In this document: in pieces, positions 1 through 64,000 of the stretch
How the letters are laid out: the number at the start of each line of letters is the position of its first letter
Position numbering within the stretch: position 1 is the stretch's first letter
Origin: a virus
Lineage: Duplodnaviria; Caudoviricetes
Length of the DNA stretch: 64,000 nt
Direction: 5' to 3' (one strand)
Virus record (IMG/VR): IMGVR_UViG_3300021400_000103
Made by a program: the position numbers and the translations under genes
Notes under the pieces: generated by a model
Seen by the model: the letters and a program-made list of their open reading frames with translations, nothing else
Databases searched by the model: none
Told to the model about the DNA's origin: nothing

Positions 1-1457
1 TTCAGAAGCTAATTGACAAATATAAGGAGAGTCTTTCAGATGCCAAGGATTTAGCATCGTATCAAAAGACGATTAACGAGCAAACTAAAAACATCAGTAG
101 CTTAGAGCGTCAGCTTGCGGCATATGCTGGGGATGATAGTGAAGAGGCACGAGCGACCATTCAGAAGCTCACGCAGAGTCTCGAGGATGCCCGCAATAAT
201 CTGCAAGAAACCGAATGGGATAAGTACATATCAGAAACCAATGATATGTTGGATGATATGTATGAAGACTATTCTGAGCTGTTGAATAAACGACTTGATA
301 ATATCGACGAGTTGTTTACTTGGGGTATCAACGACAACAATAAAAACAGTGAGAACCTTCAGACTACTCTTAACGATGTTGCAACGCAATACGGTTACGA
401 CATTACATCTAACTTTGACAAGATTATTGGTTCTGGTGGTACTACTATCAGCGACTTTAATCAGACATTCACGGATGCAAGTGCAAGTACCCTTACTGTC
501 CTCGGTAATATCTATAACACCATTCTTGAAATGGCTAAAGGAACCGCCGTACAAGATAAGGTGATTAACGAGGGTAATACAGGTACGGAAGGCAGTACGG
601 ATATTGGTGGTGCCACTGGCAAAATAGCAGCAAATACATCTAAGGTAGAAGCCACCAAGAAAAAGGCTGGCTGGAAAAAAGATAGTATTGGTTGGTGGTA
701 TCAAAACGCAGACGGGACTTACCCAGAGAAAAAGTGGGAAAAGATCGGAGATAAATGGTATTATTTTAACGATGAAGGCTATATGGTATCCAATGCTTAT
801 CAGGATGGTTATTGGCTAACTGGAAGCGGTGCCTGGGATGGTCAAAAGAAAGCTGGATGGAAGAAGGATAAAAAGGGCTGGTGGTATCAATATGCAAACG
901 GATCCTATCCAAAAAAACGGTTCTTACAGATAGATGGCAAGATGTATTACTTTGATGAAAAGGGATACATGGTAACCGGAGAAAAGACTATACAAGGTCA
1001 AAAATACGTCTTTGGTAGCGATGGAGCTGCTATTGATCAGCAGGATTTTACTAAGGTCAAGAAAGGATACGCAACCGGTTCCAGTGGTATCAGATCAAGT
1101 CAAATGGCATGGACGCAAGAAAATGGTTCCGAGATTATCTATCGTGCTACGGATGGTGCAATTCTAACACCACTCTCTCGTGGAGATATGGTATTTACGA
1201 ACGACATGTCCAAGGCACTTTGGAATCTTGCTAAGAATCCGAGCCTTGCAAGATCAAGTATCACTCTTCCATCGGTTAATGGCACTGCACGTACTATCAA
1301 TAATGAAAATGAGATCACCTTGGTTCTTCCGAACGTGACTAATTATGAAGAATTCAAGTCTGCTCTCACTAAAGATCCAAAATTCGTTAACTTTGTCCAG
1401 GCAACAACCATTGGTCAGGCACTGGGAAAAGGACGATTAAATAGAGGTAACTTTTAA
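1..1457 (+). CDS. Tail tape measure protein, C-terminal part (5' truncated by window), with choline/cell-wall-binding repeats
   Basis: Frame of ORF 246..1457 is open back to base 3 (QKLIDKYKESLSDAK..., coiled coil). Contains GW..WWY/KWYYF repeats and a C-terminal GYATG..AWTQENG.E motif typical of TMP ends. Lies upstream of Dit/Tal. Confidence 0.8.
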   Translation, partial: QKLIDKYKESLSDAKDLASYQKTINEQTKNISSLERQLAAYAGDDSEEARATIQKLTQSLEDARNNLQETEWDKYISETNDMLDDMYEDYSELLNKRLDNIDELFTWGINDNNKNSENLQTTLNDVATQYGYDITSNFDKIIGSGGTTISDFNQTFTDASASTLTVLGNIYNTILEMAKGTAVQDKVINEGNTGTEGSTDIGGATGKIAANTSKVEATKKKAGWKKDSIGWWYQNADGTYPEKKWEKIGDKWYYFNDEGYMVSNAYQDGYWLTGSGAWDGQKKAGWKKDKKGWWYQYANGSYPKKRFLQIDGKMYYFDEKGYMVTGEKTIQGQKYVFGSDGAAIDQQDFTKVKKGYATGSSGIRSSQMAWTQENGSEIIYRATDGAILTPLSRGDMVFTNDMSKALWNLAKNPSLARSSITLPSVNGTARTINNENEITLVLPNVTNYEEFKSALTKDPKFVNFVQATTIGQALGKGRLNRGNF

Positions 1458-1468
1458 ACTATGATTAT

Positions 1469-1500
1469 GGAGTCGTGGTATAACAGCCACGACTCCTTTT
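1469..1500 (+). terminator. Rho-independent terminator
   Basis: ggagtcgtgg-loop-ccacgactcc followed by tttt. Confidence 0.7.
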
Positions 1501-1516
1501 CTATTTTAGTTAAGGA

Positions 1517-1813
1517 GTGATTAATACTATGAAAGTAGATCGCCTTGAGCGGAAAATTGAAAGACTCAAATCTGAGAATGAACGTCTCAGGGCTGAGAAA
1601 AAAAAATTACAGGACGAAGTTAATATGTTTAAGGAAAAAGAACAGCTGATCGAAGATACTCAAAATGAGTATAACGCAATGCTTACTTCTCTTAAAGAAA
1701 CTACGGAGCAGTATAAATTGTTGGTCGGCAAGCTTCGTCAATACGACGGTAAGATTATGCGCAAGTATAACAAGGGTACGAACACCCTATTACGCGCATC
1801 TAAAACTATATAG
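1517..1813 (+). CDS. Small coiled-coil hypothetical protein
   Basis: RBS aaggag; heptad-rich 98 aa ORF. Confidence 0.6.
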   Translation: MINTMKVDRLERKIERLKSENERLRAEKKKLQDEVNMFKEKEQLIEDTQNEYNAMLTSLKETTEQYKLLVGKLRQYDGKIMRKYNKGTNTLLRASKTI

Positions 1814-1827
1814 AAGGGAGGCTACCG

Positions 1828-2622
1828 ATGACTGAGAATGATTTCGTATTCGATGGCGTAACGCTGTCGGATCATGGTTACATCGTAACATGGGACGGGA
1901 CATATAGCGAAGATGGTGTTGTGTCGTCAATGTCTTATGAAACCGTAAAAGCCTCAAAATCAGATGTTGTTCACAAGGTTAGTTCTTCGTACGAAGAAAA
2001 TTATCATGTGGATGTCACCATCGCAAAGAGTCCGTGTGGTGACGAGAATATGTATTTGACAAACGACGATATTTCCGAGATGTCTCGGTGGCTGTGTAGA
2101 AAGGAATACAAGTGGTTCCGGTGGATAGATGACAATCTTGGTCAGGACGAGATTTGGTTTGAGGTTCAGATCACTATGGATAAAGAGGCGTATGGAGACT
2201 CCATCATTGGACTCAAACTACATATATCAGCCAATCGTCCGTATGGTGTTACACGAGAACACAAGATTAAGTGGAACAACGCAGAAGGTCAACATATCGT
2301 TAACATTTATTCGGATGAGGAAGGATATATAAAGCCTGATGTTGTTATAACTGCACGAACCGATGGGGATATTTCAATTCTTAATGAGCGAGAAAACCGC
2401 ACCACCGAAATAAAGAACTGTGTAGCTGGTGAGGTAATCACAATTCACGGTGGCGATTTGTTACAGATAACGTCTACTGAGGATCATGATTTCGCAAAGG
2501 ATTTCAACTATGTATTCCCCAGATTCTACAATGAATTTGAGAAAAACAAAAACACAATTACCGTAACAGGTATGTGTGACATCGAAATTAGATATAGAGG
2601 TCTACGAAAGGTGGGGATGTAA
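1828..2622 (+). CDS. Distal tail protein (Dit-like)
   Basis: Position after TMP, 264 aa, N-terminal DFVFDG..LSD.G motif. Confidence 0.7.
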   Translation: MTENDFVFDGVTLSDHGYIVTWDGTYSEDGVVSSMSYETVKASKSDVVHKVSSSYEENYHVDVTIAKSPCGDENMYLTNDDISEMSRWLCRKEYKWFRWIDDNLGQDEIWFEVQITMDKEAYGDSIIGLKLHISANRPYGVTREHKIKWNNAEGQHIVNIYSDEEGYIKPDVVITARTDGDISILNERENRTTEIKNCVAGEVITIHGGDLLQITSTEDHDFAKDFNYVFPRFYNEFEKNKNTITVTGMCDIEIRYRGLRKVGM

Positions 2623-2625
2623 TCT

Positions 2626-5600
2626 ATGAAGAAATTCACATATGACATGCTTGACCACATCGAGACTCCTATTGTTGTGTTATCAACTAAGTGGCATCAC
2701 CATCTTGGCCTTATAACAAATATACCGGATGGGCTTAATGTGGTGTTCAATATGAACTCTGTAGATGAAGTATCGTTTGATGTTCATAGAGAATGGGATG
2801 GTAAAAAATGTGAACTGTGGGATAAGATTATTAACTTCAAATATATCTATATTCCAGAGTATGAATCCTACTATGAGATATATGTAACCATAGATGATAC
2901 GGATAATACGGTCAAACACGTCACATCTAAAGCTGCTGGCGAAGTCGAATTAAGCAATAGAAAGCTGATCGATTTTCACTGCAACGATGAAACGGATATC
3001 ACATATACTGCCAAGTATAAGGTTCAGGACGGACAGGTAATTAAAACCGGCGATGCTGGCGTAGTAGACTTTCAGTATGATATGTCTGATAGCGACTTGC
3101 TTCCTGGACAAACAGAGCTAATTAAGGCGACTATCCTTTACCGTCCTATCCTAGATACGGATTCGGAATATCTTGCTATGAAGAAACGTAGAGCCTCTCT
3201 CCTGCATCGTGTCCTAAAAGACAAATGCCCTGATTGGGGAGTTGGCATGATTGATGAAACAGTCGCTAAGATTCAGCGCACATTTACCGGAGATAACATC
3301 GGTATATACGAGTTCTTGACAAATACAGTTGGTAAGGAACTAGACTGCTTGTTTGAGTTTGACAGTGTGAATCGTAAAATTTCTGCGCATGATTTGTTGA
3401 CTGTTTGTAGCAGTTGTGGTTACCGTGGCACATTCATGGATAAATGTCCGAAGTGTGAATCTACCAGATTTATCATCCCGTACGGTAAGCAGACTGGTAT
3501 CTTCTTGAATACCGAAAACTTTGCAACAGAGGTCAATTTGTCTGGTAATACCGACAATGTTAAGAACTGTCTGCGTCTGATTGCGGGCGACGACGAGATG
3601 ACTGCTGCGGTTCGAAATATCAACCCAAATGGTTCGCAGTATATCTATCATTTTTCAGATGAGATGTTGGATGATATGCCGGATGAGCTTGTGTCCAAGA
3701 TTATTTCTTATAACGAACTGTATGAAAGCAAGGAACCTGAATATACCATATTAACCGAGCGATATTATGAACTGTTAGACAGACTTGGATATCTTCAACA
3801 TTCTATGATGCCGGAGACTCCAATCCCTGGTGAAACTACGGCAAAGAAACAGCTTGCAATACTTGAGGAATGTTTTAGACAGGCAACCCCAGAGAAGGCA
3901 GCCGTGGAGGATATAGCAAAAGCATCTACGAGTACAGCCGAGTCTGCGGTACAGGGGTTGAGTAAGGTGTTGGTAGATCCGCGCTACACCGTAAAGATTA
4001 AAGAAACCGTTAAATATGAAAAGTATGACGGATACGGAATATGGCAAGGACGCTTCACGGTTACCGATCTTGGCTACACCAAGGATATGGATAATAAAGA
4101 TGGAAAGTATGAAGCAACAAGTACGGCATCTGTGTTGGTTACAGTTACAGGTGATTATGAAACATTTCTTCGTCAAAAGTTGTTAAAGCAATTAGACAGA
4201 TCAGATGCAAGTCTAGTTACCATATTCAAGATAGATGATGAAACTGAGTTTAAGGCAGAACTGAAAAAGTATAGCCTGGAACGATTAAAAGCGTTCAAGG
4301 GTACATATGAAGGCGTTGTGGCAACGCTTATTAATGCAGAAGCAACAACTACAAACGCTAACTTCTTCGGTGCTGATTTAAAGACGGAGATCTACGATCC
4401 TTACTATCGTAAGCTTGGATATATAGAGGAAGAGATTGCGGTTCGTGATGGTGAGGTTGAAACGGTTTCAAATGAACTTGCTGATGTTGTAGCACAGCGA
4501 AAGATCATCTCCGACCAACTTGATTTTCCAACATATCTCGGGGACGAACTATTCACTATATTCTCCATGTATCGTATGGAGGGTGATTACAACAACTCCA
4601 ATTATATCTCAACCGATCTTGAGAACAACGAGATCGTAGAAAAGGCAAAAGAGTTCTTTGAGGTTGCACAGGACGAAGCTATTAAGGCAAGCCAGATCGA
4701 ACTCACCATTTCAGAGACCCTGAACAATCTTCTGAATACAAAAGAGTTTAGGGATTTCAAAGATGGATTTGATATAGGCGATTGGTTAATTACCGAAGTA
4801 GATGAAAAAATATATAGGCTCAGATTAATCGGAGTTACATACGACTACTCCTCTCCTGCCGGTATATCTTTCACATTCTCTAATGTGGACAGAATGAAAT
4901 CTATGAGTGATGAATTAACGTCTATATTGGATCAGGCTAAGTCGATTGCTGGCACATACAACACAGTTACGCATCAGGCAGAGCAAGGTAATGATGCCAA
5001 GGATGAAGTATCGTCCATGCAGAATGACGGCGTAGATTCCGGCACATACAACATCTTCTCTGGTATTAACAGCCGAGTTGTCATTGATGAAAATGGTATT
5101 TTATTGGCCGATTATAACTCCATCGAAGGCAAGGATTATGACGAACAGCTCAAGATTATTAACAATGGTATTTACTTCACTGATGATAACTGGGCAAACG
5201 TCAAGACTGCCATTGGTAAAATCCGGTATGAATTAAACGGAGCTGTACAGACAAGGTATGGTGTTAATGCTGAGACTTTGATCGCCGGACTTATGATAGC
5301 GGGAGAAATCTATAGTCAAAACTACTCTTCTATCAATGGTACAGGAACCTACTTTAACCTTGACAATGGGGAATTCACCATTGGTAATGAGAGTCTTGTA
5401 TACAGAGATGGATTGCTTAACATTAAGAATACTGTGATTAACTGGGAGTCAGTGGATGCTCCTGCCGTAACAAACATTAGTGGTCTGGCAGATGCGTTAG
5501 CGGCGAAGCAGAATAAGTTAATTGCTGGAGATAATATAACTATCGATCAAAGTACAAACACCATCTCAGCCACTACAGGAGCAAAGAGTTATATAAAAAT

Positions 5601-5937
5601 ATCTAGAGAAGACTACGATTCCTTGTCTTATGAGGAAAAGCATAACGGTATTCCTTATTATATATACGACTCCGAAGGTGGTAGCAGTAGTAACAGAACG
5701 TGGTATGGAACCACTGAGCCGGCCTCATCACTTGGTAAAAACGGCGATATATATGCGTTATATGATTCAGGTGAATCTACGGTTACTGCACTGTATGTAA
5801 AGATAGCTAATATGTGGATGCCTTACTCTCCTACTATACCGCAGAGGAGTGGATCTACTATACAACAGTTTACAATAACAGAAACAACTAGTAGTACAAA
5901 TACGACAAGTACATATGAAACCATCGATGGCGAATAA
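2626..5937 (+). CDS. Tail hub/spike (Tal-like) protein
   Basis: 1103 aa after Dit; prophage-tail-like N-terminus, internal CSSC..CPKC ribbon, beta-rich C-terminus. Confidence 0.65.
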   Translation: MKKFTYDMLDHIETPIVVLSTKWHHHLGLITNIPDGLNVVFNMNSVDEVSFDVHREWDGKKCELWDKIINFKYIYIPEYESYYEIYVTIDDTDNTVKHVTSKAAGEVELSNRKLIDFHCNDETDITYTAKYKVQDGQVIKTGDAGVVDFQYDMSDSDLLPGQTELIKATILYRPILDTDSEYLAMKKRRASLLHRVLKDKCPDWGVGMIDETVAKIQRTFTGDNIGIYEFLTNTVGKELDCLFEFDSVNRKISAHDLLTVCSSCGYRGTFMDKCPKCESTRFIIPYGKQTGIFLNTENFATEVNLSGNTDNVKNCLRLIAGDDEMTAAVRNINPNGSQYIYHFSDEMLDDMPDELVSKIISYNELYESKEPEYTILTERYYELLDRLGYLQHSMMPETPIPGETTAKKQLAILEECFRQATPEKAAVEDIAKASTSTAESAVQGLSKVLVDPRYTVKIKETVKYEKYDGYGIWQGRFTVTDLGYTKDMDNKDGKYEATSTASVLVTVTGDYETFLRQKLLKQLDRSDASLVTIFKIDDETEFKAELKKYSLERLKAFKGTYEGVVATLINAEATTTNANFFGADLKTEIYDPYYRKLGYIEEEIAVRDGEVETVSNELADVVAQRKIISDQLDFPTYLGDELFTIFSMYRMEGDYNNSNYISTDLENNEIVEKAKEFFEVAQDEAIKASQIELTISETLNNLLNTKEFRDFKDGFDIGDWLITEVDEKIYRLRLIGVTYDYSSPAGISFTFSNVDRMKSMSDELTSILDQAKSIAGTYNTVTHQAEQGNDAKDEVSSMQNDGVDSGTYNIFSGINSRVVIDENGILLADYNSIEGKDYDEQLKIINNGIYFTDDNWANVKTAIGKIRYELNGAVQTRYGVNAETLIAGLMIAGEIYSQNYSSINGTGTYFNLDNGEFTIGNESLVYRDGLLNIKNTVINWESVDAPAVTNISGLADALAAKQNKLIAGDNITIDQSTNTISATTGAKSYIKISREDYDSLSYEEKHNGIPYYIYDSEGGSSSNRTWYGTTEPASSLGKNGDIYALYDSGESTVTALYVKIANMWMPYSPTIPQRSGSTIQQFTITETTSSTNTTSTYETIDGE

Positions 5938-5951
5938 AAGGAGGGCGCAAC

Positions 5952-6521
5952 ATGTTAACGAATAACTATTATAAAATGAGAGGATTTTTTGATTCTCATA
6001 CGAATAAATGTGATGGGTCGTCATATGGTGTACCTGCAGCAGATATAACAGTAATAGACATTGATGGAACTTCACGTTCTAACCTATCCTATACATCTAA
6101 TACTAATGCCGGTTATGCCGCTGGCGCAAATAGTAACTACTCTATGAAACAGTATATATATCCTGTTTTAGGGCTGAGTAACATAGAACCGACATTAAAC
6201 GATTATCATCTTAGAGACCAGGTTGATTTGAATCTTACTACAACGATAAACTCTGTTGGAGCGGACGGAGTAGTTACAACAAAATTTGTCATTACCGGAA
6301 CAAATACAACTGGAGCCGAAATCACTATAAGAGAAATTGGAATTGTAAAAATCATAAGTGTACTCTCCGAAGGATCAAATCCTATGCCGTATGATCCAGC
6401 AGAAGATAGTCAATATAATAGACAACCTAGAGTATTGCTCGACCGTTCTTTGTTAAAAAAACCAAAAACCGTGGCAGCAAACGAGTCGTTTTCTCTCACT
6501 TTCGATTGGCAAGAGATGTAA
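5952..6521 (+). CDS. Putative baseplate/tail-collar protein
   Basis: ITIREIG..LLDR motif resembles tail-collar fibre proteins; tail context. Confidence 0.45.
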   Translation: MLTNNYYKMRGFFDSHTNKCDGSSYGVPAADITVIDIDGTSRSNLSYTSNTNAGYAAGANSNYSMKQYIYPVLGLSNIEPTLNDYHLRDQVDLNLTTTINSVGADGVVTTKFVITGTNTTGAEITIREIGIVKIISVLSEGSNPMPYDPAEDSQYNRQPRVLLDRSLLKKPKTVAANESFSLTFDWQEM

Positions 6522-6536
6522 GTTGGAGGTGATTGG

Positions 6537-7703
6537 ATGAATGAAATAAGACTTGATGATGAGATTTACAGCGGTGGAAGCAGTTCAAATGTAGAAGCCA
6601 ATCCGACTGGTACTGCAACGGAAACGCTAACAAAACTTGGCGTTGATGGTACTGTGTACGGCATTGATTCTGGTACTGATGTTGAAGCGAACCCAAGTGG
6701 CACACCAACAGATGAGTTATCTGCTATAGGTATAGATGGAACTGTGTATGAAATTACTGGTTTCGAACTGCCTGAACATGTAACAATGGATGAAACGAAG
6801 GTACGGGTATCTGGTGATCCCACTGGGTGGACAAGCTCCGAGAACTATTATGATGAAGCAATTAGTTGGAGTGTTGGCGGTAGAGTATATACCAAAGACA
6901 ACGCTCAACCTGCATTAATCGCTGGATGCCAATATGATGGTAGTACGTTGTACCATACTGTTGCTGTTTCGACGATTGCAGCAGGAACGCACTACCGTTG
7001 GGCTAACTATGTTAATGATCAGGATAATGAGTTCGAGTATAAAGGTAGAACTTGGTATTACAGCGGTGGAGATGGTTCGTATCATGAATTACCATATGTG
7101 GGTATTAATGACATAGGTCATTTTTCCACAATGTTAGACGCAGCTAAGTACCTGATTGATCAGGCAGATCTTGCTGGCGCACATTTTGTTCAGATGTCAG
7201 ACCCTGAAACTGGCACTATTCTTGCTGGTGGCGGAGAAAAAGAAGATTTGTCTGATGCCCCATTCAAGGTAACGAACGATGGTGCTGTATACGCAACTGA
7301 GTTTTACAAAAATGGTGTTCCTATTGGAGGCGGCGGAGGAGGATCACAGCATCAATATTTCACAGAAGAACAAGTGGTTGGGACATGGACGGATGGAAGT
7401 AATGTGTATGAAAAGAGTTATCAGTTTACGCTTGCATCAGATAGTAGTTATTCTATTCAAACTCTTGATACAATAGCAAATATGAATAATGTATGGATAA
7501 AAGAAGGGTACGGAATAAATACTTATAGCAACGCCAAATATTCATCAGTTATCGGATTATACAATAGTAATCCAACTGAAACTGATGTTGCAGGATATCT
7601 TAGTTATAACAGCAATAATGAACTAAAATTCGAGTATAGATGCGGCCAATTTATGCATGGCGGTACAGCCCACCTTACCATCCGCTACACTAAGACATCT
7701 TGA
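6537..7703 (+). CDS. Tail fibre-like protein
   Basis: Duplicated VEANP.GT.T..L..G.DGTVY motif; Y.TEEQVVGTW.DG..VYEK module common in tail fibres. Confidence 0.55.
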   Translation: MNEIRLDDEIYSGGSSSNVEANPTGTATETLTKLGVDGTVYGIDSGTDVEANPSGTPTDELSAIGIDGTVYEITGFELPEHVTMDETKVRVSGDPTGWTSSENYYDEAISWSVGGRVYTKDNAQPALIAGCQYDGSTLYHTVAVSTIAAGTHYRWANYVNDQDNEFEYKGRTWYYSGGDGSYHELPYVGINDIGHFSTMLDAAKYLIDQADLAGAHFVQMSDPETGTILAGGGEKEDLSDAPFKVTNDGAVYATEFYKNGVPIGGGGGGSQHQYFTEEQVVGTWTDGSNVYEKSYQFTLASDSSYSIQTLDTIANMNNVWIKEGYGINTYSNAKYSSVIGLYNSNPTETDVAGYLSYNSNNELKFEYRCGQFMHGGTAHLTIRYTKTS

Positions 7704-7719
7704 AAGAAAGGAGGAAAAA

Positions 7720-8337
7720 ATGTCAGATCAAACTCCATATAAAGTAAATTTAAAAGATATTAATGGCAATCCGGTTTATCCTAACACAGTTTCTGGAGCT
7801 GTATATGTTGGAGAATCGGTTAATTTAAATAGTAAACTGAGCGAAATAGATAGCGGTATTGAGGATCTGAATGATAATGTATCCAGAATAGATGGAACAA
7901 TCGCTTCAATGCCATATGCGGGTAGCCCGAGTCATGGCGGCCCAGCATCATCTGCAATGGCATTAACTGGTGCTGGCAGTGATAAAGGCAGCGCTACTAT
8001 GCCAGTCTATTTTAAGGCAGGTACTCCTTTCCCATGTAATATGCGAATGTACGATGTAAAGATACCAGCGCATAGTAATCTAACTGTATCGATAAAAAGT
8101 GGTATTGCATGTGTTGGTAAAAAAGGGGTTGGAGTAACCGATGTAACTACTCCCTTATCCGTATATTTAGATGGATTTGGTGGAGTAATGAATATAAGTG
8201 CTCCTGCGCAACCATACTGTACCGTTGAGTTGTATGGAGGCGGTGCTGGTACTTATGGTACGCATCAATATAAAGTTACAAACAATTCAGGTGTAGAAGT
8301 TGTTTTGTTTGTAGCATGTACAATAGATCAAGAGTAA
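7720..8337 (+). CDS. Tail fibre-like protein
   Basis: RBS ggagg before ATG 7720; VYPNT...V motif. Confidence 0.5.
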   Translation: MSDQTPYKVNLKDINGNPVYPNTVSGAVYVGESVNLNSKLSEIDSGIEDLNDNVSRIDGTIASMPYAGSPSHGGPASSAMALTGAGSDKGSATMPVYFKAGTPFPCNMRMYDVKIPAHSNLTVSIKSGIACVGKKGVGVTDVTTPLSVYLDGFGGVMNISAPAQPYCTVELYGGGAGTYGTHQYKVTNNSGVEVVLFVACTIDQE

Positions 8338-8349
8338 GGAGGTGAGAAA

Positions 8350-10596
8350 GTGGAAAACTTGCAGAAATTATCGTTGGATATAATGAACAACCATACGTAT
8401 GATTATATATTTGCTAACCAAGATGATGTTGGCAGAACTGTTGAAATTACCATTACTGACAATAATGAGCCGATGGATCTTCGTGGTGTTAAGGCTGTAT
8501 TTTTCATGAAGAAGCCAGACGGAACTACTGTTACAAATAATGTTAGCGTACGAGGAAGCGTTGTTACTGTTGTAATTACTGCAGAGATGACGTCCTGCCC
8601 TGGTAAAGCTGCTTATCAGATTAAACTTGAAAAGGAACCTAACTTTATCAGTACGATAAAGGGTGTATTCTTAGTGGAAAGTTCTGCCATTCAAGAAGGT
8701 GATATGCCCAGTGGTCATGAGTCAACCATGTGGGAAGATGTTGTTCGGCGATCTGATGAAACAGAGTATTATTGGGAACAAGTCAAAGCAATGGTTGCTG
8801 GCGATGTTAACCAAGAGGGGCTTATTCCGATGGGTGCTATTTACTTCAGTCAGCTTACAAGTCTTACACCAAGTCCGAGACAGTTATATACAATAAAGGA
8901 TGCGTTTGTATCTGATGACACATTCCTTGATGGTGGAGGTGTCTCATATCCGGGCGGTGTGAATGTGTATAGGAATGCAGATAATAATAAGTGGATAGCA
9001 ATCCCTGGTGCTTATTTATCCATAGCAAATAATGTTCCCACGAATGGCACTGGCGTATGGCTTGAAGAATATGACCCAGGTGCCGATCCAGGCCCAACGA
9101 TTCCTTCTTATAATGACAACGTTTTTTTTACATCAGGGTATGACTCTGGAAGCTATGGAACATCAAGAGGTTTAGGACAGGTAATCTATGATCACATTGT
9201 TAGTTTTGATTATCCAATTTCGTTTGTAAAGTCTGATACAAAACGCGGATGTCCGTATATGATGTCAGAAAACGAATCTAAAACAATATATCTTGATTTT
9301 ACTGTTAACGCTGACAACACTCAAACGGTGTGGTGGTGGTCTGATGATGACGACTCTGATTTTGAATTAAATTTATACAATGTATTTAGGGCTAACGGAG
9401 ATAAACGTGGCGATTTAGTAACCGATGGTTATCTTGCGGAAGCGATTAATTATTACGACTTTAGGGACATGGGGAATATTAAACTTCATAAACAAGAAGA
9501 GTATGGTGGAGGTGGCGATATTTTGTCTGGAAAGCAAGATGCCACAATTCTGATTGACAATTGTAGTATTAGTGGTTATTGGGAGGATTCCAGAAAACAA
9601 TTATTTGGTTTTTCAGAAGATCTCACCTTTTCTGGAAATAACTTGACGTTATATAACAATCCAGAAGATTTGTTTGACAACACATCTGTTAAAGACGACG
9701 AGCTGAATATATCTAATTGGACATTTCTTCACACTATGTTTGCTACTCAGTCACAAACAATATTGGGTGCTGTAGACATTGATAGAGTAATTGCTCGAAA
9801 CTGGAGTTTCTTAGATGGATATTCTGGCTTTCCTGTTCCGTGTTTATATAAAATATCAAGAACATACGGACACCCAATTAGTTATTTGGATTTAACGGGA
9901 TGGTCATTAAGTTCATTTGCTGATGAACCAATTGGCAATGTTTTTCAAGTATATGACGAAGAGCTTGGTGAATATAAAACTATTTTTGATAACGGTGCAA
10001 CCGTAATAGGGATAGACACCTGGGACGTATCTCGAGTTCAAAATATGGCAGAATTGTTTAAGGGTGTACATACGAATACGGCGATAGACTTATCTCAATG
10101 GGATGTATCTTCAGTTGTTGATATGGATTACATATTTCAAAAATCAGATCTCTCCGCAAACACATGTAACTCTATAAGTAACTGGGATGTAAGTAATGTT
10201 GCACACTTTGGATATGCATTTAGTGAATCTTGCGCGAATGGATATGATTTTTCATTCCTAGATGATTGGAATATTAATCAGGATGCCGATTTTAACTGGA
10301 TAATGCACCAAAACGATCATTATAATATGTGGAATATAAGACTGCCAAAGTGGAATGGATGGTTTAGTAGTTATAACGACGGAACCTACTATCCATATGA
10401 ACACAATCGTGTACCAAGGTTATATTTCCAAGGTTTGTTGTTAAATGATTCATATCTTCCTACGGCTGGTTACGACACGTATACTGGTTATTCATATACG
10501 TTATTAGAGGAAGACCAATATGTTTATTGGGATGGAGATGTGTGGAGAACAAAAGATGAAGAAGAATATGTTCACGAAGCAGATCCAGAATCGTAA
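8350..10596 (+). CDS. BppU-like baseplate upper protein with C-terminal BspA/DUF285-like repeats
   Basis: N-terminal ANQDD.GR..ITI.D..KKPDG (BppU_N-like); WDVS.V.NM..F repeats. Confidence 0.7.
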   Translation: MENLQKLSLDIMNNHTYDYIFANQDDVGRTVEITITDNNEPMDLRGVKAVFFMKKPDGTTVTNNVSVRGSVVTVVITAEMTSCPGKAAYQIKLEKEPNFISTIKGVFLVESSAIQEGDMPSGHESTMWEDVVRRSDETEYYWEQVKAMVAGDVNQEGLIPMGAIYFSQLTSLTPSPRQLYTIKDAFVSDDTFLDGGGVSYPGGVNVYRNADNNKWIAIPGAYLSIANNVPTNGTGVWLEEYDPGADPGPTIPSYNDNVFFTSGYDSGSYGTSRGLGQVIYDHIVSFDYPISFVKSDTKRGCPYMMSENESKTIYLDFTVNADNTQTVWWWSDDDDSDFELNLYNVFRANGDKRGDLVTDGYLAEAINYYDFRDMGNIKLHKQEEYGGGGDILSGKQDATILIDNCSISGYWEDSRKQLFGFSEDLTFSGNNLTLYNNPEDLFDNTSVKDDELNISNWTFLHTMFATQSQTILGAVDIDRVIARNWSFLDGYSGFPVPCLYKISRTYGHPISYLDLTGWSLSSFADEPIGNVFQVYDEELGEYKTIFDNGATVIGIDTWDVSRVQNMAELFKGVHTNTAIDLSQWDVSSVVDMDYIFQKSDLSANTCNSISNWDVSNVAHFGYAFSESCANGYDFSFLDDWNINQDADFNWIMHQNDHYNMWNIRLPKWNGWFSSYNDGTYYPYEHNRVPRLYFQGLLLNDSYLPTAGYDTYTGYSYTLLEEDQYVYWDGDVWRTKDEEEYVHEADPES

Positions 10597-10613
10597 TTAG
10601 AAGGAGGCGAAAC

Positions 10614-10721
10614 ATGTACACAATCTTAATTAATAAAGACAAATCTTTAACCACATCTGTAAAAACCACCCTCCTCCGAAATTCGCAGACGGATGAAATA
10701 CAGTTTTTATTGTTATATTAA
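10614..10721 (+). pseudogene. Truncated paralog (35 aa) of the 10836..11483 gene
   Basis: RBS aaggagg; MYTILINKDKSLTTSVKTTLLRNSQTDEIQFLLLY* aligns with MYTIVMDKYKNLNTTIRTTIFQKESLVDKIQFLIP. Confidence 0.7.
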
Positions 10722-10769
10722 ACACAACATATTGTGTTTTTAATTCATTTTAACGACTATATATAGAGT
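10722..10769. promoter_or_regulatory. Tandem NrdR-box-like pair
   Basis: ACACAACATATTGTGT (10722) and CGACTATATATAGAGT (10754), starts 32 bp apart; both resemble acaCwAtATaTwGtgt. Confidence 0.5.
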
Positions 10770-10835
10770 CTACATAAAGTAAAATGGGCGGATAATTTTT
10801 CCCGCCCTATTATTATTTTAAAAAGGAGGTGCGCG

Positions 10836-11483
10836 ATGTATACAATAGTAATGGATAAATATAAAAATCTTAACACTACTATACGTACTACTATCTTCCA
10901 AAAAGAATCGTTAGTAGATAAGATACAGTTTCTCATACCGCCACAGTATGAAGATATTGAAAATCTCCGTGATTATAATGCTACATTGAAATATGTGGAT
11001 CCAAACGGAAATTTTCATTCTGAAGTTCTGGCGTGTGACGATGAAACTTATAAGAATTACTTGAGATATGTGTTGCCGGTAGACACCAAGTTAACGGATG
11101 TAGCTGGTACAGTAACAGCACGACTTACATTTATTGGATTCAGTAATGATTCCAATGATACCGATGTCTATAAGTTGGAATCCAACTCTACTACCATCCA
11201 CGTTAATAAACCAGACGGATTTAATGATTGGATTAATGGCGAAGATTTTGAAGCGTATAAACAAGAAATAGCAAAATTGAAATCGGAAATGCCAACAGAC
11301 TTAGAGATTGGGGAACATGAAAATTTACACATGGTTCATGATGGCACAAAAATAGGTGAAGGCGTTGAAATTTTATTGCCAACACAATTTGAAGAACTTG
11401 ATGATGATAAAGACGGTATTTCAGATGTAGATAATATGAGACAAAATCCACAACCACAAAATAGTAACTTTATAGAATTATAA
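10836..11483 (+). CDS. Putative BppU-like structural protein
   Basis: RBS aggagg; LPVDTKLT..AG.V motif; tail context. Confidence 0.5.
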   Translation: MYTIVMDKYKNLNTTIRTTIFQKESLVDKIQFLIPPQYEDIENLRDYNATLKYVDPNGNFHSEVLACDDETYKNYLRYVLPVDTKLTDVAGTVTARLTFIGFSNDSNDTDVYKLESNSTTIHVNKPDGFNDWINGEDFEAYKQEIAKLKSEMPTDLEIGEHENLHMVHDGTKIGEGVEILLPTQFEELDDDKDGISDVDNMRQNPQPQNSNFIEL

Positions 11484-11501
11484 GAAGGGAGGACAAATAA
11501 T

Positions 11502-12095
11502 ATGTTGACTCCTATTTTTACGCACGGAACTTATGCCAATACTCAAAAAGCAATTGATGAAGGCAAGTTGAAGTATCCTGCTTATTGTTGGTGTTCAGAC
11601 GTTCAGCAGTATGGATTTGTTAACAAAGATAATAAACTTGAAATTATTGGTATACCGGAACTCGCTGGAACAGCTCAAGATATGGTTATTTTGTCTACAT
11701 TGAATGATGGTATATATCAAGTGAGTGGTCAATATACAATTACAGCTGATTATCCAACCATATTTCTTTCTACTTCGGATGATTTATGTATAGTACAAAC
11801 GATTGATGAAAAGAAAATTGTAAAACGGATTACAGCTAATGAGATTGCAAATTATGTAATAGAAGATGATTTATCTGTAACCACATCAATTGTTGCTACT
11901 CAAGAGTGGATTAAGGAACAAGGATATGCAGATGAAGAATATATTGATTATAAGATGGAAATCTTAAAACACGAATTAGAAGATGAAATTGATGAACTTG
12001 TAAGACCAGTTGTAAAGCCAATTTGTGAGGAAGTTATTGATGAGACAATACAACCAATTGATGACCAAGACATTGAGTCATTGTTTAACAACTAA
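11502..12095 (+). CDS. Hypothetical virion-associated protein
   Basis: RBS; ends in ID..DIESLF like the neighbouring 12177 gene. Confidence 0.45.
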   Translation: MLTPIFTHGTYANTQKAIDEGKLKYPAYCWCSDVQQYGFVNKDNKLEIIGIPELAGTAQDMVILSTLNDGIYQVSGQYTITADYPTIFLSTSDDLCIVQTIDEKKIVKRITANEIANYVIEDDLSVTTSIVATQEWIKEQGYADEEYIDYKMEILKHELEDEIDELVRPVVKPICEEVIDETIQPIDDQDIESLFNN

Positions 12096-12176
12096 TTATT
12101 GTTAATTGCACAAAAGCATGATGCTAATGTGTAATAATATAAATATTTTTCTTATTTTGAAAGGAGAAAAACTATT

Positions 12177-13547
12177 ATGGCAGCAAAACAATATATGACA
12201 TTATCTAACTTAACAAGTTATGATACACTAATCAAGCAGTACATTGGTACAGAAGACGCGAAGTCAATTAAGAGTATCTCAATTTCTGGGAATACCGTCA
12301 GCTTCTTCAAGACAGCAGACGCATCTGGAACCGCAGCATATACCGTGAACATGCCGGATGTCAGCGGATTTATGGATAAAATTGCAAGTGCATCTGGTTC
12401 TAAAGTAGTTGTTTCAACATCTGCTGGACAGGTAGCAGAGTCTTCAATTGCCGTCAGTGATGTAGCTACAAAGAGTTATGCTGACCAAGCAGCACAGGAT
12501 GCGGCAAATAGCAAGGATGCAGCTATCCAAGCGGCACAAGACGCCTCTGACGCAGCACAGACTGATGTTGACGCACTTGAGACACTTGTTGGTTCTATTC
12601 CTCAAGGGGCAACAGCAACAACTGTTGTTGGGTATGCAGAGGAAGTTGCTGACGCAGTAGCAGACGATCTTGATGCACTGGACTCTTCTCTTTCAGCAGT
12701 TGCTAAGAGTGGAGCTGCTTCTGATGTAGTATATGATAATACTACTTCTGGTTTATCTGCTGATGATGTGCAGGAGGCAATTGATGCTCTTGCTAATGCA
12801 TCTCAAGGTGGCGTGGCATCCAAGACTGTATATCTGCGAGATGAAAGTGCCGGACAGTCTGCTTATGCAAAGGTATATAAACTGTATCAGGGTGCCAATG
12901 CTCCGGATGCTCAGTCAGATCCCGCTGCTCTTATTGGGACTATAAACATTCCTTTAGATAAGGTTGTTCAAGACGGTCATGTTGTAACCGTTGAAGATGG
13001 AGTTGATAGTGATGGTGATACTGTTCCTTCAGGTACTGCTGATGGTATATATGTAAAGCTTACATTCCAAAATGTATCTACTCCGGTCTATATAAATGTT
13101 GAAGATCTCGTAGATGTTTATACAGGTGGAACAACTGCTGAAGCTACCGTATCTATTTCTAACACTAATGAGATCACTGTGACTATTAACGAGATTAATG
13201 GTTCTAAGCTTGCAGCTACATCTGTAGCAAAGGGCAAGCTTGATACCGCTGTTCAGAATTCTCTTGACCTTGCTGATAGTGCGGTACAGAGTGTAGCTGA
13301 AGGTAGTGCTAATGGTACAGTTTCTGTTGATGGAACTGACGTTGCAGTACATGGTCTTGGTAGTGCCGCTTACACGGCTTCTACCGCTTATGACGCATCT
13401 GGCGCTGCTGCAACTGCTAAATCTGAAGTTATTGGTGAGTCTACAGACACAGCAAGCGCAAATACAATTTATGGCGCTAAGGCATATGCGGATGCAAGTA
13501 CAGAACCAATTGCAACAAGTGATATCGAAGCATTATTTACTTCGTAA
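12177..13547 (+). CDS. Ala/Ser/Thr-rich fibre-like structural protein
   Basis: 456 aa with fibre-like composition; N-terminus resembles that of the 14754 gene. Confidence 0.5.
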   Translation: MAAKQYMTLSNLTSYDTLIKQYIGTEDAKSIKSISISGNTVSFFKTADASGTAAYTVNMPDVSGFMDKIASASGSKVVVSTSAGQVAESSIAVSDVATKSYADQAAQDAANSKDAAIQAAQDASDAAQTDVDALETLVGSIPQGATATTVVGYAEEVADAVADDLDALDSSLSAVAKSGAASDVVYDNTTSGLSADDVQEAIDALANASQGGVASKTVYLRDESAGQSAYAKVYKLYQGANAPDAQSDPAALIGTINIPLDKVVQDGHVVTVEDGVDSDGDTVPSGTADGIYVKLTFQNVSTPVYINVEDLVDVYTGGTTAEATVSISNTNEITVTINEINGSKLAATSVAKGKLDTAVQNSLDLADSAVQSVAEGSANGTVSVDGTDVAVHGLGSAAYTASTAYDASGAAATAKSEVIGESTDTASANTIYGAKAYADASTEPIATSDIEALFTS

Positions 13548-13580
13548 TCCGTAGAGTATAATACTCATATTTGTATAACT

Positions 13581-13610
13581 GGAGAGCGGTCATCGTACCG
13601 CTCTCCTTTT
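13581..13610 (+). terminator. Rho-independent terminator
   Basis: ggagagcggt-catcgt-accgctctcc-tttt. Confidence 0.7.
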
Positions 13611-13634
13611 CTAATGAATAAAAGGAGAAATAAT

Positions 13635-14666
13635 ATGGGAAGACATATTATCAAACATAAGATCATAAGTGAAGAATCGTGTTCTAATATTTTACCAGAG
13701 AATAAGGAATTAATGGACGACTTTCTTCGTTATTTAAAATCTATTGATAGGTCACCAACAACAATTGAAGCATACACTTCAGACTTGAATATATTTTTTG
13801 TTTATAACTTAGAAAATAACAACAATAAAAGATTTCCAGATATTACAAAACGTGAATTTATTCGTTTCCAAGACCACGCACTTAACGAGTGGCAATGGAG
13901 TCCTAGGCGTTTACGCCGAGTAAAATCTGCAATCTCTTCTCTCTCCAATTATATTGAAAATGTATTAGATGAAGATCCTAAATATGCTAACTATAAGAGT
14001 TCTATTAGAAAAATAGAATCACCAGTTAACCAACCAGTATTAGATAAGACAATATTTACAAACGAAGAACTACAGAAATTATTGGATTATTTGGTATCTA
14101 AAAAACGTTATCGTCAAGCGGCGGTATTGTCATTGTGTATGAATTCTGGTAGACGTAGGAGTGAAATACCAAGGTTTAAGACGGAATATTTTACTGATGA
14201 TAATGTAATATTCGGTTCATTATGGAAGACACCGGAGAAAGTAAAAACTAAAGGTCGTGGTTCTAAGGGTAAACAAATACATCTATATGTGCTCAAAAAA
14301 CAGTTTGAGCCTTACCTTAAACTCTGGATGGATTACAGAAAAGAAAATGGCATAGAAAGTGAATGGTTATTCCCAAATATGAACGACTATTCTAAGCCAA
14401 TGAGTACCGAAACGATGCGCATGTGGGTAAAACCATTCAGCAGATTTCTCGGTAAAGATTTTTACTGGCATTCGTTACGGCATTACTTTACTACCGAATT
14501 AGTCAGAAATGATATTCCTGCTAACGTTATTAAAGAAATGATTAATTGGGAAACAACAGATATGGTAGACTTATATACCGACCTTTCATCTGATGATTTA
14601 TTTGGAAAATACTTTGATGAAAACGGAATAAAGAAAATACAATATAGATCCGTCGCTAACTTATAG
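13635..14666 (+). CDS. Tyrosine recombinase (XerC/D-like) inside the tail module
   Basis: SAM-like N-domain; catalytic set present: SGRRRSE (R), KTKG (K), HSLRH, NW, DLY (Y); RBS aaggag before ATG 13635. Confidence 0.9.
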   Translation: MGRHIIKHKIISEESCSNILPENKELMDDFLRYLKSIDRSPTTIEAYTSDLNIFFVYNLENNNNKRFPDITKREFIRFQDHALNEWQWSPRRLRRVKSAISSLSNYIENVLDEDPKYANYKSSIRKIESPVNQPVLDKTIFTNEELQKLLDYLVSKKRYRQAAVLSLCMNSGRRRSEIPRFKTEYFTDDNVIFGSLWKTPEKVKTKGRGSKGKQIHLYVLKKQFEPYLKLWMDYRKENGIESEWLFPNMNDYSKPMSTETMRMWVKPFSRFLGKDFYWHSLRHYFTTELVRNDIPANVIKEMINWETTDMVDLYTDLSSDDLFGKYFDENGIKKIQYRSVANL

Positions 14667-14753
14667 CGACTTTTTTATTGCTTTACCAATTTCGCGCATA
14701 GATTAATCAATTTGGTAAAGTAATAAACTATAACACAAGAAAGGAGAAATGTC

Positions 14754-15812
14754 ATGTCAAAGCAATTTCTCGACTTGAACGGATTGACAACGTACCATAA
14801 TGGTGTCAAGGGATATGTCGAAGACCAAATTCCTCAATCCAACTGGACACAATCCGACAATACAAAGAAAGACTTTATTAAAAATAAGCCAACCCTTGGC
14901 ACAGCTTCTGGCAAAGATGTACCTACTTCTGGAAATGCGTCATCCAGCCAAGTTGTAATGGGTAACGATTCTCGTCTAAGTGATAGTCGTACACCAAAAT
15001 CACATACACATACGAAATCTGAAATTACAGACTTCCCATCTCTTGGAACTGCATCTGCAAAGGATGTACCTTCTTCTGGTAACGCCTCTGCAACACAGGT
15101 CGTTATGGGAGATGATACAAGATTATCCGATGCTCGACAAGCATCTGATGTATATACTTGGGCAAAGCAATCTACAAAACCAACTTATACTGCATCTGAA
15201 GTAGGTGCAATCGCAACTACTGCAAAGGGCGCAAACAACGGTGTTGCTGAACTGGATTCTACTGGTAAAGTACCTAGTTCACAGTTACCGTCGTTCGTAG
15301 ATGATGTTTTGGAATACGATAGTCAATCCGCTTTTCCGTCTACTGGGGAAACTGGAAAGATTTATATTGCGAAGGATACGAATAAGACATATAGATGGGG
15401 CGGAACTGGTTATACAGAGATTAGCCCTTCTCTCGCACTTGGAGAGACATCTGCTACTGCATACCGTGGTGATCGTGGTAAGACCGCATACGACCACTCT
15501 CAAGTAACAAGTGGTAATCCTCATAACGTTACAAAGTCTGATGTAGGCTTAGGTAACGTAGGCAACTTTAAGGCGGTATCTACTGTTGCGTCCCAAGGAC
15601 TTACATCTACGGAACAAGGAAATGCTCGGACAAATATTGGCCTTGGTTCTGCTGCGATTAAGGATGCTCCGTCTAGTGGGAACGCAAGTAGTTCTCAAGT
15701 AGTTTTGGGTAATGATACCAGAGTAACAGATGAACCAGTATTAAGAACTGCATTTGATGCTCTTGGTTTCTCTGTAGTAGACGGCATGCTTTGCCAGACA
15801 TATACAACGTAG
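14754..15812 (+). CDS. Tail fibre protein with internal repeats
   Basis: 3x LG.A..KD.P.SGNAS..QVV.G.D.R repeat; GVAELDSTGKVP.SQLPS.VDDV and NPH.VTK.DVGLGNV fibre motifs. Confidence 0.75.
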   Translation: MSKQFLDLNGLTTYHNGVKGYVEDQIPQSNWTQSDNTKKDFIKNKPTLGTASGKDVPTSGNASSSQVVMGNDSRLSDSRTPKSHTHTKSEITDFPSLGTASAKDVPSSGNASATQVVMGDDTRLSDARQASDVYTWAKQSTKPTYTASEVGAIATTAKGANNGVAELDSTGKVPSSQLPSFVDDVLEYDSQSAFPSTGETGKIYIAKDTNKTYRWGGTGYTEISPSLALGETSATAYRGDRGKTAYDHSQVTSGNPHNVTKSDVGLGNVGNFKAVSTVASQGLTSTEQGNARTNIGLGSAAIKDAPSSGNASSSQVVLGNDTRVTDEPVLRTAFDALGFSVVDGMLCQTYTT

Positions 15813-15825
15813 GAGGTGACGCATT

Positions 15826-17685
15826 ATGAGTAATGTAACAAAACCAGTCATGCGAGATGACACTGGTAAAAGCGTGGCACAGGCACTCGGTAATGTTGCC
15901 ACCGCTATTAATAACATGGACAAAGTACAGTGGGGTCAGGTGAAAGGCACATTGTCTAACCAGACAGACCTTAAGAATAACCTTGATTCTTTACAAGGGC
16001 AGATAGATAGTTTTACTGCACTCACTCCTGGCTCGACAACGGGAGATGCAGAACTTACTAACATCCGTGTAGATTCGTCTGGACACACATATAATACCGC
16101 TGGAGATGCAGTACGTGCCATCGATAGCCAAGTTACAGCAATGAAAACAGGATTTGATGGTGTTGTGTATCCGAGTCCGGCGGCGATGGTACAGGGTGAG
16201 GATCAGAAATTATATAATGCCATAATTGGGAAAACCGTTCCTGTATATCGTCCGAATCTTTCCCATGCTATTCGGTGGATGTTCGGAACAATCGGAATGG
16301 ACGGTGCAGAAAGTTCGTATACAGACCGGATAAAAACCGATTATATTCCGGTGGATGGAATCGCAAGTATTGATGTAAGTGTTTATGATGGAAAAAGATA
16401 CAGTGTAAACTTTTACAATTCAAGTAAAACATTTATAAATCAACCGACAAGCGGATGGGCAACAGACTATGCTAATTACAAAATACCGGATGATATTGCA
16501 TATGTACGTTTTGTTATGTCATATTCAGCGGGCGGGGCGATGAATCTGGCTGATAATAGATTTTTGGATACATTCGGAAATTATTATGCAAAAGATGCAA
16601 GCAACGAAAACCTGAAAAAGATTATTGCCATAGAAGATAGATCAGAGATTTCATTATTTTGGCGAAATGGGTATATTTACGGAAACGGAACCATTGACGA
16701 ATCCGCTTCCATGAATGCATACATATATGTGGTTTCTCCGCAGTCTTTCCCGTTTGATGTATTTGTATTTCCTGATATTGGCTACCAGATCAACGGAAGA
16801 TTATATACTAACCACAATGTATCAACAACGCTCCCGTTTACAACAGGATCATTTTTTATTAAGGCTAATACACAATTTACAATCAACGCATCAAAAGTCC
16901 CGGCTGTAACAGTTAGCGATGTAGATGAGTATGCGACACATATCCATATAATTCCGGCGGTTCACTTCGATCAGGTTCCGATTGTCAGAAAAAACACCTT
17001 AAAGATGGCAGTTTTGGGTGACAGTATATCCACATATTCTGGATATAGCGAAACCGATGAATCATTGAATGCACCATATTATCCCCGTGGAGATGTGAAT
17101 TCCGTAGATTTGACATGGTGGAAAATCGTAGCTGACGCATTACATGCAGATAAGGTTTCAGTAAGTGCGATCAGTCAGTCGGCATATTATGATTATGGCG
17201 AAAGCAAATATCCGCCAGCATATACAGATGCACGGATCACAAGACTGGGAGCAAATGGACAGCCGGATATTATCTTTGTAGCAATGGGAGCAAATGACGG
17301 ATTCGCAAGTCAGACTGCCGACATTTCATTTGATTATGATGTTTCGGCTCTGGAAGAATTGACAAATTCAACAATGCGAGGGATTGCGCTGACCATCAGG
17401 AAAATTCAGACCAGTTATCCTTCCGCCAAAATCGTGCTTGTTATCCCGAAACAGATGAAGATGGCGGATATGCCGACAGGCTACACAAATGAACGTGTGA
17501 ACAAAATCGCAGATTACATCATCGAACTTGGAAAGATTCACGGCGTTAATAAGGTGATCGACCTTCGAAGATGTGGGATAAACCAGAGCAATACCGGATC
17601 ATTCTGTGAAGACGGGGTTATCCATCCGAATGCGGAGGGAATGCGATACATGGCGCAGTATATCATTTCAGAATTAAGGAACTGA
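15826..17685 (+). CDS. Tail-associated protein with C-terminal SGNH/GDSL esterase
   Basis: GDSIS, GAND and DGVIHPN catalytic blocks; N-terminal DAELTNIRV..G.TY.TAGDAVR tail motif. Confidence 0.8.
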   Translation: MSNVTKPVMRDDTGKSVAQALGNVATAINNMDKVQWGQVKGTLSNQTDLKNNLDSLQGQIDSFTALTPGSTTGDAELTNIRVDSSGHTYNTAGDAVRAIDSQVTAMKTGFDGVVYPSPAAMVQGEDQKLYNAIIGKTVPVYRPNLSHAIRWMFGTIGMDGAESSYTDRIKTDYIPVDGIASIDVSVYDGKRYSVNFYNSSKTFINQPTSGWATDYANYKIPDDIAYVRFVMSYSAGGAMNLADNRFLDTFGNYYAKDASNENLKKIIAIEDRSEISLFWRNGYIYGNGTIDESASMNAYIYVVSPQSFPFDVFVFPDIGYQINGRLYTNHNVSTTLPFTTGSFFIKANTQFTINASKVPAVTVSDVDEYATHIHIIPAVHFDQVPIVRKNTLKMAVLGDSISTYSGYSETDESLNAPYYPRGDVNSVDLTWWKIVADALHADKVSVSAISQSAYYDYGESKYPPAYTDARITRLGANGQPDIIFVAMGANDGFASQTADISFDYDVSALEELTNSTMRGIALTIRKIQTSYPSAKIVLVIPKQMKMADMPTGYTNERVNKIADYIIELGKIHGVNKVIDLRRCGINQSNTGSFCEDGVIHPNAEGMRYMAQYIISELRN

Positions 17686-17878
17686 TCGGCCCGTTTACGA
17701 TCGAAAACGATCCGGTGACAGTTACCCCGTAAAACCGTTATTTTATGGGATAAAATTCTTTACTTTATTAAGTGTAAACATTCATACACTTAACATTATT
17801 AAGTATCTTATAACTCTCGCTTAATTATATTAAGCGTTTTTAAGTCGACGGTTCGCCCTTCGTGTAACATATAGTTTA

Positions 17879-17911
17879 AGGGGTTGATGCTTCGGTGTCA
17901 ACTCCTTTTTT
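17879..17911 (+). terminator. Rho-independent terminator
   Basis: ggggttgatgc-ttcg-gtgtcaactcc then T-run. Confidence 0.75.
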
Positions 17912-17938
17912 AATGATAGATAAAAGGAGAAATCTAAT

Positions 17939-20788
17939 ATGAGTCAAATTACAAAACCAGTTATATTAGATGAGACTGGTCAGGACATAGCTACACAAGT
18001 CGAGGCGGTGGTTGCTGCCATCGAGAATCTTGACACATTCAGTGGTAACTATGCTGACCTGAATGGACTACCGACTCTTGGTACTGCTTCTGCTCTTGAT
18101 GTGGCGGCAAGTGGTAATGCATCTTCGAGCCAAGTAGTCAAAGGTAATGATACAAGACTTACAGACGCTAGACCTTCTAGTGATGTAGTTCAAACATATA
18201 ATGCTTCGAGCCAAGTACCTATTAGTGGGAAGGGTGTGGCTGAGGCAATTGATACAGTAGTTCCCACAAAAGAAGTAACAAGTGAAACAGGATCGCGAGT
18301 TATCGAAATCACCGACGGCGCAGACGCACCGCTTGTGAAGTGTACCACCGCCATCCAAGGAAATCAAGATTTGCATGGATATGATAAGCCGTGGGTAGGG
18401 GGTAGCGGAAAAAATAAGTTGCCTCTTGTGTTGAGTGATATTAAGAGTGCTAATACCAACGGAACGTGGAGTGGCAATTCTTACACTCATAATGGTGTTA
18501 CATATACTGTAAACACCGACTCTGATGGGAACATAATTAGCATTTCAACGAGTGGTATTGCAAGTGCAAGGTCATATTTGTTTGTAAAATTAAATTTAGT
18601 GCTAGCGAATGGCGAATATAAAATTAATGGATATAGTGGAGGTGCAAGCACCACAAGCGGTATATCATTTTATTTTGTATATGATTCAGCACAAGCGTCA
18701 CCTGTTTATGTTCGTGATGATAACGGTGCAAACGTGACTATAAATAACGATACAATAACAATAGTAATAAATGTTGGTAATGGTTCGGATGCAAACGGAA
18801 AAAACTATTACCCAATGATTCGACTTGCAACTGAAACAGATACCACTTTCTCCCCCTACTCCAACATCTGCCCCATAACGGCATATACGGAGGGGGAGAT
18901 TGAGGTATGCGGAAAGAACCTTTGCAATCCGAGCAAAGTTACACATCCATCTTCACAGTATATATGGGGATATAAAGGAGAAGGTTTTCTTTTCAGGGCT
19001 GGCACTTCTTATACGCTTTCAATAGATATAGCTGTTGCGAGTACGTCCATTTATTCGGTTGATGAAACCACGCAACTTGCATATGCTTCATCTGTTGGCA
19101 GAGTTACCTATACACCAACAAAAGACACGCTCGGTGTATTGCGGTTCTATGGCGCAACAGCTCTTGATTTTGACAACGCTCATATTCAGCTCGAAATCGG
19201 TACTTCACCAACCACCTACGAGCCGTATAAAGGCACCACCCACACCACCACCTACCCCTCTGCTATATACCGAGGGAGTGAGGATGTGGTGAAGGGTAGT
19301 GTAAGCACAGAAAAGGTAGTAATAGAATTTGATGGTTCATCTGATGAAGATTGGGGAGTCAATACACCTGCACAAGATTTTTATATAATCATACCGAACT
19401 CAAAAAGGTCAACCATTATATGTAATGCATTTAAGGGTGTAGCACCTGTGCGATACGACTCACTTGCCGTGGGCGAGTGTGCATTTGCAAACGTGGGAGA
19501 TATGTATGTAAACTTCCACGCAACGCATGGTGATATGGCAACATGGAAATCATATCTTGCAAGTAATCCGTTGCAAGTTGTGTACGAACCTAATATACCA
19601 ACAACCTCATCCGTCACCCCCACCAACCTACCCATCAAATCACTATTTGGGTATAACCACATAGAGAGCAGTACCGGGGATATGGTAGTCGATTACATCA
19701 CAGAGGAGTATCAGCCGTTGGTTGACCTCATTGAAGATAGTGGTGAGACCGTAGCTCAAACAGCTACCAATACTGATGCTGATTATGAGATATTATTTAG
19801 TGAAACCGCCGATAATACAACCAGAACTGAAGGAGCTAGAAAATCACCAGGTTTGATTTATAATCCTTTAAAACAATCACTCGTTGTTGGCACATTGAAA
19901 TCAGATACCGTTATTGGTTCAAATGCTACTGCATTCGGATCTAGTGTGGCTGCAACCGCTATAGCGGCTCATGCGGAAGGAAGTGGTACAGTTGCAAGCA
20001 AACAGGCTTCTCACGCAGAAGGAGTTGGTGCTAATGCAAACGGTGTTGGTTCTCACGCCGAAGGAGATCATACATCTGCAAATGGGTACGCGTCCCATGC
20101 AGAAGGCGTATCTACAACCGCAGCCGAACACGCCCATGCGGAAGGGAACACCACAACAGCAAGTGGGCAAGCCTCTCATGCAGAAGGAAATCATACAACC
20201 GCAAGTGGTCAGTATTCGCATGCAGAAGGTTATTATGCTAATGCAAATCACAAATCACAACACGTATTTGGTGAACATAATATTGTAGATCCATCAACGG
20301 CTGCGGCCACAGCAAGAGGGACTTACGTAGAAATAGTTGGCAATGGTACTGTTAATACAAAATCAAATGCTCGTACGCTTTCTTGGGATGGTACAGAAAC
20401 ATTAGCTAAAGATCTTAACTTAGCAGGTACGACATCAGACATTATACTTACCGGCACAAACAACACCTGGGATGGTACAAACACATCGTTGAAAAATGCG
20501 CTTGGTCGGTATATTCTTCAGGCGAATGTTCAGGCAACTTGTTATAATACTGGAATGGTGGAAATCACAGTTCCAAGCGGCGTTAGTGCGGATGCTACTG
20601 GGAATTTCTTTAATCATGTTCCGATTATCCAATTGCGTTATAATAATGCTTATGATAATTATTATGTTACAAGTTATCATCGTCAACCTGAGAATGGGAA
20701 ATTAATATTGTATATACGTCAAGGAACAACTGGTCTTTCCGCAAATAAAACTATTTACGCAGATATTTTATGGGTTAAAATTTATTAA
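17939..20788 (+). CDS. Receptor-binding/tail fibre protein with YadA-head-like (SHAEG) repeats
   Basis: About 7 (S/A)HAEG repeats; GKNL/GKNK and QLEIGT..T.YEPY modules; N-terminus paralogous to the 15826 gene. Confidence 0.8.
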   Translation: MSQITKPVILDETGQDIATQVEAVVAAIENLDTFSGNYADLNGLPTLGTASALDVAASGNASSSQVVKGNDTRLTDARPSSDVVQTYNASSQVPISGKGVAEAIDTVVPTKEVTSETGSRVIEITDGADAPLVKCTTAIQGNQDLHGYDKPWVGGSGKNKLPLVLSDIKSANTNGTWSGNSYTHNGVTYTVNTDSDGNIISISTSGIASARSYLFVKLNLVLANGEYKINGYSGGASTTSGISFYFVYDSAQASPVYVRDDNGANVTINNDTITIVINVGNGSDANGKNYYPMIRLATETDTTFSPYSNICPITAYTEGEIEVCGKNLCNPSKVTHPSSQYIWGYKGEGFLFRAGTSYTLSIDIAVASTSIYSVDETTQLAYASSVGRVTYTPTKDTLGVLRFYGATALDFDNAHIQLEIGTSPTTYEPYKGTTHTTTYPSAIYRGSEDVVKGSVSTEKVVIEFDGSSDEDWGVNTPAQDFYIIIPNSKRSTIICNAFKGVAPVRYDSLAVGECAFANVGDMYVNFHATHGDMATWKSYLASNPLQVVYEPNIPTTSSVTPTNLPIKSLFGYNHIESSTGDMVVDYITEEYQPLVDLIEDSGETVAQTATNTDADYEILFSETADNTTRTEGARKSPGLIYNPLKQSLVVGTLKSDTVIGSNATAFGSSVAATAIAAHAEGSGTVASKQASHAEGVGANANGVGSHAEGDHTSANGYASHAEGVSTTAAEHAHAEGNTTTASGQASHAEGNHTTASGQYSHAEGYYANANHKSQHVFGEHNIVDPSTAAATARGTYVEIVGNGTVNTKSNARTLSWDGTETLAKDLNLAGTTSDIILTGTNNTWDGTNTSLKNALGRYILQANVQATCYNTGMVEITVPSGVSADATGNFFNHVPIIQLRYNNAYDNYYVTSYHRQPENGKLILYIRQGTTGLSANKTIYADILWVKIY

Positions 20789-20869
20789 TTACTCTCATAC
20801 TCGTGTTTAACCGCATGGGTGTGATTTTTTAATAGGGGCTAACAACAATCCTCAAAAGGAGGTGATTAA

Positions 20870-21868
20870 ATGCCAAGTACGGTACCTGGATACAAAACGG
20901 TAAAACAAAGAATTGTTAATTCAAACGGTGACTATGAACTAGTATCCATGTGGACACATTCCGATACGATCGAGTTGCCTGACGGACAACCGCTGACTAA
21001 CAAAGTAAATCGTGGCGTGTATATTGACACAAAAGAAACAAGTGACATGTTGATCGAACCACCGGCAATCGATGATTATGACGTATCACCAAATAAGTTG
21101 TGGAGTTCGCAGAAGATTAATAACGAACTTGAGAACAAAGCTACTCTGGATGATACATCGTTGACAACCGATGCAACATGGAGTGCTTATAAGATTAACA
21201 ATGCACTATCTACAAAGGGAACTATTAACGACAGCATCACCGCTACCAGCTCGACATGGAGTTCTAGTAAGATAGGCGGGCTATTTGCAACCAAGGCGGA
21301 AATTAATGATAGTTTGCTCTCTTCTACTTCAACATATAGTTCGCAGAAGATTGAGAGCCTGATCGCTACTAGTACTGGAGCTATTGATGATGCGAAGACA
21401 GATACTACACACACATGGAGTTCGAGCAAGATTAATACGCAGATCAATACTCAGGTTGCTACCAAGGCAAGTATCAATGACAATACGCCGTCTAGTAGCA
21501 CCACGTATAGCGGAACAAAAATAGAAGCATTATATGCAAAGACAAACCGGAGCGTTGGCGATACAAGAACTCCAGTTTATTTTTCAGGAGGTGTTCCAGT
21601 TGCTACATCTATAATTATACGAAATTATGGTATAGCAGCTGGAAATGTTTTGGAAGTTGATGCTCCACATGAATCACTAGTTATTGTTGGTAAGTTAAAT
21701 AAATATGCCGTTGCATTTATTGATTATAAGGGTAATGTTATTAATATACATGCAGACTCTACTTTGGCGGATATTTATTATGATGATACAAGAAACATAT
21801 TAAGTGTATCAAATTCATATACTGGTCAACAGATTAGTGCATTGCTAATTGCGAGCGCTCCTCGTTAA
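20870..21868 (+). CDS. Fibre protein with DD....TWSS.KI repeats
   Basis: Six copies of (I/L)(N/D)D.....T(W/Y)S(S/A/G).KI. Confidence 0.6.
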   Translation: MPSTVPGYKTVKQRIVNSNGDYELVSMWTHSDTIELPDGQPLTNKVNRGVYIDTKETSDMLIEPPAIDDYDVSPNKLWSSQKINNELENKATLDDTSLTTDATWSAYKINNALSTKGTINDSITATSSTWSSSKIGGLFATKAEINDSLLSSTSTYSSQKIESLIATSTGAIDDAKTDTTHTWSSSKINTQINTQVATKASINDNTPSSSTTYSGTKIEALYAKTNRSVGDTRTPVYFSGGVPVATSIIIRNYGIAAGNVLEVDAPHESLVIVGKLNKYAVAFIDYKGNVINIHADSTLADIYYDDTRNILSVSNSYTGQQISALLIASAPR

Positions 21869-21897
21869 AAGTAAAGATTTAAAGGAGGTACAGAAAT

Positions 21898-23487
21898 ATG
21901 GCAGTTAATTGGAAACCATATGTATGTATGCAGACAAACTCCACATGTTATAGAAAGACCTCGACGATGAAAATTGTCGGGGTCTTATGGCATGATACGG
22001 GATGTAACAATCCTTGGCTGAGTCGTTATGTACAGCCTACGGAGGGATCTGCAAATTATGCAAAAGACATTGAAAAGATTGGTAAGAACCGAGCGGGGAC
22101 AGACTGGAACCATAAGGAAGTTCAAGCTGGACTGAACTGCTGGGTTGGAAAATTTGACGACGGATCTGTCGGTACAGTACAGAGTATGCCGTGGAATTTC
22201 CGTCCATGGGGATGTGGTGGCGGAAGCCGAGGAAGCTGTAATGACGGCTGGATACAATTCGAGATTATGTAAACCAACACAGGTCTCCGTGTAGGGTAAC
22301 CTGCATGTAAAAATACGCATTGAATTGCTGGAACGCCATAATGCTAATCATACCACAACGTAGGAATGAAATATGTCCAAGCGTGATGGTTACGAAAGTA
22401 GAAAGAAATGATTGGATGGGAGCGAGGTTAAATCCCCTGCTCTCTTTTTTAATTGGTAATCAGCAGCGAAGCTCCGAAAAGGAGAACGTTCAACGATCAT
22501 CCCGGGAGGGAGTAGGCAGCTTGTCGTCTGCCGGAGTGGTGCGCACCCTTATGAGGGTGAAGATATGATCTACGATATAGCTGTGAAGATGCTAAAACCG
22601 ACAAGGAGTATGCCCTTAAAGCATACAAAGAAGCTGTAAAACTTACTGCGTGGATTTGCGAACAGTACGGAATTGACCCCCATGGTACAGTACGCAAAGC
22701 TGGCAGAGATGTCCCGACTATCCTCTGCCACTGGGACAGCTATAATCTTGGACTCGGCAGTGGCCATTCGGACATTTACGACTGGACGGCTATGTGGGAT
22801 GCTCTTGGTATCAAGATTACAGACCGCAATGATCCGTACAACAACCCGATGATAACAAAACTTCGTAATGACGTGGCTGCACTGATGAAGAAAGTTGGCT
22901 GGTATGAAGAAGATGGTAAGTGGTACTACTACTATAACAGCGGAAAGTTCGCCGTTGGTTGGACAAAGATTAACAAGAAGTGGTATTACTTTGGTAATGA
23001 CGGTGTTATGAGGACAGGATGGCTTCAGGACAACAAGAACTGGTACTACCTCAACGACCAAGGAAAGATGGTTGTCGGATGGCAGTTCATCGATAACAAG
23101 TGGTACTTCTTCGCAAATAGTGGTGCCATGAAGACCGGATGGATTAAGTCTAAGAAGGATTGGTACTTCCTGAATAAAGATGGGTCTATGGCTACCGGAT
23201 GGATTCTGGATGGTAAGGCTCAGTATTACCTGAATAAGAATGGTGATATGGCGCACGAAGAGTGGATTAAGGATACTGATCCTACTGGAACAAACAAGGG
23301 ATATTACTGGCTCAGTAAGAACGGCAAGTTCACGTATCCATATTCTGGCAAGTGGACAAAGATCAAGGGAACGGATAAGTGGAAGTTCGAGGATAGTACC
23401 GGATGGTATGCCAAAGATGAGACTATCAAGATCGCCGGTGTATGCTACACATTTGATAAAGACGGATACTTGGTTGAAGATAAATAA
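21898..23487 (+). CDS. Endolysin (N-acetylmuramoyl-L-alanine amidase + choline-binding repeats), two exons 21898..22265 and 22581..23487
   Basis: Exon 1 has amidase_2-like LWHDTG..WGCG..IQFEI. Exon 2 resumes CEDA..TILCH..GHSD then about 8 WYY repeats. Joined ORF is 1275 nt (424 aa) with no stops. Confidence 0.9.
22266..22580 (+). ncRNA. Group I intron (IA-like), 315 nt, no homing endonuclease
   Basis: 5' exon ends in U and intron ends in G. IGS CACAG-GTCTC (22278-22287) pairs with both exons (P1 with U.G wobble, P10). P GAATTGCTGGAA, Q AATCAGCAG, R GTTCAACGATCA, S AAGATATGATC; P7 GATCA/TGATC; P8 CACCCT-TATG-AGGGTG. Confidence 0.93.
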
Positions 23488-23490
23488 TGC

Positions 23491-23519
23491 TTGACATTAT
23501 CCGTATGGTTTGATAATAT
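23491..23519 (+). promoter_or_regulatory. sigmaA-like promoter facing attP core
   Basis: TTGACA-N17-TAATAT. Confidence 0.45.
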
Positions 23520-23635
23520 ACCACTTGTGGTTACAAGGTCGCCAAAATAAAAACTTTCCCGAATAGGCGTAAAAAATCGGCGTAAAGTTGAAAAAAATAG
23601 GCGTAAGGCTTTGAAAACCGCATAAATAAAGGCAC

Positions 23636-23672
23636 AGGGGATTGGTCAAATGGTATGATAGGGGTCTCCAAA
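23636..23672 (+). other. 5' half of tRNA-Trp(CCA), putative att core
   Basis: AGGGGAT-TG-GTCA-AATGGTA-TGAT-A-GGGGT-CTCCAAA; similarity stops after the anticodon loop. Confidence 0.75.
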
Positions 23673-23708
23673 AACAGATGTGAGTATTTTTCAAGCACTA
23701 AAAAATAT

Positions 23709-23748
23709 AACCGCAAGCCCGCATAAATAAAGGGTTTGCGGTTTTTTT
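23709..23748 (+). terminator. Terminator within attP
   Basis: aaccgcaagccc...gggtttgcggtt followed by T-run. Confidence 0.65.
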
Positions 23749-23851
23749 GTCTCCTGACATTTTAGGCTTATTTCGGTAATAAGTGGTATCTAATGGTATC
23801 TATTTCGGCGTAAAATGGGCGTAAATTGTCACCCAAATGGGCGTAAGTCTG

Positions 23852-23881
23852 TTGACAAGCATTTCTTCGTTATGTTATAGT
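23852..23881 (+). promoter_or_regulatory. Integrase promoter
   Basis: TTGACA-N18 with extended TGnTATAGT. Confidence 0.6.
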
Positions 23882-23902
23882 CACATTAGAGGAGGTGATA
23901 TA

Positions 23903-25066
23903 ATGAAGAAACTTGCAAAACTTCCAAGAGGAGAAGGCAGTTTTTCCCGTAGAGCGAATGGATCTCTGGAGTATAAAAAGTATGTTCATGTTAACAACGG
24001 CACTATCCGCACTGTCGTGTACGGTAAAACCGAACGTGAGTGCATGGAGAAGATGCGTGAAAAGGAAGCGGCCATAAAAGAGCGGAGTAAGTTCACCTCT
24101 GATCAGTTACTCGGCGAAGCTCTTATCGTATGGATTAACAAAGTTAAGAAACCTACATTAAAGAAGCAGTCCTATGACAGACTTATAGGTGCAGCCCGTC
24201 AGATTGGTAAGTCAGATATTGGCCGCCGGTACTATAGCAAGATCGACACCATGGAACTTCAGCACTACATATATCATCTTCTTGAGTTGAGGTATGCATG
24301 GGGTACGATCAAGAAATCATATGATCTGCTCCGGGCCTTCTATCGCTACATGTCTATAAAGGAACAGTTTCGTGATCCAATGGCGCTGGTTGTTATGCCA
24401 AGGAAAGACAACGTCAAGGTAGATAGTCGGCAGATAGAATGGTTTGAAGAGGAAGATATCCAGAGGTTTACCGAAGCCTGTGATGCAAGGTGGAATACTG
24501 GTCGACTAAAGAATAAATACGCCTATGCTATCGCCGCCAATATATACCTCGGATTACGTGGTGGGGAACTTCTCAGTTTAAAATGGAAGGATGTAGACTT
24601 CGACAGAAACACAATATACGTATCAAAGACTTTGATTGAATACCGGGATAAGAACGGTAAGACTAAATTTGAAGTGCAGGAATCTACAAAGAGAGATAAG
24701 AACAGATATGTACCGATGAATTCAAAGGCCAAATCCTTCATGTTAAAGCATCTGGAGGAGAGTGAGTTTACGGATCCAGAAGACTTTGTGATATCAACGT
24801 CTAACCGTAGAACTACCACATTGAAGAATCTGTCGGACACTATCCGCAATATAGAGGAAGAAGCCGACACAACGGTACGTACTTACAATACGCATATCTT
24901 GCGTCATACATGCGCATCGCTGTACTTCAGAGCTGGCGTACCGGTCGAGACTATTTGTGCTATCCTCGGTAATACTCGTGAAGTATGTGAAAAAACATAT
25001 GTCCACTTCGCAGAGGAACAGCTCAAGAACGCTGCATCCAAAATTGTGCCGATTATTGAATTGTAG
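23903..25066 (+). CDS. int: Phage integrase (tyrosine recombinase with N-terminal arm-binding domain)
   Basis: RGEGS..R N-terminus, GLRGGELL.LKW.DVDF, HILRHT, LGN..TY; RBS ggagg before ATG 23903. Confidence 0.92.
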   Translation: MKKLAKLPRGEGSFSRRANGSLEYKKYVHVNNGTIRTVVYGKTERECMEKMREKEAAIKERSKFTSDQLLGEALIVWINKVKKPTLKKQSYDRLIGAARQIGKSDIGRRYYSKIDTMELQHYIYHLLELRYAWGTIKKSYDLLRAFYRYMSIKEQFRDPMALVVMPRKDNVKVDSRQIEWFEEEDIQRFTEACDARWNTGRLKNKYAYAIAANIYLGLRGGELLSLKWKDVDFDRNTIYVSKTLIEYRDKNGKTKFEVQESTKRDKNRYVPMNSKAKSFMLKHLEESEFTDPEDFVISTSNRRTTTLKNLSDTIRNIEEEADTTVRTYNTHILRHTCASLYFRAGVPVETICAILGNTREVCEKTYVHFAEEQLKNAASKIVPIIEL

Positions 25067-25121
25067 GATAAATTGAAGTGTGCTATACTCATTGTATAAT
25101 CCAATACAGGAGGATATACAC

Positions 25122-25472
25122 ATGGCTAGAAAGAACTATACGGAAGAACAAAAGAAATCCGCAGTAGACAAGGTTAAAGAGGTTGGAGTTAACAAAGCGT
25201 CCAAAGAGCTTGGCATTTCTACATCTACACTTACTGCTTGGAGTAAAGCCCAGGTAACACCCGAAAAGGAAGAAGTACCTAAGAAAGATGTTACACCTGT
25301 TAAGAAGACTACGGCTACAGTCAAAAAGACCCGCAAGTCTAGGAAAGGCTCACCCGAAGTTAAACGATTAGAGGAGCTTGAGAAGGAAAATCGCGAACTC
25401 TCAACACTCAACATGAAGCTGAAGGCTGAGAGAGATCAACTTAAGAAAGCAATTCGAGATATCATCTCATAA
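25122..25472 (+). CDS. IS3-OrfA-like HTH + coiled-coil protein (solo)
   Basis: RKNYTEEQK..AV....SKELGIS.STL..W HTH and leucine zipper LEELEKENREL..ERD.LKKA; own RBS and terminator; no OrfB. Confidence 0.65.
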   Translation: MARKNYTEEQKKSAVDKVKEVGVNKASKELGISTSTLTAWSKAQVTPEKEEVPKKDVTPVKKTTATVKKTRKSRKGSPEVKRLEELEKENRELSTLNMKLKAERDQLKKAIRDIIS

Positions 25473-25478
25473 TCCTTC

Positions 25479-25514
25479 AAAAGCCCAAGAGGTTGTTCCC
25501 CCTTGGGCTTTTTT
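25479..25514. terminator. Bidirectional terminator at the strand convergence
   Basis: aaaagcccaag...cttgggctttttt. Confidence 0.75.
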
Positions 25515-25518
25515 CGTC

Positions 25519-25686
25519 TCAGTTTATTGAATCCATATAAGCTTTAAACTTGTCCTCCGGGATGATATACTGCCTCCCAACCTTAACCTTCGGAAAATCC
25601 GGCTGGTTAATCATTTCATATATCTTCTTCATGCTAAAACCTAAAATGGATTGAATATCCTTTGGTTTGAGGTATTTAATCTCCAT
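25519..25686 (-). CDS. xis: Excisionase-like HTH protein (55 aa, not in ORF track)
   Basis: MEIKYLKPKDIQSILGFSMKKIYEMINQPDFPKVKVGRQYIIPEDKFKAYMDSIN. Confidence 0.8.
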   Translation of the reverse strand: MEIKYLKPKDIQSILGFSMKKIYEMINQPDFPKVKVGRQYIIPEDKFKAYMDSIN

Positions 25687-26443
25687 ACGCATTTCCTTTC
25701 AAATAATTATTTTTCTTTATTACAGCATCCAGCAGATCGTGGTTTACACCGCACTCTTCCGAAATATATGCCAGCGCTGCAATGTCTTTAGGTAAACAAC
25801 TCCCGCCATACCCACGATTATCTTCATATACGAATGTGTGGCTACGGCTAATGCGCGGATCTTTTAACCATACTTCCCGCAGTTCGTCGTAATCAACTCC
25901 GCACTTCTTTGCTATATCATACATCTCATTGCAGAATGTAACCTTAGTTGCATAGAAGCAATTCTCCATGTATTTAGCCAGTTCTGCGGTAGATGCATCC
26001 GTCTTAACAATCTCAACGTCTGCCGTGTACACCTTCTGATATTCTTTAACAACCTCTGCTGTATCCTCGGCGGATCCACCAAGCGTGATCCATGTGCGAT
26101 TCCTAAGATCCGCAAGTGGGTGATGATGTGTCTCGCCATAATACTCCGGTTGAAACACTATGCGCTTACCCAGCTCTTTCTTCTTACGTTCTGTATACCC
26201 TACTGGCACAGTGCTTCGAATTACTATTACCTTAGTAGTACACCAGTTAAGCACTTCGTCCACCGCAGTTGTGTCACAGTGTCCGTCGTCTGCCATCGGA
26301 GTAGGAACACACACAAATGCTATGTCGCATTCATTGATTTGTTCACGCGTGACATATCCTTTATATTTATCATATACAACTGCATCTTCGAACAGTTTAT
26401 TCATAGCTCCGCCAACATGTCCATTACCGATTATTCCTACCAT
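25676..26443 (-). CDS. UDP-glucose/GDP-mannose dehydrogenase family protein (lacks C-terminal domain)
   Basis: GNGHVG Rossmann motif, FVCVPTP, RSTVP.G, AELAKY.EN, GYGGSCLPKD catalytic Cys. Confidence 0.88.
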   Translation of the reverse strand: MVGIIGNGHVGGAMNKLFEDAVVYDKYKGYVTREQINECDIAFVCVPTPMADDGHCDTTAVDEVLNWCTTKVIVIRSTVPVGYTERKKKELGKRIVFQPEYYGETHHHPLADLRNRTWITLGGSAEDTAEVVKEYQKVYTADVEIVKTDASTAELAKYMENCFYATKVTFCNEMYDIAKKCGVDYDELREVWLKDPRISRSHTFVYEDNRGYGGSCLPKDIAALAYISEECGVNHDLLDAVIKKNNYLKGNAYGD

Positions 26444-26451
26444 ATCCCCTC

Positions 26452-27333
26452 CTAAGCGTAATATGTTACTATCATTCCGGTTGGTGTAACCGTGGTCTTT
26501 GTGGGTTTCGTCTTATCATATTCTATACGCTCTGCTTCAAAATTACGGCAGAACAGTTTAACCACCTTTGGGTTAAAGAAGTAATTCATTTCTCCTATAA
26601 TTTCGAACTTCTTGGGATGTTTATTCATACTCTTTAACCACACTTTGATCTCAGGATCCTTGTCTGAATAGATTAATTTATTTCCTCTAGCGACAATGAT
26701 TCTTTGGAACGGATAAAACGGATCTGTAACATTTACCCATCCAGACTTCCACGTACCCTCGAAGTAGTGGATGCCAATGGTTTTGGGCGTAATCAGATCC
26801 AATTTCCTAGTTGGGAAATACTCTTCGCCAAGTATCGTGAAGCCGTCATCGTAGGTTGTTAACTGTGATCCATGTATGTCATACATCTTGTACATGTTCT
26901 TAATAAACTCTTTATGAAGTATTGCCCCAGGAACAAGTCCTTCTTTTGCTCTCTTATAAAGCTCTGGAAAATATTTGCAGTCGCATCCGAGTACGCCTGA
27001 GTCCGGCTGACTTGGTTCAAATTCCGTAATAAATCCATGGTTATACTGAAGCAGTTCGTCAAGTGGTTTTATGAGTTGTACGTCTGTATCAAGGTAGATA
27101 CCGCTTGATTTACTAAGGAATTCAAGTCTTGCAGCGTTGCTCACGTAAGACCAGTTTTTATGCTCATATGCGGTCTTTGAATACGGAGTTGAGTTAACGT
27201 CAAAGTTATCTTCGTTGATTTCCACAATTTCATAGTCCGGGCATATCCTCTTCCATGACTCAATACACTTTTTGTTGAGTTCGGACATTTCTCCATGCCC
27301 AAACCAACAGTAGAAAATCCGCTTATCTATCAT
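26452..27333 (-). CDS. Glycosyltransferase, GT32-like (DXD)
   Basis: I.YCWFG..CIESW....PDYEI, GIYLDTDV, IHYF.GTW. Confidence 0.85.
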   Translation of the reverse strand: MIDKRIFYCWFGHGEMSELNKKCIESWKRICPDYEIVEINEDNFDVNSTPYSKTAYEHKNWSYVSNAARLEFLSKSSGIYLDTDVQLIKPLDELLQYNHGFITEFEPSQPDSGVLGCDCKYFPELYKRAKEGLVPGAILHKEFIKNMYKMYDIHGSQLTTYDDGFTILGEEYFPTRKLDLITPKTIGIHYFEGTWKSGWVNVTDPFYPFQRIIVARGNKLIYSDKDPEIKVWLKSMNKHPKKFEIIGEMNYFFNPKVVKLFCRNFEAERIEYDKTKPTKTTVTPTGMIVTYYA

Positions 27334-27352
27334 AGAGTTTTTTTCCCCCCCC

Positions 27353-27793
27353 CTACTTGCCAGTGCTTCCGATTCCGCCCTGTCCTCGCTCCGTATCAGA
27401 GAGAGTGTCTGTTTCTACTATATTAAAGAGATAATACGGGAGCAGTATCATCTGCGCCAAACGCTCTCCTCGTTCAATCATCTGAGGTTGTTCTCCGACA
27501 TTTGTAAATGCCATCATAATTTCGTTCCTATAATCATTGTCGATAACCCCAACATTATTAGGCAATGTCAGATGTCTCTTAATACCAACACTACTCCTCG
27601 GCACAACCATTCCCCAGAACCCATCCGGGAACTCGCAAGCGATACCACTACCTATAATCTTTGTTTCTCCTGGTAAAATCATTACAAACGGTTCGTGGAT
27701 GTCTGCATATAGGTCGATTCCAGCCGAATAGGCGGTACCTCTTTTTGGCAGTATCGCCGTATCACTAACTTTCTTAACCTTTAATTCAAGCAT
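27353..27793 (-). CDS. dut: dUTPase (trimeric)
   Basis: AGIDL, RSS, GVID.DYR, AQ, RG.GG.GSTG motifs. Confidence 0.95.
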   Translation of the reverse strand: MLELKVKKVSDTAILPKRGTAYSAGIDLYADIHEPFVMILPGETKIIGSGIACEFPDGFWGMVVPRSSVGIKRHLTLPNNVGVIDNDYRNEIMMAFTNVGEQPQMIERGERLAQMILLPYYLFNIVETDTLSDTERGQGGIGSTGK

Positions 27794-27950
27794 TTTTTAA
27801 TCCCTCCAATTTTTCTTTTAGCTGCCGAATATCAAATGATAACCGTCTACTTGTATTCCAATCCGTTGTGTTCCAACGGTCTTTCATATCTAAGACGAAT
27901 TTGGCGTTTTCCAATTCATCTATCTTTGATCTGATTTCTTCTTCTGTCAT
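27786..27950 (-). CDS. 54-aa hypothetical protein (paralog of 27947..28111)
   Basis: MTEEEIRSKIDELENAKFVLDMKDRWNTTDW... Confidence 0.6.
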   Translation of the reverse strand: MTEEEIRSKIDELENAKFVLDMKDRWNTTDWNTSRRLSFDIRQLKEKLEGLKNA

Positions 27951-28111
27951 GCGTACCCCTCATTTAATTGGTTAAAACAGTACACAATCTGTTGCGACAA
28001 CCTAAGACTCTGTAGCTCATCTATTTCGTCCCAGTCATCCTTGCAATCCAAGATAAACTGTTTGTGTTGCAGGTCTTGAAGTTGTGCTTCTATATCTTGC
28101 CTGTTCATCAT
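27947..28111 (-). CDS. 54-aa hypothetical protein
   Basis: MMNRQDIEAQLQDLQHKQFILDCKDDWDEID...; RBS aaggag. Confidence 0.6.
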   Translation of the reverse strand: MMNRQDIEAQLQDLQHKQFILDCKDDWDEIDELQSLRLSQQIVYCFNQLNEGYA

Positions 28112-28220
28112 TTTTTTCTCCTTCTATAATATGTACGGTTACCCCAACTCCGCCGTACCGCATCAGTCGCCCAAAAATTGTCACTCGTTGCCGAGGCTGA
28201 TGTTGCCCATGAAATGTGTT

Positions 28221-30476
28221 TTATAAGTTCATCTTTTTACTATGTTTATATCGCATCTCAGTTTCCTGCTGTTTGCCAAGATTAAATGCTGTTTTGTAAT
28301 CTCCTGTTAGATATCCAGTCACCCTACGAAGTCTCTGTATGTGATGACTCCCACATTGTGGACATACATCGTTCAAGTCGTCCGTATATCCACACTCCAA
28401 ACATGTGTCGCAAGGAACATTTACAGCAAAATAAGGTACATCCTTATCCATCGCATAATTTACAACGGTTTCCAATGCTTCTAAGTTTTGTTTTGCACTG
28501 GCATCAAACTCCGCATAAACTATGCAGCCTGCCGACGAATATCCTGTCAACTGTGATTCAATATCGATTTTTGTAAACGGATCACATTCATACCACACAG
28601 GCACATGAATTGAGTTTGTGAAATACAATCTATCAGACACTTTTGGTATTTCACCATATGTCTCTCTGAATTTCTTCATTGCCGTATAACACAGATTTTC
28701 TGCGGGGGTATAGTATACTCCGAAATTTAATTTGTATTCTTGTTTAAACTCAGAACACCGATCTTTAAACAACTTTTCTATTTTCTTAGCTAATTCCATA
28801 CCACGTTCTTCCGTATGATCACATCCAATAAGAATCTGTAATGTTTCCGCAAGCCCTATTTGACCTATTGCCAATGTTCCGTGTTTAAGTGCTGATCGAA
28901 TACCTTCTTCTGGTACATATCCTTCCATCGTTCCATTCTCATACATAAACTTTGCAGATGCAGGACTTTGTGAACAAATCCATTCAAATCTTTCAATAAG
29001 CATATCCTTAGCTTCATAGATTTTGTTATCAAGTAAAGACATGAATCGTTGTATATAAAATTTATGTGCTAGGTCTAATTCATCTTTATCTCGCGTGTTA
29101 TATTCATGTTGTTTTACAGCCTCCATTGCCAATGTAGGCATGATAATAGTTACCGGACAGATGTTTCCACGTCCATCTTTTAGTTGCCCAAAGCCGTTAA
29201 TATCAAAGCCGTTAGCAGTCCGGCATCCCATGGTTGAAAAGAATGTCCTTGGATCGTTTTTGTCGTATCCTTCGTTACCGCTCCAATCACAATTAGCATA
29301 GTTAGGATAAAGTCTCTGTGATGTAGACCGAAGTGCTAACTGAAATAAGTCATAATTCGGATCTCCAGGATGACGATTAACACCTTTCATACACTGGAAT
29401 ATTCCACACGGGAAAATAGGTGTCTTATGGAACTTCCCAACCCCTTTTATCGAACCTTCGAGTAACGCTTTAGTTACCATACGTCCTTCCGGTAATGTGC
29501 ATGTTCCATAGTTAATACTTGTAAACGGCAACTGATTTCCGCTTCTCGATTGTAGAGTATTGAGGTTATGGTACATACCTTCAACGGCCTGTTGTGTTTC
29601 TTTAATCGTCATATCCATTGCGTATTGATACACTTTAGGGAATGCTTTATATATTTCATCATCAATACTTCTTCCACTATTGTCTGTCATATCTTCAAAA
29701 TCCATATTAATGGCTTCGTTTAAATATCTTGTGCCAGTCTTAAAATGTTTCCAAAAACTTTTTCTCACATATGGAACCATTGTCCAATCTAAGTGTGTGG
29801 CTGAAACGCCGCCAAACTGTTGTAGGCTTTGAAGCTGAAATATAACTGCCACTAACTGAAATGCCGTATTTACAGAGTTGGCAGGTCTGATATCTGTTTG
29901 ACGAGTATTAAATCCATTAGCCAATAGTTTATCAAATGGCACTGAGAGGCAATTGTGCATCCCAACTGCGTAACTATCAAGGTCGTGAATATATATCTCA
30001 TTATTCAAATGATTATTTCTTGACATTTCAGACATGCAGTAGTTTAAAGCGTAAGACTTCATAACTTCACTGCTGGCTTCTCCTCTTCTTCCACCAAATG
30101 AATATTCGTCAACATTAGCATTTTGGTTTTGTACGTCAGACGCCTTTAGTTTCTTACCAACGCCTTTCATAAGCAGACTATTACGTTCTCGTTCTCGTGT
30201 TCTCTTGTCTCTATAAAGAATGTAACACTTCGCAACATCCTTACGATTTGAAGCCATTAATTTATTTTCAACAGTATCTTGTATTTCTTCCACATTGAAG
30301 TTTTTGTTCATGTCTTCAATATAGTCGGCAATATCATTAGCTTTTGTCCGAGCCTTAGTGGTTATTTCTCCGTCTACTTCCTCAAATGCTTTAAGAATAG
30401 CATTGACTATTTTGTCTCTATTAAATGAGACCTTCCTACCATCCCGTTTAACCACTTTCATAAACGTAGTCTCCAA
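28221..30476 (-). CDS. nrdD: Anaerobic (class III) ribonucleotide reductase with ATP cone
   Basis: VVKRDG ATP cone, MGCR, CxxC..CxxC, RRVTGYL glycyl-radical motif. Confidence 0.97.
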   Translation of the reverse strand: METTFMKVVKRDGRKVSFNRDKIVNAILKAFEEVDGEITTKARTKANDIADYIEDMNKNFNVEEIQDTVENKLMASNRKDVAKCYILYRDKRTRERERNSLLMKGVGKKLKASDVQNQNANVDEYSFGGRRGEASSEVMKSYALNYCMSEMSRNNHLNNEIYIHDLDSYAVGMHNCLSVPFDKLLANGFNTRQTDIRPANSVNTAFQLVAVIFQLQSLQQFGGVSATHLDWTMVPYVRKSFWKHFKTGTRYLNEAINMDFEDMTDNSGRSIDDEIYKAFPKVYQYAMDMTIKETQQAVEGMYHNLNTLQSRSGNQLPFTSINYGTCTLPEGRMVTKALLEGSIKGVGKFHKTPIFPCGIFQCMKGVNRHPGDPNYDLFQLALRSTSQRLYPNYANCDWSGNEGYDKNDPRTFFSTMGCRTANGFDINGFGQLKDGRGNICPVTIIMPTLAMEAVKQHEYNTRDKDELDLAHKFYIQRFMSLLDNKIYEAKDMLIERFEWICSQSPASAKFMYENGTMEGYVPEEGIRSALKHGTLAIGQIGLAETLQILIGCDHTEERGMELAKKIEKLFKDRCSEFKQEYKLNFGVYYTPAENLCYTAMKKFRETYGEIPKVSDRLYFTNSIHVPVWYECDPFTKIDIESQLTGYSSAGCIVYAEFDASAKQNLEALETVVNYAMDKDVPYFAVNVPCDTCLECGYTDDLNDVCPQCGSHHIQRLRRVTGYLTGDYKTAFNLGKQQETEMRYKHSKKMNL

Positions 30477-30485
30477 TCTCCAGTT

Positions 30486-30893
30486 TTAGTAATATCTTTT
30501 CGGATCTAACTCAATCCCTAACCAATCCTTCCAGAACTTAATCACGTCATCAATGTTCTTTTTATCCTCATCGCTTAGTTCCTTCTTCTTGTTCTCCGGC
30601 TTGTTATACTCAGGATCTGTGATCTGAATCCGGTAACCAAGCTCTTTCTCAATATCATCAATAGACATCTTCTTTCTTTCCGGTTCTTTAACCAATTTCC
30701 ACGCATTAACGTGCGTAATAGCGCGGAAGAAATCAGCAATAGAATCTTCTGTATTTTCGCCAGCAGGGAAAAAAGTGTTAAGAGCATTTTTGCTGATTAC
30801 AAATCCATCCGCTTTATTATAGGTTCCAAACGTACTTTCATAAGTCCGTCCATTTTCATCAGCCAATCCAACCATTTCGTATGTAAGCATCAT
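30486..30893 (-). CDS. Hypothetical protein
   Basis: ORF ending with KKMSI.DIEKELGY.I motif common in Firmicute phages. Confidence 0.5.
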   Translation of the reverse strand: MMLTYEMVGLADENGRTYESTFGTYNKADGFVISKNALNTFFPAGENTEDSIADFFRAITHVNAWKLVKEPERKKMSIDDIEKELGYRIQITDPEYNKPENKKKELSDEDKKNIDDVIKFWKDWLGIELDPKRYY

Positions 30894-31125
30894 CGTCCTC
30901 CAATATTCCAAGATCCATAAGGTCACCAATAAATTCAATACCAACTGTAGAATCCACATTATCAACGTCAATGGAAACCTCGTTGTCGAAACCAAGATTT
31001 GTTACAAACTGAAGACTTGTGTCGTTGATCTCTATGTCTCCGATTTTTACTGCTCCGCCCTCATACCGAGTAGCGAGTCTTACAAATGACTTCACATCCT
31101 CATCGTTTCTGAACTTAACTGTCAT
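30859..31125 (-). CDS. Divergent HPr-like protein
   Basis: Paralog of neighbour; DVKSFV..A..Y.G....I. Confidence 0.45.
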   Translation of the reverse strand: MTVKFRNDEDVKSFVRLATRYEGGAVKIGDIEINDTSLQFVTNLGFDNEVSIDVDNVDSTVGIEFIGDLMDLGILEDDDAYIRNGWIG

Positions 31126-31127
31126 AC

Positions 31128-31370
31128 TTATTCTCCTTTCGTTTTAATTCCCATCTGCTTGATGGCATTTTTAAATTCTCTGGCAGCCGTCGGATCTGTA
31201 GCCACAACATGGAGATCTAACCACTTGTTAACCCCCATTGTTACAATTCCAACTACCGATTCACCATCAATGGCTATACTGCCATTACTTAAAATAACAT
31301 CTCCATCGTACTGCTCTGCCAACTGAGCAAATGTCTCGATTTCGACTAAATCTTTAAACTTGATTTGCAC
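31128..31370 (-). CDS. HPr-like (PTS phosphocarrier family) protein
   Basis: F...A..YDGDV.L..G...IDGES.VG; GTG start with ggagg RBS; no His15. Confidence 0.65.
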   Translation of the reverse strand: MQIKFKDLVEIETFAQLAEQYDGDVILSNGSIAIDGESVVGIVTMGVNKWLDLHVVATDPTAAREFKNAIKQMGIKTKGE

Positions 31371-31935
31371 GTTCCACCTCCGATTTAATAACTCCATATA
31401 ACTCACTCCATGTCTCACACCGGAGACCAGTCCAATCTTTATTCCAAGGATAAACTTCGCCGTAGCATATCTTTATAGGAGCATTGCTTGTTTCTAAATT
31501 TTTTGTTACGTCATCAATGAAAACAGCGTCTTGAAGCTGGATATGTGACTTGTCTTCATGATGGTCTCTGTCTACGCCAATTAACCTTGCAAATGGGAAG
31601 CATTCCTGCTTCCACAATTCCTTAAGTTTTAAATTTGGAATCCGACCGGATGATACAAACACAATCTCAAACTCATCTGCCAGTTTATTGATAATCCATG
31701 ATGCACATTTCATTAGCTTGACAGACTCAAAAAATCGTGGCTGGCAGAAATACTGATCGATATATGTTCGACTAGCACAACTTAGTTCATCAAAATCCCA
31801 CGTCTGTATCTCTTCTGGATCTACTGGTTTGAAACCTGGATAGTATTGGAAATCATAGTTATATAAATTACATATCTGTGTAATCGAATCGAATACAACC
31901 CCATCAAGGTCTATTGCTATCCTTTTTATCATCAT
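31354..31935 (-). CDS. 5'(3')-deoxyribonucleotidase (HAD)
   Basis: IAIDLDGV, FIDD..NL, PWN motifs. Confidence 0.85.
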   Translation of the reverse strand: MMIKRIAIDLDGVVFDSITQICNLYNYDFQYYPGFKPVDPEEIQTWDFDELSCASRTYIDQYFCQPRFFESVKLMKCASWIINKLADEFEIVFVSSGRIPNLKLKELWKQECFPFARLIGVDRDHHEDKSHIQLQDAVFIDDVTKNLETSNAPIKICYGEVYPWNKDWTGLRCETWSELYGVIKSEVERANQV

Positions 31936-32458
31936 TCAGTGCCCACCTTGTTAACATATAAATTTCATTTTCAAGAGCATCCCAAGATGTATTCACTACT
32001 AGGTAATCAAATGTATAGTCATTCATAGATGTTTCTGATGGATGATTCCGCTGTTCAGGCGTAAGATGATTTACATAATCCGGTCGTACTACCCTCACAG
32101 CTCTCCCATGAAATCGCTCTTTCATGATCTCTGCTTCATTCGGGAATCTGCAATCAGGAATCAACACAAAGTCCCATTCATCCTTAAACATGTCTATGAT
32201 TTTAACCATCATGTCCACCCAGTAGTTTGGATCTTTTGCTCTAACTACATCGGTGCCAAGATGCTGCAGGAGTGCTCTCCCCTTTTCATCTTTTTTACCA
32301 TCCCATCCGAAATACTGTTTGCAGATATACTTCAGCATATCTGCATAGTGTGTAATAACTACACGCTGTCCACGTTTCTCAAGACTGTCTTTTAATTTCT
32401 TTGCTACAGTGTCCTTACCAGACTCTGCATACCCACTAATAGTGATAACTTTTGCCAT
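31904..32458 (-). CDS. Deoxynucleoside monophosphate kinase
   Basis: SG.A.SGKDT, LLQ.LGT, DCRFPNE, HPSET. Confidence 0.85.
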   Translation of the reverse strand: MAKVITISGYAESGKDTVAKKLKDSLEKRGQRVVITHYADMLKYICKQYFGWDGKKDEKGRALLQHLGTDVVRAKDPNYWVDMMVKIIDMFKDEWDFVLIPDCRFPNEAEIMKERFHGRAVRVVRPDYVNHLTPEQRNHPSETSMNDYTFDYLVVNTSWDALENEIYMLTRWALNDDKKDSNRP

Positions 32459-32484
32459 TGTGTAAATTTTCTCCTTCTGTCTAC

Positions 32485-33246
32485 CTACCATGTTGTATAA
32501 ACGTCTATAGTTCCATGCGAACATCCAGTGTCATACACCTTACCAGGGCCAACAGACGTTTCAACCACCTCATAGAATGAATGATCAGATGATGCGACAC
32601 AGACATAACCATCGGCATCACGGATTGTTCCATCGTCGGCTACGTGTTTGCCGGGTATGCTTACCGCTGTAGTAGCACCGGCAGCCTCGTTTGTTGAATA
32701 CCATGTCTCCCGATGGCCATTGTAATGAATAGATCCGTTACTTTTAGTTAAATGATTGTCTGTAACGTTATACGCCGATGAATATTGCAGACCATCATCC
32801 GTATCTGTTTCTGGTTCCTCTGTGGTACTTTCTTCGGTTGTCGGTTCTTCAACCTTTTCCTCCACAACGATTTCTTCAATTACCACAACCTCTTTCTTTG
32901 GTTTTAGTGCGTATTCATTGGTCTCCGATAATACTACCGGAGTTGCTTCGCCATTTTTGTATTCCTGAATCTCATCACGCAGATCCTCGATTTCAACCAT
33001 TAATGTAAGATTCTCTACAAACAATTCGTCAGCTTCGTCCTGTAACTGGTTAGTTTCTCGCACCTTTAGGCATGATAAATTAAACACCTGCTCATTTAAC
33101 TCCGCAATCTGCTCATCCTTCTTTTGTAGCTCCTGTTGATAGTGCTTATTTGCAACCAAGTGGAGAATTAAAGAAGTTACCACCGCCGTTAGGCACAAAA
33201 AACTAACAATAATACCAATAATACTTCCAATATGCTGTTTACTCAT
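32485..33246 (-). CDS. Membrane-anchored coiled-coil protein with C-terminal 3D-like domain
   Basis: N-terminal TM helix, coiled coil, acidic linker, VCVASSD..V.DTG....IDVY. Confidence 0.55.
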   Translation of the reverse strand: MSKQHIGSIIGIIVSFLCLTAVVTSLILHLVANKHYQQELQKKDEQIAELNEQVFNLSCLKVRETNQLQDEADELFVENLTLMVEIEDLRDEIQEYKNGEATPVVLSETNEYALKPKKEVVVIEEIVVEEKVEEPTTEESTTEEPETDTDDGLQYSSAYNVTDNHLTKSNGSIHYNGHRETWYSTNEAAGATTAVSIPGKHVADDGTIRDADGYVCVASSDHSFYEVVETSVGPGKVYDTGCSHGTIDVYTTW

Positions 33247-33311
33247 ATTCCTTCCTTCCTTCAACCAATGCTCAATGATATTATAACATGAAATGTTATA
33301 TAATGCAATGG

Positions 33312-36300
33312 TTAGTTTATGGCTTTTACGTAGTCATTTATCCACCATTCAAATACGCCGGGTACAGGAACCCAATCTTCTTCTCCCTCTCCGCCCTTTC
33401 TGACTTTCTGTTGCTTTTTCCACTTTTTGATCATAAGAATATCGCCGTCTTCAAATGGTGTGTCACGGAAGGATTTTAGCACTGTTCTATCATTCGGCTT
33501 ACGACTCTTGTGTACCTTCAGCTGACAGGTTGTACCATCTTTGATTCGGTATGCCGTGAATACTGGCGAATACGTAGCGTTCAGTCTAGTAACTAATATA
33601 AGGTTGGCATTAGCATTTGGATCTATATATTCTATGTAGCCAAGATATTCCTGCTGATTCTTTACAATAGATTGTGTAGAACATGGCAATCCATTGTATT
33701 TTAGTTCGCGTAACAAATTGTAGGAGTCTAGTTCTTTATATTCAGCCTCAGATACTTTAGTCGCAAATCGTTGTTTAATGTCTTCAGGTATTTCAGCCAG
33801 CTTAAACAGTTTTTCATAGTTATAACCATTAAATTCTCCGGTTTTTTTATACTTCTTACACTGTTCTACTATCTCCGCAAACTTCTGCTGGCGAGTTGGT
33901 TCTTGTATTGCCGCAGTAATAGCATCTATATTGACCTCTTTCACTGCAGCCGGTTTATATTCTGCACAATACTTCTCAACAAATGGGTAATCCAGCCCTA
34001 ATTTTGAAGCTTTAACGGATGTTTTAAATCCTTTCGCCTTATCAAATAATTCATTAAATCGATCACGCTTGTATAGGAGTTCGTTGATTTCTCCGAAGTC
34101 AGAAAAGTAGTTCAGTTTGATAAGGATGTCAAGTTGGCGAGAGTTACATGTGGTCTTCATAGCAATGTCTTTAAGTAAGTCTATGAAATTGGTATATGCA
34201 CGTTCTTGTGAAAGTGTATATAATTGTTCAGATACTTCGTCATTCAGAAACTTAATAGAACCAATACCCTTTATGATTAGATGTTTTTCCTTGTTGTATG
34301 AATACTTGGCTCTTGACATTCCAAACTTAATATTACTCAGTTGGATATTAAAATAATCAAGTTCTTTCTTCAGTTTTGCCGTACGCTCTGCATCATCAGA
34401 ATAATTATTAAGGCATACTGTCATATATTCATACGGATAATTAACCTTGAGATATGCTCCATAGCACATATCAAGCGACGTTGCAGCAGCATGAGGACTT
34501 GCAAATCCATACGCCATACAACCTTGAATCATCTTCCATGTCTCATCAAACATATCTTCAGATCCCGTCTGAATCTTCCAATTATCTCTCAATCTCGTTT
34601 CAAGTTTTGCAAAGTCATCCGGTTTAATCTTCTTCTTTGAAATTTTTTTGATCAATCCTATTGATTCAGCAGGGGTAACACCAAGCCACTCAAAGTATTG
34701 CATAAGATTTTCCTGGAATAGTATATAGTGTTGTGTCTGTTTAAGGACTTTGTCTAGATCGTCAGATCCAGTGGAATAATTCTCATGATTTAAAAACTTC
34801 TGCCTCCAAGCATCAAACGATGGTCTTATCGCCGCTGCTATCAACGCACCATCCTCGAATGACCTAATCCCATATTGTTTAGCCTGTTGCATCCCATTAT
34901 CGGAATCAACCTGGTTAAGGGTACATGTGATTCCATTTTTAAATAAATCCCACACTCTTTGATCGTCCTTGATAGCGTCAAGTAAATCATGCGCATCCAT
35001 AATCGGAATGCCTATTTCTTCAAATGTTTCATGAATTAATTTCCACACGCTAACAATCAGATAGTCATTCTTCAATACCTTAAACAGATCGGCTTCTCCG
35101 GATGTAATCATAACACAGTAAAAATCACCAAACTTTGCAACTCCATACTCATACATAAGGTCTTTATCGCTTAAAACATGGGCGCATGGATGCACTGATC
35201 CACTGACGATTGTTCCTACATAATGTTCCGCCTCTTCTATTAACGGTTTCCACTTTTTATCTTCTCTGTATTGGTCGAGATTTTTAGCAACATCATTGAA
35301 TTCGTCAAATTGTAATCCGTGGCTTCTACATACGTTTCTAAATGCCTCTCCTTCTTGCATGGTACCATAGGCCACCATAGGAAAACAGCCATTATCTCCG
35401 AGCAATTCTTTTGATGCTTTGACAAATGGCTCTTGAGCCTCAACATTGAAATCAATATCTGGCAAGGCTCTATTTTCAATCAACCTCGCTGTACTTGCAA
35501 ATCTGTCAGGGAATATCGGTAGATTGATCTTAAATCTATCGAGCTGAGTCATGCCAAGAAGTTTGTTCGTGTAGAAAGAAGCGCAACTTCCACGCCCGCC
35601 TCTTGTTAATATACCGCCATATTTATTTACCGCCAAGTCAACGTTTCGAGTATTAAATAAGAAATAGTCACAAGTATGTATTTGTTCGTTGGTGTCCTTA
35701 ATTATTTGGAGTTCATAGTTAATCCCGTCGATATACTTAGGTAAATCCTCATCGGATATATGTTCTTTAACTTTAGTTTCCTCAAACTTCTTCCACACTA
35801 AGTCTTCGAGCATCTTCATCCTATCATCGAGAGGAATATCCGGATAAATATTTGGCATTTTAATTTCATAGTCAAGCTGAATTTCTTCTATATTATCAAA
35901 TATTAAAGTATTATTGATAGCATCTTCAATCTGCTGCTCACTGAGAACTCCTTGCTTTTCAAATCTTTCAAAGAAAGTATTGTAATCAGGAAAGTCTAAT
36001 ATAAATTCATCTTCTGCTACAAAGTATGCGTCCGGCTTACCCTCTAATTGTCTCTTGCCAACCATTAAATCATGACGCTCCTTGGCTTGCCAAGGGTAAA
36101 TATAATGAGAGTCGTTAGCAGCTATAAGCTTAAGTCCAGTTGATTCTGATAACGCTATCGCTTTTTTGTTAATATCTCGCTGAATATCAAAGGCGTGGTT
36201 CTGAACCTCTAAAAACACGCTATCCCAAAAATGGTTGATAATCGGCATGAGTATTTTCTCAATACCATCCTCGTCTCTGAGAAGTCCCGCACAACATGCA

Positions 36301-36716
36301 CTTGTAATATAGAGATCATCCTTGTCAAAATCCATCAAGTATTCCAAGCTCCAACGGGGTTTGTAATAAAAGCCATTCATATGCGCAAGACTATTATAGT
36401 AGTTACATTTCTTACGTGCTTTATCAGTACGCGGAATAATCATTATGTGATAGTTGGATTTATCCTTGAGTTCTGGGTTATTATCAACTACAATATAACC
36501 TTCGAGTCCAGGAAGGCAACGAAGGTTGTTATTTTTACATAAATCAAACGCCTCAAAAATATCCCCAAAGACACCGTGTTCAGTGGTGAAGTAGTTGGTG
36601 TGACCAAGTTCCAGACACCTATCTATATACTCTTTTTGTTTAACATTACTATCCCCTACGCCACCAAACAGAGAAGAAATATGACTATGTTTATGATAAT
36701 TATTATACCTGTTCAT
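33312..36716 (-). CDS. dnaE: DNA polymerase III alpha subunit
   Basis: PHP domain (HKHS, TEHG, NDSHY), GRGS, PDIDF catalytic motif, HPCA. Confidence 0.95.
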   Translation of the reverse strand: MNRYNNYHKHSHISSLFGGVGDSNVKQKEYIDRCLELGHTNYFTTEHGVFGDIFEAFDLCKNNNLRCLPGLEGYIVVDNNPELKDKSNYHIMIIPRTDKARKKCNYYNSLAHMNGFYYKPRWSLEYLMDFDKDDLYITSACCAGLLRDEDGIEKILMPIINHFWDSVFLEVQNHAFDIQRDINKKAIALSESTGLKLIAANDSHYIYPWQAKERHDLMVGKRQLEGKPDAYFVAEDEFILDFPDYNTFFERFEKQGVLSEQQIEDAINNTLIFDNIEEIQLDYEIKMPNIYPDIPLDDRMKMLEDLVWKKFEETKVKEHISDEDLPKYIDGINYELQIIKDTNEQIHTCDYFLFNTRNVDLAVNKYGGILTRGGRGSCASFYTNKLLGMTQLDRFKINLPIFPDRFASTARLIENRALPDIDFNVEAQEPFVKASKELLGDNGCFPMVAYGTMQEGEAFRNVCRSHGLQFDEFNDVAKNLDQYREDKKWKPLIEEAEHYVGTIVSGSVHPCAHVLSDKDLMYEYGVAKFGDFYCVMITSGEADLFKVLKNDYLIVSVWKLIHETFEEIGIPIMDAHDLLDAIKDDQRVWDLFKNGITCTLNQVDSDNGMQQAKQYGIRSFEDGALIAAAIRPSFDAWRQKFLNHENYSTGSDDLDKVLKQTQHYILFQENLMQYFEWLGVTPAESIGLIKKISKKKIKPDDFAKLETRLRDNWKIQTGSEDMFDETWKMIQGCMAYGFASPHAAATSLDMCYGAYLKVNYPYEYMTVCLNNYSDDAERTAKLKKELDYFNIQLSNIKFGMSRAKYSYNKEKHLIIKGIGSIKFLNDEVSEQLYTLSQERAYTNFIDLLKDIAMKTTCNSRQLDILIKLNYFSDFGEINELLYKRDRFNELFDKAKGFKTSVKASKLGLDYPFVEKYCAEYKPAAVKEVNIDAITAAIQEPTRQQKFAEIVEQCKKYKKTGEFNGYNYEKLFKLAEIPEDIKQRFATKVSEAEYKELDSYNLLRELKYNGLPCSTQSIVKNQQEYLGYIEYIDPNANANLILVTRLNATYSPVFTAYRIKDGTTCQLKVHKSRKPNDRTVLKSFRDTPFEDGDILMIKKWKKQQKVRKGGEGEEDWVPVPGVFEWWINDYVKAIN

Positions 36717-37452
36717 ATGCAAAATCTCCAAATATCTTGTTTTCCATATTCATTCTTGCCATTTTTGCTTCTTCAATTGTATCAAATGAGCCTAAATAAA
36801 TAGTCTTCCCATTCACCATTATTCTCGCAGTATATTTATCACCGTTTGTTTGAAGACTAACTCCCTTAACTCCTAGTTTATTATTTACATTACATGGTCT
36901 ATTTATTCCATTTGTTTGTTTATTGGCTATTCTTAAATTATCTTTTCTATTGTCTAATCTATTTTGATTTTTATGATCAATTATGTCGCCTACATCGGGA
37001 CGTAATATCAACCTATGTTGTCTTATATTTAATCCATTTTTTTGATGCGCTACCGCATATCCTTTATCATTTTCAAACCAACAATAATTCTTTATTAATT
37101 CATAATCTTCTTTGTCAAAATAAAAACATTTATTAGTGTTAGAGGTATAACCAACCCCATATTCCTGTGATAAATCGTATTTATTATATTTTTTATGAGC
37201 TTTAGATGTTTGTTCTTTTTGATAACACCCACAAGATTTCGTATGATCTTTATTTAATCCCGTGGCGCTAATGATAACATAATTACCACAATCACATCTG
37301 CATACCCAACGGGAATTTTTCGTAGTATTACTATATGTTCGATATAATACTGTCAGCCGACCATGGCGTTCACCAGATCTATCCTTATAATTTGCACCTA
37401 TTTTATTTGGTTTATATTCTGGGTATTTTTCTTTCAGTTCATCTTCTGTCAT
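36703..37452 (-). CDS. Free-standing HNH endonuclease with AP2 domain
   Basis: W.CRCDCG..SCGC, DHKN.NRLDNR..NLR, C-terminal AP2 (GVS..YTARI..LG.FDT.EEA). Confidence 0.85.
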   Translation of the reverse strand: MTEDELKEKYPEYKPNKIGANYKDRSGERHGRLTVLYRTYSNTTKNSRWVCRCDCGNYVIISATGLNKDHTKSCGCYQKEQTSKAHKKYNKYDLSQEYGVGYTSNTNKCFYFDKEDYELIKNYCWFENDKGYAVAHQKNGLNIRQHRLILRPDVGDIIDHKNQNRLDNRKDNLRIANKQTNGINRPCNVNNKLGVKGVSLQTNGDKYTARIMVNGKTIYLGSFDTIEEAKMARMNMENKIFGDFAYEQV

Positions 37453-38631
37453 ATAACTGTCTCCTATCACTCTCCCAACTTTTTCACTACTTCTTCCGTT
37501 ATCTCCGGCAACTCCATCCATGCGAGCGGTTTTATCTCATAATGTCCTAAGTCACTATCGTAGTCGTACCATCCACTTTGATGTTTTCCTTTATAACGAT
37601 AAAAATCGTATTTATCTGTTCGATACAAATCTGTAGAAAAATAGCACACAGTGAACCACAAATTTTCTTTCTTAATTTTCCCATTAAAGCTCTTTAAGCA
37701 CAGGTAACATCCAGCCTTTTTCGGTAGATCACCGTCTTTGCAAAAATGAAATACACTCATGACCAACACTCCTCTAACTAAACTCACCACTAACCCAGTC
37801 TACCGGATAGTCCGGATCCCTAGAATAATCCATTTCGTCAATACCATAGTAAGGATTTACAACTTCGAGTCTCTTTGCTGCTTCTCTGCGTGTCTTATCA
37901 TATTCATCGTGAATAAACGGAATCCAAATGTCGGCTTCGTCTGGCTCACAGCTAATCGTGTGTAGAGTCTTTTTGGGAATGTATTCATCGTTTTTATCAG
38001 CAATGAATTTGTCAAAATTACTTATATCATATACCCATTTCAAAGGCTCAGGTGTCCTATGAGCATGATCAAGTATTTTCTTTTTATATTGTCCAATCGT
38101 AAATTTTTCGCCGTACTCGTCTTCAATCTCTATCTCGTCTACATGTTCTTTACAAAAATCAAGCAGCCCTTGAAATGTTGTAAACGCTTTATGGCGCTGA
38201 AACAGAGGTCTCCAACCACAACTCAACTTGTTAAGATGGATTTCGTAGTAAAAATCCGGCACATCGTGAAGCTCATATTCCTTGCTTACATACTCAGGAT
38301 ATTTACCACCATAATCCATTTTTTCAGCAAAATACTCGTGTGCTATGTCTTTATTCTTTGTTGTAAGATAATAGTTAGTTCCCATTGCTAATACTCCTTA
38401 GGAAAATTCGTGATATTCCCGCCACCAGGCATATCATCGTCATCGTCGTCATTCAGCAACTCACACATGAAATCATCATCAAAATCTCCTGGCTTCATTA
38501 TGATCATGTCGCCACTCAATGTCCTGCAAACCTCATAACCACCAGCTCTTAAGGCATCTATCACACCCTCCAAATCACTTAGAAGGTGTGTGTAGAACTG
38601 TCCGATCTGGTGGTATCCTGTTTCTTCGTTT

Positions 38632-39720
38632 TCATAATACATATTTTTCTATGCTCCAATCTTCATCTCTTACCTGGAAGGCGTCACCTATCTCAATAAT
38701 CTCAGGATGATTATGTAAGGCGACTTTAATTGCATACTTGTCAACCTCGGATGCATAATACTTAATATTTGTAAAACCCATTTTCTTCAAGCAGTATAAT
38801 CCCGTTGCGATGCCGTCATACATAGACAATACTTCTAACGGTGTGTCTCTCGGTATGTTTTTGAGTCCTTGCTCCAAAATATATATAATTACATCGGCAG
38901 TCCATCCATTACCAATACCTTTTAACCTTTGAGTATCGCTAACTCCAGGTGCTTTTGTATAATCATCTGGGAGCGTTTGTAATCTCTCCGCTTCGTTAAC
39001 TGTAAGTTTCCTTATTATGTAATGGCCGTCTGGCATATTACACGGGAATCTGCCAACTTTAATATCTATATAACCATCTTTAATATTATAAATTTTCCCT
39101 TTATCAACTACTAATCCTTCCAGCTCTTGTGGTAGCGGAGTGAAATATAATCCAGTTTTAGCACCTTGCCCACCACCGTTAGCTGTGAGATTTATAGATT
39201 TACCATAACAACTATAAACTCTATGGGCTTGAGCGGTAGAACCTATATCTCCTACCCTAACTGGCTCAAACACAATACAAGTCTGATGTTTCTTAAAATA
39301 ATCTCTTGTGGTACCTGCGTGATCAGTACAAAGACAATAAGCTTTTTCTTTTTCGACTACGCTGTTCTCAAGTTGAAGAATATCTTTTAACAAGATTCCT
39401 TTTTCTTGTGGTTGAGGACATTCCCAATTATGACAGTATATCCTTCTGCGTCTTTGAGCAGATAACAAAGCTGAATCTATATGAGTCAGCGGATATCCCA
39501 ACTCTTCTGCTATTTGATCTTTAATTGCTTGTGAAGCCGACTCATTATTCTCATATAAGAAAAAATCTGGTTTAAACTTATCTTTTGCTATCAAGTAATT
39601 TTTAAACAGTTCCCACCCCATTCCTGATGCTTCTGTTTCTCTATTCTTCTTTTGGGCTATTGACCAAAAGGTACATGGGCTGCCTCCAAGTAATATCCTT
39701 AAAGTTTTGTTTTGATTCAA
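38632..39720 (-). CDS. DNA (cytosine-5) methyltransferase, circularly permuted
   Basis: Motif IV GGSPC at the N-terminus, then VI EN, VIII Q.R.R, IX, X GNG, and motifs I-III (SMYDGI.TG, SEVD, GD) at the C-terminus. Confidence 0.9.
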   Translation of the reverse strand: MNQNKTLRILLGGSPCTFWSIAQKKNRETEASGMGWELFKNYLIAKDKFKPDFFLYENNESASQAIKDQIAEELGYPLTHIDSALLSAQRRRRIYCHNWECPQPQEKGILLKDILQLENSVVEKEKAYCLCTDHAGTTRDYFKKHQTCIVFEPVRVGDIGSTAQAHRVYSCYGKSINLTANGGGQGAKTGLYFTPLPQELEGLVVDKGKIYNIKDGYIDIKVGRFPCNMPDGHYIIRKLTVNEAERLQTLPDDYTKAPGVSDTQRLKGIGNGWTADVIIYILEQGLKNIPRDTPLEVLSMYDGIATGLYCLKKMGFTNIKYYASEVDKYAIKVALHNHPEIIEIGDAFQVRDEDWSIEKYVL

Positions 39721-42592
39721 TGTTATTCAGAAGGAAACCATGGTTTAATGTGCGCACAACCTCTTTCCTCCTTACTTAAGTTTTTATTTAATGTACAATA
39801 TTTTGTATTTTAATAACGAATTTTGTAGTTAATCTGCAATATTTGTTACTTTATTGACCTGATGAAAACAAAATTTCATTAGTTCATGAGATCGGCGACA
39901 TCCGCCTTACTCCTCCGCTTCTTCCTTCTTCATATAATATGCTGTCGGACAATCCTTGTTCTTCTTCGGAATCGACAGTCTTCCAAGAATATAACCGTCC
40001 TTCAGCATCTTTTCCAAATGCTCTGCAAATTCCTGCTGTGACTCATACTCAACATTCGTCTGTGTTTTGATGTTCATTGTTTTCGTCCTCCTCGATGATC
40101 ATATTTACTTTATAAAATACAAGGCCAATAAGTGCCAAATATACGGTTAAAAGTAAGTTATTAACATGTGCCATCACAAAATTGAAACGAGTTATTTCAT
40201 TCGTATATATAGATAAAATCAGTCCTGCTATACTCGAAATGAGCATCAGTATTGTCAATATTAATACTATTTTTTGATGTATTGTTTTCATTCGACCACC
40301 TCTTTTTTCTTTCTGGACTTCTTTAGTCGCTCCGCAGCCAATTTCTTCTGTTCGTCCGTCATCACCCTAGACTTGATTTCACCACGGAAGCTAACCAACT
40401 TCTTAGGGCATCTATATATCTTGGAAGCCACACTACCATCAGTGAACTTCTCAATCTTAACCAGTTCCCAATCTTTAGACGACTTAACACGCTTGTCTAA
40501 CTTAGTCATCACTGTGGTGTCAGACGTCCATATCTCTGCATAGATATCTTCTCGTCTATAATTAATCACAGTTTCCTGTTCTTCGAGTCCTACATTCATC
40601 GTGTTCCACCTCCAAAAATCTGACCGAATATACCGCCAAACGCATTATAAATGTCATTATCCCCATACATGTCGCTCGACCTTGCTGGCTCTACTACTTT
40701 GTGTTTCCCATCCGGATTGCGGTATATTTTGTAACCCATACGTTTTAGATCATCACATTCTTTAACATACTTATCTATTTCGAACTCGTACAATCTATCC
40801 AGTTCTGCAACAATCACGTCAGGACGACTCACGATTACCACCTCTTCCTACTCTGCATTTTGTTCTTAACCATTATTACAACTACGATAATTGCAACTAT
40901 TGCTATTGGAATCCATGTAGGTGCCAGCACCCACCACCAAGACCAATTAATAACCTTTGTTAACTTCAGCACGATAAATACTATTGTTAATATGCCAAAG
41001 AAGGAAATATCTATATTCACATTACTCTTCATTGCCAACCTCCCAGTCGTATGCGATTGATTTACAACATTCCAAAATCATATTATTAAGATCATCATAC
41101 GTAAGTCTATGACCACATTCAGCGTAAACACCACGATTAGAATGCTTATACCACCACACTTTTAGATCTTTATAAGTAAAGTTTGGATGACTATTATCAT
41201 TCCAGTCATATGCAGCCACCGAAAATGTTGGGTTGCTATAAGACACTCCAGTATTGTTGAATGGGGATGGCATTTCTTTCTTATGTTTATTAAAGTTAAC
41301 ACGGTCTAACTCAGCCTTTATGGAATCCAGAGCAGCCTGGATTAATCTCGTATCGTTATATCTATATTGAACTACCATTCCAACTCTTCCTCCAATCTCC
41401 ACTCAATTCTCATATTCCGTATTTGATCCATTTAGCCTGTCGCCTTCTTATCTTTTCTACCGTGTCTGAAATGTCGATTACTTCTTGGGTTTTTCCACCA
41501 TCTTTCAAATAACTAACGGTGTAACTGTTTGGAATATGAAATTCGCCGTTTTCATCCGGCTCATCACACAGTTCTTCATCATAGCCTTTCTTAATAACCT
41601 CTATATCATCATTTGGTTTCCACCTTTTCCATCGTTTTACGTAACAGTCAAAACACTCCGGAGTTATCCATGATTTACCAACCATCGGTGCTTCTCGCCC
41701 ACACCAATAGCATACGTTCTGAGAGATGTGCTCATATTTGTTTATGATCCGATGTACCTTGTTAGACGATCCGCCACAATATAGGCGAGCTTGACCGTAT
41801 TTTTCTTTAATCTGAAGTATAGTGAAGTCCTTCTGACCTGATTCATTAATGGCAGCGCCAAGCTCATCCATATACATCTGCCCAAAAGCTTTATCCCATC
41901 CAGGACTCCACCCCCATTCTATCCATGTATAGTCATAGTTTTTGGGGATCTTACCTCGCCAATCTCTCGGCATAAGCCAGTAATACTTTTTAATCAGACG
42001 CTTGTTCCGCATCTGAAGTTTTTTCTTCTGCTTCCTCTTCTTCTTTGTCATGGTTTGTATTCCCCCATTGTTCGTAGTATTTAAACCATCCTAACGCCCA
42101 CAGATCAGCGTAGTATTTTTCAATATCTTTTAATTCCCATCCGTTATAACAAGTAGAATCTACCGTCTGTCCATTTTTATGTGTAAACTGAACCTCTGCC
42201 TCATACCTTGGAGCTGTCTCAAATCCTTTTCTTTCATACCGTGAAAAATCCCATCGATAAATATTAATAAAGTAACGTTTCCCATAATCGTCACTCACAC
42301 ATTTTTGAAACAAATCCGTACAACACTCAATGTATGATGGAGGATCCCATCTTTTATACCCAGCGTCCAACAATTCTTGATTTGTCATATGTGCCCCCCT
42401 ATCCTATATATCTATATTGACAGTTTAGACAGTAGTATCTACGTTTTGGCGGATCTGTGGCAAATATAATTGAACAGTCCACATGGACACCTGCTCCACA
42501 TTTGGGACATATAAACAATTCCTTGTCCTTGTAAATATCAATATTGTCAGCCTCACCACTACTAAAAAACTCTTCTTTTGTTGGCAACTTAT

Positions 42593-43600
42593 TCATATTC
42601 TTATCCTCTCTCCCAATAGTTTTCGAAACACACTTTCTCCCCTATCTGTCGGAGCCATCTTTTCTCCAAGTAAATGATTCTTGTCGGTGATTACACCCAC
42701 CTTTGTAAACCGCCTAAGCATCTGTATCTTTGGATCTCCCACTATTTTCTTGAGTTCTTGATCTGTATCCCATCCAATAATAACCTCGGCAAGTCCGCTT
42801 TTAATTAGTAGCTGAAGCTGACCATCCGATAATGCCGCTGTCTCAGAAGCCACAGTATTCTTAATATTCCAACCCCATGCTTTAATGCAGCTTTTAATCC
42901 CCTCAAAAATAATTACGGATTTCCTGTATTTAATTTCTGAAATTGCTTGCTGATACCCCTGAAAATAGTCAATTGTTCCTATTTTGTCGTAATTAATATA
43001 CTTCTGTAGACCAAGCAACTTATATTCTTTAATCCGTGTTCGTCCTTTAACTCCGATAAATCTGTTATCTGAATCAAGTACCGGATATACGATCCGATTT
43101 GCCGATTTGTCAATCCGAATGTTATAGTGTCGCAAGGCTTCGGGAGTCATATCTTCATCCAACCATTCCTGTGGTAACTCGTCGCTATACTTTTCTATAT
43201 AGTCGGTATTCCAATCCAGAACGTGTCGTTCAACGTGTTGTTTTTTCATACCTGTATTCTGCTTGTGTAGCGTCTTAAAGAACTGCACCGTAGGGGTTTC
43301 AATGTGTGGTTTGAATTCGATACCAAGGATGCTCGCAACTCTCTCAACCGCTTTTCCGAATCCAACATTATCCTTAGTCATGATCCAGTTAAAAATATTC
43401 CCGCCTTCACCACATCCAAAACAATGCCACGTATTTGTGTCCGGGTAAATGCACAACGACGGTGTATCATCCCCCTCATGAAACGGGCATTTTATAAAAT
43501 ACTTGTCGCCCTTGCGATGCAGTTCTTCTGTCTGCTCAATATAGTCAACTAAGCTGATTTTACTTGCTAACTCATTTAATTCCTCCTGGCTATACCGCAT
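42593..43600 (-). CDS. dnaG: DNA primase (CHC2 Zn finger + TOPRIM)
   Basis: CPFH..D.TPS..CFGC; IIFEG; WDTD. Confidence 0.88.
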   Translation of the reverse strand: MRYSQEELNELASKISLVDYIEQTEELHRKGDKYFIKCPFHEGDDTPSLCIYPDTNTWHCFGCGEGGNIFNWIMTKDNVGFGKAVERVASILGIEFKPHIETPTVQFFKTLHKQNTGMKKQHVERHVLDWNTDYIEKYSDELPQEWLDEDMTPEALRHYNIRIDKSANRIVYPVLDSDNRFIGVKGRTRIKEYKLLGLQKYINYDKIGTIDYFQGYQQAISEIKYRKSVIIFEGIKSCIKAWGWNIKNTVASETAALSDGQLQLLIKSGLAEVIIGWDTDQELKKIVGDPKIQMLRRFTKVGVITDKNHLLGEKMAPTDRGESVFRKLLGERIRI

Positions 43601-44409
43601 CGGTTAACCCTCTCTATTTATCAATCTCCCCAACCTACGTTTAATCACTTCATCTGACGGGTAAAATTCATTGAAACACCAGTTAAATGCTTCTATCTCT
43701 GAATACCCCAGCTCTACCATATCTTCCCACCACTCGCGTCTTCTCCACTCCCAACTTGGAGAGTGGATATCTGAGAAATCGGCCTTCTTGCCATCCTTCA
43801 AGATACGTTGCGCAATTTCTAAAAGCGTGTCGTCATTATCTCTCCACCAACTCAGTTCCTTCACGCATATCTCAGGATCAAATTTTTCTTTCTTACGTTT
43901 ACAACGATTGTAATATTTCATGACAGAATCTATTTTATATTTCAAAAACCCCTGCTCTTCACTGTCTATAAACGAAGTCGAACTCAATACTATGCTGTGC
44001 TTACCACAGCTATATGCATGTAATACCATGAGATATGGGTAATACTTCGCTGCATCTTCTATTGTATTAATATTTAGGTCGTGTTCTCGTCCATCTTTGC
44101 CTATTATTTTAATGCAACTATTACGAAGAATCTCTTCTACCTTATTATCTCTTTCGTTATCCGGAACATCTTCTGCGTGTATAGCAAGGTGATCACAAAA
44201 ATCACATTTACCGCTAATGTGATGATCTTTAAACTTCCCCATTCTCCCACTCCTTTCTCGTTTGCCCTTTCATTCGGCGACGAAAGTCTCGACGTGTTTT
44301 ATGTTTCCAAAAATGCCATGCTTTACGGCAATTTTTTACCCAACATGCATATTTACGGTCGAATTTATCTTCATCCGTCATGCGTTTATGGCGATTATCC
44401 TTACTCATG

Positions 44410-45225
44410 TTAACCTCCAACTGGTCGATATATGCAGGAAAGTCGATGGTCACAAAGTATATTACAGAAAAATGACTTTGAATTATCCGGCGCCCACAGA
44501 ACTTCCTGTTCAATCTGATGAATCGTATCTATCGCCCATTGTTTTGTTTCTTCGAGTTTATCCTGTTCAAATGGTAGTTTGAGTGTCTTTTGGTCTCTGA
44601 ACATGTTCCAGGTTAGCCAATCAACCTTTCCATACTCCTCCAAGACAGGAATACTATAGATATATTCCTGCTTTACATAATGATCAAACTGCTGCTGATT
44701 GGATTTAGAAACACTACCATCTTTAAGATATTTGAAACTAGACGATTTTTGATCCAAGATAATAATTTCACCATTTTGTTTATCTCTTAACAGGGCATCT
44801 ATATATCCTTTAAATCTATACTCTCCTACCTTAAAGTGATATTCCTTTTCCACACCCAGCACTTCGTACCTGTCGAAATCAAAAGATATATTATTAAAAT
44901 AATCCAACCCCTGATCATAAGCCTTTTGTCCTAAGTCGGCGTATCTATTCGGCGGAAAATCACATGTCACATAATCTCTGTAATGATCCTGGTACCACTG
45001 AGCTGCAGTAAAGATGTCTAATTCGCCATTTAAAAATAGCTCAATACATTTATGACAAAGTGTTCCAAACTGAGCATACGCATTTTCTTCACCACTTTGT
45101 TTCTCAAGGTACGATAAATACCAAGCATAATTGCATGATCCGTAGGCATTGACCCTACTAAAACTCCACTCCATCTCATCCAACTTTTTTCTTATTTCTT
45201 CTGGTGTTAATTCCCACTCTTGCAT
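44410..45225 (-). CDS. PD-(D/E)XK nuclease (Cas4/AddB-like exonuclease)
   Basis: WSFS..C, FGT..H, G.ID..D.K, C-terminal C..LC....C. Confidence 0.8.
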   Translation of the reverse strand: MQEWELTPEEIRKKLDEMEWSFSRVNAYGSCNYAWYLSYLEKQSGEENAYAQFGTLCHKCIELFLNGELDIFTAAQWYQDHYRDYVTCDFPPNRYADLGQKAYDQGLDYFNNISFDFDRYEVLGVEKEYHFKVGEYRFKGYIDALLRDKQNGEIIILDQKSSSFKYLKDGSVSKSNQQQFDHYVKQEYIYSIPVLEEYGKVDWLTWNMFRDQKTLKLPFEQDKLEETKQWAIDTIHQIEQEVLWAPDNSKSFFCNILCDHRLSCIYRPVGG

Positions 45226-45226
45226 A

Positions 45227-45532
45227 CTAATCCTTCTCCATGTAATTAGGTTTTACAAAATCATAATCCTTTGCTAGCTGTTCTTGGCGTCTATTATATT
45301 CGTCAACCTCGTCGTCAGTGTATGGTCTGGTCTCCGATAAAATGTCAATTTTATTTATGTCACCGCCGACCCTGCAATACTCATGACCGCCGTCAATAAA
45401 GCATCCACGCTTACCGTTTGACTCTTTCCAACACGTACAACACACCCAATCATGCACATGCTTGCTTTCAATGACTTCGCCACAGGTTTTGCATCGGATC
45501 GCATTCCTTATGATTTTTGTTCCTCGCTTCAT
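45227..45532 (-). CDS. Zn-finger hypothetical protein
   Basis: NAIRC..CG.VIES.H.HD..C..IDGG.EY. Confidence 0.55.
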   Translation of the reverse strand: MKRGTKIIRNAIRCKTCGEVIESKHVHDWVCCTCWKESNGKRGCFIDGGHEYCRVGGDINKIDILSETRPYTDDEVDEYNRRQEQLAKDYDFVKPNYMEKD

Positions 45533-45908
45533 CCTACTACCCTTTCGTTGTGTTTCTCTCCTGTATCTTGAATTTATACTCTCTTTCTAATGCAGAGTCT
45601 CCATTGATATAGCGCCACATACTTGGGTTCTTAATCACATTATGACCATCTGTCTCCAGCCAACATTGATGACCGCTATAAAACCCAAGATATAGTCGTC
45701 CGTTTGGATCACGAACCTCTACCCTTACAAAAGGCACAGGCGGTCTGTCGCAACTCTGCCACATTAAACCACCTCCTTGACATCGGGGCAAATCTCGCAC
45801 TCTAAATACACATTGTTATCTCCCTTATCAAGTTCCACCTCATAATATCCATTTCGGATATCTATAACAGTTCCCACTTCATCGGTTAACACATCACGTA
45901 CACGATCA

Positions 45909-47303
45909 TTAATTGTTATCACTGTCATCGCCCTCCTTTTCAAACGGATTATGTTTCACAGGTTGCTTTTCTGCTTCTTGAATTCTCATGCGAGAACCAT
46001 CAGTTGTGATATTGATATACTCATCTTCATCCATCGCTTCTGCGGATCTCGCAAAATCAACATGTAATACATAGTTACCAGCGTCTAAACCACCATCATT
46101 CATTATTTCCTCCGAGGTTTTCATTCTGTATGTTATTCCTGCCGATGCAATATTGTTTAATTTAACACTCTCTGCTATCTGTCCAATACGATTTAACTGT
46201 GCGGCGGCCAACACTGGAATATTAAGACCTCCTGCGATTTCGTTCTTCATAAAATTGGCTTGGATACCAAGAACGTTATAATTTGTTGACATATCCTTTT
46301 CATTGGCTTTGAAGTAATCGTAAACGCCAAACAAATTATCTCCATATCGATACATGAAAACTTTGTACTGATTGTAAATCTCGATTTCACTAAAGTTAGG
46401 AGCAAAGATATGTTTATAGTGACGAGTTTTCAACCAATTTCTAACATCTTTTATTGTTTCTGTTTCTGTTTTTCCAACCCCGCCACGTTTAATGCGATCT
46501 TGTGGTATTCCAGTTAAATTAGCCAACATTCTAATTGTGAATAACTTATTATTCATCTCCGTATCGTGGTATAGAACAGACATATCCATTTTTAACTTAT
46601 GCGTGGTTTCATTTAATAAAATGGTTGATTTACCCTGTTTATAAGCAGCACAAACCATTATCATGTCGCCACGTTCATGTACCACTCCAAGTTTCGTAAG
46701 CGATGGGAAAATAGTCGGAATACCATAGCTGCCATCATCGTTTCTATCCTCAACGATTTGTTCCCACGTATCGTCAATATCGTCCCCATCAGAATGCATA
46801 TCGTCGTCTATGATATATTTCTCAGTGACACCATTAATGTCTTTGTGTAACTTCTTTTCAAGTGTTTTTAGGTCGACTTCTACATTGGTGCAGTCCCTAA
46901 TCAATCCATTCATTGTCCTATACAAATCCCGCTTATACGCCATTGTCAGGACTTCTTTAACAGCCAACATATATTCTTCAACCGTATCCCTGGCTGCAAA
47001 AGACGATAGTTCCATATACTGCTTTATATCGGTTAACCCCTTAGACTCCATTGTCTTTGCTACGGCTTTATTAGATTGAATAACATTGGTAAGATTTAGT
47101 ACATCTATGTTTGTTATTCCGTTTTTATACAACTCCTCAATTGCCCACATCCAACATCCGTTCTCACTGTGGTAAAAATAGGCTGGTTTTAACATCTCGG
47201 AATGAAGAGTAAATTCCGGATGCTTAAGTGCAGTAGCTACCACTGTAGCCTCTGCACTTTCTGACACCATTGTCTCTATTGGATTTGCCATGACTTCCCC
47301 CAT
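45909..47303 (-). CDS. dnaB: Replicative helicase
   Basis: A.YKQGKS Walker A, DTEM, YDY, AAQLNR. Confidence 0.9.
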   Translation of the reverse strand: MGEVMANPIETMVSESAEATVVATALKHPEFTLHSEMLKPAYFYHSENGCWMWAIEELYKNGITNIDVLNLTNVIQSNKAVAKTMESKGLTDIKQYMELSSFAARDTVEEYMLAVKEVLTMAYKRDLYRTMNGLIRDCTNVEVDLKTLEKKLHKDINGVTEKYIIDDDMHSDGDDIDDTWEQIVEDRNDDGSYGIPTIFPSLTKLGVVHERGDMIMVCAAYKQGKSTILLNETTHKLKMDMSVLYHDTEMNNKLFTIRMLANLTGIPQDRIKRGGVGKTETETIKDVRNWLKTRHYKHIFAPNFSEIEIYNQYKVFMYRYGDNLFGVYDYFKANEKDMSTNYNVLGIQANFMKNEIAGGLNIPVLAAAQLNRIGQIAESVKLNNIASAGITYRMKTSEEIMNDGGLDAGNYVLHVDFARSAEAMDEDEYINITTDGSRMRIQEAEKQPVKHNPFEKEGDDSDNN

Positions 47304-47823
47304 TTACTCAAAGAGGTCTGATACCATCCTCTTTCCTGCTGTCTTGTTAATAACTGTGGTTGGCTGATCCACTTCGTTGATTTCAATCCGGTGACTACCA
47401 ACTGCATTTTTTGCCACCTGATGAGTCCATGCTGTTAAAATATCGTGCGAATTGCAAATACGATATAACCCTTGTGGGTATGTAAGTTTCATCTCTGGAT
47501 GCGCTATTGCATAATTAAGGGCGAACATAACGTATTCCGCTGGCTTAATCTCGTTATAAATAATGTCATTTACGATTTTCCTGAGGACAGGAATTTGGGC
47601 GTAATTAACCTGTTCAATAAATTTTGTGATGATATCCTGAATCAGCTCACGATCCTTCGCACACTCTTCGTGATACCACTTCTTTCCAACTCTAATCTTT
47701 GGCTGATTATCGTAGATATATCCGCCACAACTACAGTGTGTCCAACCGCATTTTTGCATTTTAATTCCTTTCTTTTATCTAACCTACGGTTTATAAGTTT
47801 TCGAACGAATGTAGGTTAATTAG

Positions 47824-47894
47824 CAGCCGGTGCAGGTGCTGCCCCTGCGCACCTGGGGTCAAAGCCCAGTTCACTACTGTTATGATAACCGGCC
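47824..47894 (-). tRNA. tRNA-Gln(TTG), non-canonical D/T loops
   Basis: Stems intact; anticodon arm CTGGG-CTTTGAC-CCCAG; T-loop GGCAGCA. Confidence 0.75.
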
Positions 47895-48033
47895 AAAAAT
47901 ATCTTTGTGTGTTGCACCACAACTTGCATAGCAGAGGTTGTGGGAGTAATGTTTTTTACAGAAACTTATTGCACGAAAACTGTATACATTAACTGAGCTA
48001 CTCACTATAGATTTCACTCAATACTGTATATAA

Positions 48034-48121
48034 CAGACATATCAAGAATCGAACTTGAACCTCGGTTTAAACACTTCCGTATGCTGTTAACTTTAATCGA
48101 CTACCATTACACCATATGTCT
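48034..48121 (-). ncRNA. tRNA-like element / pseudo-tRNA
   Basis: Perfect 7-bp acceptor stem AGACATA/TATGTCT and T arm TCAAG-TTCGATT-CTTGA; D-loop insertion; no canonical anticodon arm. Confidence 0.65.
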
Positions 48122-48235
48122 ATATTTTCCGGTTAACCTATACACCGGAAGGTAGAAGATACTATATGTCCATAACATCAGAATACTCGTTGGCTTACCA
48201 TGGACGCCATAGTATAAAGAGTGGTTATGGATTAG

Positions 48236-48308
48236 TCGGAGTGACACGACTTGAACGTGCGCCCTCTTCGGCCCAAACGAAGCGGTCTACCAACTGACCT
48301 ACACCCCG
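48236..48308 (-). tRNA. tRNA-Pro(TGG)
   Basis: Cloverleaf; CTTCG-TTTGGGC-CGAAG. Confidence 0.92.
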
Positions 48309-48313
48309 AAAAT

Positions 48314-48387
48314 TGTGCCTTGGGGGACTCGAACCCGCCGACAACTTGATTAAAAGTCAAGTGCTCTACCACCTGAGCTAAAGGCAC
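48314..48387 (-). tRNA. tRNA-Lys(TTT)
   Basis: Cloverleaf; CTTGA-CTTTTAA-TCAAG. Confidence 0.93.
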
Positions 48388-48391
48388 ATAG

Positions 48392-48465
48392 TGGACACTG
48401 TAGGACTCGAACCTACGACAACTCGGTTATGAGCCGAGGGGTCTAACCAACTGACCTAAGTGTCC
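48392..48465 (-). tRNA. tRNA with CAT anticodon, probably Ile2 (lysidine) rather than Met
   Basis: CTCGG-CTCATAA-CCGAG; GGAC..GTCCA acceptor resembles Firmicute tRNA-Ile2. Confidence 0.85.
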
Positions 48466-48532
48466 TTAATGGCGGTCTCACCTATACTACCGCCAGGGTT
48501 ATGCGAGAGGAGGTTCGCCCTATGGAGGCGAG

Positions 48533-48621
48533 CGGAGAGAATGGGATTTGAACCCATGCGTCAGAGTTACTGACCTGTCGGTTTTCAAGACCGATCCCTT
48601 AAACCACTTGGGTATCTCTCC
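48533..48621 (-). tRNA. tRNA-Ser(TGA)
   Basis: Long variable arm; TCGGT-CTTGAAA-ACCGA. Confidence 0.93.
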
Positions 48622-48657
48622 AAAAGTGGGCGGGAGAGTCGCATTTTTCCCGCCCAT
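48622..48657 (-). terminator. Terminator-like hairpin after ssb
   Basis: tgggcggga...tcccgccca then TTTT on the minus strand. Confidence 0.6.
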
Positions 48658-48676
48658 GGAGGAAGTTAGTTATGAT

Positions 48677-49096
48677 TTACTTGAATGGCAAATCATTCTC
48701 AATCCCTTCCGGGACATCTACAAATGAATTATCCTGTGGAGCTGCGGTATTATTTGATTCCTGTGCTTTCTTTGATTCACAGAATTCAATGTTTTCTGCT
48801 ACAAACTGGAATCCATACACCTTCTGTCCATCTTTGTTTGTATAGTTGTTGTTTTCGACCCGTCCTTCGACGAGAACTTTTGTTCCTCTAGTAAGATACT
48901 TCTGTACAAATTCACCAAGCTTCCCGAGTGCTGTAATACGGAAGAAGTCGGCTGTTGTGGCGTTAGTGTCGTCCTTCTTCTTAAATCTCTTGTCTACAGC
49001 AAGGTTAAAATTTGCAATACATGTGGCATTTTCTCCAGTGCTAAAACGAATTTCCGGGTCATGTGTGAGCCGACCCATAAAAATAATTTTGTTCAT
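48677..49096 (-). CDS. ssb: Single-stranded DNA-binding protein
   Basis: MNK...GRLT.DPE; C-terminal DLPF. Confidence 0.95.
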   Translation of the reverse strand: MNKIIFMGRLTHDPEIRFSTGENATCIANFNLAVDKRFKKKDDTNATTADFFRITALGKLGEFVQKYLTRGTKVLVEGRVENNNYTNKDGQKVYGFQFVAENIEFCESKKAQESNNTAAPQDNSFVDVPEGIENDLPFK

Positions 49097-49114
49097 AAAA
49101 TTCTCCTTTTATTC

Positions 49115-50032
49115 TTAATTATTAAGTGCTTCTAAATACTTCTGTGCGTCTTCAACGGTCTTAAGTGCATTAGGATTTCCCAGACTCTTAACCGTCTGCA
49201 TTACTTTTTCAGATTTCTGTCCACCAAGTTCGGTACACTTTGCAATAATCTGTTTCTTAAGGGCGTCTAAATCATCGTTTGGAACATCTACTGGTTCAAC
49301 ATTCGTCTGAATTGGTGGTGCCTTGGGTGTTGGTACTGCTCCGCTATTACACCAATCGTAAAGTGCTTCACCGTCTTTTGCGTTAATCACGGAGTATCTG
49401 TCCATACCCCACAGACCCGTATTATCCTTGTCTGCATGGGCAACATGTGTATCCTGATCAAGCTGAAGCGAGAGCATTACCTCATATGTTATATCTTTAT
49501 CTGTCTGAGACCCAAGTCCAACCTTTTTAGGAACCTGCTTCCCATTCTTCTCTTCAAGTACCCATTCGTCCTTACCTCTTGCACTACAAAGAATGTGTGC
49601 AGGAGCATTCAAAATTTTTTCATTCAGCTTGTGATGTCTAGGTTTGAGTTTTGACCAATTGGTAAAACTATTACCTGGCATCTTATCATGAAGATCATTC
49701 ATAAATTTCCACTCATGCGTAAGACTATCCACAATAATCACTTTATATCCACCATCAACAGCTTCATCAATGGCTGCAATATATGACTCAGGTGAAAATT
49801 CTTTTAACTGTAGTAAGTCATAATCATAATAGTAATCACCATGCGGAGATTTCTTACCTGCATATAACTTATCTCTATCGCCCTCTGTTCCAATGTATGC
49901 AATTCGGCTACCAGATTTTCTAGCTAATCCAGTCGCCATTTCCAACATACTTTGTGTTTTGCCGCCGCCACTTGGGCTTACAAAAATAACTTTTCCATGA
50001 ACCTTTTCACGCATTGCTTTAACAAATGCCAT
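49115..50032 (-). CDS. Sak4-like (AAA_24) ssDNA-annealing ATPase
   Basis: SPSGGGKT, IIVDSLTHEW; adjacent to ssb. Confidence 0.8.
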   Translation of the reverse strand: MAFVKAMREKVHGKVIFVSPSGGGKTQSMLEMATGLARKSGSRIAYIGTEGDRDKLYAGKKSPHGDYYYDYDLLQLKEFSPESYIAAIDEAVDGGYKVIIVDSLTHEWKFMNDLHDKMPGNSFTNWSKLKPRHHKLNEKILNAPAHILCSARGKDEWVLEEKNGKQVPKKVGLGSQTDKDITYEVMLSLQLDQDTHVAHADKDNTGLWGMDRYSVINAKDGEALYDWCNSGAVPTPKAPPIQTNVEPVDVPNDDLDALKKQIIAKCTELGGQKSEKVMQTVKSLGNPNALKTVEDAQKYLEALNN

Positions 50033-50206
50033 TATTTATTTCCTCCTTATCAATGCACATAATCCCGCCAATTATTGGCGAAATAACCACCATTACCATT
50101 CTTGTCTTTATTAATCTGAGTTATTCCACGCTGCTTCATACGCCAACGTGCAATGTTACGATCAATCTTTCTGTCGTGTTTTGTGACCAGCTTGCGCTGA
50201 TTATTC

Positions 50207-51151
50207 TTACCGAATTCTTCCATTTGACTCCTCCTGTAAAATTGGATACGCCATACCTATAAGTTCCTTGATCTGCGGATGTGGTCTGCCGGTTGTACCG
50301 TGATACCTAAGATCCACAATGTGTTGCCATTCTTCTTCCGTAGCGGTAACTACTATCTCTGTCTTCAGATCCAACGGTAGTACACCCCTCGCTATCTCTG
50401 CTGGAATGCCACCCTTGCGCAGATTCATATACTGTGTCTCAGCCATCAACATTGCATAGTGCCAGTTCTCATAGTTTAAGATATCTGTCGCATGTATATC
50501 CGGCGCAATCACCGTAATCTGATGATCATTTTTATCGTTACCATAGTCCACATACCTCGTCGATTCCTGGCTAAAGACTATATTGGCTCGATGGCGAGTC
50601 AATTCATTGGCTACAGCTCTGTTTGTAACAAACTTGAATGTATGTGGAATCATTCTCATCTTGTCACCAACATACTCGTCACTTCTTTCGATTTCTTTCC
50701 TATCCGCAACGATTAGTTTCGGGCTGTCCTGATCAATAAAAATCGGAGTGTCTTCTTTAAAAACTTCAGGGTATTTAACATGGAGCAATGCTTTCATCTT
50801 ATTTATTGGATAATAATTCTGTCGCTCGAACAGCTCCAAAAACGCCCTAAATGACCCAGAGATATAATTAGCGCCACATTGTATATACCGCAGGTCTTCC
50901 GGCAAAGCACCAGCTATGAATTGCTCCATCAAATAATCATCCAGCCAAAAATAAACATATTCATGTTCCAATGTGGTAAGATGCTTATTCGCAGCCAAAG
51001 ATGTAACCATCTTAACAGCTGATTCGTCTGTGATCTTATCCTCGGATTTATAACAAGTACGGGCGCATTTTTCTATAAATTTGTATGGGTCAATATCGTG
51101 CTTAAACAATTCAACAGATTGTCTTGAAATCTTCAACCTTGTTTCCTCCAA
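50207..51151 (-). CDS. thyX: Flavin-dependent thymidylate synthase
   Basis: ARTCYKS, LEH, ELTRHR....SQESTRY, ARGVLP. Confidence 0.93.
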   Translation of the reverse strand: MEETRLKISRQSVELFKHDIDPYKFIEKCARTCYKSEDKITDESAVKMVTSLAANKHLTTLEHEYVYFWLDDYLMEQFIAGALPEDLRYIQCGANYISGSFRAFLELFERQNYYPINKMKALLHVKYPEVFKEDTPIFIDQDSPKLIVADRKEIERSDEYVGDKMRMIPHTFKFVTNRAVANELTRHRANIVFSQESTRYVDYGNDKNDHQITVIAPDIHATDILNYENWHYAMLMAETQYMNLRKGGIPAEIARGVLPLDLKTEIVVTATEEEWQHIVDLRYHGTTGRPHPQIKELIGMAYPILQEESNGRIR

Positions 51152-51395
51152 TGGTTAGTTACTGTCAGTAATCATAATATTTTTGATCGGCATTAATATA
51201 TAAATACCGATCTAGACTTATTGGTATATCAACCAACTTTGCTTTATTTCCACAGATTGGACAACGTTTATTTGTAACGTTTCCGACTGATTCTTTAAAA
51301 TCAAACACATGCCCTTCACAACAAAACATGCGTTGTTGTTTCCATTGTTCATTACTCACTGTTCATCGGCTACCTCCTTTCTTCAGGTTCTATCG

Positions 51396-51478
51396 TGCAC
51401 CCGGCGGGACTCGAACCCGCACGGTCAAAGACCCCGGGATTTTAAGTCCCGTGCGGCTGCCAATTACGCCACAGGTGC
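51396..51478 (-). tRNA. tRNA-Leu(TAA)
   Basis: CGGGA-CTTAAAA-TCCCG; variable arm. Confidence 0.93.
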
Positions 51479-51499
51479 GTATCTATCTCGGACACTATC

Positions 51500-51529
51500 A
51501 TCATATCATAGTCTCGCGCATATTGTCAA
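51500..51529 (-). promoter_or_regulatory. sigmaA promoter for tRNA-Leu and replication genes
   Basis: TTGACA-N18-TATGAT with extended TG. Confidence 0.6.
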
Positions 51530-51558
51530 GTATTAGTTCATGGCTTTTTCGAAAAAAC

Positions 51559-51587
51559 GTTCTGCCCACCATTTGGATGGGCAGAAA
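51559..51587 (-). terminator. Terminator after the MrpR-like gene
   Basis: ttctgccca...tgggcagaa hairpin, T-run on the minus strand. Confidence 0.55.
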
Positions 51588-51593
51588 TAATAC

Positions 51594-52517
51594 TTATTGC
51601 TTTAGAAAATCACCATACTTCATCATGAATCTAGCTTTTGTTGATCGTGGTATTGAGTAATATTTCAGTAATTCTTTCCACAGATCCGGCTCAAATAACA
51701 CATCTTTTGCTGTCACTTTATGCTCATCCGCCATCTGATTAATTTTATCAATCATTCCGCTGGTATATAGACTGTTGGTAGATATAACACCATCAAAACC
51801 CATCTCATCAAAGGCTCTTCGGAACGCTCTAATACAATTCGTATACAACTGTTCGGGAGTTTTAAATTCCGTAGGTGTCTCTGTTGATTTAACAATGACT
51901 TTACCATACAAGTCATGTAAATTTGGATTTCCAATATATACGCTTTGTTCGTTTGCTTTAAACGCCAGATCAATTAACACTGGAGACACGCTTCTAACAA
52001 TACCATTTGGCAGCTTGACCGTCTTATTTTCTACATTAAAGTCTTCGATGTGTAGACTAAGCATATCGCTAAACTTCTTTCCACGAATCCCTTCATATAC
52101 ACACATCACCATAAACCGGTCTCTTGGATTCTTGATATTTCCAACGCTCTTCTCTACAACTTCACGAGTTAAGATGCTCATCTTGATCTGTAACTGATTA
52201 ACGCATTGATATATCTCCTGGTGAGTAAAGTCAGCAAAATGATTCATGCCATCGTCTACTAAATTATTTCGCATTGCCCAATATACATAATTCTTCAGGT
52301 TGATATGATGTACTAATAACGTCTCAAACGATTTATAGTTTTGATATTTATGAGCTTCAAAAATATCCGATTTTGTAAAATTATATAAGTCTTTTCCTTT
52401 ACTAGATTCAATTGGTTCATATCTATCAAACGTCAATGGCCAGTAGTTGTCAGGGTATTTCTTTATATCAATCTCACTCAAAAACCGTTGTTTCTGTTCC
52501 TCATTGTACATTTTCAT
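51594..52517 (-). CDS. Degenerate tyrosine-recombinase-fold protein, SPbeta MrpR(YopR)-like repressor
   Basis: MYNEEQK.RFL start, KDLYNF, NPRD.F...YEGI.G, SLY.SG; HxxR motif absent. Confidence 0.65.
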   Translation of the reverse strand: MKMYNEEQKQRFLSEIDIKKYPDNYWPLTFDRYEPIESSKGKDLYNFTKSDIFEAHKYQNYKSFETLLVHHINLKNYVYWAMRNNLVDDGMNHFADFTHQEIYQCVNQLQIKMSILTREVVEKSVGNIKNPRDRFMVMCVYEGIRGKKFSDMLSLHIEDFNVENKTVKLPNGIVRSVSPVLIDLAFKANEQSVYIGNPNLHDLYGKVIVKSTETPTEFKTPEQLYTNCIRAFRRAFDEMGFDGVISTNSLYTSGMIDKINQMADEHKVTAKDVLFEPDLWKELLKYYSIPRSTKARFMMKYGDFLKQ

Positions 52518-53638
52518 ACCTTTTCACCGCCTTCCTGCGGGACAGATATGCCTCCAAAAATACCCATTATCTGCTCATCCGTCCACCTTTCATCTTTTAA
52601 CTCTGGGTTGTCATATATCGTTTGTCGTAAGTGCTGCGTTAATAGATTCTTAAATTTGATTTTTTGTATCGATGTCCATTTCTTTTTCGGTAGCACCCTA
52701 GACAATGCTTTAGATGCTACCCCAAGCCTGACGAGTCCTTCTTTCATATTAATCTTGCCGTGTAATTCCGGTATATCATAGCCTTGATTAATCTCCTGAA
52801 GCAGGAGGTTACATTCATTTCTCTGATCATATCCGGCACTATCGATCCTGCGCATTTTTGTTTTTTGGTCTTCTTGATGGATAAACTGTTTAGCCCTGGA
52901 TTCATCAAAGGCAATCAGTCGAACCTCTATCGTCATATCAAAGCTATGATCTTCATCATACACTCGTTCGAACGCCTTTAGTCTGTGGTACCCATCGACA
53001 ATGTCTATACAGCGTAACCTATTAATACACATTATCTTATTTTTATGATCATAATCAAATGGCTTCTCGTCACCCTCGTATGGTATTAAGTTGAGTGTAA
53101 TCGTATTGGGAATAAAATCTCCATCCTTAATGAGATTATAGATTTTTTGAACAGCTGTCTGGTTAACAAATGGTTTATATGTTATTTCTTCTCCACGAAT
53201 CATCACTTGTAGTGCCCTTTGCGTATCGGCATTATACCTGATCAATCCCGCATCTCTAAGCTTCATCAGATCAGCAATTTTTAATATTCCAATCCATTGA
53301 TCATAACGTACTTCATGCGCGGGTACATTTATTGGCAAAACAGGATCCTTCTTGATGTATTTTAAACCCTTAAATTGTCTAACTTCACGATCTGTAAAGA
53401 ACTCCGGTACAAGCGTTTTATCGAGTTCATTACAAAACCAATAGTTTTCTAACTCATTAAAACTGGATAGACTTTTTCTGCCAGACACAATATCCGAGAT
53501 GATATCAACCGGGAGATTATATTTTTGAATTAACCGGTCTCGAAATTCGTCAAAGTTTTCCTTTGTGTTACCTACTTTATATAATCGTTTTTGCAGCTTG
53601 AGTTGCAACTCGTACTTATCTCTTAACATTCGCACCAC
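52514..53638 (-). CDS. DndB-like/DGQHR (ParB-Srx fold) protein
   Basis: YN..TQR, PNTITLN, IVDGYHRL, FI.QED. Confidence 0.65.
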   Translation of the reverse strand: MVRMLRDKYELQLKLQKRLYKVGNTKENFDEFRDRLIQKYNLPVDIISDIVSGRKSLSSFNELENYWFCNELDKTLVPEFFTDREVRQFKGLKYIKKDPVLPINVPAHEVRYDQWIGILKIADLMKLRDAGLIRYNADTQRALQVMIRGEEITYKPFVNQTAVQKIYNLIKDGDFIPNTITLNLIPYEGDEKPFDYDHKNKIMCINRLRCIDIVDGYHRLKAFERVYDEDHSFDMTIEVRLIAFDESRAKQFIHQEDQKTKMRRIDSAGYDQRNECNLLLQEINQGYDIPELHGKINMKEGLVRLGVASKALSRVLPKKKWTSIQKIKFKNLLTQHLRQTIYDNPELKDERWTDEQIMGIFGGISVPQEGGEKV

Positions 53639-53674
53639 CTCCTTTCGGTTAGTCCTCTCTGTTTAGTTACTTGC

Positions 53675-53703
53675 ATTATACAATAAAATCGTCACAATGT
53701 CAA
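53675..53703 (-). promoter_or_regulatory. Perfect-consensus sigmaA promoter of the DndB-like/MrpR-like operon
   Basis: TTGACA-N17-TATAAT. Confidence 0.85.
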
Positions 53704-53741
53704 AAGGAATGTGCCATAATTATGACACATCCCTTTGTGCA

Positions 53742-53939
53742 TTATGTACGAATACCGTGTTCTTTATACATTCTCCTGATCAACATGTCGTGGCAATTTC
53801 TCGGCAAAATGAAGGTGTCGTTGGTTTCCTGTTTCTTATAGATAAAGTGCCTGTTCTGCCTTTCCAACACATATCCGTTATCTCGCAATGTCCTTTGTAC
53901 ATCTCTTAGGGATATTGATCCCTTACCTTTTGAGGCCAA
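53742..53939 (-). CDS. HicA-like toxin fold protein (solo)
   Basis: RDV.R.L.DNGY.L.RQ..H.IYK pattern, basic, 65 aa. Confidence 0.6.
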   Translation of the reverse strand: MASKGKGSISLRDVQRTLRDNGYVLERQNRHFIYKKQETNDTFILPRNCHDMLIRRMYKEHGIRT

Positions 53940-54342
53940 TATTCACACCACCTTTTCCGTCGTATAGTTTATAATACTACTCACTCTCTTCCCATTCTGC
54001 TGGATTATACTGCATACTCAGCCATACCAAGAACGAGATAATGCTATTCCTGCCTTTACTTTGCCAGCTTCCGTCGGGATATGTCCATCTCTCAAACATC
54101 CAAATAGACGGATTATTCTCTATGATTTTTCCATTATGGTCTCCTTTTGCCATATTTCCTCTATTTGGAGATGCCGACTCTGCCCATGTACTCCATGCTC
54201 CGTATATTCTATCTGAGAACAAAGGAGGACGATCCTTAGGTTTCATGGCATGAGGGAATATATAATAAGCAAGATCTCTTTCAGATATGTTGTTTTTGAT
54301 ATACTCATAGTTTGTCATATGATCTCCCATCAAACTATTCTT

Positions 54343-54510
54343 TTATTCTCTTTGCTCTGGTGGAATCAATGAAACCGCCTCATATTCCTTTTGATGAATG
54401 CATTTTTTAGCATCGCAACACCATTCCCACCAAATATCTTCAACATAGCTTTTTTCACAACTAACACATGGTTCAACCACTAAATATTCATCATCTGTGA
54501 GTATGTTCAT
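54343..54510 (-). CDS. 55-aa Cys-rich hypothetical protein (not in ORF track)
   Basis: MNILTDDEYLVVEPCVSCEKSYVEDIWWEWCCDAKKCIHQ...; bounded by two repeats. Confidence 0.6.
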   Translation of the reverse strand: MNILTDDEYLVVEPCVSCEKSYVEDIWWEWCCDAKKCIHQKEYEAVSLIPPEQRE

Positions 54511-56024
54511 ATCTAACTCCCATCAAACTTTGTTTTTATGCACTGTACTCCACAACTCTATCCATCCCTTTAAATTTAATTCTTATCTTTACGGGGACTC
54601 CATCAGGTATGCTCCCCTTAGATTTATACACTCCTACAATCTCAGCTGTTTCTAATGATTTATGATTTTTTTCGCATTCTTTAGCTTTTTCTTTATCCGC
54701 ATAATCGGTTTTACAAATATCACAAGTATATAATTTCTTTTCGGTCATAATATCCTCCTGTCAAATATCTTCTTTATAACATTTTTGTCTTTGTATCCTA
54801 ACCCATTTAACCGCATCCTTGCATTGATTACATACTTTTGAATCAATATGCAATCCTTTTTTATATCTCTCAAATTCATCATTAGAAAATAAAACTGGTT
54901 CTCCACATATAATACAAGAAGTCCCTATTGTATCTCCATTATTGACCACTTTTTGATGCGACATTACATATTTCATTAATAAACCTCCTATCAAAAGTAG
55001 TTTTTATTTAAAAGTCTAAAGCAACCCCTTAACCGTCTATTTTACCCTTAAAATCCTAAAATAGCCTTATTAAAACAAAAAATCTGTTTTAATGTCATTT
55101 TCTTCTTAATATCTTATTGTCGTCGGCATATGCGGTACTATGTATTTAAAGTTATCGACTTCTTCCTCAACCATCCGGTCATACGTCAATATAACAGTAT
55201 CTCCCCACCACACCTTCGGATCATAGAATTTAATTTGGCGACCATCTACTTCAAATGCCTTAATAATTTGGGTTTTACCATGTGAATTCTTTTTGGTGAT
55301 AACAATATCTCCTACCGGTGTATGTTCCGTATACACCGTAAAATTAGTAGGCACACGATGTGTTTCAACTGTGTTCATTTTTACTTCTCGTTTAGGTTTT
55401 TCTAAATTACGGGTTCCAACCTCCCATTTATATCGACACGCCTGACATGCGAAACGAATATATGTCGTTTTTTGTATGGTTAATTCTTGCGATCTGCATG
55501 TATGCCACACGGGTTCTTGGTTTGTGCTTTCACTAATTGCAATACCAGGTGTTCCACATATTGGACACTCTGTTGCTGATTCCGTAACTTTCCACCCTGG
55601 AATAGGAGGAATATATCGTTCAAAGTTTTCTTTTTGCTCTTCTGGAGTAGGACAAAATATCCTTCTAAAATCATTAGTCATCTCATATTCTCCTATCAAA
55701 AATTACTTTTATGCTTTTAAAATTATACAAGATATATCAGGATCATACTCACACGACACACCTTTATATTTTGCAACGATACCTTTAGACTTATCTATTG
55801 ATTTTTCATTGATCCAATCATATGAAGTTGTAATTAACTCAATAAAATTTCTACCAATAATCATATGTGGTTCTACACCATACTCTGCCTCGAAATCATA
55901 AATGGCTTTATTAACATCATATTCCCAAAATGAATTGTCTTTAATTTCTACTATTTGTGTCATACAATTTTCTCCTTATAGTCAACGAAAGATCCAAACA
56001 TACCTTATTATCTATTCCCTTACA

Positions 56025-56549
56025 TCATTCACCAACAACCTCTATTTGACAGCTTTTCATCACTTCAAGTGCAGCCTTATGCTTCTCCGGTGTAGTACCT
56101 GCACAGCAGGAAGCATCAACAATGATGTTATTCTCTGGGAAGCAAGTCTTTAAGATAAGTGCGTTTGTGATTACACAAATATCCGTGCAAAGACCGATTA
56201 TCTCAATGTCCGAATCCTCAAAATTGATAAGATCATTTTCAAGCCAAGACCTGGAACCAAAGGTAGACTTCATACACACAACGTACTCATAGTCCGTAGG
56301 AAGTAGATCAGTAGGAATCTTATGACCATCTGATCCTACAATACAGTGCGGAACCGGCAGATGCCTACCTTCATTCGTTTCCAAGTAATCTTCATAATGA
56401 GTATCTTGTGTAAACACAATATCCCACTTGTTGTCTACATATTCTTTAATCTTCTTTTTAACATTAGGGATGATAGCAATCGCTTCATCTGTACCAAGCG
56501 CACCATCAATAAAATCTTTCTGCATATCAATAACAACTAATGTTTTCAT
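56025..56549 (-). CDS. pncA: Nicotinamidase/isochorismatase-family cysteine hydrolase
   Basis: VIDMQ.DF..GAL, T.DTH, P.HC, K.TFGS, GLCTDICV. Confidence 0.85.
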   Translation of the reverse strand: MKTLVVIDMQKDFIDGALGTDEAIAIIPNVKKKIKEYVDNKWDIVFTQDTHYEDYLETNEGRHLPVPHCIVGSDGHKIPTDLLPTDYEYVVCMKSTFGSRSWLENDLINFEDSDIEIIGLCTDICVITNALILKTCFPENNIIVDASCCAGTTPEKHKAALEVMKSCQIEVVGE

Positions 56550-57006
56550 ATTATTACACCTCGTACAATGTTTACTTTATTTTTCTGTTTCCTTTAATAT
56601 CTTAAATAACTCCTGTGATATCTGATATTCCTTACTATACTCATTACCTCTGTATTTCAAACTATCAGCATAATCGTATATTTTTGATCGCAATGCCGGT
56701 TTTTCGGTCTGATGAAACATATACTCTTTCATCTTGTCTATGTAACCTTGGTTAATTTCTATAACCGCATCCTTATACATCTTGGATACTTTCTTTTCCG
56801 TGCTTTCCATAGCGTCTTTAATTATATCTGTCATGTCAGGCGGATACAGAAGATAGTTACTATATGATTCTAGGTCGCTTTCAGCCTGATCTAAAATCAG
56901 CTTAACAAGACCTTTCTTTAAATCTTCTACATTTTCTTCTCCCAAGAGATATATTAATCCGTTTATTTTATCCATTTATTTCTCCTCCAATCAAAAGTTT
57001 ATTTTA

Positions 57007-57159
57007 TTATTCCATATACTCTTCTTCACTATATTCAGCCCAATCTCCTACATCAAAATATCCGCCAGTAACCCAATATACAAATCTTTCCATCCAATTG
57101 TAGAGTTCAACTCCATTATTAGAGTTTATTATTTCTATTAATTTTTCTAAATTCGTCAT
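57007..57159 (-). CDS. 50-aa hypothetical protein, copy A (not in ORF track)
   Basis: MTNLEKLIEIINSNNGVELYNWMERFVYWVTGGYFDVGDWAEYSEEEYME. Confidence 0.75.
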   Translation of the reverse strand: MTNLEKLIEIINSNNGVELYNWMERFVYWVTGGYFDVGDWAEYSEEEYME

Positions 57160-58269
57160 GTTTATCCTCCTATTATAAAAATTTTATTTAAATATGTTAT
57201 ATGTGACATATTTTTATCAAATATGTTTTATATAACATATTGCCAACGTCAGCAAAATGATATGATTTGCCGACATATCCTAGCCCACCAAGGACAGTAC
57301 CGGATTCAAACAGATCCACCATAAGTCTCAACAACACCGCCCCTGGCATGATGGATATGGCAGTATGATAAAAGTAGTTTGTCTGAAATGAACAAACAAG
57401 TTTCATACACTTCATAAAGAATTAATCATAATGTTAATCTCCTATAAAAGTTCTATTTTATTTTTCATAATAATCACATGGATCATCACTAAACTTTCCA
57501 AGATGATGATACATATCTTTATGACTACAGAATAATCCCCAATCACTACCTCCAGAATAATATTTACAGTTATAACAAATATCGTATCCAGATAAGTCTT
57601 TATTGTGTAAAGTACAATTATGCTCTTTATCTGCTTTAACGACATAATGTGATAGTGTACAACAAGCCACATTAACTTGTTTACTTTTTATCTCATAAGA
57701 AGACTGTTGACAATATTTACAAGTTTCACATTTCATATTATCTATCCTCCTTAAATCGCACAAGCCATGTACCATAGTTTGGTTCATACTCAACCGACTC
57801 GCACTGTTTTATTAATTCAGATACTGTGTATGTATCACATAGTTTTACACGAAACCGAGACCCATAACACATACCAACGACAAGGAATACTACACCAAAT
57901 GGGAGCGCAGGAATCCCAATCGCGGACAATTCACTTTTAAATATGATAAGGATTATAAACAAAATAATCCCAATTATTAATAGAACCAATCCAAATATCC
58001 ACATCCAATCGTAGTTAATTTCTTTTATTATCTCCATCAGTATTTTTCCTCTCTTTCGCAATCAATCCATCATTATACCCACTCAAATAAGCCAAGTCAT
58101 ATAGCCGATTTGCGTATGTTTCCCAGTCATCTGTAGGTGGTTTTAATTCAGATGTCGCTTTCTGTTTTTCAAGTGTTTTGATAGCTAGATCTAGTAACAT
58201 TTGAATTAGAATATTTATTGCATATTCTTCGTTTGACATTCGTCTGCCTCCCATCGAAAGTTTACTTTA

Positions 58270-58425
58270 TTATTCCACATACTCTTCTTCGCTATATTTT
58301 GCCCATTGTCCTGGGTCAAAATATCCGCCTGGATCAAACCAATACGCAAATTTTTCCATCCAATTGTAGAGTTCAACTCCATTATTGGACTTCATTATTT
58401 CAATTAATTTTTCTAGATTTGTCAT
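58270..58425 (-). CDS. 51-aa hypothetical protein, copy B (not in ORF track)
   Basis: MTNLEKLIEIMKSNNGVELYNWMEKFAYWFDPGGYFDPGQWAKYSEEEYVE. Confidence 0.75.
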   Translation of the reverse strand: MTNLEKLIEIMKSNNGVELYNWMEKFAYWFDPGGYFDPGQWAKYSEEEYVE

Positions 58426-58726
58426 GTGCTTATCCTCATAAAAACTCTATTTATCTTTATATACTTTGCCAAGATAATAACGCAAATATCATATTTGCTT
58501 TTTTTTATTGGTTTTCTGCCCCAGTCCATACCCAAGATTATGAAGTTGCTGTATAGCTACATCCCTCTCCCATTCAATCTGCTCGAAAGCACCTATGTAG
58601 GTTTTTAAATCCTGCATATATTCCATAAGCTGAACTTTGGAATCAGACTTCGGATCTTCAATATAGAAGCGTATTCTTTCTAACCACTCATAAACCTCTT
58701 TTGGACTATGCATATCTGGCCTCCAA

Positions 58727-59275
58727 TTAAAATTTCATTGTATAAACAATATTATGTCTGTTAATTAACTCGCTTATCTGATCCACCAAGGATTTACATT
58801 CATCTTCAACGTATTCTTTAGAACGTACAGGATAATCATCTAGATATTCACTCTCAAATTTGATTCTTCTCTGTACATTCGGATCATCACCCCAATATCT
58901 CGCCATTAATTCAAAATCTTTACCGTCCCCATAATGACCACAATCAAATCCTAGCCACCACAAATTACTTTCCACAGGATAAGTACCATTATTATCATCC
59001 GAATAAGTTAATCCACCATGAACATTGAAATATGCATCCATTCTTATTCTGTCATCATCGTCAAATGCTGCGAAAAATATCGGCAGAATACCTCGATTAC
59101 CTATTTCTTCGCCATCTAATTCAGCCTTTGGGATATCTAAGTAATCTGTAAATCCCTTTTTATATAATGGATGCCCTGGTTTGATACCTACATATCCGCA
59201 GCGATGTCCCATACCACCAAAGATAACTACACATCTGTAACCCTTATATGTAAAATCTGATTCTACCTTATACAT
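58727..59275 (-). CDS. Conserved phage hypothetical protein
   Basis: GHRCGYV, VHGGLTY, WW.GFDC.H motifs. Confidence 0.6.
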   Translation of the reverse strand: MYKVESDFTYKGYRCVVIFGGMGHRCGYVGIKPGHPLYKKGFTDYLDIPKAELDGEEIGNRGILPIFFAAFDDDDRIRMDAYFNVHGGLTYSDDNNGTYPVESNLWWLGFDCGHYGDGKDFELMARYWGDDPNVQRRIKFESEYLDDYPVRSKEYVEDECKSLVDQISELINRHNIVYTMKF

Positions 59276-60269
59276 TTAATCTCTTATATTACCTCCTTCT
59301 ACCAAATCCTACTACAATATCCGAACCACAGATATCACAATGAATAAAACAATAGCCAGTTTCTTTTTCATACTCTGTTAATTCATTTCGATCAATAACC
59401 AATCCATATCTTAAATCTTTTGGACACCGACAGATGGCGTATATGTATCTATCATATTTAAGTTGGCCTAATAATTGTGGTTTTGTATGATGATATTTCA
59501 TATTAATCTCCTATAAAACTCTGATTTAACTGTTTGCAATAGATGCTATATTAGATTCAATTTTCTTATATGTGTCATTTGCCATAAGAATGTTTAGAAC
59601 TGACTGACTTAACATATTTCTAGTGCTTTCATCAAACACAGTCTTAACATTTTTATTGATTTCTTGACGTATCTTATCAACTTCTTTATCTAAATATGCT
59701 TTTACCTCATTGTCTATCCCACAATTAGCTCTAATATATTCATCAAAAGAATATTCATCTGTTTTAATGTCATATTTATCTGAGTAACGATTCTTCGCTA
59801 CGGACTTTACAACCTTAAATTTGCCATTATTTATAATATTTTTCATACATCTTTTTACATATTGGATAAATGTCAGTTCTTCTTTTGGCGTATCATCCCA
59901 AATTAAATCTCCGCCAATAGTAATTTTTTCTGTATTCATATAATCTTCTATGATTTCCTTTATGATTTCCCCAGTCTGCAGCTGTATTTTTTCATGAATA
60001 TCCGCTAAACATTCTTCCTTTATTTGATTAATTACTTCTCGATATAAGTTTTCTTTAAGACTCCGAACAACGGCAGTAACAATACCATTAGCAAAATTTT
60101 CAGTGTTGAAATTTATATTGATAATTCCATTACTATTTTCTGTACTTGTATTTTCCATACCGTCCATCTCCTCCATTTCCTCCTGAGTTGGTTCATAATC
60201 TTCATCGTAATACATATGTATATCCTCCAATAAAAATTCAGTTTTATTGCCTTTCGAAGTTTTTAATTA

Positions 60270-60466
60270 TATACGGTAGTCGCTTCATCCTTGTCCTTTT
60301 ACACTTTCGGAGCTAATCCTGACCCACCGCTTAGATGATTAGTTTAAACCACACGAGGGTACTACCATGTGGTTACAGGGCACATATTCATTTATATACC
60401 GCAGCGAAACCTCTTCATCAGGAGGGATAATCCGCTAAGATTGGTACCACTGCCACCCCTGCGGTA
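60270..60466 (-). ncRNA. Candidate structured non-coding RNA(s)
   Basis: GC-richer ORF-free segment with multiple stems and pseudoknot pairings (see findings); strand inferred from flanking genes. Confidence 0.5.
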
Positions 60467-60480
60467 ATAGAAGACTCATT

Positions 60481-61569
60481 TTATTCATCAAATTTCATCA
60501 AGAACTTCGGACTAACAGCCTTAAATGATTGCTTACCATCTGCCGTTCTAAACACTATTCCTTCTCGTAAAGTGTCATATAACTTACTTGTTCCGGTTGC
60601 GTAATCAAGAACTTCATTCACCGTCATACCCTTAAGTTTTACCGCTGTATCAAGTATTGGAACAAATTTAAGCCCTTTACTTTCCATTAATTCCTTAGCT
60701 TCCACTGATCCAAGCCTACCCGACGGATAAATCACATTGAATACATATAACTCATATCCATCTATATGATATTTATTACCTTGAATCCCAGTACCGCAGC
60801 ACTCACCCTGGATTGCAATCCATTCATTATCTCCAATCAATTCATTGAGTATCTGTTCTATATTATATTTCTCAGCTACCGACCAAAATGATGAATTATC
60901 TTTTTTCCACTTCCTTAGATTACGACTACACACGGCGAAATCATAAGTTGTTTTATTCCACCAATGTTTTCCTTTTATTTTCTGTAATGTAAAGCTGCCG
61001 GACTGCCCATCGCATTTTTCTGTAGCTATCCATTCGATATCTAAATCAAGATAAAAAGGACAGTTTTGGATACGAGTTTCATCCGTTTTAGAAATAAATG
61101 ATGGGAAACCTCGTGCCTGTTTCTTTGGTAATACAAGATCTCTAAACCACTTAAATTTCATTAAGAATTTTGGATATCTCTTCTTAGGTTGATAGTCTTT
61201 TTCTTCAACCTCCTCTTTATCCATTGTTGGTTCGTACTGCGTAATCCCCATTACTTCTGTTACATCCTGCCCAATTTCGTAATCTCCTTCAGGAAGAAAA
61301 GAAAGAGGAAAGCATATACCTTGGGACACAACTCCCGACATCTTCATCGTCTTAATCCTAAACTTCTTACTTCTAAGAAATTCATACTCTGGCTTTTCAG
61401 GAAATACAGAATCAATTTCGCAAAATACTACCTTGTCTCCTACGTTAAAATCCGATTTCTGTACTATAACTTGCCAACCCAAAACTCCGGCTAATACAAT
61501 TCGATCTTTACCTTCTATCGGAGTCATCCATTCTATTTTCTCTATATGCGCTAACGCTCTATCACTCAT
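60481..61569 (-). CDS. RNA ligase (Rnl2/DRB0094-like family)
   Basis: N-terminal OB-like domain, KTDETRIQ, TEKCDG (motif I), QGE, FN, EGIV, FK.VS..FL. Confidence 0.88.
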   Translation of the reverse strand: MSDRALAHIEKIEWMTPIEGKDRIVLAGVLGWQVIVQKSDFNVGDKVVFCEIDSVFPEKPEYEFLRSKKFRIKTMKMSGVVSQGICFPLSFLPEGDYEIGQDVTEVMGITQYEPTMDKEEVEEKDYQPKKRYPKFLMKFKWFRDLVLPKKQARGFPSFISKTDETRIQNCPFYLDLDIEWIATEKCDGQSGSFTLQKIKGKHWWNKTTYDFAVCSRNLRKWKKDNSSFWSVAEKYNIEQILNELIGDNEWIAIQGECCGTGIQGNKYHIDGYELYVFNVIYPSGRLGSVEAKELMESKGLKFVPILDTAVKLKGMTVNEVLDYATGTSKLYDTLREGIVFRTADGKQSFKAVSPKFLMKFDE

Positions 61570-61880
61570 TTAGTTTTCTCCCCTTTAATTTCAATGTATT
61601 TCTGAACATTATCAACAACATTGATCACAGCTATACCAATCGCCAATGCAGCGAGAATTGTTTTCACAAAATCATTTATAACTTTCTTCATAAATCCAAG
61701 CTCCTTTCCGTCCACATCTCGCACATATCGTCAGGTTCAACCTCTACTACGAAAGTGCTAAAATCATCAACATCCTCACCACACCGAGTTAGACCAATAC
61801 AACATGCCGTTTCCGTAAATCCCTTACCCTGGATAAACGTATGCTTAAGTTTATGATAGAATTTACAATTACCACATTTT

Positions 61881-62486
61881 TTATCCATTCAGTTCACCGT
61901 CCTCAGTCTCCGGCACATGGTCGGTGGATTCACGATTAAGGATCTTGAAAGCTGGGCGAACCCCACCAGAGGTGGAAGCGTTGCTGTAGCTCGCATTCCC
62001 GTTGCCGTTCACAAAAGCGAAGTAGGCAGGAAGCGCAACCGAACGCAACCACATATACTCATATGAACAACCTCGTCTTTCCGCAATACGATGTCTACGA
62101 TTCTTAAAATATGGTATCTGACCATCGCAAGCGTCAAAGCCTTCATTTAATCCGCAGACCTCCTGTAATGACAGGAGCCATAGATAGTCTCCATGATACC
62201 CCTCACAGAGCTGGACTCCGTACTTCTTCTTCATTTTCTTTGCGAACCTGTTTCCAAGTCCATGCAGATACTCCCTCATTTCTGACTTATCATATCCGCC
62301 ATCAGTTGTGTCAGTAGCATTCATTCGCCTTGCATCGTCCAGGAACTGATCAAAAACGAAAAGCATCTCGTCACCCTGCTGCTGAATTGCCGTAGCGGAG
62401 TATTTACTCCCATCAAATTTGAATTTTATCCGGTCGCCAATCTGAAAGTGATTGGTCTCGATTTTTATCTTACGATATACCTTCAT
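61881..62486 (-). CDS. DUF6273-like / C-type-lectin-fold protein
   Basis: GGY..S.MR..L, LLS..E, WLRS, V...G......AS...GVRPAF. Confidence 0.7.
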   Translation of the reverse strand: MKVYRKIKIETNHFQIGDRIKFKFDGSKYSATAIQQQGDEMLFVFDQFLDDARRMNATDTTDGGYDKSEMREYLHGLGNRFAKKMKKKYGVQLCEGYHGDYLWLLSLQEVCGLNEGFDACDGQIPYFKNRRHRIAERRGCSYEYMWLRSVALPAYFAFVNGNGNASYSNASTSGGVRPAFKILNRESTDHVPETEDGELNG

Positions 62487-62557
62487 TTTTCCTCCTTATC
62501 TGCTTCTATTATTGTTTCTGCATCATATATTGTCTGGAATTTTAACAACTATCTCCA

Positions 62558-63987
62558 TCACTCTATATCTCCTTCTGCCTTGTTTCTTTTATAATTCCCA
62601 CAGTTAGGACAATAATCGTAGTCGTAGATGCTTGCTCCCGTTTCAGCATCATAACTAAACTCTTCACCACAACGAGAACAAACCCACATATCTAATGTTT
62701 TATCACCATATATATAGTGTCTTCTTGTCCAATTACCGTTTGGATGAAGTGGTGTGCCATTTTTTAGAGCATTTTCAAGTATTTCATCATCCATGATATT
62801 CAGCGTTCTATGGGTTTGAATTATTTTGTATATTCTATCGGGAATTTCAATTACTATCTTCATCAACGTTTACCTCCCCAATAATGTTCCAAAAGTTAAC
62901 TCCTGTCGTTTTCGCAGAATCAGCTATATATTGCTTAACACTTTCCCTTTCTTCCTCGGTGGCATCTCTCATATTAAACATCAAAGGTCTTTGATTGATA
63001 ACAGCATCTACTACTAACGATTGGAAGTATATACTGAGTCCATTTAATATTTCTCTATCTCTTTTCAACTCATTTAACCACTCCGCAAGCTGTCTAAAAT
63101 CAAGGCACCCTTGCAGATTACCATGTGTGCGCTCATATTCTGCATTGTTTTTATATCTTTCAATCGCTTCATCAAGTGTCATTCTTCCACCTCTATCTTT
63201 GCACCGCAGTTAGGACAATAATGATACAAAGAAATAACATCTTTTTCATTCTTATCAGCACATTCAATTACAATACTCCTGCACTCTGAACAATGCCAAT
63301 TTCCAAATTTAGGATTATAGTCATATTGTACCCATTCCCAATGTCCCGGCTTTCTCTCCGGCACTTCGGAAACAATAGTCTTATTTCCAACAACTGACAC
63401 CTCATATATACCGCTCTTATGAAAAACAATTCCTGTGCATACTTCATATTGGGATTCTGTTTTGTTTTCAAAAACAATAGGTTCTTTGACAGAAATGTAT
63501 TCTTCATTGCCTCCTATGAATTCAGCCATTCTTATACCTCCATCTTTGCACCGCACGCACAGCAATAATCCTGTGATGTATCTCCTGCAAGTTTTCCACA
63601 TTCAGAACAATAAGGTTCATCAGCCTCATATCTCTCCAACACTGATATGGTATGTGTTTCTCCCATCTCGTCCTGTCCTGTATAACGTTTTACCGCATTA
63701 TGAGTTTTATGTTTCATTACCCAATGCCCCGTCTTTGGTTGTGGTGTAACGGGTTGTAACGCTTTGATATCATCACGCATTTGCCAAAATTTTGTTGCTC
63801 CCATATGTTCTGCATATTTTGCTTGTACTTCAAGTACCGCCTGTCTGCTGATACAATCTCCACATTTCTTACGATTTTCATAGTGTGTTTTCAAAAGCCA
63901 CTCTAAATGCTCAAAATCCTTTTCTGTCGGAAGTGCCACAAGTGCAATCAATTCGTCATGATCCGCTTTGTGAAAAGCATCGATCAA
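62558..63987 (-). other. Run of small hypothetical genes; three end in a G.W..CS.C..YC..CG Zn-ribbon
   Basis: ORFs 62558..62866, 63179..~63530 and 63532..63987 share the motif. Confidence 0.55.
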
Positions 63988-64000
63988 TTTTGTTCTGTAT

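Follow-up and report, generated by a model that had tools for sequence, protein, structure and literature searches.

The DNA analysed here, a stretch of 64,000 nucleotides referred to below as the window, encodes a C5 DNA methyltransferase (C5-MTase) in which the conserved motifs are found in the order IV-X, followed by I-III. The explanation that covers the observations as a whole, and that is very probably correct, is that the protein is an active, monomer-sized C5-MTase of a DNMT3-like phage clade, that it is circularly permuted, that the permuted family has a single origin, and that the enzyme acts as an orphan protector of the phage DNA. The motif order of C5-MTases is fixed according to the textbooks, and a systematic survey of these enzymes concluded that natural permutation is confined to the variable region and leaves the two domains unbroken (PMC5944983). 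This generalisation is contradicted by a large and strongly conserved phage family, apparently of single origin, that is broken between motifs III and IV.

Motif Order and Conservation

Pfam and phmmer searches place the elements of the chain in the order IV, VI, VIII, target-recognition domain (TRD), IX, X, linker, I, II, and III (Table 1). PF00145 matches residues 7-284 only, at profile positions 62-321 of 324 (65.4 bits, cut-off 22), and since the match begins at profile position 62 the protein must start at motif IV. No other Pfam domain is found in the 362 residues, and the protein consists of a single domain. When phmmer is used against the PDB, residues 6-66 of DNMT3A (motifs I-III) match residues 292-351 of the query, while DNMT3A 78-173 (IV-VIII) and 235-276 (IX-X) match residues 9-99 and 240-281, respectively. 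The chain ends 14 residues past motif III, at the point where canonical enzymes run on into motif IV.

Table 1. Features of the methyltransferase gene and its upstream region. Positions are those of the window; conservation refers to an alignment of 40 homologs with 60-80% identity.
Feature	Position	Strand	Residues	Remarks
Permuted C5 DNA methyltransferase CDS, complete	38632..39720	-		362 aa; TTG start; TGA stop 38632-38634
Motif IV, RILLGGSPC	39673..39699	-	8-16	Strand beta4 and catalytic Cys16 loop at the extreme N-terminus; aligns to DNMT3A 78-86; G12, G13, S14, P15, and C16 at least 90% conserved
Motif VI, FFLYENN	39544..39564	-	53-59	Glu57 is the ENV-type glutamate; aligned to DNMT3A; N58 and N59 invariant, E57 at least 90% conserved
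Motif VIII, SAQRRRRIY	39436..39462	-	87-95	Q89, R91, R93, and Y95 invariant
HhaI-type target-recognition module, FEPVRVGDIGSTAQAHRVYS..NLTANGGGQGAKTGLYF	39142..39270	-	151-193	Within the variable region (~100-232); Q164, R167, V168, Y169, S170, G173, G183, G184, T189, G190, L191, and Y192 invariant
Motif IX, IRKLTVNEAERLQTLP	38968..39015	-	236-251	Aligned to DNMT3A 235-250; R237, K238, L239, E243, R246, L247, Q248, T249, and P251 invariant
Motif X, KGIGNGWTADVIIYIL	38875..38922	-	267-282	Helix 275-285 in the AlphaFold2 model; N271, G272, I278, and L282 invariant
X-to-I linker	38836..38874	-	283-295	Joins the canonical C- and N-termini; DRM chains align straight across
Motif I, VLSMYDGIATG	38800..38832	-	297-307	DNMT3-type FxGxG, SAM binding; aligns to DNMT3A VLSLFDGIATG; V297, L298, S299, D302, and G303 invariant
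Motif II, YYASEVD	38740..38760	-	321-327	Glu325; aligned to DNMT3A YIASEV; Y321 and E325 invariant
Motif III, IEIGDAF	38677..38697	-	342-348	G345, A347, and F348 invariant, D346 at least 90% conserved
mRNA leader	39729..39773	-		Strong SD AAGGAGG; AGGAGGAAA (39764-39772) predicted to pair with UUUCCUUCU (39729-39737)
Perfect palindromes of the leader, TGTGCGCACA and AAACCATGGTTT	39749-39758; 39735-39746	-		Between the predicted SD-pairing arms
18-bp inverted repeat, ATGAAA-N6-TTTCAT	39862..39879	.		Judged to be no feature

The hallmarks of the C5-MTase superfamily are all found, that is the Pro-Cys of motif IV, the ENV-type glutamate of motif VI, the QxRxR of motif VIII, motifs I-III, and motif X with its GNGW. 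The canonical topology, with motif I towards the N-terminus and motif X towards the C-terminus, is replaced by IV-X and then I-III. This order had been proposed in an earlier sequence-only reading of the window, and it is confirmed by Pfam, by the sequence matches to DNMT3A, and by the structural alignments described below. The same reading had stated that no motif-I fragment lies upstream of the gene, and this holds as well; when the 64-kb window was searched in six frames by tblastn and block HMMs, each block was detected once, inside the methyltransferase ORF, and no second motif-I fragment was found. Judged from the alignment of homologs, the catalytic and cofactor-binding residues appear to be under purifying selection.

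An order this rare might be suspected to be an artefact, created either by mis-assembly or by the end of one methylase gene and the beginning of its neighbour surviving as remnants that are read as one ORF. The rarity of the arrangement is the only argument for this, and its probability is vanishingly small. An 18.4-kb contig made by a different assembler from the probable source run has the identical sequence, and runs of goat and bovine gut made in other studies contain variants, 90-99% identical, that bridge the junction between leader and start, the X-to-I joint, and the junction between the stop codon and the next gene. The X-to-I joint is bridged by contigs of an independent goat gut run (X4 record 9, 38752-38987). 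Hundreds of diverged relatives share the same single ORF, and other fragments of methylase genes are absent from the window. The confirmation of the assembly that the sequence-only reading had called for has in this way been obtained, and an artefact is ruled out by the second assembler together with the independent gut runs.

Reading Frame and Start of the Protein

The proposed TTG start is preceded by an in-frame TGA 9 nt (three codons) upstream. The protein database contains thousands of matches to the methyltransferase, and the best 120 are mostly colinear with it over 97% of the query; homologs among the database matches are colinear with the 362 residues over 97-99% of the length. The matched relatives display ..LLIGGSPCT.. 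at the N-terminus and ..VLSMYDGIGTG..YEIDKYA..GDAF at the C-terminus. Among the diverged relatives that share the single ORF, stop codons are found a few codons before motif IV and a few codons after motif III.

The public gene call for the same protein (P0001) starts at Met34, yielding 329 residues and leaving out the catalytic cysteine. This gene model opens for the explanation that the cell produces a catalytically dead protein, which either starts at Met34 without the Pro-Cys loop, or has a permuted fold that can bind DNA or SAM but cannot methylate; it might then be a regulator or a decoy. The TTG has no adjacent SD, and the sole SD, which is found 45 nt upstream of the TTG, is predicted to be locked in a hairpin, which also speaks for such a protein. 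However, the protein sequence of residues 7-33, in which GGSPC and TxWSIAQ are found, is conserved in every relative, and the homolog P0002, which is 80% identical, matches the methyltransferase from residue 1, where its sequence is MDKNKTLRILLGGSPC. Conservation of the amino-acid sequence extends over residues 1-33, which requires initiation at the TTG or at some other non-standard codon close to it, and the TTG start is supported by the homologs that are conserved from residue 1. Most members of the family have a clear ATG with a GGAGG SD directly ahead of motif IV, 5-6 codons before GGSPC, the usual start among the relatives being M(I)K(L)LIGGSPC, and this means that the native chain begins at strand beta4. 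Because the catalytic residues are all invariant or nearly so, inactivity is unlikely, and a dead protein is considered a very improbable alternative to the active enzyme. The subclade to which the window belongs differs from most members of the family in having a TTG start and an SD that is not adjacent.

Predicted Structure and Mechanism

The sequence-only reading had suggested an AlphaFold model and an alignment to M.HhaI. The AlphaFold2 model, for which the 40-sequence alignment was used as input, has a pTM of 0.81 and a pLDDT of 87-97 in the core, while the TRD is of low confidence (pLDDT below 50 at 133-189). All the Rossmann strands are present in the model, in permuted order. When the model is aligned to known structures, DNMT3A/B, M.HhaI, M.HaeIII, and M.MpeI are matched at Z ~13-14.5 (M.HhaI at Z ~14), covering residues 1..293 of the model only. 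The best matches are NtDRM and DRM2, with Z 15.5-16.9 over residues 47..362, and NtDRM is also the top match using Foldseek. A linker that joins motif X to motif I is found in these enzymes as well; at the sequence level residues 236-317 of the query align to 174-253 of the DRM chain. The predicted structure contains a class I Rossmann-like MTase fold and a separate small TRD domain, and in the model both the fold and all catalytic and cofactor-binding residues are shown to be those of a normal C5-MTase.

The chain begins at strand beta4 and the Pro-Cys loop (Cys16), and continues with motif VI (Glu57) and motif VIII (Gln89, Arg91, Arg93). The HhaI-type target-recognition module, motifs IX and X, and a linker of about 13 residues then follow, and the SAM-binding half of the Rossmann fold comes last, with D302-G303 in motif I, Glu325 in motif II, and Asp346 in motif III. 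The new termini are placed in the loop between motifs III and IV. The chemistry would be expected to be normal, comprising base flipping, attack of the cysteine on C6, and transfer of the methyl group from SAM. RNA or some other substrate might also be used as far as compatibility with the sequence is concerned.

Target Recognition

When the TRD region is used alone as query, it gives an ungapped match of 43 residues to M.HhaI 224-266 (E 1.7e-4), and Gln164 and Arg167 occupy the positions of Gln237 and Arg240 of M.HhaI. From this likeness a GCGC-type target may be put forward as a weak guess. In the window GCGC shows no avoidance (O/E 0.80), unlike CGCG (0.27) and GGCC (0.32), which are strongly avoided. 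As evidence this pattern is too weak for the specificity to be assigned from it. The palindrome cores of the leader described below were also considered as target sites, as there is a GCGC in TGTGCGCACA, and this idea was rejected; the cores vary among close relatives, whereas the TRD module is nearly invariant.

The multispecific phage C5-MTases of SPR and phi3T carry several tandem TRD modules in the variable region. The window protein contains a single HhaI-type module and so does not belong to this type. Two or three similar modules are found in the relatives P0034, P0048, and P0114, and in WRQ08028 of phage nd4.

Distribution and Origin of the Permuted Family

Relatives were identified as matches to a family pattern, and they are encoded by at least 588 stretches in IMG/VR, on contigs of 20-215 kb, and by 174 stretches in the GTDB species genomes. 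Motif IV precedes motif I in one ORF in about 55 of the 75 viral loci scored; five are canonical, and the rest have no detectable motif IV. Among the GTDB loci scored, 78 of 80 encode a single permuted ORF. The GTDB carriers are mostly Clostridia, and the scored ones almost exclusively so (Oscillospiraceae, Lachnospiraceae, Ruminococcus, Acutalibacteraceae, and Christensenellaceae). Cultured carriers are among them, such as Butyricicoccus pullicaecorum DSM 23266, Flavonifractor sp. An82, Criibacterium bergeronii CCRI-22567, and Acutalibacter intestini.

Three block HMMs (IV-VIII, IX-X, and I-III), built from permuted sequences, were used for classifying the relatives. The 271 relatives collected include 212 full-length permuted enzymes, 29 canonical enzymes, and two fused doubles. 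At the level of clusters of 50% identity, 92 of the top 150 representatives are full-length permuted; 831 clusters match at E up to 1e-30, canonical relatives being among them. An unrooted tree was made from the top 150 hits to the permuted query, using 212 concatenated block columns after the blocks had been brought into the same order. All 74 permuted units are separated from all 33 canonical or tandem units by a single split (support 0.995), and the number of Fitch changes is 1. Since the canonical order is universal outside the permuted clade, the permuted state is derived and arose once; the block sequences thus indicate a single origin of the permuted family.

The two fused doubles, P0138 (962 aa) and P0252 (618 aa), are in-frame double enzymes of the order I-X and then I-X, and they are the type of intermediate predicted by the permutation-by-duplication model. 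As direct intermediates they were rejected; in the block tree they are placed inside the canonical clade and not as sisters to the permuted clade, and they therefore illustrate the route without being direct ancestors. The permutation would have occurred once, in phages or prophages of gut Clostridia, most simply by an in-frame tandem duplication followed by the loss of both ends, and the family would then have radiated.

Genomic Context and Role

The window is part of a large gut phage, probably of about 150 kb, and the longest contig that contains the methyltransferase protein is 150,841 bp. The window encodes tail proteins, a Pol III alpha-like polymerase, NrdD, primase, DnaB, SSB, ThyX, and dUTPase, and further a dNMP kinase, an RNA ligase, and HNH endonucleases. 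The methylase gene is found in the replication module, amid small genes without family assignment. When 40 window proteins were scanned using Pfam, PHROGs, and PADLOC, neither a restriction nor a TET family was detected, nor was a second methylase family. With the same three resources no nuclease family is found in the flanking genes. Five small neighbours match no family, and a restriction partner may be hidden among them, as restriction enzymes are hard to spot by sequence.

The sequence-only reading had described the enzyme as an orphan, and this status fits the lack of any restriction enzyme detected among the neighbours (Pfam, PHROGs, PADLOC). Because neither a restriction enzyme nor a TET gene was detected nearby, the best reading would be an orphan methylase that protects the phage DNA against host restriction. 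Newly replicated phage DNA would most likely be marked by the enzyme, and in this way escape cutting by the Type II restriction enzymes of the host.

The methylase could also belong to a phage-borne restriction-modification system, or initiate a hypermodification pathway of the kind encoded by phage C5-MT/TET/glycosyltransferase clusters, where 5mC is further oxidised or glycosylated. A precedent for the second of these roles is provided by phage C5-MTs whose product is passed on to TET-like oxygenases and glycosyltransferases (bioRxiv 10.1101/2023.12.21.572611). In the window itself, genes at 25676-27333 encode a DXD glycosyltransferase and a UDP-glucose dehydrogenase-like protein, and these, as well as the several neighbours without family assignment, would be in line with a role other than that of an orphan protector. 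However, the glycosyltransferase is 11 kb distant, behind the NrdD and dUTPase genes, and the flanking genes contain no Tet_JBP, restriction, or other nuclease family. The sole PD-(D/E)XK protein (44410-45225) is encoded 5 kb off, among replication genes. The family is furthermore found in many unrelated phage backbones (contigs 20-215 kb), as would be expected for a self-sufficient gene. A role of either kind is thus held to be improbable, and the orphan protector is preferred.

The Upstream Leader

The TTG start is found 8 nt downstream of the leader listed in Table 1. The fold predicted for this RNA suggests an SD-sequestering leader with two palindromes. In runs X4 and X5, position 39731 carries a natural variant (U to C in the RNA) by which a G-U pair of the SD stem becomes G-C. 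L005 has the same leader layout with two different palindromes, TTGTGGCCACAA and AAATCCGGATTT. Perfect palindromes of at least 10 bp are enriched in the leaders of the family, about 25 being found in 60 loci, where 0.09 would be expected per 130 nt. The leader is present in a single copy, at the methyltransferase gene, and no second copy is found in the window. Expression of the methyltransferase would probably be kept low by the combination of the TTG start and the SD-sequestering leader.

A programmed frameshift or upstream ORF was also considered. Behind the strong SD there is a 38-codon GTG ORF in the -1 frame that is partly conserved in L005, but this conservation is better explained by the RNA leader, and the idea was dropped without proof. 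As for the exact 18-bp site that the sequence-only reading had pointed out further upstream, the repeat is present at 39862, but it does not stand as a feature; the window contains 26 inverted repeats of the 6-6-6 type where shuffled sequences have 20.6, which is chance level, and the repeat is not terminator-like.

Significance

The family provides a natural scaffold in which the catalytic loop is placed about 10 residues from the N-terminus, and this bears on the design of split enzymes and of targeted methylation. Given the fused double enzymes among the relatives, the permutation-by-duplication model is testable here. When it comes to annotation, public calls truncate the proteins of the family or leave them as hypothetical, and 'unknown function' is the annotation given for PHROG 17284. 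The family is also relevant for the methylomes of gut Clostridia phages and for their evasion of restriction.

Comparison with Known C5-MTases

Plant DRM is broken between motifs V and VI, resulting in the order VI-X, I-V. Like the window enzyme, DRM2 and NtDRM are DNMT3-related and permuted, and their X-to-I linker is of nearly the same length. They are the best structural matches, with 23-26% identity over 213-229 residues. DRM is eukaryotic and has N-terminal UBA domains, while the window protein is phage-borne and consists of a single domain. Motifs IV-V are moreover found at opposite ends of the chains; they are N-terminal (residues 8-50) in the window enzyme, and DRM leaves residues 1-46 of the model unaligned. 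DRM has been reported to descend from Dnmt3 within plants, through a duplication combined with circular permutation (PMC3227630). The permuted clade of Clostridia phages might be related by descent to the rearranged eukaryotic enzymes, and not just be a parallel case. On this view, a phage-type DNMT3-like tandem or permuted gene, with X already fused to I, would represent the kind of ancestor from which plant DRM was cut. A second and independent idea, which follows from the break being inside the Rossmann fold, is that the C-terminal SAM-binding lobe is swapped between two chains, giving an obligate dimer that, like the dimers of DRM and DNMT3, would methylate a palindromic site on both strands. 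These two ideas are regarded as quite improbable, and the monomer-sized enzyme is preferred.

The survey of REBASE mentioned above (Slaska-Kiss et al., 2018; PMC5944983) listed 27 natural permuted C5-MTases, and in every one of them the permutation is in the variable region. In type H the new N-terminus is in the variable region, and IX-X come before I-VIII (PMC5944983). The type H enzymes (M.BssHII, M.Alw26I, M2.Eco31I, M.Esp3I, and M2.BsaI) are likewise natural permutants with X joined to I. They are, however, members of Type IIS restriction-modification systems, whereas the window enzyme is a phage orphan in which IV-VIII precede the TRD and IX-X, and in which the break between III and IV is inside the Rossmann-fold domain. 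As the permutants of the survey are broken only in the variable region and DRM between V and VI, the III/IV break is new with respect to both. No natural IV-X/I-III permutant was described in the full-text literature searched, and the break is thus supported as a natural permutation type that is new relative to that literature, REBASE being outside the search. The sequence-only reading had proposed a class distinct from the permutants that begin at IX/X, and the III/IV break and the conservation of the order across a large single-origin family bear it out; its reservation that the class might already have been catalogued is answered for the literature searched, REBASE again being outside.

M.MpeI and M.SssI have been permuted by engineering at ten sites with activity retained, and it was noted that other types seem not to occur naturally (PMC5944983). 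Engineered permutants with termini between motifs II and III had wild-type activity (PMC5944983). These man-made enzymes show that new termini are tolerated at many sites in the large domain. The phage family is a natural counter-example, yet with a III/IV break rather than the engineered II/III break.

The TRD core of M.HhaI aligns without gaps to that of the window enzyme, while M.HhaI differs in having the canonical order, in belonging to a restriction-modification system, and in its motif I, which is not of the DNMT3 type. The canonical DNMT3-like phage C5-MTases belong to the same sequence clade as the window enzyme. Gp038 of Escherichia phage vB_EcoM_PHB05 (YP_009984406.1) is one example, and such relatives are also found in rV5-like, Flavobacterium, Roseobacter, and Pseudoalteromonas phages, the identity of the group to the window enzyme being 33-36% over both pieces. 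They are phage-borne and apparently orphans like the window enzyme, and the motifs they have in common are a VLSLFDG-type motif I, GGSPC, ENV/ENN, QNRQR, and RKLT..E..RLQ..GNGW. They differ from the permuted family in keeping the order I-X, and all of them are found across the single split of the tree.

Leader and Translation Start of the Methylase Gene

The TTG start of the window methylase is found 8 nt downstream of a leader predicted to sequester the SD, and this leader is present as a single copy within the 64-kb window. Its predicted pairing spans two perfect palindromes, TGTGCGCACA and AAACCATGGTTT. The leader at L005, a locus carrying a relative of the methylase, has the same layout with different palindromes.

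The public call of the window methylase, P0001, comprises 329 amino acids and begins at Met34, and thus is without the catalytic cysteine. PHROG 17284 (245 positions, listed as 'unknown function') matches residues 80-319 of the window methylase, and looks like a family of gene calls truncated in the same way. In the relative loci L046, L018, L053, and L058 (the latter two each at about 4000), none of the codons ATG, GTG, and TTG occurs in the stretch that separates GGSPC from the preceding stop. Each has a good SD with ATA (IKKILIGGSPC) or ATC at proper spacing after it, so that rare start codons are probably in use.

Features discussed in the text (window coordinates unless a locus is named)
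Feature	Position	Strand	Remark
Tyrosine-integrase-like gene 1	13614-14666	+	
Tyrosine-integrase-like gene 2	23837-25066	+	
DXD-motif glycosyltransferase (Gly_transf_sug) and UDP-glucose/GDP-mannose dehydrogenase-like gene	25676-27333	-	
Pol III alpha-like polymerase gene	33312-36731		
HNH and AP2-domain homing-endonuclease-like gene	36703-37521	-	
Window methylase	38632-39720	-	
SD-sequestering leader	39729-39773	-	Predicted pairing of AGGAGGAAA with UUUCCUUCU
Multi-TRD permuted methylase WRQ08028 (phage nd4)	L002 2498-4174		Annotated 'hypothetical protein'

Gene Content and Composition of the Window

The homing-endonuclease-like gene is flanked by the polymerase gene and the methylase module, and its end overlaps the start of the polymerase gene by 29 nt. 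The glycosyltransferase and the dehydrogenase-like gene adjoin each other beside dUTPase and NrdD, and this pair could serve in glycosylation of DNA or of the surface. A TET-like gene was looked for among 40 proteins of the window, and none was found. Both integrase-like genes are situated inside or adjoining the tail/structural region of the approximately 150-kb phage. Across the whole window CGCG (20 observed vs. 73 expected) and GGCC (28 vs. 87) are strongly avoided, and the count of CTAG is low too, whereas those of GCGC and CCGG come close to expectation.

Inteins, Fusions, and Repeated TRDs in the Relatives

Inteins of the Hint type, some with LAGLIDADG, are found in four canonical (P0202, P0204, P0218, and P0270) and three permuted (P0142, P0170, and P0172) relatives. 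All are inserted within the Pro-Cys motif, immediately N-terminal to the catalytic Cys, and the nucleophile of the methylase would therefore also be the +1 residue of the intein. The N-extein of the permuted hosts consists of only about nine residues (M-K-L-L-I-G-G-S-P).

Among the canonical relatives, P0138 (962 aa) and P0252 (618 aa) are in-frame fused double C5-MTases with the order I-X followed by I-X. These double enzymes are the intermediate that the permutation-by-duplication model predicts, although the permuted clade does not have them as its sister group.

The longer permuted members P0034, P0048, P0114, and WRQ08028 contain two to three tandem HhaI-type TRD modules, each with the pattern ..QA.RVYS..GKS..L.a.GGG.G.KTGLY... 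These tandem copies suggest that the proteins may be multispecific, and they can be likened to the multispecific enzymes of the Bacillus phages SPR and phi3T.

Follow-up and report, generated by a model that had tools for sequence, protein, structure and literature searches.

The 64,000-nt stretch of viral DNA analysed in this work (the window) comes from a large (~140 kb) SPbeta-like phage, a Firmicute-type siphovirus. Its minus strand carries an array of ~19 small co-oriented genes, of which only two match a known family (isochorismatase and phrog_2164). The array has a GC content of 33-34%; elsewhere in the window it is 37-44%, with the exception of one bin at 10-12 kb. A short linker recurs between the genes; on the coding (minus) strand its consensus is AATAAAA-N6-TTTKAT-N-GGAG, and the next start codon lies 9-14 nt past the first G of GGAG. 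The array, its linkers and the outlying copies are as follows.

53977..60230, minus strand, array of ~19 small co-oriented genes
60467..60484, minus strand, left half-linker ATAAAA-TGAGTC-TTCTAT at the stop of an RNA ligase gene
60225..60247, minus strand, linker 1, exact, after a 250-nt non-coding leader and before a 229-aa gene (59526-60215)
59508..59530, minus strand, linker 2, one mismatch, left arm GTTAAA holding the upstream TAA stop, before a 70-aa gene (59289-59501)
58721..58738, minus strand, partial linker without spacer, read directly (weak PWM score), before a 74-aa gene (58489-58713)
58433..58455, minus strand, degenerate linker before a 51-aa gene (58270-58425)
58248..58270, minus strand, degenerate linker ATAAAG...TTCGAT (PWM score 19.1) before a 74-aa gene (58015-58239)
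57439..57461, minus strand, exact linker, followed only by a 5-codon ORF and then by a conserved structured element (57255-57372)
57167..57187, minus strand, degenerate linker before a 50-aa gene (57007-57159) paralogous to 58270-58425
56985..57007, minus strand, exact linker before a 132-aa gene (56577-56975, family F0)
56557..56580, minus strand, degenerate linker before an isochorismatase-family gene (56025-56549)
55690..55712, minus strand, exact linker before a 191-aa gene (55106-55681)
54985..55007, minus strand, exact linker before a 71-aa gene (54761-54976)
54754..54776, minus strand, degenerate linker ATAAAG...TTTGAC before a 70-aa gene (54536-54748)
54517..54539, minus strand, exact linker with spacer ACAAAG before a 55-aa gene (54343-54510)
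54324..54346, minus strand, exact linker with spacer GAATAG before a 113-aa gene (53977-54318)
62407..62429, minus strand, full-consensus copy within a DUF6273 gene (61881-62486), no start codon after it
45332..45354, minus strand, full-consensus copy within the most variable stretch of an intact conserved 101-aa gene, no start codon after it

An earlier note on this DNA had described the element as an 18-bp palindrome present in seven exact and nine degenerate copies. The seven exact 18-mers are indeed present at the positions that it gave; in place of the nine degenerate copies about seven were found, plus the left half-site at 60467-60484. The window contains the loose 18-mer ATNAAA-N6-TTTNAT 16 times, where shuffled sequences give an expectation of 0.56; the extended 23-nt pattern ATAAAA-N6-TTTKAT-N-GGAG matches exactly nine times, always on the minus strand, and never in 100 shuffles. 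The note was right that the motif is genuine and occurs far more often than by chance, but mis-described it. Seven of the nine exact extended copies are gene-to-gene links in the 54.3-60.3 kb array. Among the remaining nine loose 18-mer matches, six begin with ATGAAA, and none has the stop/GGAG context of the array except those at 45337 and 62412. The array holds 14 sites in 6.3 kb, placed at ribosome sites, while four or five of its 18 gene junctions have no site; the motif is absent from the other ~50 minus-strand gene starts of the window.

The seven exact array sites are all intergenic, the upstream stop is usually the TAA within ATAAAA, and GGAG begins one base after the 18-mer, in agreement with the note, which had the stop usually within the copy and a ribosome-binding site close behind it. 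Its statement that every copy sits at a gene boundary holds for these seven sites; two further full copies, at 45332-45354 and 62407-62429, lie in coding sequence outside the interval that it covered. The lack of a promoter at each site, also noted earlier, was corroborated: in a scan of the sites, promoter-like and terminator-like matches occurred at chance level, an alignment of 70 sites showed no conserved position beyond the 23 nt and no conserved -35 or -10, and folding of the linker revealed no stable stem-loop terminator.

The palindrome proved largely illusory. Five of the seven exact sites combine an ATAAAA arm with a TTTGAT arm and so contain an A-G mismatch; across the 70 sites, G occupies 40% of right arms at a position whose left-arm counterpart is C in 1%. 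The single-strand DNA folding energy is 0 to -1.5 kcal/mol in five of the seven exact sites, no better than that of shuffled sequences. The motif is strand-specific and runs on into the Shine-Dalgarno sequence; scored with a PWM, the window gives 11 matches on the gene strand and 0-2 on the opposite one, and the relative G001 gives 14-21 and 0-2.

The linker is conserved in a family of related phages. Among relatives, which are loci recovered from viromes and metagenomes, 69 linkers were counted across 11 non-redundant loci, with no opposite-strand match in the loci where that strand was scored (the G001 PWM scan giving 0-2). In 56 of 60 cases a start codon is found 9-14 nt past the initial G of GGAG, and the upstream stop lies inside or just ahead of the linker in ~50 of 69. 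One could argue that the similarity of the linkers merely records the recent duplication of gene-plus-leader units, with no function beyond the Shine-Dalgarno sequence; paralogous array genes are indeed followed by similar linkers, and the array is A/T-rich. Such neutral hitch-hiking appears very unlikely, because the motif is kept between phages with only 76-83% protein identity in the genes they share and no relatedness among the rest of their array genes, and because four linkers without a downstream start have a degenerate GGAG (GGGG, GGAT, GGGT and GGCG).

The linkers are also associated with the junctions of a mosaic. Among nine phages that carry the F0 gene, no two have the same upstream neighbour for it, and the linker type of 56985..57007 stays with it in four phages with differing upstream genes. 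Pairwise comparisons, which yield non-independent counts, show a different upstream neighbour in 51 of 52 cases with a linker and in 102 of 137 without. The window and G001 have five spacer types in common, against 0.36 expected (P ~2e-6), and for four of the five both flanking genes differ. Linker 1, with spacer CTGAAT, also occurs in G001 and L206 ahead of different genes; the spacer ACAAAG precedes three different genes in the window, G001 and L206; a near-identical copy of linker 2 stands between unrelated genes in G001 and L205; and the linker type of 58248..58270 is found behind a paralogous gene in L209. Linker-flanked indels are seen at 55690-55712, where L206 has two extra genes between two linker copies, and, in comparison with L209, between 58248 and 57007. 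Altered linkers have intact counterparts: at 54754..54776 the upstream gene runs through the left arm and ends at the right-arm TGA, with an intact version in L206, and the half-linker at 60467..60484, joined directly to a conserved non-coding element and not to GGAG, has complete versions in G001, L205 and L207.

The earlier note had proposed to test whether gain and loss breakpoints coincide with the sites. When relatives were aligned, the breakpoints of gene gain, loss and replacement fell very often at or adjoining the sites, an association that is partly forced since in a tight array any gene-sparing breakpoint falls near a linker. Other breakpoints lie within genes (window position 55452; the N-terminus of the 70-aa gene) or shift along the linker: homology ends after the Shine-Dalgarno sequence, at ATAAAA or within the right arm (60467-60472). 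This scatter speaks against a site-specific recombinase. A fixed crossover point was therefore rejected.

These data bear on the integron-like reading of the earlier note, of which the promoterless, co-oriented, mostly single-gene units stand and the mechanism does not. In such a system a tyrosine recombinase would cut the 18-bp sites and move single-gene cassettes, and the linker-flanked indels, the spacers that recur between unrelated genes, the two tyrosine recombinases of the window and an Xer-like recombinase upstream of the arrays in several relatives could be cited in its favour. No integron integrase was found in the window, however: its three tyrosine-recombinase-fold proteins score 19-22 bits on TIGR02249 (cutoff 265), and none of them adjoins the array head. 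The Xer-like family is absent from the window and present in ~35 related loci with almost no linkers. Identity with attC was rejected on the missing single-strand fold and the non-complementary arms. The core sites of classical tyrosine recombinases have inverted arms of ~9-13 bp and an overlap region identical in the partner sites; this assignment was rejected as well, the linker having 6-bp A/T-only arms with a non-complementary position and spacers that differ within one genome. A cassette system of this kind is extremely improbable. The array resembles integrons in its co-oriented promoterless units of unassigned function, separated by a recurring site and variable in content among relatives; it differs from them in having no IntI, attI or Pc and in a linker of 18-23 bp (attC: ~57-141 bp) that is unfolded, holds the ribosome site of the next gene and offers no fixed junction. 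A/T-rich pseudo-palindromes at gene boundaries should accordingly not be taken for an integron. It is likewise doubtful in the extreme, if marginally less so, that the linkers are the true recombination sites of a non-integron cassette exchange, in which an Xer-like or other recombinase, or a sequence-preferring single-strand annealing protein, would act on the A/T-rich bipartite core and small circular gene-plus-linker units would pass between co-infecting phages.

We propose, with a probability of roughly 60%, that the linker is a portable intercistronic translation module of a polycistronic accessory array which also serves as a junction in recombination, homologous or illegitimate. Read as mRNA, each linker comprises a stop for the upstream gene (the TAA of ATAAAA; the right arm adds a second-frame TGA or TAG), an A/U-rich leader without structure (N6-UUUKAU) and the Shine-Dalgarno sequence GGAG, whose spacing to the following start codon is fixed. 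Since the same ~23-nt module separates unrelated genes, it would offer both a short homology and a ready-made stop and ribosome site. Co-infecting relatives would recombine at the linkers, by homologous or illegitimate recombination, and whole genes would be swapped, inserted or deleted; a dedicated site-specific recombinase would be unnecessary. In favour of this reading, the window also encodes a PD-(D/E)XK nuclease and a protein of the PF13479 (AAA_24) family, to which the Sak4 phage recombinases belong.

The conserved A/U-rich part probably acts at the RNA level, where it may serve to enhance or couple translation and, possibly, be recognised in addition by a regulator acting in trans. The 'epsilon' of the T7 gene 10 leader is an A/U-rich translational enhancer upstream of the Shine-Dalgarno sequence. 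Epsilon and the linker are alike A/U-rich unstructured stretches immediately 5' of a strong Shine-Dalgarno sequence in phage genes, and many linker spacers end in AAC with UUU next to it, a sequence similar to the epsilon core; the linker differs in being of fixed bipartite form and in including the upstream stop codon.

Several observations sit uneasily with a translation module. An open ribosome site alone fails to account for the precise conservation of ATAAAA and TTTKAT at a fixed spacing. ATAAAA is retained where it is not a stop codon, at 60225-60247 and at 54985-55007, where ~90 nt of non-coding DNA precede the linker. The two perfect copies in coding sequence without a start codon are left unexplained by a linker role. 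Related lineages, and even separate arrays of one phage, have different array-specific motifs, which could point to a lineage-specific binding factor and not to the ribosome. The retention of ATAAAA and the array-specific variants are consistent with an RNA-level regulatory site, in which AUAAAA-N6-UUUKAU by the Shine-Dalgarno sequence would be bound or cut by a phage or host factor (a translational repressor or an endoribonuclease), switching the whole early or accessory array together, for which RegA and RegB of T4, which act on early mRNAs, offer a parallel. A sequence-specific motif of fixed spacing that adjoins the Shine-Dalgarno sequence and is confined to particular arrays would suit such a site. 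We consider it unlikely: no candidate factor was identified, most array proteins having no family, and the array-specific variants could equally have arisen by local duplication or gene conversion, as in the paralogous 50- and 51-aa genes followed by near-identical linkers. Regulation of this type would be compatible with the linker as a recombination junction.

The earlier note had offered as its alternative an operator array, in which an MrpR-like or other repressor would bind the sites and silence the array in the lysogen. A gene for an MrpR-like protein does lie nearby (51594-52517), and the MrpR of SPbeta binds a repeated 15-bp operator, SPBRE, with ~10 sites per genome in promoter regions (PMC10516654). 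Both elements are thus short repeats of an SPbeta-like phage that encodes an MrpR-like protein. The linker, unlike SPBRE, lies inside operons and occurs at almost all ribosome-binding sites of one array, where there is no promoter; it is far more numerous, keeps strictly to one strand and to a constant distance from start codons, and has asymmetric arms. The MrpR-like protein of the window is only 29-31% identical to those of the motif-carrying phages, and binding of the linkers by MrpR-like proteins is indirectly unlikely because the same motif occurs with proteins so diverged. The operator reading is poorly supported and, in our estimate, quite improbable.

The closest known analogue of the linker is the PeSL (promoter-early stem-loop) of T4-type phages, recombination between copies of which yields mini-circles (Arbiol et al. 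2010, PMC2839356; Comeau et al. 2014, PMC4122927). Each is a short, conserved module between genes, leading from an upstream stop through an A/T-rich stretch to the Shine-Dalgarno sequence and start of the gene that follows. Each is concentrated in hyperplastic regions ahead of orphan genes, and at each there are breaks of indels and replacements between related phages, the exchange being attributed to homologous recombination between copies. The PeSL has a strong sigma-70 promoter and a G+C-rich stem-loop terminator, which make each gene its own transcription unit, whereas the linker, of only ~23 nt, has neither and would therefore act within a polycistronic mRNA. The phages differ too, T4-like myoviruses in one case and a Firmicute-type SPbeta-like siphovirus in the other. 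The linker would carry the idea of regulatory linkers as gene-shuffling junctions from T4-like phages, whose hosts are Gram-negative, to phages of a very different group and to a far smaller, promoterless element.

The 23-nt signature marks hypervariable accessory-gene arrays in a family of large uncultured SPbeta-like phages. Genes annotated in the arrays of relatives include Tad4, Thg1, an RNA ligase, a nucleoside deoxyribosyltransferase, an acetyltransferase and an isochorismatase; the arrays are therefore a likely store of counter-defence and host-takeover genes.

The window comes from a large phage, encoding DNA polymerase III alpha, NrdD, a DnaB-like helicase, a primase, ThyX and five tRNAs. 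Among isolated phages, megablast found no close relative and distant blastn gave three tiny matches. The features referred to below are:

13614-14666, second tyrosine recombinase
23837-25066, integrase
51594-52517, MrpR-like protein, adjoining the gene of a DndB-like protein
53977-60230, minus strand, array of small co-oriented genes, bounded by the DndB-like gene on one side and the RNA ligase gene on the other
55106-55681, 191-aa array gene
56025-56549, isochorismatase-family array gene
56577-56975, 132-aa array gene
59289-59501, 70-aa array gene
60481-61569, RNA ligase gene

In 2-kb bins the GC content of the array is 33-34%, against 37-44% in nearly all other bins of the window, and among its ~19 small genes only two gave family matches, one to the isochorismatase family and one to phrog_2164. 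A perfect consensus promoter (TTGACA-17-TATAAT; 53675-53703, minus strand) stands just upstream of the DndB-like/MrpR-like gene pair, which suggests that this pair may be transcribed separately from the array.

Matches to the pattern ATNAAA-N6-TTTNAT number 16 over the whole window, where shuffles predict 0.56; the seven exact 18-mers of the earlier note are all present at their stated positions and their clustering, as it had claimed, is not random. While the repeat itself stands, the proposed 18-bp unit was too short: conserved on the minus strand is a longer, one-sided unit, AATAAAA-N6-TTTKAT-N-GGAG (23 nt, here termed the linker), followed by a short A-rich gap and an ATG. Nine exact copies of the 23-nt pattern occur in the window, all on the minus strand (0 in 100 shuffles), and a weight matrix made from the window sites yields 11 matches on the minus strand vs 0-2 on the plus strand. 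Along the 18 gene junctions from 60.5 to 54.0 kb there are seven exact linkers, ~7 degenerate ones (nine had been counted) and 4-5 junctions lacking a linker; the motif was found at none of the other ~50 minus-strand gene starts. The full consensus was also seen within coding sequence, with no start codon behind it, at 45332-45354 and 62407-62429 (both minus strand); 100 shuffles gave no such copy, so that coincidence is very unlikely. The former copy falls where its gene varies most, the rest of that gene being conserved over its whole length in G001, a related 141.8-kb viral contig.

The description of the sites as palindromes does not hold, since ATAAAA faces TTTGAT in five of the seven exact sites, leaving an A-G mismatch. 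Among 70 non-identical sites, G occupies position 4 of the right arm in 40% and C occupies the partner position of the left arm in 1%; therefore there is no selection for complementarity. Single-stranded DNA folding of either strand gives 0 to -1.5 kcal/mol for five of the seven exact sites, no better than shuffles, a weak A/T hairpin being confined to the two TTTTAT variants.

G001 (locus L053; as the entire contig, L195-L202) and the window are syntenic, with patches of 65-92% nucleotide identity. Further loci were recovered by search with a conserved non-coding element (L205-L207) and for homologues of the 132-aa array protein (L208-L220); tblastn of this protein against isolated phages found nothing. 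The window-derived matrix detects 14-21 sites on the gene strand of G001 vs 0-2 on the opposite strand, and a total of 69 sites across 11 non-redundant loci; scoring of both strands in L206 and L208-L220 gave no site on the opposite strand. A generic motif scan of viral contigs gave single chance-like matches only, among the matches listed, and the pattern of linker 2 (59508-59530) was found in G001 only. The 191-aa gene has no relatives among viral contigs, and neither the pattern of the non-coding element nor protein alignment revealed a host or prophage in genome contigs. In the RNA-ligase relatives L001-L012 the motif is absent and other upstream motifs are found instead. Small-gene arrays of L004 and L005 (downstream of the RNA ligase) and of L053 (1100-4300) carry different recurring upstream motifs, such as GTTTCnTTGG ~10 nt before the SD, GTAGAAAGTGAGG and GGAGGTAAACGCTG-ATG, the last of which also precedes the window gene starting at 62863.

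Read from its sequence, the linker has the anatomy of an intercistronic translation-initiation module within a polycistronic mRNA, which would comprise, in order, a stop, an unstructured A/U-rich leader and an SD. In the 69-site set, 56 of 60 start codons lie 9-14 nt past the first G of GGAG, the TAA of ATAAAA is the upstream stop in 24 cases, and the upstream stop falls inside or just ahead of the linker in ~50 of 69. In a few cases the upstream gene runs through the left arm in another frame and ends at a TGA or TAG of the right arm, as at 54754-54776 of the window and in L217, where the 132-aa protein has a longer form. The linker is more than a chance-adjacent stop and SD, because ATAAAA is retained even where it does not serve as a stop (54985-55007 and 60225-60247, each preceded by non-coding DNA) and the distance from TTTKAT to GGAG is fixed at one base. 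GGAG is decayed in four linkers without a downstream start, a small sample that fits a function in translation. Linker 57439-57461 precedes only a 5-codon ORF (57410-57427, minus strand); its TGA and the ATG of a 72-codon ORF share an ATGA overlap, and this second ORF lacks an SD and spans a structured element. The arrangement is probably a scar, not a gene.

That no promoter accompanies each site, as first noted, is borne out: conservation is confined to the 23 nt, leaving no room for a -35/-10 pair, and consensus scans for promoters and terminators gave matches at chance level. TTGATn as a -35 or ATAAAA as a -10 was rejected, the partner hexamer not being conserved. The 3' end of Firmicute 16S rRNA would require AGAAA ahead of GGAGG in an extended SD, and that reading was rejected on this ground.

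The array region is hyperplastic. The earlier proposal of gene gain and loss at the sites is supported: the upstream neighbour is changed in 51 of 52 linker-bearing pairs vs 102 of 137 without a linker, in a pairwise count over shared genes that is not phylogenetically independent and whose linker-less group takes in conserved backbone genes. In nine phages the gene upstream of the 132-aa gene is a different one each time, and in one lineage the 132-aa gene and the isochorismatase gene stand in inverted order. The window and G001 have five spacer types in common vs 0.36 expected (P ~2e-6; six matching pairs), in the same order if one duplicated type is set aside, and at four of the five both flanking genes belong to different families. 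A small repertoire of spacers (TAAACT, TAGAAC, TGAAAC, GTACAA, CTGAAT, ACAAAG) recurs across phages before different genes, and a gene family can have a linker in one phage and an ordinary SD in another. At the position of the single window linker 55690-55712, L206 carries two extra genes with a linker copy on either side; in L209 the linker types of window sites 58248-58270 and 56985-57007 enclose a different gene.

Breakpoints are not always at the sites. In L209 the isochorismatase gene is fused to the middle of the 191-aa gene (window 55452); window linker 2 is joined a few codons into the 70-aa gene, which in L205 overlaps the preceding gene (ATGA); and at 60467-60484 a linker truncated inside its right arm is joined to a non-coding element. 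Such in-gene breakpoints and the cut in the right arm do not fit a site-specific process, and homology ends within linkers vary (after the SD, at ATAAAA or in the right arm). For a classical tyrosine recombinase the overlap regions of the two partner sites must be identical, whereas the linker spacers vary from site to site, which argues against such an enzyme. None of the three tyrosine-recombinase-fold proteins of the window comes near the integron-integrase model. F6, an Xer-like recombinase family with catalytic motifs apparently intact by eye, is encoded upstream of the arrays in G001, L205, L210, L219 and L220. The window lacks it, and ~35 related viral loci with almost no linkers carry it beside DndB-like and MrpR-like genes; it was rejected as a dedicated linker enzyme. 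A trio of Xer-like tyrosine recombinase, DndB-like and MrpR-like genes is conserved in L013-L052 (~35 viral loci; ~8.8-12.1 kb); the window has it without the recombinase, its small-gene array abutting the DndB-like gene.

The motif is thus a real, unusually regular feature and not an integron. A portable stop/leader/SD linker marking gene shuffling is the best-supported reading, and we propose that it probably eases this shuffling by homologous or illegitimate recombination. Among described systems the PeSL of T4-type phages comes closest; it has both a promoter and a terminator, whereas the linker has neither (PMC2839356, PMC4122927). Near-identical linkers follow each of the paralogous 50- and 51-aa genes (57007-57159 and 58270-58425, minus strand), which suggests that a gene-plus-linker unit may have been duplicated, or unequal crossing-over. 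Directly after the 132-aa gene in L216 (6753-6800) lies a decayed copy of its own upstream linker and first codons, which resembles what a tandem duplication or unequal crossover would leave behind.

The conserved A/U-rich halves could be a translational enhancer or the binding site of a regulator; as the motif variants differ between lineages and between separate arrays, a trans-acting factor may still be involved. SPbeta MrpR binds a 15-bp element at ~ten promoter regions (PMC10516654), and an operator for the MrpR-like protein had been offered as the alternative to cassettes. The linkers, in contrast, are strand-specific and tied to ribosome sites, and are common to phages with MrpR-like proteins only ~30% identical to that of the window, all of which speaks against an operator.

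Between the RNA ligase gene and the array lies a conserved non-coding element (60345-60469, minus strand), 92% identical in G001, 99% in L206 over 91 nt and 100% in L207 over 78 nt, against a backdrop of 65-86% among those phages. One stem has compensatory changes between the window and G001, and ~95 extra nt separate the element from linker 1 (60225-60247) in the window. It has no Rfam match; at the gathering threshold Rfam called tRNAs only, and a relaxed threshold over 54.9-60.5 kb gave nothing credible. A second conserved element of ~110 nt (57255-57372, minus strand; no ARAGORN or Rfam call) takes the fold of a long, rod-like hairpin with one compensatory pair (consensus -42 kcal/mol). 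It includes a tRNA T-arm-like GGTTCGAATCC, and the two elements are placed differently with respect to each other in the window, L206 and G001. Candidate identities for the second element are a Y-RNA-like or tRNA-like RNA and the remnant of an attachment site. As antisense regulators of the linkers these elements were rejected, no convincing complementarity being found by eye. The equivalent arrays of L213, L217 and L210 have matches to Tad4 (PF25186), Thg1, RNA ligase, HD, nucleoside deoxyribosyltransferase, acetyltransferase, RadC and adenylosuccinate synthetase, a gene content that fits an accessory or counter-defence role.
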